Shown: one piece after another, positions 1 through 20,000 of the stretch
Layout of the letters: the number at the start of each line of letters is the position of its first letter
Position numbering within the stretch: position 1 is the stretch's first letter
From: an uncultured virus (IMG/VR IMGVR_UViG_3300025126_000012)
Lineage: Duplodnaviria; Heunggongvirae; Uroviricota; Caudoviricetes
Strand: one strand, 5' to 3'
Virus record (IMG/VR): IMGVR_UViG_3300025126_000012
DNA: 20,000 nt
The notes under the pieces: model-generated
The model's database searches: none
What the model was told of the DNA's origin: nothing
The model's input: only the letters and a program-made list of their open reading frames with translations
Made by a program: the position numbers and the translations under genes

Positions 1-180
1 GAAATAGAAGATGCCGCCAAATTATCATTTGTATATGATGTGTTCGAAGGTGAAATTGATAAAAATTCAACAGAAGAATTTGAAAAGTTGACAGGAGATA
101 TATTAAAAGATATTCTTATTGAACAATTGAATGCTAACGAAGTAATTTACACTGGTGGTACTGATGGAATTAAAAATTGA
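1..180 (+). CDS. C-terminal part of a small acidic protein, probably T4 gp40-like (5' truncated by window)
   Basis: Open frame 1 from base 1 (EIEDAAKLSFVYDVFEGE...GIKN) to TGA at 178-180, overlapping the helicase start. Its position directly upstream of gp41 matches T4 gene order; identity is inferred from synteny only. Confidence 0.5.
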   Translation, partial: EIEDAAKLSFVYDVFEGEIDKNSTEEFEKLTGDILKDILIEQLNANEVIYTGGTDGIKN

Positions 181-1543
181 AAATATTGTATTGGAAAATT
201 TGATTAATAATGATGATTATTTTAGGAAAGTATTTCCTCATTTAAAAGAGGAATATTTTAGTACAAAAATAGAAAAGACACTGTTCAAATTCATTACCGT
301 ATTTGCTGAAAAACATAATAAAGCACCTAATCAAAAGATTTTAGGATTATTATCAAAGGAATATTCTTCTTTTACTCAAGAAGAATATATTCAAGCAGAA
401 TTGTTTGTGAAGGAATTGAACGGCAAAGAAGAAAATGTAGACTGGCTCATCGGCAGGACAGAGAAGTTTTGTAAAGATAAAGCATTCTATAATGCTGTCA
501 TGACTACAATTCAAGCAATGGATGGGAAAGACTCAAAATTGTCAGTGGAAGCTATGCCATCCTTGATGCAAGATGCACTGGCGGTATCATTTGATAATAG
601 TGTAGGGCATGACTTCTTTGATGATATGGAATCTCGTTTTGATTTTTATCATTTAAAAGAAGATAAGATTCCATTCAGACTGTCGTATTTTAATAAAGTT
701 ACTAAGAATGGTATTCCTCGCAAGACACTAAACGCTGTTCTAGCAGGGGTAGGGGTAGGTAAATCACTTTTCCTGTGTGATATGGCAGCAACATCATTAA
801 GTCAAGGCTTCAATGTGTTGTATGTCACGCTGGAGATGGCGCAAGAAAAGATAGCAGAACGCATAGACTGCAATCTACTTGACATCGATGTTGATAATTT
901 AGGTAGATTGAACAAAGATGATTTTATCGATGGAGTTACTGGCATTAAATCCAAGACTCGTGGACAACTAATAATTAAAGAATACCCTACTGGTGGTGCT
1001 CATGTTGGGCACTTTAGGGCATTATTGGAAGAACTGAAACTCAAAAAGAATTTTCTCCCAGATGTTATTTGTATTGATTATATCAATATTTGTGCATCAC
1101 AGAAATATAAGAGCAGCAATTACAATTCTTATTTTGCTATCAAAGCAATCGCAGAAGAACTAAGAGGATTGATGGTGGAATATAACTGTGTTGGCTGGAC
1201 GGCCACTCAACTTACCAGAACAGGATTCAATGATTCGGATTTCAGTATGACAGATACATCGGAATCGTTTGGTTTGCCGGCATCTTTAGATTTCTTCATA
1301 GGTATTATACGCACCGAAGAATTGGACAAAATGAATCAGCTGATGATTAAACAGTTGAAGAGTAGATACAATGACATAAATTATTATAACAAATTCCTCA
1401 TTGGTGTTGATATAAGGAAATTTAAATTATCTGATGTAGAAGAATCCCAACAACAAACAGTCTCCGACCAAGGCATTACAGATGATGAGTTATTCGGCAA
1501 ATCCAAGAAAACACATGACTTTGCCAGCATAAATTTCGACTAA
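164..1543 (+). CDS. 41: T4 gp41-like replicative DNA helicase (DnaB/SF4)
   Basis: Walker A AGVGVGKS, LYVTLEMA, Walker B ICIDYIN, TATQLTR, SESFGLPA, KQLKSRY motifs. ATG at 164 preferred over GTG at 155. Confidence 0.95.
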   Translation: MELKIENIVLENLINNDDYFRKVFPHLKEEYFSTKIEKTLFKFITVFAEKHNKAPNQKILGLLSKEYSSFTQEEYIQAELFVKELNGKEENVDWLIGRTEKFCKDKAFYNAVMTTIQAMDGKDSKLSVEAMPSLMQDALAVSFDNSVGHDFFDDMESRFDFYHLKEDKIPFRLSYFNKVTKNGIPRKTLNAVLAGVGVGKSLFLCDMAATSLSQGFNVLYVTLEMAQEKIAERIDCNLLDIDVDNLGRLNKDDFIDGVTGIKSKTRGQLIIKEYPTGGAHVGHFRALLEELKLKKNFLPDVICIDYINICASQKYKSSNYNSYFAIKAIAEELRGLMVEYNCVGWTATQLTRTGFNDSDFSMTDTSESFGLPASLDFFIGIIRTEELDKMNQLMIKQLKSRYNDINYYNKFLIGVDIRKFKLSDVEESQQQTVSDQGITDDELFGKSKKTHDFASINFD

Positions 1544-1593
1544 GTTGTTGATTCATTTGACAGTTTGACATTTAAAATAATGTTGGTTATGAT
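1541..1593 (+). promoter_or_regulatory. sigma70-type promoter with upstream IHF-like box
   Basis: TTGACA 1565-1570, 17 nt, TATGAT 1588-1593; TAAGTTGTTGATT at 1541. Confidence 0.75.
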
Positions 1594-1653
1594 AATAAGA
1601 TGGGGCATGATGTTAAATTTGATAGCTTATAGAGCAGAAAGTGAGGTGTAAAA

Positions 1654-2502
1654 ATGAAAATTCGTGTATATAGCGATATTCATTTGTAGTTGGACTGGTA
1701 CTTTAGTGATGATATACAATTTGATGCTAATAACAGTGAAGTGAAATGCTGGAAGCCACCTGTGCTTCCTGATGACAAAGACACAATTCTAATTCTTGCT
1801 GGGGATTTATGGATTGGCACAAGATTTATTGAATTCGCGGGGTATTCATGGATTACAGAGGTCTCAACACGTTTCAAGAACGTCTTAATCGTATTAGGCA
1901 ACCACGACTATTGGCCCGGAAACAACTCCCTGACTATCACGCGTGGTGGAGATACCTGCAATGCTATGTTGCAGGATTTAGGGTGTTACAATGTAAAAGT
2001 ACTGGACTGCGATACATGGGAAGACGGTGAGTATTTGTTTGTCGGTTGCACTCTTTGGACTGATATGAATAATTGTAATGAGTTATCCATGTATAATATG
2101 CCTATGTTCATGCGATATGACGGAAAGATTCAATATGATATTGGGAGTAGATTTACATCTGAAAAATGGGTACAAACACATTCTAAACACCGAGCGTACA
2201 TCAAACATGTAATTGAACAAAATCGAGACAAGAAAATTATTGTTATTACTCATCACCTCCCTTTGTTGACTTTGAGTGACCCAAAATTTAAAGGTACTCA
2301 AGGCAATGATTATTTTATGAGCGATTTGAGTGAGTTAATCCTTGGCAATGAGCATATTGTAATGTGGTGCGCCGGTCATACACATTACGGGTCAGATACA
2401 TTTTTTGAAAAAACTAGAATAATTATAAATCCGTGTGGATATACATCAGAAAAGTTAGAACAATCAGGATTAGTTGTACACGAAACATTGAAAGTGAGGT
2501 AA
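1654..2502 (+). pseudogene. Calcineurin-like metallophosphoesterase with in-frame TAG at codon 12
   Basis: GAGG RBS then ATG 1654: MKIRVYSDIHL*LDWY... Motif I (D-x-H) lies before the TAG at 1687-1689; AGD, GNHD, THH and GHTH motifs follow in the same frame. Confidence 0.8.
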
Positions 2503-2509
2503 CTGAACC

Positions 2510-3028
2510 GTGAAAAGCATAATTTATCTAGATATGGATGGTGTTTTGGCCGATTTTCGAGGATGGGCAATAGAAAATTTCGGTGAAGAGTGGAAAACAG
2601 AAATTGAAAAGCCGAATTGGGGGGCTATAAGCAACACGTCGAATCTATTCGCCAAATTAAAACCAATGGCAGACGCGTTAGAATTATACAACAATTGTGT
2701 AGACATCATCGGCGACAAAAACAGAGTGCAAATTCTTACAGCATTGCCACAAAGAATGAATATGGAATCTGCTGCAAAAGATAAGATAGAATGGGCTCAC
2801 ACTCACATTAGTCCTGACATTAGAGTACACTTTGGTCCTTACGCCCAAGACAAACAATACCACAAGCGACACAAATTTGATGTGCTAATAGACGATATTG
2901 AATTGAATATTCAGCAATGGGAATCAGTCGGAGGTTATGGTATTGTTCATGAAAATTCAAAAAAGTCGACAGAAGAACTAAATTCGTTTATTATGGTTAT
3001 AACAAATCAAGAAATGGGACAATTATGA
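2510..3028 (+). CDS. HAD-family 5'(3')-deoxyribonucleotidase
   Basis: IYLDMDGVLADF (DxDGV), ILTA, K..W, VLIDD motifs. Confidence 0.85.
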   Translation: MKSIIYLDMDGVLADFRGWAIENFGEEWKTEIEKPNWGAISNTSNLFAKLKPMADALELYNNCVDIIGDKNRVQILTALPQRMNMESAAKDKIEWAHTHISPDIRVHFGPYAQDKQYHKRHKFDVLIDDIELNIQQWESVGGYGIVHENSKKSTEELNSFIMVITNQEMGQL

Positions 3029-3573
3029 GTGAGGAACTTGGCATTTTAGGTAGAAAACATATTATGATTGACATCGAGACATTAAGTTCTCGCCAAAATG
3101 CAATCATAATTCAAATCGGCGCGTGTTCTTTTACATTTGAAGACGGTATCGGCGAATCATTCCTTCACAATGTTGACATAGAATCCTGTTTAAATGCTGG
3201 TATGCATTTTGCAAAAGATACATACGAATGGTGGATGACACAAGATGAGACAGTATTTAAGTCATGTTTAAATGATGCAAAACCCATCAGCGAGGTTCTG
3301 CATTATTTGAATACATTCATTGGTAAAGATAAAAAAACATTAGTATGGGCGCAGGGGAGTGTGTTCGACCTAGGAATTTTATCAAGTGCTTATACATTGT
3401 GTGGCATAAACAAAAGTTGGAAATATTTTCAAGAAATGGATTCTAGAACGGTATTTACATTATTGAATGTGAGGAATGACTTGGAACGAAAGGGAGCGGT
3501 TGGTCATCATAATGCATTAAATGATGCAATTGCGCAGGCTGAAACACTTATAAAAGTTTTTAAGGAAAATTGA
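3025..3573 (+). CDS. DEDDh 3'-5' exonuclease, T4 DexA/Rv2179c-like
   Basis: HIMIDIETL, WAQGSVFD, DSRT, HNALNDA motifs. Confidence 0.85.
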   Translation: MSEELGILGRKHIMIDIETLSSRQNAIIIQIGACSFTFEDGIGESFLHNVDIESCLNAGMHFAKDTYEWWMTQDETVFKSCLNDAKPISEVLHYLNTFIGKDKKTLVWAQGSVFDLGILSSAYTLCGINKSWKYFQEMDSRTVFTLLNVRNDLERKGAVGHHNALNDAIAQAETLIKVFKEN

Positions 3574-3872
3574 TGACTAAAATTCATGGCAGATATACAA
3601 AATTTGATACTGCAACATTAGATGATTTTATTGAGTCTAATATAGATGCAGCTCAAGTAAAAACAGAATGGGTAGGTATGCCAGAATTCAATCAGCATAA
3701 TATCGATTCTTTTGCTACTATTGTTTTTAGAGTAGTGGATGAAGAACATCTAAAAAAACTATCAGAATTGGTTGGTCAGCCATTGACACATAAAACAAAA
3801 ACGGTATGGTATCCTAAACAGGGAGTTTTACCAGAACGTAGGGCATTTTATGTAGATGAGGATGATGTATGA
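3573..3872 (+). CDS. Small hypothetical protein translationally coupled to the glycosyltransferase
   Basis: About 100 aa ORF with EWVGMPEF and KTVWYP; overlaps both neighbours by 1-4 nt. Confidence 0.75.
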   Translation: MTKIHGRYTKFDTATLDDFIESNIDAAQVKTEWVGMPEFNQHNIDSFATIVFRVVDEEHLKKLSELVGQPLTHKTKTVWYPKQGVLPERRAFYVDEDDV

Positions 3873-4822
3873 TTGACGAACACATGCCACAATACCCACT
3901 CTACATTGTGTCAAAAGGAAGAGCTGATAGTCGATTTACTTCCAAAACGCTAGAAGCAATGCATGTGCCATATTATATTGTCGTAGAAAAACAAGAAGTA
4001 GATATATATGAGGCAGCAATAAATCCTAAATATGGTACAGTTTTAGAACTCGACAAGAAATTTCAAGATGAATATGACACATTTGATGATTTAGGATACA
4101 CTAAGAGTAAGGGGCCAGGTCCTGCTAGAAATTTTGTATGGGAACATGCAAAATCGAATGGATTTAAACGTCACTGGGTCATGGATGATAACATCAATGG
4201 ATTTTATCGATTCAATAATAACTCTAGGATAGTGTGTCTGAGTGGAGCATTATTCCGGGCAATGGAAGATTTTAATGATAGATATACTAATCTGCCTATG
4301 TGTGGGCCTAATTATTTTTCTTTTGCTGTTCCTTGTGGCAAAAAAAATCCACCGATTATTATGAATACTCGCATTTATTCCTGTAATCTGATTGAATGCG
4401 GTACCCCTTATAGATGGAGAGGTCGTTATAACGAAGATACTGATATTTCACTTAGGATGCTGAAAGACGGCTTGTGCACTGTACAATTTAATGCATTCTT
4501 ACAGGGCAAAATCGTAACACAGGCAGTGAAAGGTGGGAATACAGCAGAATTTTATGCAAAAGAAGGAACTACACCAAAATCTCAAATGCTTTTTGATATG
4601 CACCCAGATGTTACTAGATTGGTCACGAAATATGATAGGCCTCATCATCATGTAGATTATAATGTATTTAAGAAAAATAGATTACAACGTATCCCTGATA
4701 TTATTATACCAAATAAGATAAATGAGTATGGCATGGTTTGTGTGAAAAGAGAAGAGTTAAAAGAAGAGCGCAAAGACGATTTTATAACAAAGATGGTGAA
4801 AAACCAAAAAAAGGAAATTTAA
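3869..4822 (+). CDS. GT-A fold glycosyltransferase, TET-associated (TAGT)/GREB1-like, putative DNA base modification
   Basis: YPLYIVSKGRA, GPARN, WVMDDNI (metal-binding acidic motif), GRYNEDTDISLRML, KGGNT. Confidence 0.75.
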   Translation: MIDEHMPQYPLYIVSKGRADSRFTSKTLEAMHVPYYIVVEKQEVDIYEAAINPKYGTVLELDKKFQDEYDTFDDLGYTKSKGPGPARNFVWEHAKSNGFKRHWVMDDNINGFYRFNNNSRIVCLSGALFRAMEDFNDRYTNLPMCGPNYFSFAVPCGKKNPPIIMNTRIYSCNLIECGTPYRWRGRYNEDTDISLRMLKDGLCTVQFNAFLQGKIVTQAVKGGNTAEFYAKEGTTPKSQMLFDMHPDVTRLVTKYDRPHHHVDYNVFKKNRLQRIPDIIIPNKINEYGMVCVKREELKEERKDDFITKMVKNQKKEI

Positions 4823-4823
4823 A

Positions 4824-5024
4824 ATGAAAAAAGAAATTATGAGTTCTACTGGCTATCACAGCGATATACAACACATTGGTCGACCGGATTGTGTGTTTGA
4901 CCAAAGGGCTAAATATACGTTTAATGGCGAAGACTTTGCAAGAGCCATGAGTGAAAAGAAATTAACCAAGACATCAACACATGTTGAAGTCGTTGGCCCT
5001 TTGACTATTGAAGAAAATATGTGA
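4824..5024 (+). CDS. Hypothetical protein (66 aa)
   Basis: AAGGA RBS; directly follows the preceding stop codon. Confidence 0.6.
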   Translation: MKKEIMSSTGYHSDIQHIGRPDCVFDQRAKYTFNGEDFARAMSEKKLTKTSTHVEVVGPLTIEENM

Positions 5025-5040
5025 TTGAGACTCGCGATTG

Positions 5041-5490
5041 TGATAAATAGTGATGTAGTTAGGATTTGATGAACTTTAGGAGATTCAAATCCAGTGGATA
5101 TTGCATCCATTGTCCTACATCACAATACTATTTATCATTTGTAAAATTCTCCTAAATGTCTTAGTATGAACAGTCTACCGCAGGCATAAGCAGATTATGC
5201 CCCAAATGATGCCTGGCTTTTTGCTAAAGAACATCATCACTGGTATAGACAAAAAGTGAAATAAAAAGCTCCGGAAATGCTATGGTTGCAACCGGGAATC
5301 AGCGACACTTTGTTAAAAGAGGGTGGTATTAGCTGTAGGCGCGAGATATGCCAGCATCGTAAAAAGTCTTCACACTCGCAGACTTTACCATTTGACACAT
5401 GGTTGAATCTTTTAGACCATCACTCCGACATTCGACGGAAAAATGTGGTTAGGTTCTGCTAGCCTAACCATGTCCTCTACTCTCTGGAAA
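5041..5490. other. Non-coding multi-hairpin region (possible origin-associated structure or ncRNA)
   Basis: Branched inverted repeat 5041-5137, plus hairpins GGCATAA/TTATGCC, ATGGT/ACCAT and TGGTTAGGTT/AGCCTAACCA (5446-5470); no convincing ORF. Confidence 0.5.
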
Positions 5491-5491
5491 C

Positions 5492-5751
5492 AATTAATTA
5501 ATCTTTAGATTAGATTAATCAATTAAAGAAGGTAAAGAATTAATCAATTAAAGAAGGTAAAGAATTAATTAATTAAAGAAGGTAAAGAATTAATCAATTA
5601 AAGAAGGTAAAGAATTAATTAATTAAAGAAGGTAAAGAATTAATCAATTAAAGAAGGTAAAGATTAATCAATTAAAGAAGGTAAAGAATTAATTAATCCT
5701 ATCTATTAAAGAAGGTAAAGATTAATCTATTAAAGAAGGTAATTATTAATT
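5492..5751 (+). repeat. AT-rich tandem repeat, ~25-bp unit AATTAAAGAAGGTAAAGAATTAATY, 9 copies of the core
   Basis: Units start at 5521, 5546, 5571, 5596, 5621, 5646 and 5670, with degenerate copies at ~5705 and ~5729. Confidence 0.95.
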
Positions 5752-5770
5752 ACTTTGAAATGGAGTCCAA

Positions 5771-5968
5771 ATGAAACTTGAATTAGATAAATCCTATAAA
5801 ACAAGAAATAACAATATCGTAAGAAGAATACTTGCTGTAGATAGAAATAATGAAGCATTTCCTGTTGTTGCTGAACTTATGAGCGGTACTATTTTTGTGT
5901 ATACAGCAGAAGGTAATTATACTTTACAGCATGAACATCCTTTTGATATTGTAGCTGAATATCAGTAA
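5771..5968 (+). CDS. Hypothetical protein (65 aa)
   Basis: GGAG RBS; phage-like codon usage. Confidence 0.7.
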   Translation: MKLELDKSYKTRNNNIVRRILAVDRNNEAFPVVAELMSGTIFVYTAEGNYTLQHEHPFDIVAEYQ

Positions 5969-5994
5969 AATGAAGAACTCTATTGTGTTGAATT

Positions 5995-6180
5995 ATGCCT
6001 ATTAACGACTTCATTTGTATACAGTGTGGCTTTGAAATAAAAGATGTTCTTCACAAAATGTCTGAAATTCCAGTCAGATGTCCTAATTGCGATAAAGACG
6101 GTTTGAAACGAATACTATCAACTTCTGGTATCATTTTTAAGGGTACTGGATTCTACCAGACAGATTACAAAAACAAATAA
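5995..6180 (+). CDS. FmdB-family zinc-ribbon protein
   Basis: MPxxDFxCxxCG...CPNC...LKRILS...FKGTGFYQTDY signature. Confidence 0.9.
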   Translation: MPINDFICIQCGFEIKDVLHKMSEIPVRCPNCDKDGLKRILSTSGIIFKGTGFYQTDYKNK

Positions 6181-6189
6181 CGATGGTTG

Positions 6190-6242
6190 TAAGTGATTGA
6201 TTTATCATTACATTTGACAATTAAATGTATCAATATTATCAT
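6190..6242 (+). promoter_or_regulatory. sigma70-type promoter with upstream IHF-like box
   Basis: TAAGTGATTGATT 6190; TTGACA 6214-6219, 17 nt, TATCAT 6237-6242. Confidence 0.7.
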
Positions 6243-6278
6243 AGTAATATGGTTGATATGGTGAGAAATAATTAAATC

Positions 6279-6833
6279 ATGAGTTATAGAGACTTAATTC
6301 AAACAAAAACTGAAGAGATTCAAGAAAAGCTATTAGCTCTTGGTTTTGCAAAGATTCATACTCCATTTTCTATATGTAAATTGCCAAAAGGAGTTGCTGG
6401 CAGGGCGTGGGGGTACGATAGATTCGAGATAAGCATAGATTATCTCGAAAAACATACCGACCGCATTTTATCTCGTACTGTTCCTCATGAAATTGCACAC
6501 ATGTACACAGCGAAGTACTATCCTCAAGCAAATGGTAAAGGTGGACATGGTAGAGAGTGGAAAAAATTCATGGAAGCACTTGGATGCGAACAGAACAGAT
6601 ACCACGACATGAAATTGACAGTTGGTGCAATAAACGAGCCAACCAAGATTATTAAGCAAGATAAAGAATTTGTCGGTATCTATGATGTTCTTTGGAACAA
6701 AGACTCACAATGCTATAATGGATTCATCAATAAATCAATTGTTGCAACTGATATAAGTTACAATAAAGTAAAGAAAATCATGCAAGAATCTTTCGGTTGC
6801 AAGATGTTCAATGTTGTAATCCCATCATTTTAA
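6279..6833 (+). CDS. SprT-like zinc metalloprotease domain protein
   Basis: AGRAW, TVPHEIAH (HExxH), HGREWKKFM. Confidence 0.85.
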   Translation: MSYRDLIQTKTEEIQEKLLALGFAKIHTPFSICKLPKGVAGRAWGYDRFEISIDYLEKHTDRILSRTVPHEIAHMYTAKYYPQANGKGGHGREWKKFMEALGCEQNRYHDMKLTVGAINEPTKIIKQDKEFVGIYDVLWNKDSQCYNGFINKSIVATDISYNKVKKIMQESFGCKMFNVVIPSF

Positions 6834-6851
6834 TGAACAAAGGAGAATGGA

Positions 6852-7220
6852 ATGAACACTGAATTTGAAAAAGGCCAAATTGTATTCCAAGCATGTTCGA
6901 ATTTTGCAACAGTGGGAGAATCGGGGTTGAATGGTACCAAATTCAAGCCGGCAGTGAATATCGGGATTGTGATTGAACGCAAACTAAATTCCTGCAATGA
7001 TGAACGTGTATTTTTTGTTGACCGTGGAGGTAATGATTTTGTTTTCGGCCGGGTGTATTACTTCGCATGGCGCGCCGACGGCATATTCGCAACAGCTGAT
7101 GAAGCCTTTGAGGCACTGCAAAGCGACGTAATCTGCCCAGACGTATACTCTGATGCAGATAAGAAATCATTCGATGATTTTCGCGGCGGTAAAATGCGCA
7201 TTGCACCTGATACTAAATGA
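6852..7220 (+). CDS. Hypothetical protein (122 aa)
   Basis: AAGGAG RBS; ATGA overlap with the next gene. Confidence 0.7.
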   Translation: MNTEFEKGQIVFQACSNFATVGESGLNGTKFKPAVNIGIVIERKLNSCNDERVFFVDRGGNDFVFGRVYYFAWRADGIFATADEAFEALQSDVICPDVYSDADKKSFDDFRGGKMRIAPDTK

Positions 7221-7453
7221 TGATTGACGAAACCGTGATGTTGCACCCGCTGCGGCAGACAAGGAGATTAGAAATGAGCGAGCATAAAGCACTATCTGCC
7301 TTCGAACAGGCGGCGATACAAGTAGAAGTTATCGAGTTGAAACAGCGGCTGAAAATGGCAACTAAAACGATAAAATCCCTAAACAAGCAAATAACAAGAC
7401 TTGAGGATGTTTTGTTTTCCTCTATGACCGCCGGCAATGGCGACCGCAAATAG
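7217..7453 (+). CDS. Hypothetical coiled-coil protein (true start may be the internal ATG after AAGGAG, near 7274)
   Basis: Heptad-like IELKQRLKMATKTIKSLNKQITRLE; ends in TAG. Confidence 0.6.
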   Translation: MMIDETVMLHPLRQTRRLEMSEHKALSAFEQAAIQVEVIELKQRLKMATKTIKSLNKQITRLEDVLFSSMTAGNGDRK

Positions 7454-7572
7454 CTGGAGAACCATATCACGAAGCGTGTCATTCCGTGATAAGGTCAACA
7501 AAACAATGTTTTTAAACATTGATATAATCTTATCATGAAGGATAATCTCAAAATGTAGACTATTACACCTCA

Positions 7573-7625
7573 TAACCCATTCATTTTAAATAAGATTTGA
7601 CATTTAATTGCAAATGATTGATAAT
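7573..7625 (+). promoter_or_regulatory. sigma70-type promoter with degenerate IHF-like box
   Basis: TAACCCATTCATT 7573; TTGACA 7597-7602, 17 nt, GATAAT 7620-7625. Confidence 0.65.
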
Positions 7626-7647
7626 ACATTATCGAATAAGGGAGTAG

Positions 7648-7746
7648 ATGATGAAAAACTGGATTGATGCTATCGGATGCACATTGTTTTTTACTGGGAT
7701 TTTTTCCCTTTTTGTTGAAGCATGGTTTCGTTTACAAGGGCTTTGA
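7648..7746 (+). CDS. Small hydrophobic peptide (32 aa), not in the ORF track
   Basis: GGGAG RBS just after the promoter; MMKNWIDAIGCTLFFTGIFSLFVEAWFRLQGL*. Confidence 0.55.
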   Translation: MMKNWIDAIGCTLFFTGIFSLFVEAWFRLQGL

Positions 7747-7759
7747 AAGGAGAATAGTC

Positions 7760-7915
7760 ATGAATGGTTTTTTAATTTTTATTGATGGACAATATTTTGA
7801 CGAAGTGTTTTTCCCGAAGAGTATGACAGTAAAGGAAGCTCGAGCTTCCTTGCTTGTTGAAGGATATCCTTCGAACATTGAGATTGAATCGTTTCGTACT
7901 TCGGTAGAGGACTAA
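7760..7915 (+). CDS. Hypothetical protein (51 aa)
   Basis: AAGGAG RBS before ATG 7760; MNGFLIFIDGQYFDEVFF... Confidence 0.65.
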   Translation: MNGFLIFIDGQYFDEVFFPKSMTVKEARASLLVEGYPSNIEIESFRTSVED

Positions 7916-7916
7916 T

Positions 7917-8054
7917 ATGGCTAATGTTAAACAAGGTAACCTTACAAAATCGCCTCAATGGTGGAAACACCTAAAAGATTTTAAACGGGTGTTTTGGAAA
8001 ACTGAACGTCTTGCCCAAAAGAAGAACATCCGAGAACAGATACGAGAATCATAG
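7917..8054 (+). CDS. Small basic hypothetical protein (45 aa), not in the ORF track
   Basis: GAGGA RBS; MANVKQGNLTKSPQWWKHLKDFKRVFWKTERLAQKKNIREQIRES*. Confidence 0.65.
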   Translation: MANVKQGNLTKSPQWWKHLKDFKRVFWKTERLAQKKNIREQIRES

Positions 8055-8075
8055 ATAATTTGGTGAATTTTAATA

Positions 8076-9188
8076 ATGACAAATTTGAAAAAAATATCTG
8101 ATATTGTGCTGAATAAACGATGGGCAGAGTTCACTGAACTCGGCATTGACATGAAGCATTATGAAGATTTGGGTATGGTTCTTTTGAACTATAATCAAAT
8201 CGAAGCAATCAAGAATCATCCAATAGTAAATCTTTGCCGAGGATTGCTAATTGGATATGACGGTTCTATTATTCGCAATGGCATGCCGCGTTTTTACAAT
8301 TTGGGTGAGAATGGGGTCGACACATTCGACTTTCAAAATTCAATCACATTTGAGAAAGCCGACGGCTCACTCATGTTTACGTACTTTTGCCTCCCAACAG
8401 GGAAGTGGGAAATCGGTACTCGCGGAACTGCTTTTGCAGAAGGACCGAAAGAATTCTTCGGGACATTCCGAGATTTTATGCTATCAGCTATGGGCCGAAC
8501 AGAAGCAGAATTTCAAGAAGACTGCACGGAATTGCTGAACAAGGAATACACATACTTGTTCGAGTGTATCGGGAAAGATAATCGCATAGTAACTCCGTAT
8601 GGAGAAAATATGCTGGTATTTCTATCTAGTGTAGAAAATGCAACCGGCAATGAATATCTTATTGGTAATCAGGAAGTACATAACGCTTTGCTTAATTGGA
8701 ATGTCCGACCTGTTGAGGTGTTTTCATTTAATACTCAAGATGATTGTCTCAAAGTGCTTGGTGAATTGACTGGACTCAAGGAAGGGTTTGTTGTATATAA
8801 CACAAAAACAAAAACACGTGTTAAAATAAAGTCGCCTACATATCTTGCAATCCATCGCCTCCGTGGCAATGGTTTGACTTTGAATTCAGTATGTGAACTT
8901 ATCGTCACGCGCGAAGTGGATGAATACTTAGCTACGTTTCCTGAAGATACACATAAGTTCAATGAAGCACAATCAATGTATGCAGTTATACAAAATGAAC
9001 TCACAGATAATTATTGTAAATTCAAGACCATTGAATCACAAAAGGACTTTGCTATTGCGATTAAGGACTTGCCTTTAAGTTGCGTAATGTTTAAGGCCCG
9101 CAGCGCAAATGTTAATGACGTGTTACATGAATTCAATAAGTTTCCAGTTAACAAAAGAGCAGAATGGCTAAAGACTAGATTGACTTAG
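8076..9188 (+). CDS. rnlA: T4 RNA ligase 1-like (RnlA)
   Basis: CRGL, PRFYN, motif I EKADGS, TRG, TYLFE, motif IV EGFVV, motif V RVKIKS. Confidence 0.9.
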   Translation: MTNLKKISDIVLNKRWAEFTELGIDMKHYEDLGMVLLNYNQIEAIKNHPIVNLCRGLLIGYDGSIIRNGMPRFYNLGENGVDTFDFQNSITFEKADGSLMFTYFCLPTGKWEIGTRGTAFAEGPKEFFGTFRDFMLSAMGRTEAEFQEDCTELLNKEYTYLFECIGKDNRIVTPYGENMLVFLSSVENATGNEYLIGNQEVHNALLNWNVRPVEVFSFNTQDDCLKVLGELTGLKEGFVVYNTKTKTRVKIKSPTYLAIHRLRGNGLTLNSVCELIVTREVDEYLATFPEDTHKFNEAQSMYAVIQNELTDNYCKFKTIESQKDFAIAIKDLPLSCVMFKARSANVNDVLHEFNKFPVNKRAEWLKTRLT

Positions 9189-9230
9189 TCTTGCCGTTGT
9201 TCTATGCCGTCATCACAAGGAGGTCGACCA

Positions 9231-9491
9231 ATGAAAAATCGCGAGGGAGTTGAGTATTCTTTTCAAAAAATTAACAATGATGAGTTTAAAATAGTAGGTG
9301 ACTTGAAACACTGGAGATATGGTGGTAAAGACGGGCAGGCTGAAATTGACACAAATGATTTGGGATTTGTGGACCCATCTGGAGGTCCATTCATTTCAGT
9401 CGGTTCTTTGTTGAATGGGCGTAAAGTCACGAATATTCGGATCGATGCCGACAGTTCATTCATTTTTGAACTTCAGCCCTATGCAGCATAA
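9231..9491 (+). CDS. Hypothetical protein
   Basis: GGAGG RBS before ATG 9231; FVDPSGGPFISVG motif. Confidence 0.7.
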   Translation: MKNREGVEYSFQKINNDEFKIVGDLKHWRYGGKDGQAEIDTNDLGFVDPSGGPFISVGSLLNGRKVTNIRIDADSSFIFELQPYAA

Positions 9492-9540
9492 GTCATTGGT
9501 TTGTATAGACATTTGACATTTTATCAGCATGTGTTTTAAT
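9489..9540 (+). promoter_or_regulatory. sigma70-type promoter with IHF-like box
   Basis: TAAGTCATTGGTT 9489; TTGACA 9513-9518; TTTAAT 9535-9540. Confidence 0.6.
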
Positions 9541-9575
9541 GATTATATCGATAAATGTGGTACGAGGAGAAATAC

Positions 9576-10469
9576 GTGAAAAGGGCTATTATTGCAATTG
9601 GTATTTCGGGGTCGGGCAAAACCACCGAAATTGCAAAGCGGGAATATGATTACTTCGTTAGAATTGAACGTGATATTATGCGCAAGCGCCTGCTTGGATT
9701 TGATGATGATAATTCTAGCGATAACTTCTGGTCCCTCTGGAAATTCACAAAAGAAAATGAAAACAAAGTCACTGAAATGGTGAATGAAATAATTGATGAC
9801 TGCGCAAAGATGAAAGCAAACATCATTATTGGTGATACGAATTTGAATATTAAATATCGGTCACTGCTGCATACAAAACTTGAAGAACTTGGATATACTG
9901 TTGAGTTCAAAGTCTTCCATATTGATGTGATGGAAGCAATTAAGCGTGACGAGCGCCGCCGCGATACTGTCGGTCATCAGGTTATTTGGAAGCAGTATGA
10001 ACAATTTACTAAAGAATTTCCAAGTACTCGGCAGTATGTTGCAGACGTCACAAAACCAAGGGCTATCTTGGTTGATGTAGATGGAACATTGGCTCACATG
10101 AATGGTAAGCGCGGGGCGTTTGAATGGGATAAAGTCGGGCTGGATGATTGTGATGAACAAGTAAAGTTTTTGGTAAATAACATGCCAGTGGAAGATACTG
10201 TTATAATTCTTTCTGGGAGAGATGGCATCTGTAGACCAGAAACAGAAAAGTGGCTCGATTATAATGACATTTTTTTTGATACGTTACTCATGCGAGCAAC
10301 AGGTGATATGAGAAAAGATACAGTTGTGAAAGAGGAAATTTTCTGGAGAGATATTGCTCCGAATTACAATTGTCAATTCGTTATCGATGATAGGCCTAGC
10401 GTGTGTGATAACTGGAGAGCAATGGGGCTTAAAGTTTTTCAGGTTGGCAATCCTAACATCAGATTTTGA
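9576..10469 (+). CDS. pseT: Polynucleotide 5'-kinase/3'-phosphatase (T4 PseT/PNKP)
   Basis: P-loop GISGSGKTT, ERD..R, DTNLN; C-terminal HAD DVDGTLA, LSGR, RKDTVVK, IDDRPSV. GAGGAG RBS before GTG 9576. Confidence 0.93.
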   Translation: MKRAIIAIGISGSGKTTEIAKREYDYFVRIERDIMRKRLLGFDDDNSSDNFWSLWKFTKENENKVTEMVNEIIDDCAKMKANIIIGDTNLNIKYRSLLHTKLEELGYTVEFKVFHIDVMEAIKRDERRRDTVGHQVIWKQYEQFTKEFPSTRQYVADVTKPRAILVDVDGTLAHMNGKRGAFEWDKVGLDDCDEQVKFLVNNMPVEDTVIILSGRDGICRPETEKWLDYNDIFFDTLLMRATGDMRKDTVVKEEIFWRDIAPNYNCQFVIDDRPSVCDNWRAMGLKVFQVGNPNIRF

Positions 10470-10483
10470 CAGGAGATTAAATA

Positions 10484-10861
10484 ATGGAAGTCGTAATCAA
10501 TGTAGATTTTGGTGGGTTTGGGGTTTCATCAGAAGTAATGCAGTATTTGATAGATAATAAATCTGATGCAATTATACTCATGCCTGTGATGGATGCTGAT
10601 CATTTTAATAAGTATACAAGTAATTACAATGATTATGGTTGTATAAAGGCGACAGGGAATTCTATTTATGTTCTGAAATCCGGATATGATATTCGTACAA
10701 ACAAGGATTTGATTAAAGCAGTTAAAATATTTGGCAAAGCAGCGAACGGGAAATATGCGTCATTGAAAATTGTAGAAATTCCTGACGACATTTCGTGGTT
10801 TATTTCGGTGGATGACGGTGGTAGAGAACATGTTTCGGAAACTCATAGAACTTGGAGATAA
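10484..10861 (+). CDS. Hypothetical phage protein (125 aa)
   Basis: AGGAG RBS; VVINxDFGGFG...LKIVEIPDD...W...DGGREHVSE.HRTW. Confidence 0.8.
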   Translation: MEVVINVDFGGFGVSSEVMQYLIDNKSDAIILMPVMDADHFNKYTSNYNDYGCIKATGNSIYVLKSGYDIRTNKDLIKAVKIFGKAANGKYASLKIVEIPDDISWFISVDDGGREHVSETHRTWR

Positions 10862-10862
10862 A

Positions 10863-11186
10863 ATGAACTATAATATTGAGTATGAAAAAAAGTCTTTCAT
10901 GAAAGCAATAGACTACATTAAAGAAAATAATCTCTATCGCAGAGGGGAGTCTAATTATGATTTGTGGTTAATTGATTTTATCAAAAGCACGGTAAAGAGT
11001 GCTATGCATAAGTATAAAAGCGCGGGGGTATGGTCTTCTTGGTCTTCGTGCGGCGGGGTAACACTTGTGTTAACGTCAGATAATAAAGCAACGGAAGGCT
11101 TCGATATAATTGATGTCAATATCACAGTTGAACCTAATTTTGAAAATAGTGATTATGTAACACTAAAAATTCGTGATGAAGCTTAA
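10863..11186 (+). CDS. Hypothetical protein
   Basis: GGAG RBS before ATG 10863. Confidence 0.7.
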   Translation: MNYNIEYEKKSFMKAIDYIKENNLYRRGESNYDLWLIDFIKSTVKSAMHKYKSAGVWSSWSSCGGVTLVLTSDNKATEGFDIIDVNITVEPNFENSDYVTLKIRDEA

Positions 11187-11243
11187 AAATGAGTCTAGAA
11201 TTAGAACAAAATAACAGGTATTACTTTTGATAAAGGGATTGAC

Positions 11244-11456
11244 ATGAATTTTATTATTACTACTCATGCGACATTTGAACATATTTACGAAATTGATGCC
11301 CCAAATGAAAATGCCGCTGTTGAGATTGTGACGAGAACAGATGCTCAATTGGATTATCATCAAAGATTTATTGGAGAAAAAGTAGTACACATCACACTTG
11401 CCCACAATTCTATTCCTATGACGCCAGATGAATTTAGAGCATTAGGTTGTTTTTGA
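11244..11456 (+). CDS. Hypothetical protein (70 aa)
   Basis: AAGGGA RBS; intact ORF. Confidence 0.6.
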   Translation: MNFIITTHATFEHIYEIDAPNENAAVEIVTRTDAQLDYHQRFIGEKVVHITLAHNSIPMTPDEFRALGCF

Positions 11457-11481
11457 TAATGCCAGATTAAAGGAGATTATT

Positions 11482-12174
11482 ATGCGAGTGGACATAGGAA
11501 AGTACAAGTATTATGTTGGGCCTTATCAGATAGCTGAAATGCTGATGTTTTGGATTCCTAAATACAATGATAAGCACGAATATACAAAAGCATACGATAA
11601 ATATGTTCATAGATTTGGTGAAATTTTAGCAGATACTCCGATAAACACTTTATGTGAATGGATTGATACTAAGCAGAAACGTAAAATCAAAGTTAAAATC
11701 CACGATTATGACACTTGGAGTATGGATTATACATTGGCATTGATTATTTTACCTATGCTTAAAAAGCTGAAAGAGACTAAACACGGCTCGGTCATAGTTG
11801 ATTTAGAAGATGTTCCACTACAGTATCGATATAGTGATGATTCAGAATATGAAAATGCTCAACGAGCATTTGACTTTTACAATGACGAAGATAGTGTCAA
11901 AATTGAGTGCGACCATCATGTACGATGGGACTGGGTACTCGATGAAATGATTTTTGCCTTTGAAATGATTTTAAACGATGGAAATTGGATGGATGCTTAT
12001 AAAACATCATATCCAATGACCGAAGAGGAATCAAAACATCAATCAGTATTAAATAAATTGTATTCTAAAAATGTTAAAATTGTTTATGATTGGGATAGTA
12101 TCGAAAAGGTAGAAAACAGAATAACAAACGGCCTCATTTTATTCGGCAAATATTATAGAGGATTATGGTCTTGA
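11482..12174 (+). CDS. Hypothetical phage protein (230 aa)
   Basis: AAGGAG RBS; YDTWSMDYTLA, WDWVLDEMIFAF, GLILFGKYYRGLW. Confidence 0.8.
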   Translation: MRVDIGKYKYYVGPYQIAEMLMFWIPKYNDKHEYTKAYDKYVHRFGEILADTPINTLCEWIDTKQKRKIKVKIHDYDTWSMDYTLALIILPMLKKLKETKHGSVIVDLEDVPLQYRYSDDSEYENAQRAFDFYNDEDSVKIECDHHVRWDWVLDEMIFAFEMILNDGNWMDAYKTSYPMTEEESKHQSVLNKLYSKNVKIVYDWDSIEKVENRITNGLILFGKYYRGLWS

Positions 12175-12213
12175 TGATGTGGGCTTTTGAGTTAAATCAA
12201 ATATGGAGCGCAG

Positions 12214-12678
12214 ATGTTAGACATACAAACTTTACGAAATGATTTGGAGGGCGTGGCCGCACGTTTGGCGACACGCGGATTTGTTTTGGATACCGCGAAA
12301 TTCGAGCAGCTGGAAGCCGAACGCAAAAGCATCCAGGCGCGCGCGCAGGAACTGCAAGCCAAGCGCAATGTCGCATCCAAGCTAATCGGTCAGGCGAAGG
12401 CCAATGGTGAAGAAACGACCGCTATCAAGGCCAAAGTGATAGCGGTGAATGATGAGTTGAAGCAACTAGAAGCCAGGCTGCCACAAGTGCTGGGAGATAT
12501 GGAGGCCTTCCTCGCCAATATCCCCAACCGGCCGCACCCCAACGTGCCCGAAGGGAAGTCGGAAGCAGATAACGTCGAGATGTATAAGATCGGCGAGCCG
12601 AAGAAATTCGATTTCGAGGTGCAGGACCATGTCAGCATCGGCGAGGACTTGGGCGGTATGGAGAAGATTTCCAAGTGA
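12214..12678 (+). CDS. serS: Host-derived seryl-tRNA synthetase remnant: N-terminal tRNA-binding coiled coil with the catalytic core deleted in frame
   Basis: MLDIQTLRND...RGF...LEAERKSIQ...LQAKRN.ASKLIGQAK...IPNRPHPNVPEGKSEADNVE...DHVSIGE, then GGMEKISK*. No class II motifs; markedly GC-richer than the flanks. Confidence 0.9.
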   Translation: MLDIQTLRNDLEGVAARLATRGFVLDTAKFEQLEAERKSIQARAQELQAKRNVASKLIGQAKANGEETTAIKAKVIAVNDELKQLEARLPQVLGDMEAFLANIPNRPHPNVPEGKSEADNVEMYKIGEPKKFDFEVQDHVSIGEDLGGMEKISK

Positions 12679-13208
12679 GCCTCATCCATCTGCTCGCCAC
12701 CACCGGCCACAGACTGACGTGGCCTCTAAAGATCGTAATGTGTTTATTGATATTATCAAACACCTCCTTAGCAGATAAGCTCGTAATACCACCAGAGTAT
12801 GTGATAAAATATTCAGCGAAAATGGCTTATAAAGATTTTCCAAAACAAGCAGATATTTTGGCAATAATCAGAGTAGAGTCAGCATTCAATCCGAAGGCAT
12901 TCAATCCAGAGAAGAGCAAGATAAATCCTAACAGGAAAATACCCCCCTCTATTGGACTTATGCAGGTGCAGAATGGCACGTTCAATCCGAAGCATAACAT
13001 GAAGCAAGGAACTTCTCTACTTAGAGAGTATTACGTAAAGTATTGCAATCGTAGCATTGAGTGCGCCGTAAAAAGTTATAACATCGGTCCACGAAATTTT
13101 AAACACGGGAAATTAAAAAAATCTGGAGCAATCTATTTCAATAAATACCAATATCATCGAGCGAGATACGACAAATTTGTTGAAAAGTTGACAACCCACG
13201 TTAATTAA
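12675..13208 (+). CDS. Lytic transglycosylase (SLT domain) with hydrophobic N-terminal segment
   Basis: IIRVESAFNPKA (catalytic Glu), GLMQV, SYNIG motifs. The start is uncertain (GTG 12675 or an internal ATG). Confidence 0.85.
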   Translation: MSLIHLLATTGHRLTWPLKIVMCLLILSNTSLADKLVIPPEYVIKYSAKMAYKDFPKQADILAIIRVESAFNPKAFNPEKSKINPNRKIPPSIGLMQVQNGTFNPKHNMKQGTSLLREYYVKYCNRSIECAVKSYNIGPRNFKHGKLKKSGAIYFNKYQYHRARYDKFVEKLTTHVN

Positions 13209-13245
13209 TCTATGATGGATTTTTAGAACTCAATTGGAGTAATGT

Positions 13246-13512
13246 ATGAATGTTGTTGTAATTAAGACATTAGGCGGTGAAGAGATTCTGGCAGAACTCG
13301 AATCAATATCATCAGAAGGTGATTATACCGTTACTAGACCTAGGATACTAATGGTTTCTGGCCAAAACATTGGATTAGTGCCTTATCTCATTAGTGTACC
13401 TGATGCTAATAACATCAGAATAAAAGCACATTCTATTGTAACAGCGGTGGATGCTCCGCATGAAATCGCGAATCAATATATCAAAACTGTAACAACTTTG
13501 ATACTGGGGTAA
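13246..13512 (+). CDS. Hypothetical protein (88 aa), possibly small beta-barrel/Sm-like
   Basis: GGAG RBS; VVVIKTLGGEEILAEL...IGLVPY pattern. Confidence 0.75.
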   Translation: MNVVVIKTLGGEEILAELESISSEGDYTVTRPRILMVSGQNIGLVPYLISVPDANNIRIKAHSIVTAVDAPHEIANQYIKTVTTLILG

Positions 13513-13540
13513 ACGTAAGCATGAGTACTTTTATTGTTTA

Positions 13541-13568
13541 CTTTGACATCCTCGCGAGGTTGTCAAAG
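13541..13568. terminator. Hairpin, possible terminator or processing stem
   Basis: CTTTGACA.CCT-CGCG-AGG.TGTCAAAG inverted repeat after the last CDS; no clean U-tract. Confidence 0.4.
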
Positions 13569-13571
13569 GGG

Positions 13572-13823
13572 TAAATTGTTGTTTTTATTAGACATTTGAC
13601 AATTAATTAAAAATCTATATAATTGATTATGTCGATTTAAATGTTTTGGTGAATCAATTTGTTTCATAATGAATTGGATGAAATTTCGCCAAATCATTGA
13701 TTGATAAATAAATTTGACAATTAAATCGAAACTTGATATGATTGTTAGGTGGTTGTGAAACAGGCAACACTGAAAGGTGTAAATCTTTCACCATTTGACA
13801 ATTAAATCGAAACTTGATATGAT
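13572..13823 (+). promoter_or_regulatory. Three tandem sigma70 promoters driving the RNA island; two lie in a 41-bp direct repeat
   Basis: TTGACA at 13596 (TATAAT 13618), 13714 and 13795 (both followed by TATGAT). ATTTGACAATTAAATCGAAACTTGATATGATTGTTAGGTGG occurs at 13712-13752 and 13793-13833. Confidence 0.8.
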
Positions 13824-13834
13824 TGTTAGGTGGA

Positions 13835-14250
13835 ATTCAATGACACATAATATCGTGTTAGCAAACAGGAATGGAACGTGGCTGCGAGGACCTGTTTAAA
13901 AACCTCTACGGGCGGATTCGGGGATGAATGGGAAACTGAAAAATCCGAATATTGGACATTCAATAGATGTTCAATCAAAAAAATTATGCATATTAATATA
14001 TTAATATGTTAAGACCGTTGTTGGATACGGAGAGATTGATACAAAGTATATGGGTTCGATTCCCTTTATGAAACTGTTAACGCAGATGGCATATACAGGT
14101 GTTCCAGAATTAAAAGGTTGGTAATCGACGTGGTGAGCAAAGCCAACATTATTTGATTGAACTTTATTGAGTGTGCTTTATTAAGATTTTCAATGAAAAG
14201 GTTGCAGATGTAAACATCATTGGTCAAGAAATCTTAATTAAGCACATTTT
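13835..14250 (+). ncRNA. Candidate structured ncRNA(s) upstream of the tRNA array
   Basis: No ORF; long stems 13956-13979/14152-14174 and 14172-14190/14229-14246; internal T-loop hairpin GGG-TTCGATT-CCC. Confidence 0.55.
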
Positions 14251-14256
14251 ACAATA

Positions 14257-14312
14257 CTCCTGTAACGCGAAGGGAACGGTTTGATTCCGTTACGGACCGT
14301 TACGGTCCACCA
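14257..14312 (+). pseudogene. 3' tRNA remnant with internal tandem duplication
   Basis: T-arm AACGG-TTTGATT-CCGTT, duplicated CCGTTACGG, ends ACCA; no 5' half. Confidence 0.55.
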
Positions 14313-14421
14313 AAATGCACAGCATCGCTTTATGCTGTGGTAGGAAGCCTCTGTATCCGTCGGAAACATGCATCTCAAACTACAACGAGAGTCCTCGCAA
14401 AAGGACATAGCTTTAAATAAT

Positions 14422-14504
14422 GCCCTGATGGCGGAATTGGTAGACGCATCAGATTTAAGTCCTGACGCTTAGGCATGTCGGTTCGAGTCCGACTCGGGGT
14501 ACCA
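14422..14504 (+). tRNA. tRNA-Leu(TAA)
   Basis: GCCCTGA/TCGGGGT acceptor, TT-TAA-GT loop, long variable arm, GTTCGAGTCC, ACCA. Confidence 0.9.
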
Positions 14505-14523
14505 ACTTTGAGTTGCATATATA

Positions 14524-14599
14524 GGGCCTGTAGTTTAATGATAAAACACCGAACTCATAATTCGAGAGACTACCAGTTTGACCCTGGTCGGGCCCACCA
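14524..14599 (+). tRNA. tRNA with CAT anticodon (Ile2 or elongator Met)
   Basis: GGGCCTG/CGGGCCC acceptor, CT-CAT-AA loop, ACCA. Confidence 0.85.
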
Positions 14600-14730
14600 A
14601 TTTGGCTGAAACATATTATAAATGTCACTATGGACTAATGCCGCCGATACAACAAATGTAACAATTACAACAACGGGTTCTAAATTTACAAAAACTGCAC
14701 ATTAAGGAAAATAATATTATATATGATTTA

Positions 14731-14809
14731 CCGCCAGTATCACAACCGCCTTCTAAGCGGTAGCCGTGTAATTGGACCAATGGGAGTTCGAGTCTCTCCT
14801 GGCGGACCA
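14731..14809 (+). tRNA. Non-canonical tRNA-Arg(TCT)-like: no D-arm, enlarged variable region
   Basis: CCGCCAG/CTGGCGG acceptor, 7-nt linker, ACCGC-CTTCTAA-GCGGT, 20-nt variable region, GGGAG-TTCGAGT-CTCTC, ACCA. Confidence 0.75.
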
Positions 14810-14814
14810 AATTT

Positions 14815-14852
14815 GCCGACATCTACTGGTTCGAGTCCTGTCTCCGAGACCA
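14815..14852 (+). pseudogene. 3' tRNA fragment (Pro-like acceptor end)
   Basis: GGTTCGAGTCCTGT-CTCCGAG-ACCA with no matching 5' half. Confidence 0.55.
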
Positions 14853-14913
14853 TAGAAGTTGTCTAATCGCAATATGTTTTAAGATATACCCGAGCTGAAC
14901 CAAATAATGAATT

Positions 14914-14989
14914 GGGAGTATAGCTCAGCTGGAAGAGCATTCGACTTTTAATCGACAGGGTGCGAGTTCGAACCTCGCTGCTCCTACCA
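14914..14989 (+). tRNA. tRNA-Lys(TTT)
   Basis: Canonical cloverleaf, TAGCTCAG, CT-TTT-AA, GTTCGAACC, ACCA. Confidence 0.93.
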
Positions 14990-15078
14990 ATGCAATGCAT
15001 GACTACACTAAGTCAGAGCATAAATTTGGGATGTTAGTGATAACGAGAGTCCTGCAAGAGGACATAGCTTTAAATAAT

Positions 15079-15152
15079 GCCCTTATCGTATAATGATATT
15101 ACGGTTGACCTGTAATCAACTCATGGAGGTTTGATTCCTTCTGGGGGCACCA
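15079..15152 (+). tRNA. tRNA-Thr(TGT), C at position 33
   Basis: GCCCTTA/TGGGGGC, GTTGA-CCTGTAA-TCAAC, short variable loop, ACCA. Confidence 0.8.
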
Positions 15153-15171
15153 GAACAAATGTAATAAATAT

Positions 15172-15266
15172 GCTCCCCAGCATTAGTGTGCAGCGGATTT
15201 TTATAAAGTCTGGAGACTGGTCAGATAGGCTGGAACGGCACGGAGCGTAACCGTGGGGGAGTACCA
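15172..15266 (+). tRNA. Non-canonical tRNA with TAT anticodon (Ile-like) and long variable arm
   Basis: GCTCCCC/GGGGAGT, reduced D hairpin GCA-TTAGTG-TGC, GGATT-TTTATAA-AGTCT, ~27-nt variable region, CACGG-AGCGTAA-CCGTG, ACCA. Confidence 0.7.
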
Positions 15267-15290
15267 AACAACTTAACGCATGTGATAAAT

Positions 15291-15376
15291 ACCCGAGTGG
15301 CGTAATGGCAGCCGCGCTGTGCTTAGAACGCAGTGTCCGTAAGGGCGTGTCGGTTCAAATCCGACCTCGGGTACCA
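15291..15376 (+). tRNA. tRNA-Leu(TAG)
   Basis: ACCCGAG/CTCGGGT, CTGTG-CTTAGAA-CGCAG, long variable arm, ACCA. Confidence 0.92.
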
Positions 15377-15384
15377 AAATAATT

Positions 15385-15459
15385 GGAGATGTCATATACT
15401 GGCTATTATGCTCGGCTGTCTACCGGGACAAGACGGATCGTAACCGTTCATCTCCGCCA
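15385..15459 (+). tRNA. tRNA-Asp(GTC)
   Basis: GGAGATG/CATCTCC, CTCGG-CTGTCTA-CCGGG, atypical T-loop ATCGTAA, GCCA. Confidence 0.85.
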
Positions 15460-15465
15460 TACAAT

Positions 15466-15549
15466 GGAAGATGTGGTGCAAGGTGCAACCGGAGTTTGCT
15501 AAATTCCCGGCCAGAAAGGGCCCGACAGGTTCGATTCCTGTATCTTCCT
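15466..15549 (+). tRNA. tRNA-Ser(GCT), no encoded CCA
   Basis: GGAAGAT/ATCTTCC, GGAGT-TTGCTAA-ATTCC, long variable arm, GTTCGATTCC. Confidence 0.8.
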
Positions 15550-15551
15550 GT

Positions 15552-15622
15552 GCCTCGTCTGATGGACAGTGTCTAGTCTTCGAAACTGGAACAGAGCGGT
15601 TCGATACCGTTACGGGGCACCA
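15552..15622 (+). tRNA. tRNA-Arg(TCG) with minimal D-arm
   Basis: GCCTCGT/ACGGGGC, CTG-ATGGA-CAG, CTAGT-CTTCGAA-ACTGG, ACCA. Confidence 0.8.
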
Positions 15623-15628
15623 AATAAT

Positions 15629-15704
15629 CGTCGTGTGGCAGAAAAGTGATGCACTGCTTTCATAATGCAGTTTCAAGCTGGCGCAATACCAGCCATGACG
15701 ACCG
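15629..15704 (+). tRNA. tRNA-Met(CAT)-like, divergent
   Basis: CGTCGTG/CATGACG, CTGC-T-TTCATAA-T-GCAG, GCTGG-CGCAATA-CCAGC, ends ACCG. Confidence 0.7.
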
Positions 15705-15752
15705 ATTATTACAATTGGGCATTAGTCATCTTCTGCCAAATTCAATAATAAT

Positions 15753-15830
15753 GGTGAGTATAGCTTAATCAGTAAAGCCTCTGGCTGTGAATCAGGGAGT
15801 CCTGCGAATGCAAGTCTCGTTGCTCCCCCA
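15753..15830 (+). tRNA. tRNA-His(GTG), degenerate T-arm
   Basis: Extra 5' G, TAGCTTAA, TCTGG-CTGTGAA-TCAGG, ends CCCA. Confidence 0.75.
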
Positions 15831-15855
15831 CAAGTTTTAGCTTTGCAAAAAATAA

Positions 15856-15930
15856 CTCTCTGAGGTGTTAATAGATGCATGCGTGGTTTGGGACCACGAG
15901 GAGTAGGCGCGATACCTACCAGAGAGACCA
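15856..15930 (+). tRNA. tRNA-Pro(TGG)
   Basis: CTCTCTG/CAGAGAG, CGTGG-TTTGGGA-CCACG, GTAGG-CGCGATA-CCTAC, ACCA. Confidence 0.85.
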
Positions 15931-15935
15931 AAATA

Positions 15936-16007
15936 CAGTGTGTAAGTCATTGGCAGACATCCCGGCTTGGAACTGGGGAGCAGTAGGTTCGATTCCTACC
16001 ACACTGA
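15936..16007 (+). tRNA. tRNA-Pro(TGG), second dissimilar copy, no encoded CCA
   Basis: CAGTGTG/CACACTG, CCCGG-CTTGGAA-CTGGG, GTAGG-TTCGATT-CCTAC. Confidence 0.85.
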
Positions 16008-16044
16008 CACAAGTGAAGATGATTTTGTGTCATCTTTACACAAT

Positions 16045-16118
16045 GCGGGAGTCGTATAATGGCATTATTACAGCCTTCCAAGCTGAAGACAGGGGTTCGA
16101 TTCCCCTTTCCCGCTCCC
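16045..16118 (+). tRNA. tRNA-Gly(TCC)
   Basis: GCGGGAG/TTCCCGC, CAGC-CTTCCAA-GCTG, AGGGG-TTCGATT-CCCCT, ends TCCC. Confidence 0.9.
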
Positions 16119-16156
16119 TTGAGTCACAGTCAAGACTCGAACTTGTATATAGTAAT

Positions 16157-16717
16157 ATGAAAACATATTATACAATCTACAAGATAACAAATCAAATTGA
16201 TGGCAAATTCTATATTGGAAGCCATAAGACCAGAAATTTGAATGACTCATATATGGGTTCTGGTAAGTATCTTAGATATGCCATTGAAAAATATGGGTTG
16301 GAGAATTTTGAAAAAGAGATTCTTTATATATTTGATACATCCGAAGATATGTATACAAAAGAGGAGGAAATAGTAAATGAAGAATTCTTATCTGAAGAAA
16401 ACACTTATAATTTGAAACTTGGTGGATTAGGCGGGTGGGACCATATAAATTCGAATGTTGAGCTTCGAATAGAAAAGAACAAGACAGCAATGGAAAATGC
16501 AAATAAAAATGGCTGCTCAATATTAGGAAATATGCGGCATTATATAAAACAAGAAAATTATAAAAATAATCCAAATAAATGTTTACATTGTGGTAAAGAG
16601 TTAGAATACTCAAAAAGAAATAACAAATTTTGTGGTCATGTTTGTTCAGCAACACACGTAAATAAAACACGAACATTAAAAAAGAATTTGCAAGGTCCCG
16701 TATCCACACATTCATAG
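16157..16717 (+). CDS. Free-standing GIY-YIG (Seg-like) homing endonuclease with C-terminal Cys cluster
   Basis: [48 protein letters not shown]...[11 protein letters not shown] 16157 is used because the longer ORF runs through tRNAs. Confidence 0.9.
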
Positions 16718-16747
16718 GTGGCTAATACCGTCTTGTATAGTAACAAC

Positions 16748-16820
16748 TGCGACTTCTATCAGTAGACTTCTGGCTCATAACCACGAATGGGAGTAGGTGC
16801 AATTCCTGCGGTCGCAACCA
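16748..16820 (+). tRNA. tRNA-Met(CAT), initiator-like ends, atypical D-arm
   Basis: TGCGACT/GGTCGCA-ACCA, TCTA-TCAG-TAGA, TGG-CTCATAA-CCA, GTAGG-TGCAATT-CCTGC. Confidence 0.7.
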
Positions 16821-16836
16821 ATTAAATATAGTTTAT

Positions 16837-16907
16837 GGGGGCAGTAATGGGTTACGGCAATCATTTGCGATGATTGTGCTGGTAGGGTTCGATTCCCTCG
16901 GCCTCCA
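16837..16907 (+). tRNA. tRNA-Ala(TGC) with atypical D-arm, no encoded CCA
   Basis: GGGGGC/GCCTCC with G3:U70, GTAA-TGGG-TTAC, AATCA-TTTGCGA-TGATT, AGGG-TTCGATT-CCCT. Confidence 0.8.
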
Positions 16908-16930
16908 ATCCTAATGTGTACGGAGGTAAA

Positions 16931-17382
16931 ATGAAATCATTTAAAGTATTTTAAAAGTAAAGAACATGGTTAAAAATCATAACTTGGCAAAATCAATTCA
17001 CGATGCTTCATGGTCGGAATTGGTGCGTCAGCTTGAGTATAAGTCCAATTGGTACGGTAAAACATTTACCAAAATTGATACTTTTTTCCCATCTTCTAAA
17101 ACTTGCAACTGCTGTGGTCATAAGGTAGAGTCTTTGCCGCTCGACATTAGGGAATGGATTTGTCCATCTTGTAGTGCTGAGCATGATAGAGATGTAAATG
17201 CAGCAAACAACATTCTGGATGAGGGCCTTCGTGACCTTTATTCCTTAACATCGGCCGAATTAGTCGATTACAAACGCAGAGAAGCAGTTAGTCCCGATTA
17301 TAGTGTTCTGCACCAAAATTTGGCATCTTTGATGAAGCGTTTAGCAAAAGTAAACTTTACAGAAGTTTACGGTTATGCATAA
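16931..17382 (+). mobile_element. tnpB: IS200/IS605-family TnpB remnant with internal deletion
   Basis: GGAGGT RBS plus MKSFK stub at 16931, then in another frame LKVKNMVKNHNLAKSIHDASW...LEYK...PSSKTCNCCG...WICPSC..HDRDVNAANNI (Zn ribbon and RuvC-III). Confidence 0.88.
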
Positions 17383-17408
17383 TTATGATAGTTGTGGGCA
17401 AATACTAT

Positions 17409-17501
17409 GGAAGAGCAAACCGACTGGCGACGGTACCTGTCTTGAAAACAGTTGAGGTAATGACCTTACCCTTGGGGGTTCGACTCCGCCCTCTTCCGCC
17501 A
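17409..17501 (+). tRNA. tRNA-Ser(TGA)
   Basis: GGAAGAG/CTCTTCC-GCCA, CTGT-CTTGAAA-ACAG, long variable arm. Confidence 0.9.
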
Positions 17502-17531
17502 ACAGATTCGTAAAATGATAATCTGATTTAT

Positions 17532-17605
17532 GACCCTAAAGCATTAAAGTGATGTACCGGTCTCCAAACCCGGCGAATGCGGAGCATTACCGTATAGGGT
17601 TGCCA
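17532..17605 (+). tRNA. tRNA-Trp(CCA)
   Basis: GACCCTA/TAGGGTT-GCCA, CCGG-T-CTCCAAA-C-CCGG, T-loop AGCATTA. Confidence 0.8.
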
Positions 17606-17610
17606 ATAAT

Positions 17611-17686
17611 GCCCGGGTAGATGAAAGGTTCAATCGGTCTCCCTACAAGTGACAGCATGTCAGTTCGAGTCTGACACCGGGCACCA
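17611..17686 (+). tRNA. tRNA-Val(TAC), C at position 33
   Basis: GCCCGG/CCGGGC-ACCA, GTCTC-CCTACAA-GTGAC, GTCAG-TTCGAGT-CTGAC. Confidence 0.78.
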
Positions 17687-17713
17687 ATTCAGTACTTATG
17701 ATAAGGAAAGACA

Positions 17714-17997
17714 TATGAAAACGCATGTTCTTTTTGTGATGGAATCAACATTAGCAGCAAAAGAAAAATTCGAAGAATTGATGAATTTTACATTGATGAT
17801 GCAATTAAATAATCTACCCGATTCAAAATTCTAGAAACATCTGACTTTGAATACACAATTAAATCTATGTCCGACTCGAACGAATCTTGTTATGGGATAG
17901 AGTTCAATACGTGCATAATTATCTGATGTTTGTAAAAGTAAAATTGATATGGAAAAATTAATGTTGATTAAATCAAGAATCAGACATCCTCACTGAT
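17714..17997 (+). pseudogene. Probable frameshifted small gene
   Basis: AAGGA RBS + MKTHVLFVME...; protein-like reading continues in shifted frames (ILETSDFEYTIKS...YGIEFNTCII, then SDVCKSKIDMEKLMLIKSRIRHPH*). Confidence 0.4.
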
Positions 17998-18055
17998 GGA
18001 CAGACATTTCTTTCCTAAAGAAATAGGATAGGTTCGATGCCTATTGGGGATTCCA
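17986..18055 (+). tRNA. tRNA-Arg(CCT) with minimal D-arm
   Basis: ATCCTCA/TGGGGAT-TCCA, CTG-ATGGA-CAG, TTTCT-TTCCTAA-AGAAA, ATAGG-TTCGATG-CCTAT. Confidence 0.78.
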
Positions 18056-18061
18056 AAATTC

Positions 18062-18412
18062 ACAATCGAAAGATTGTAAAGCAGGAGAGTATTAAAGGCT
18101 TGGAAGACGGGAGGGGCAGTACCTCCCCAGGTCCACCACTAATGGTGTTAAACAGTAAACGGATAGATAGAACTTGACGAAGGGACTATCCAATATGATG
18201 GGTGCATCAAACTGAACTACCAAATTAATATCATTAGTAATGGGCCTGATATAGATTCGATTTTGAGGAAATAGACTTTCTTGGGATAGTCAGACGACTG
18301 ACTAAAATAGCGTAAATAAAGTAAACGCAGCTAATGATAGCTTATATGCACTAGCGGCTTGATTGTCGTGTAGTGCCGAGTTTGGTGCTTTTCTTGGGAA
18401 CAGAAAAAGCAC
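18062..18412 (+). ncRNA. ssrA: Circularly permuted two-piece tmRNA, alphaproteobacterial type
   Basis: The acceptor piece ending CAGGTCC-ACCA (18138) precedes the coding piece starting GGGCCTG...GATTCGA (18242). G3:U70, T-loop GGCAGTA, tag AANDSLYALAA* at 18327-18362, AACAGAA in the 3' pseudoknot. Confidence 0.93.
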
Positions 18413-18442
18413 ACTTAATTGTTACATTAAATGGAAGAATTC

Positions 18443-18700
18443 ATGTCTACAAAAAAGCAAAAATCGTGTCCATTTTGCGGAAGACCTTCAGATGTTTTAG
18501 ATAATGAAACATTATACCCTAACGGGCTTTATTGGAGGATAGAGGATGGCATTAAACATTACATTTCATTTGAGGATAGAAAAAGTGAGGATAATAAGTG
18601 CTGGACTTACAACTGCCCTGTAGTGGCAGGCGGGTGCGGCGCGGAAATTTATGGCGACTCGCGTGACGAATGCATAGAAAAATGGAATACTCGAGTTTAA
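18443..18700 (+). CDS. Lar-like (restriction alleviation) zinc-binding small protein
   Basis: KSCPFCG...C....GGCGA...IEKWNTRV pattern. Confidence 0.7.
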   Translation: MSTKKQKSCPFCGRPSDVLDNETLYPNGLYWRIEDGIKHYISFEDRKSEDNKCWTYNCPVVAGGCGAEIYGDSRDECIEKWNTRV

Positions 18701-18720
18701 TTATTCTTTTTAGCAAAAAT

Positions 18721-18748
18721 TTGACAATTATTCTACCGTTGTTAAAAT
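18721..18748 (+). promoter_or_regulatory. sigma70-type promoter
   Basis: TTGACA 18721, 16 nt, TAAAAT 18743. Confidence 0.65.
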
Positions 18749-18784
18749 GGCAATCATCATTGATTATTAAAGGAAAGGAATGAA

Positions 18785-18988
18785 ATGCAAAAAAATATCG
18801 GGATGTTTTTGGGGGGCATTGCAATGGTTGCGATTATCTCTGTGGTTCTTGCTCTGCCTGTGATGTGGGTGTGGAATGCGGCATTTGTTGGTACGATTGA
18901 CGGTGTACATGAAATTGGATTTTGGAATGCTCTTGGTATCCTATTTCTTTGTTCAATGTTGTTCAAAAATAATACGTCTAACAAATAA
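18785..18988 (+). CDS. Small two-TM membrane protein
   Basis: AAGGA RBS; hydrophobic segments around MWVWN and IGFWNALGI. Confidence 0.8.
   Translation: MQKNIGMFLGGIAMVAIISVVLALPVMWVWNAAFVGTIDGVHEIGFWNALGILFLCSMLFKNNTSNK
18817..18971 (+). repeat. Direct repeat copy 1 (at least 155 bp, identical to 19846-20000)
   Basis: Base-by-base identity from CATTGCAATGG to TTCAAAAATA. Confidence 0.95.
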
Positions 18989-18997
18989 GGAATAACA

Positions 18998-19132
18998 ATG
19001 TCGACAAATCAGAAATTTTATTGGGGATTTGCCCAATTCATCAGAGTTTGCTTATTGCCTATTGTCATTCCTGTAAGAATTTACGAAATGATTAAAGGAG
19101 CAAAAAATGAAACATCAGTATCTGGTCTGTGA
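18998..19132 (+). CDS. Small hydrophobic protein (44 aa), not in the ORF track
   Basis: AAGGA RBS; MSTNQKFYWGFAQFIRVCLLPIVIPVRIYEMIKGAKNETSVSGL*. Confidence 0.55.
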   Translation: MSTNQKFYWGFAQFIRVCLLPIVIPVRIYEMIKGAKNETSVSGL

Positions 19133-19688
19133 CAAAGGAGGTCAACCACAATATTGGGCTTCTATGGAAGCTTCTATTCTGTTAAAAGTTAAAGACTCCT
19201 TGAGTTATGAATTTGGGGATTCAAATAGATATAGAGGAGGCATTTCTCGTATTACTGGAGAACGGTCTGCGGTGGATATAGCTCCGATATTATTCTTGAA
19301 AGATTCCATCAAATACGAAACAAGAATTCCACCTCTTACTAATACTAATTTATTCAGCAGAGATTTAAACATTTGTGCATATTGTGGTAGACATTATCCT
19401 TCACACAAATTATCGTGCGACCATATTCATCCGACCTCAAAGGGAGGTAAAAATGTGTGGACAAATGTAGTTTCAGCATGTAAAGCATGTAATCATGAAA
19501 AAGCAGATTATTTACTACACGAGATTGACATGGAATTGATTTACATTCCGTACACACCAAATCATGCTGAAAGATTGTTGATGCAAAACAGACGAGTATT
19601 AGCTGACCAAATGGATTATCTGCGAGGGTTCTTGCCGAAACATTCAAGAATTTTAGCGGCTCCTCATTTTTTAGGTATGATACAGTAA
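19107..19688 (+). CDS. HNH endonuclease (McrA-like, Cys4 zinc)
   Basis: LFSRDLNICAYCG, CDHIHPTSKGG.N.WTNVVSACKACNHEK. Confidence 0.9.
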   Translation: MKHQYLVCDKGGQPQYWASMEASILLKVKDSLSYEFGDSNRYRGGISRITGERSAVDIAPILFLKDSIKYETRIPPLTNTNLFSRDLNICAYCGRHYPSHKLSCDHIHPTSKGGKNVWTNVVSACKACNHEKADYLLHEIDMELIYIPYTPNHAERLLMQNRRVLADQMDYLRGFLPKHSRILAAPHFLGMIQ

Positions 19689-19711
19689 AACCCCACTTCG
19701 GTGGGGTTTTT
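19687..19711 (+). terminator. Rho-independent terminator with UUCG tetraloop
   Basis: AAAACCCCAC-TTCG-GTGGGGTTTTT. Confidence 0.92.
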
Positions 19712-19728
19712 AATGTCTATAATAAGTA

Positions 19729-19780
19729 TAAGTATTTGATTTATCTAGGTATTTGACATTTAATTTAGTCGTGGTATAAT
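19729..19780 (+). promoter_or_regulatory. sigma70-type promoter with IHF-like box
   Basis: TAAGTATTTGATT 19729; TTGACA 19753; TG-G-TATAAT ending 19780. Confidence 0.8.
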
Positions 19781-19813
19781 GTATTCCTCAATTAAATAAC
19801 ACGGAGAAATAAA

Positions 19814-20000
19814 ATGAAAAAAATTATCGAAGGTCTTTTGAAAATCATTGCAATGGTTGCGATTATCTCTGTGGTTCTTGCTCTGCCTGTGATGTGGGTG
19901 TGGAATGCGGCATTTGTTGGTACGATTGACGGTGTACATGAAATTGGATTTTGGAATGCTCTTGGTATCCTATTTCTTTGTTCAATGTTGTTCAAAAATA
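19814..20000 (+). CDS. Second copy of the small membrane protein with a different N-terminus (3' truncated by window)
   Basis: GGAG RBS; MKKIIEGLLKI then identical to 18785..18988 from IAMVAII. Confidence 0.8.
   Translation, partial: MKKIIEGLLKIIAMVAIISVVLALPVMWVWNAAFVGTIDGVHEIGFWNALGILFLCSMLFKN
19846..20000 (+). repeat. Direct repeat copy 2
   Basis: Identical to 18817-18971; runs off the window end. Confidence 0.95.

Follow-up and report, generated by a model that had tools for sequence, protein, structure and literature searches.

A T4-like aquifer phage, known to date from metagenomes alone, carries a piece of a Gallionellaceae seryl-tRNA synthetase (SerRS) gene, serS, from which the catalytic core has been deleted in frame, leaving a stand-alone open reading frame for the tRNA-binding arm. 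The host capture and the anatomy of the resulting island are as good as certain. For the function, we favour with a probability of about 0.5 the reading suggested by the sequence, that the product is a selected, catalytically dead protein binding long-variable-arm tRNAs. Phage genomes are known to include genes for tRNAs and for enzymes of tRNA repair, and the large ones also complete synthetases; to keep no more of a synthetase than the arm that recognises tRNA would be another strategy, in which recognition is retained and catalysis given up. The island lies in the 20,000-nt stretch analysed here (the window), from a 98.7-kb IMG/VR record that is 57% complete. Its parts and its right-hand neighbour are:

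12204..12213, + strand: 5' leader from the host, including the serS Shine-Dalgarno GGAG (12205-12208); left border of the captured DNA
12214..12678, + strand: stand-alone SerRS arm open reading frame (host codons 1-148, then 426-431, then stop)
12214..12534, + strand: Seryl_tRNA_N domain (Pfam PF02403), residues 1-107, the antiparallel coiled-coil tRNA-binding arm
12535..12657, + strand: residues 108-148, the beginning of the class II catalytic domain, with the core gone; aligns with host residues 108-148
12650..12656, + strand: TGGGCGG microhomology at which host codons 149-425 (831 nt) were deleted in frame
12675..12696, + strand: GTG start and codons 2-7 of the next host gene (ion channel); right end of recognisable host DNA
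12697..12737, + strand: GC-rich filler of 41 nt separating the host-derived DNA from the phage SLT gene
12738..13208, + strand: phage SLT-domain (lytic transglycosylase) gene, GC 0.37, phage-like in composition

Positions 12204-12696 are Gallionellaceae-derived DNA comprising the ribosome-binding site of serS, its codons 1-148, its final six codons plus stop, and then 18 nt. At the left border, the blastn alignment with the closest host locus (L008) begins at 12204, and host serS upstream sequences read ..tggag(t/c)gcag|ATG. A host-type contig from one DNA run (X18) departs from the phage sequence exactly before 12204, and its 25 loose letters agree with the L008 serS upstream region at 24 of 25 positions. 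The flanks captured together with the gene thus amount to 10 nt before the serS start and, past its stop, 18 nt of the next gene, whose GTG overlaps the serS stop as GTGA. This next host gene matches Pfam Ion_trans_2 (E 1.1e-15), and 12682-12696 is identical to L008 at 15/15 positions. The filler belongs to a stretch of GC 0.59 (12679-12737); a search of 80 host loci and, allowing up to 3 mismatches, of five whole host genomes did not reveal its source, and it has no significant RNA fold (z -0.51).

The 154-residue product ends DHVSIGEDLGG-MEKISK-stop, whereas the 431-residue Gallionellaceae/Sideroxydans SerRS reads ...GEGLGG|LDFE... at residue 148 and terminates as ...PYMGG(M/L)EKLSK-stop. 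The preliminary description of this DNA had taken GGMEKISK for the native C-terminus, joined through TGGGCGG microhomologies with ribosome-binding site, frame and stop retained, and had asked for a comparison with serS loci. The comparison bears this out: the tail matches the serS 3' end (host hexapeptide MEKLSK, phage hexapeptide MEKISK), the host GGAG, frame and stop overlapping the next start are all preserved, and TGGGCGG occurs a single time in the phage and at each of the two host sites. The host sites read ..TTGGGCGG|GCTCGAT.. on the N side and ..ATGGGCGG|(A/C/T)(C/A)TGGA.. on the C side. In the X18 run, host-type contigs part from the phage behind 12656 and continue into the host LDFETATK sequence. 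The same description was right that the SerRS is truncated but placed the end of homology at about residue 146; it runs through residue 148. New relative to the earlier account are the start of the next host gene (18 nt), the mosaic divergence described below and the tRNA repair neighbours.

Residues 1-107 match Seryl_tRNA_N with E 1.7e-29 (102.7 bits, cut-off 28.2) over the whole profile (positions 1-108 of 108), and SerRS chains in the PDB align with residues 1-149/150 (e.g. 6hdz_A, E 9.4e-39). The class II core, tRNA-synt_2b (PF00587, motifs 1-3), had no Pfam match in the open reading frame, and host residues 149-425 are absent from it in the alignment. In comparison with its donor, the phage arm is missing the dimer interface and the class II core (motifs 1-3), has about 20 residues of its own and resides in a genome of 36.6% GC. 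An antisense open reading frame at 12390..12710 had no match to domain families.

The closest full-length SerRS proteins (P0121-P0128 and L008) share 81% identity with residues 1-148, and 12204-12656 aligns gap-free with L008 at 83.2% nucleotide identity. The phage copy nests inside Gallionellaceae as sister to L008, in line with the betaproteobacterial origin proposed earlier; a closer donor was not found, none of 146 host sequences (genome and metagenome contigs) exceeding 83% overall at the nucleotide level. The composition is likewise foreign and donor-like. The GC-rich island with a truncated serS that had been noted from the sequence has a GC content of 0.54-0.58 (0.577 at 12250-12549, 0.543 at 12400-12699) between flanks of 0.31-0.36; in the whole record (mean GC 0.366) it ties with the last 1.2 kb for the GC-richest 300-nt stretch. 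Its GC and GC3 are 0.54 and 0.66, against 0.365 and 0.33 in phage genes, while GC3 is 0.80 in L008 and averages 0.69 in hosts, and Gallionellaceae serS N-terminal parts average 58% GC. Differences from L008 run from GC to AT rather than the reverse at 43:14 overall and 28:6 at third positions. Judged from the sequence, this bias and the intermediate GC3 point to a period of residence in the phage.

The probability that the island is an assembly chimera of phage and host reads is close to nil. Two IMG/VR contigs do stop inside the island, at 12326 and 12369, and contigs of one DNA run (X8) break at 12317/12318; however, these breaks fall where host and phage have identical words, and the assembly graph branches because of that identity (a host-type contig of depth 28.5 covers 12204-12316). 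Over up to 10,462 nt, four full and two cut IMG/VR contigs show 100% identity to the window, and the four, from different metagenomes, span the whole island without a difference. In X8 and X18, Logan contigs run across all three joins (left border, deletion junction, right border), again with 0 differences. These contigs place the junctions in the phage beyond a single assembly, as had been called for, and as far as contigs can show they rule out a chimera. The stretch occurs with identical sequence in 22 DNA runs from aquifer, groundwater and hot spring (2017 and 2025). Expression is hinted at by two metatranscriptome runs whose contigs match the phage-specific middle with 0 differences (X23, 12312-12576; X24, 12344-12571), with 12221-12311 uncovered in RNA-run contigs; contigs from RNA libraries may be carried-over DNA.

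The arm has diverged from L008 by 76 nucleotide differences over 444 nt, with neither a stop nor a gap, and the island shows 0 indels in 462 nt. When 76 random substitutions of the observed spectrum were simulated in 1,500 trials, a mean of 43.6 residue changes was expected against the 26 observed, and only 11.5% of trials remained stop-free. Branch estimates from pairwise and three-taxon distances gave the phage branch a dS of 0.47-0.70, a dN of 0.089-0.100 and an omega of 0.13-0.20; part of this long branch may have accrued in a host lineage outside the sample. Because all phage copies are identical, they give no within-phage dN/dS. Among the N-terminal 148 positions, every family-invariant residue is kept, whether 26/26 positions invariant in 24 diverse SerRS N-termini or 38/38 in a second alignment (hypergeometric p 0.0038 and 0.00019; 0.005-0.01 for codons 39-148 alone). 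Conservation of the arm is thus non-random.

The divergence is a mosaic. The first 113 nt are those of a co-occurring host allele, residues 1-38 being the same as in hosts of the P0121-P0124 type, while codons 39-126 hold about 20 phage-only residues absent from all close hosts. Over codons 39-126, the synonymous distance between phage and L008 (0.58) lies within the range between hosts (0.44-0.96), but dN is raised (0.142 versus 0.015-0.046), so the excess could reflect a short spell of omega near 1. Two of the phage-only changes, G76I and V102N, altered all three bases of codons that are invariant in hosts. V102N, V106R and V113E lie just upstream of and inside residues 108-148; the replacement of these three valines of the linker abutting the lost core by N, R and E is a possible adaptation, as are the conservative changes in the helix core (T44A, S54A, L78V), with no proline brought into the helices. 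Targeted mutagenesis of the DGR type was rejected as a source of the changes: the 98.7-kb record (57% complete) has no RVT_1, the island has no second copy, and host adenines are the bases that differ least often (0.08-0.13 per A).

From these data the following course of events can be proposed. A T4-like phage of iron-oxidising Gallionellaceae would have acquired host serS by illegitimate recombination, together with 10 nt ahead of the start codon and 18 nt beyond the stop, and a recombination or template switch at the 7-nt TGGGCGG would have deleted codons 149-425 in frame, during capture or later. The gene would be read from the host ribosome-binding site inside a same-strand block of phage genes, giving a complete SerRS coiled-coil arm with 41 catalytic-domain residues and the native six-residue tail, a product that can neither activate serine nor charge tRNA. 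Selection would then maintain the arm as a free binder of long-variable-arm tRNAs, with host and phage tRNA-Ser and possibly an odd 93-nt phage tRNA as targets. Acting beside the neighbouring repair genes and tRNA array, it could protect or hold such tRNAs during infection or tune their serylation. Translation, folding, tRNA binding and a benefit to the phage are what we infer. PMC4666401 describes the coiled coil of SerRS as touching the long variable arm together with the D and T loops, chiefly via the backbone, and as acting across the dimer; since binding in the enzyme is shared with the partner subunit's active site, as described there, a free arm may bind tRNA weakly.

The serious rival is an inert remnant, a host scrap joined by illegitimate recombination or break repair, in frame by chance, unselected and undecayed as yet; we consider it somewhat unlikely. 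The patchwork of serS 5' part, serS 3' end, 18 nt of the next gene and 41-nt filler resembles error-prone joining, and an in-frame outcome of a deletion is a 1-in-3 chance. The deletion end lies off the domain boundary, which is why 41 catalytic-domain residues were left; the invariant positions within these are kept too, and that is not explained by arm-only function. GC3 is still 0.66 compared with 0.33 in phage genes, the 113-nt tract may mean recent exchange, and the excess change in codons 39-126 would fit omega near 1 over a short time. Simulated neutral hits numbering 35, which give about 22 residue changes, leave the frame open in 34.5% of trials; yet with 35 such hits at least two triple-hit codons arise with a probability of only 0.0007. 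Against a remnant also stand the absence of all 26 changed residues from the 26 (or 38) family-invariant positions, the lack of indels, the branch omega, the GC-to-AT bias implying time in the phage, and the identity of the sequence across the 22 DNA runs from different habitats and years. Recurrence would have been a further argument, but an independent second arm-only SerRS was not found in the phage collections searched. The preliminary description had also raised a toxic capture neutralised by deletion, which the data neither favour nor disfavour.

Two other rivals accept that the arm is functional. As a competitive inhibitor of host serylation serving host takeover, which we judge quite improbable, the free arm would soak up host tRNA-Ser (and tRNA-Sec), lower charging by the host enzyme and slow host translation or trigger stress responses. 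The conservation evidence serves this reading equally well, recognition of the variable arm by the SerRS arm does not depend on the anticodon according to PMC4666401, and without the catalytic domain and thus the dimer interface the fragment could act only through tRNA. However, the phage itself needs serylated tRNA, its own two tRNA-Ser genes depending on host SerRS. Very improbable in our view is a non-tRNA role of the coiled coil, for example structural scaffolding, or acting as decoy or partner towards a sensor or defence protein of the host. The phage-only residues, about 20 of them clustered in codons 42-126, could reflect a new partner, and PMC13712802 lists Seryl_tRNA_N-annotated accessory proteins beside type XI-like retrons at 10 loci, although these may be generic coiled-coil matches. 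Such a role is without a known partner, and it sits poorly with the retention of every family-invariant position and with the recurrence of helix 1 invariant positions every 3-4 residues, which may be read as a polar tRNA-facing stripe. The favoured reading of a long-variable-arm tRNA binder can be carried further, to a phage tRNA guardian, although this extended version is unlikely: a dead synthetase-derived clamp, resurfaced for life without the core, would shield host and phage tRNA-Ser and the 93-nt tRNA from host tRNA-cleaving or tRNA-depleting defences or pass them to the adjacent repair enzymes, while ongoing recombination with host serS, as in the 113-nt identical tract, would keep the arm matched to the host tRNA pool.

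Like the arm, the SerRS genes of Brevundimonas phage vB_BpoS-Domovoi (435 aa), of the PHROG family phrog_16140 (profile length 426) and of Citromicrobium phage RXM (g121, PMC8953757) are host-type translation genes in large phages; the first is whole and the second full length, presumably active enzymes, whereas our gene is arm-only. In IMG/VR, a scan by two peptide patterns found the relative to be full length (427-438 aa) at 13/13 other loci. Two of the 106 GenBank phage records with a match were inspected and neither was arm-only: one holds the full-length SerRS gene of the Brevundimonas jumbo phage named above, and the other, Acinetobacter MD-2021a, was discarded as a host chromosome filed as phage. 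In bacteria, 119 other near-length homologues were listed and 15 were read; the MEK(I/L)SK tail was found in 0/15, all of which stop at or before the junction or run into catalytic-domain sequence, like contig-end partials.

Stand-alone tRNA-binding proteins derived from synthetases include PylSn of the split bacterial PylRS, Trbp111 and Arc1p-type domains. Like the arm, these are small, non-catalytic, free modules homologous to an appended synthetase domain, but they have other folds, bind other tRNAs and form old cellular families, in contrast to a recent phage capture. We know of no SerRS-arm equivalent of them, and none came up in our searches. Amino acid:carrier-protein ligases are truncated SerRS homologues without the arm; they too retain one of the two modules, but the opposite half, with catalysis kept and tRNA binding lost. 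A 368-residue SerRS chain in the PDB (9qof_A) matched query residues 94-150 only.

The surroundings of the arm gene also concern tRNA, with all of the following within 6 kb and on the same strand:

8076-9185, + strand: T4-type RNA ligase 1 (Rnl1)
9555-10466, + strand: polynucleotide kinase/phosphatase (PNKP)
from 14422, + strand: 13 tRNA genes (ARAGORN), among them the two Ser and two Leu tRNAs noted previously

Rnl1 and Pnk of T4 are a tRNA repair pair, in which we know of no SerRS-derived component; their counterparts and the tRNA array are linked to the arm gene here by neighbourhood only. If the arm binds tRNA, it would be a specific handle on type II (long-arm) tRNAs that nature has already minimised, and an added player in the contest of phage and host over tRNA pools. 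Independently of function, the locus can be dated and cleanly records the acquisition and trimming of host DNA by a phage through microhomology joins, with a possible later homology-anchored exchange with the host, and it ties a T4-like phage to Gallionellaceae iron oxidisers, for which few phages are known to us.

An empty site was not found in related phages: the 75 IMG/VR loci with a relative of the upstream gene (31-44% identity) share no further neighbour, and a megablast of 11000-14000 against phages gave no match. The phage SLT gene is not akin to the SLT gene near host serS, to which it has no similarity, and no relatives of its protein were found outside this phage. The odd 93-nt tRNA is tRNA-Sec-like with anticodon UGA, and the SLT reading frame is open also from the host-derived GTG at 12675.

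The open reading frame in the GC-rich island had been described beforehand as the N-terminal part of seryl-tRNA synthetase (SerRS), ending in DHVSIGEDLGG and followed by MEKISK, and the frame, the base composition and a Pfam search all bear this out. The arm gene lies inside a block of genes on one strand:

12214..12678, + strand: arm-only SerRS open reading frame, 154 residues, C-terminal end ...DHVSIGEDLGG-MEKISK
8076-9185, same strand: T4-type RNA ligase 1
9555-10466, same strand: polynucleotide kinase/phosphatase
adjoining the arm gene, same strand: lytic transglycosylase-domain (SLT) gene
same strand: 13 tRNA genes, with homing and HNH endonuclease genes in between

GC content is 0.577 at 12250-12549 and 0.31-0.36 in the flanks; the island holds the highest-GC 300-nt stretch of the 98.7-kb virus record (mean GC 0.366), tied with the record's last 1.2 kb. 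Pfam Seryl_tRNA_N matches residues 1-107 over its entire profile (E 1.7e-29), and the profile search found no match to class II core families in the 154-residue product. Judged by its domains, the product belongs with Seryl_tRNA_N domain proteins and not with SerRS enzymes; its gene is a fragment captured from a host.

A homologue search that returned 2,613 proteins at E at most 0.001 placed the 431-aa SerRS of Gallionellaceae, Sideroxydans and Sideroxyarcus nearest among full-length proteins (81% identity over residues 1-150). Aligned with ten of these, the phage protein tracks the hosts up to residue 148 (host ...GEGLGG) and then ends in GGMEKISK; six of the ten hosts end in ...PYMGGMEKLSK. 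At the DNA level the best host locus, the Gallionellaceae locus L008, shows 83.2% identity and no gap over 12204-12656. Host sequence at codon 148 reads TTGGGCGG followed by GCTCGAT, and ATGGGCGG precedes the final six codons. A single TGGGCGG (12650-12656) stands in the phage, followed by the serS tail and the same TGA; the 831 nt of host codons 149-425 are missing in frame. Host identity sets in at 12204 and takes in the GGAG ribosome-binding site. Behind the stop, 12679-12696 repeats the beginning of the next host gene, an Ion_trans_2 channel whose GTG overlaps the serS stop; the following 41 GC-rich nucleotides (12697-12737) had no match in 80 host loci or five host genomes. A maximum-likelihood tree (75 sequences, 444 nt) placed the phage copy inside Gallionellaceae as sister to L008, on a terminal branch of 0.35 against a host median of 0.18. 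The host alignments and the tree placement therefore support both the deletion between microhomologies and the betaproteobacterial source proposed in the preliminary description. We regard this origin and anatomy as nearly certain, and the locus is a real, unusually clean case of host-gene capture and trimming.

That the island is an assembly chimera of phage and host, a concern raised at the outset, is extremely improbable, and the junctions are real. Six IMG/VR contigs (four spanning the island, two cut) match the window at 100% identity along as much as 10,462 nt, and contigs from two sequencing runs, X8 and X18, cross both borders of the island and the deletion junction without a single difference. 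Between 0.89 and 1.00 of sampled words were contained in 22 DNA runs (2017 and 2025) from aquifer, groundwater and a single hot-spring study, and 16 of these runs carry a flag as potential sources. Contigs do break within the island (two from IMG/VR stop at 12326 and 12369, and X8 has a break at 12317/12318), because exact words common to host and phage make the assembly graph branch there. One host-type contig of X18 (depth 28.5 versus about 4.9 for the phage) carries 25 nt from upstream of the host's serS, identical to L008 at 24 positions, and then 113 nt identical to 12204-12316; further ones depart from the phage behind 12644 and 12656, into host LDFETATK sequence.

All phage copies were identical, and comparison was therefore possible with hosts only (74 of 80 host loci aligned gap-free). 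Against L008, dS was 0.62, dN 0.10 and omega 0.17 over 148 codons; a three-taxon split of distances assigned to the phage branch a dS of 0.47-0.70, a dN of 0.089-0.100 and an omega of 0.13-0.20, with omega between hosts at 0.03-0.08. The divergence is mosaic. Residues 1-38 are identical to four host SerRS proteins (P0121-P0124), and the first 113 nt of captured DNA to the X18 host-type contig; in codons 39-126 dN is 0.142 versus 0.015-0.046 among hosts at similar dS (0.58 versus 0.44-0.96). Twenty-two phage residues are unlike all 12 closest hosts, 16 of them found in none of 74 hosts, and two (E12, V24) are accounted for by the P0121 type. This pattern fits an old capture whose 5' end was lately swapped with the current host gene, anchored by homology in the island; it also fits a recent capture followed by rapid protein change. 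Retroelement-driven mutagenesis of the arm was excluded within the 57%-complete record, which holds no reverse transcriptase and no template copy. Phage-host differences are rarest at host adenines.

Our preferred reading, given a probability of roughly 0.5, is that the arm would be a retained, non-catalytic binder of long-arm tRNAs. An inert remnant of host DNA is less likely but a serious rival: an in-frame deletion is a 1-in-3 event, and the surplus of changes in codons 39-126 would fit an omega near 1 for a short period. When 76 random substitutions with the observed spectrum were introduced in 1,500 trials, 43.6 residues changed on average against the 26 observed, and the frame stayed open in 11.5%; comparison with L008 showed no indels in 462 nt. 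None of the 26 changed residues falls on the 26 positions invariant in 24 diverse SerRS N-termini (p = 0.0038) or on the 38 invariant positions of a second set (p = 0.00019), and avoidance persists in codons 39-148 alone (p = 0.005-0.01). The 41 left-over catalytic-domain residues keep their invariant positions as well, which a role of the arm by itself does not account for and which counts against the preferred reading. At G76I and V102N all three bases depart from invariant host codons, and a further five codons have two changed bases; two triple-hit codons arose in 0.07% of trials at 35 hits, the number giving about 22 residue changes. Differences from L008 are biased from GC to AT (43:14 overall, 28:6 at third positions) and the GC3 of the island, 0.66, is intermediate between the values for L008 (0.80) and for phage genes (0.33). 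The copy has therefore resided in the phage for some time. Several of these results argue against plain neutral decay, as statistical signs of constraint. As we read the differences, N, R and E have replaced V102, V106 and V113 in the linker after the arm, the helix cores have changed conservatively, and no helix gained a proline. Resurfacing of a core-less fragment would look like this.

As a retained binder, the gene would give the phage a free SerRS arm predicted to bind tRNA. Competitive inhibition of host serylation by the arm is improbable, and a role unrelated to tRNA quite improbable. According to one study (PMC4666401), the arm of SerRS touches the long variable arm of the tRNA and its D and T loops, chiefly by way of the backbone, and acts jointly with the active site belonging to the partner subunit. 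The GGAG of the arm gene stands at the usual spacing from the start and matches the best phage sites in quality; no promoter-like or terminator-like sites lie directly around the gene. Contigs of two metatranscriptome runs exactly match its phage-specific middle part (X23 at 12312-12576, X24 at 12344-12571), which fits transcription; DNA carry-over is also possible.

The same deletion was not found in any of the 13 further IMG/VR loci that have a relative: their genes are full-length and sit mostly at contig ends, with host-like GC. No arm-only SerRS was found elsewhere in phage data, nor a description of one in open-access papers and bioRxiv. By predicted function its closest counterparts are PylSn, Trbp111 and other stand-alone tRNA-binding proteins derived from synthetases, and arm-less SerRS homologues are the converse case. 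Large phages can carry the entire SerRS gene: Brevundimonas phage Domovoi has one of 435 aa, and a PHROG family has a profile of 426 positions. Phage RXM g121 is reported as SerRS (PMC8953757), and PMC13712802 places Seryl_tRNA_N-annotated accessory genes beside type XI-like retrons.

The phage is T4-like; its gp41-type helicase shares 53% identity with the helicase of Methylophilales phage Melnitz and about 50% with gp41 of cyanophages. RNA ligase 1 and the kinase/phosphatase, 370 nt apart (8076-10466) with one 95-aa ORF between, form a tRNA-repair pair; in T4 the two enzymes mend tRNA cleaved by the host anticodon nuclease. The SLT reading frame (12675-13208) is open back to the host-derived GTG overlapping the arm-gene stop, so its protein might start there by translational coupling, with 21 extra residues, and not at ATG 12738. 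L008 also has an SLT-domain gene (3250-4116, - strand), on the strand opposite to serS and some 0.8 kb beyond it. Apart from family membership this gene does not resemble the phage SLT gene, so the nearness of SLT to both is coincidence.

A 93-nt tRNA with encoded CCA (17409-17501, + strand) was called tRNA-Ser, anticodon TGA, by ARAGORN; it scores 47.4 bits on the Rfam tRNA-Sec model (cut-off 47), aligning to the consensus 6-pair D stem and long variable arm, and is a possible client of the free arm. What looks from its sequence like a phage-encoded tmRNA ends the tRNA array (permuted, two-piece Rfam match, 18073-18362, + strand; 82.2 bits, cut-off 47). A weak extra Rfam tRNA match (15754-15828, + strand, 32.9 bits) was not called by ARAGORN. 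A 138-aa ORF in the array (16966-17379) is a fragment; of TnpB/Cas12f-like proteins it matches the C-terminal TNB domain alone. Upstream of the array, an exact 41-nt direct repeat (13712-13752 and 13793-13833) carries in both copies a near-consensus promoter-like site (TTGACA, 17 nt, TATGAT with TG extension); two further strong ones lie at 13188-13216 and 13596-13623. A TET-associated glycosyltransferase (3869-4819; PF20691, E 2.9e-43) suggests hypermodified phage DNA. Outside the window, GC content rises again, to as much as 0.57, at the record end (G000:C1:97501-98700). This second stretch takes in the C-terminal part of a 486-aa open frame (cut at 70 aa or more), whose sequence resembles that of a tail-fibre protein, and a small downstream ORF; it may be a host-range module exchanged with higher-GC phages or prophages.
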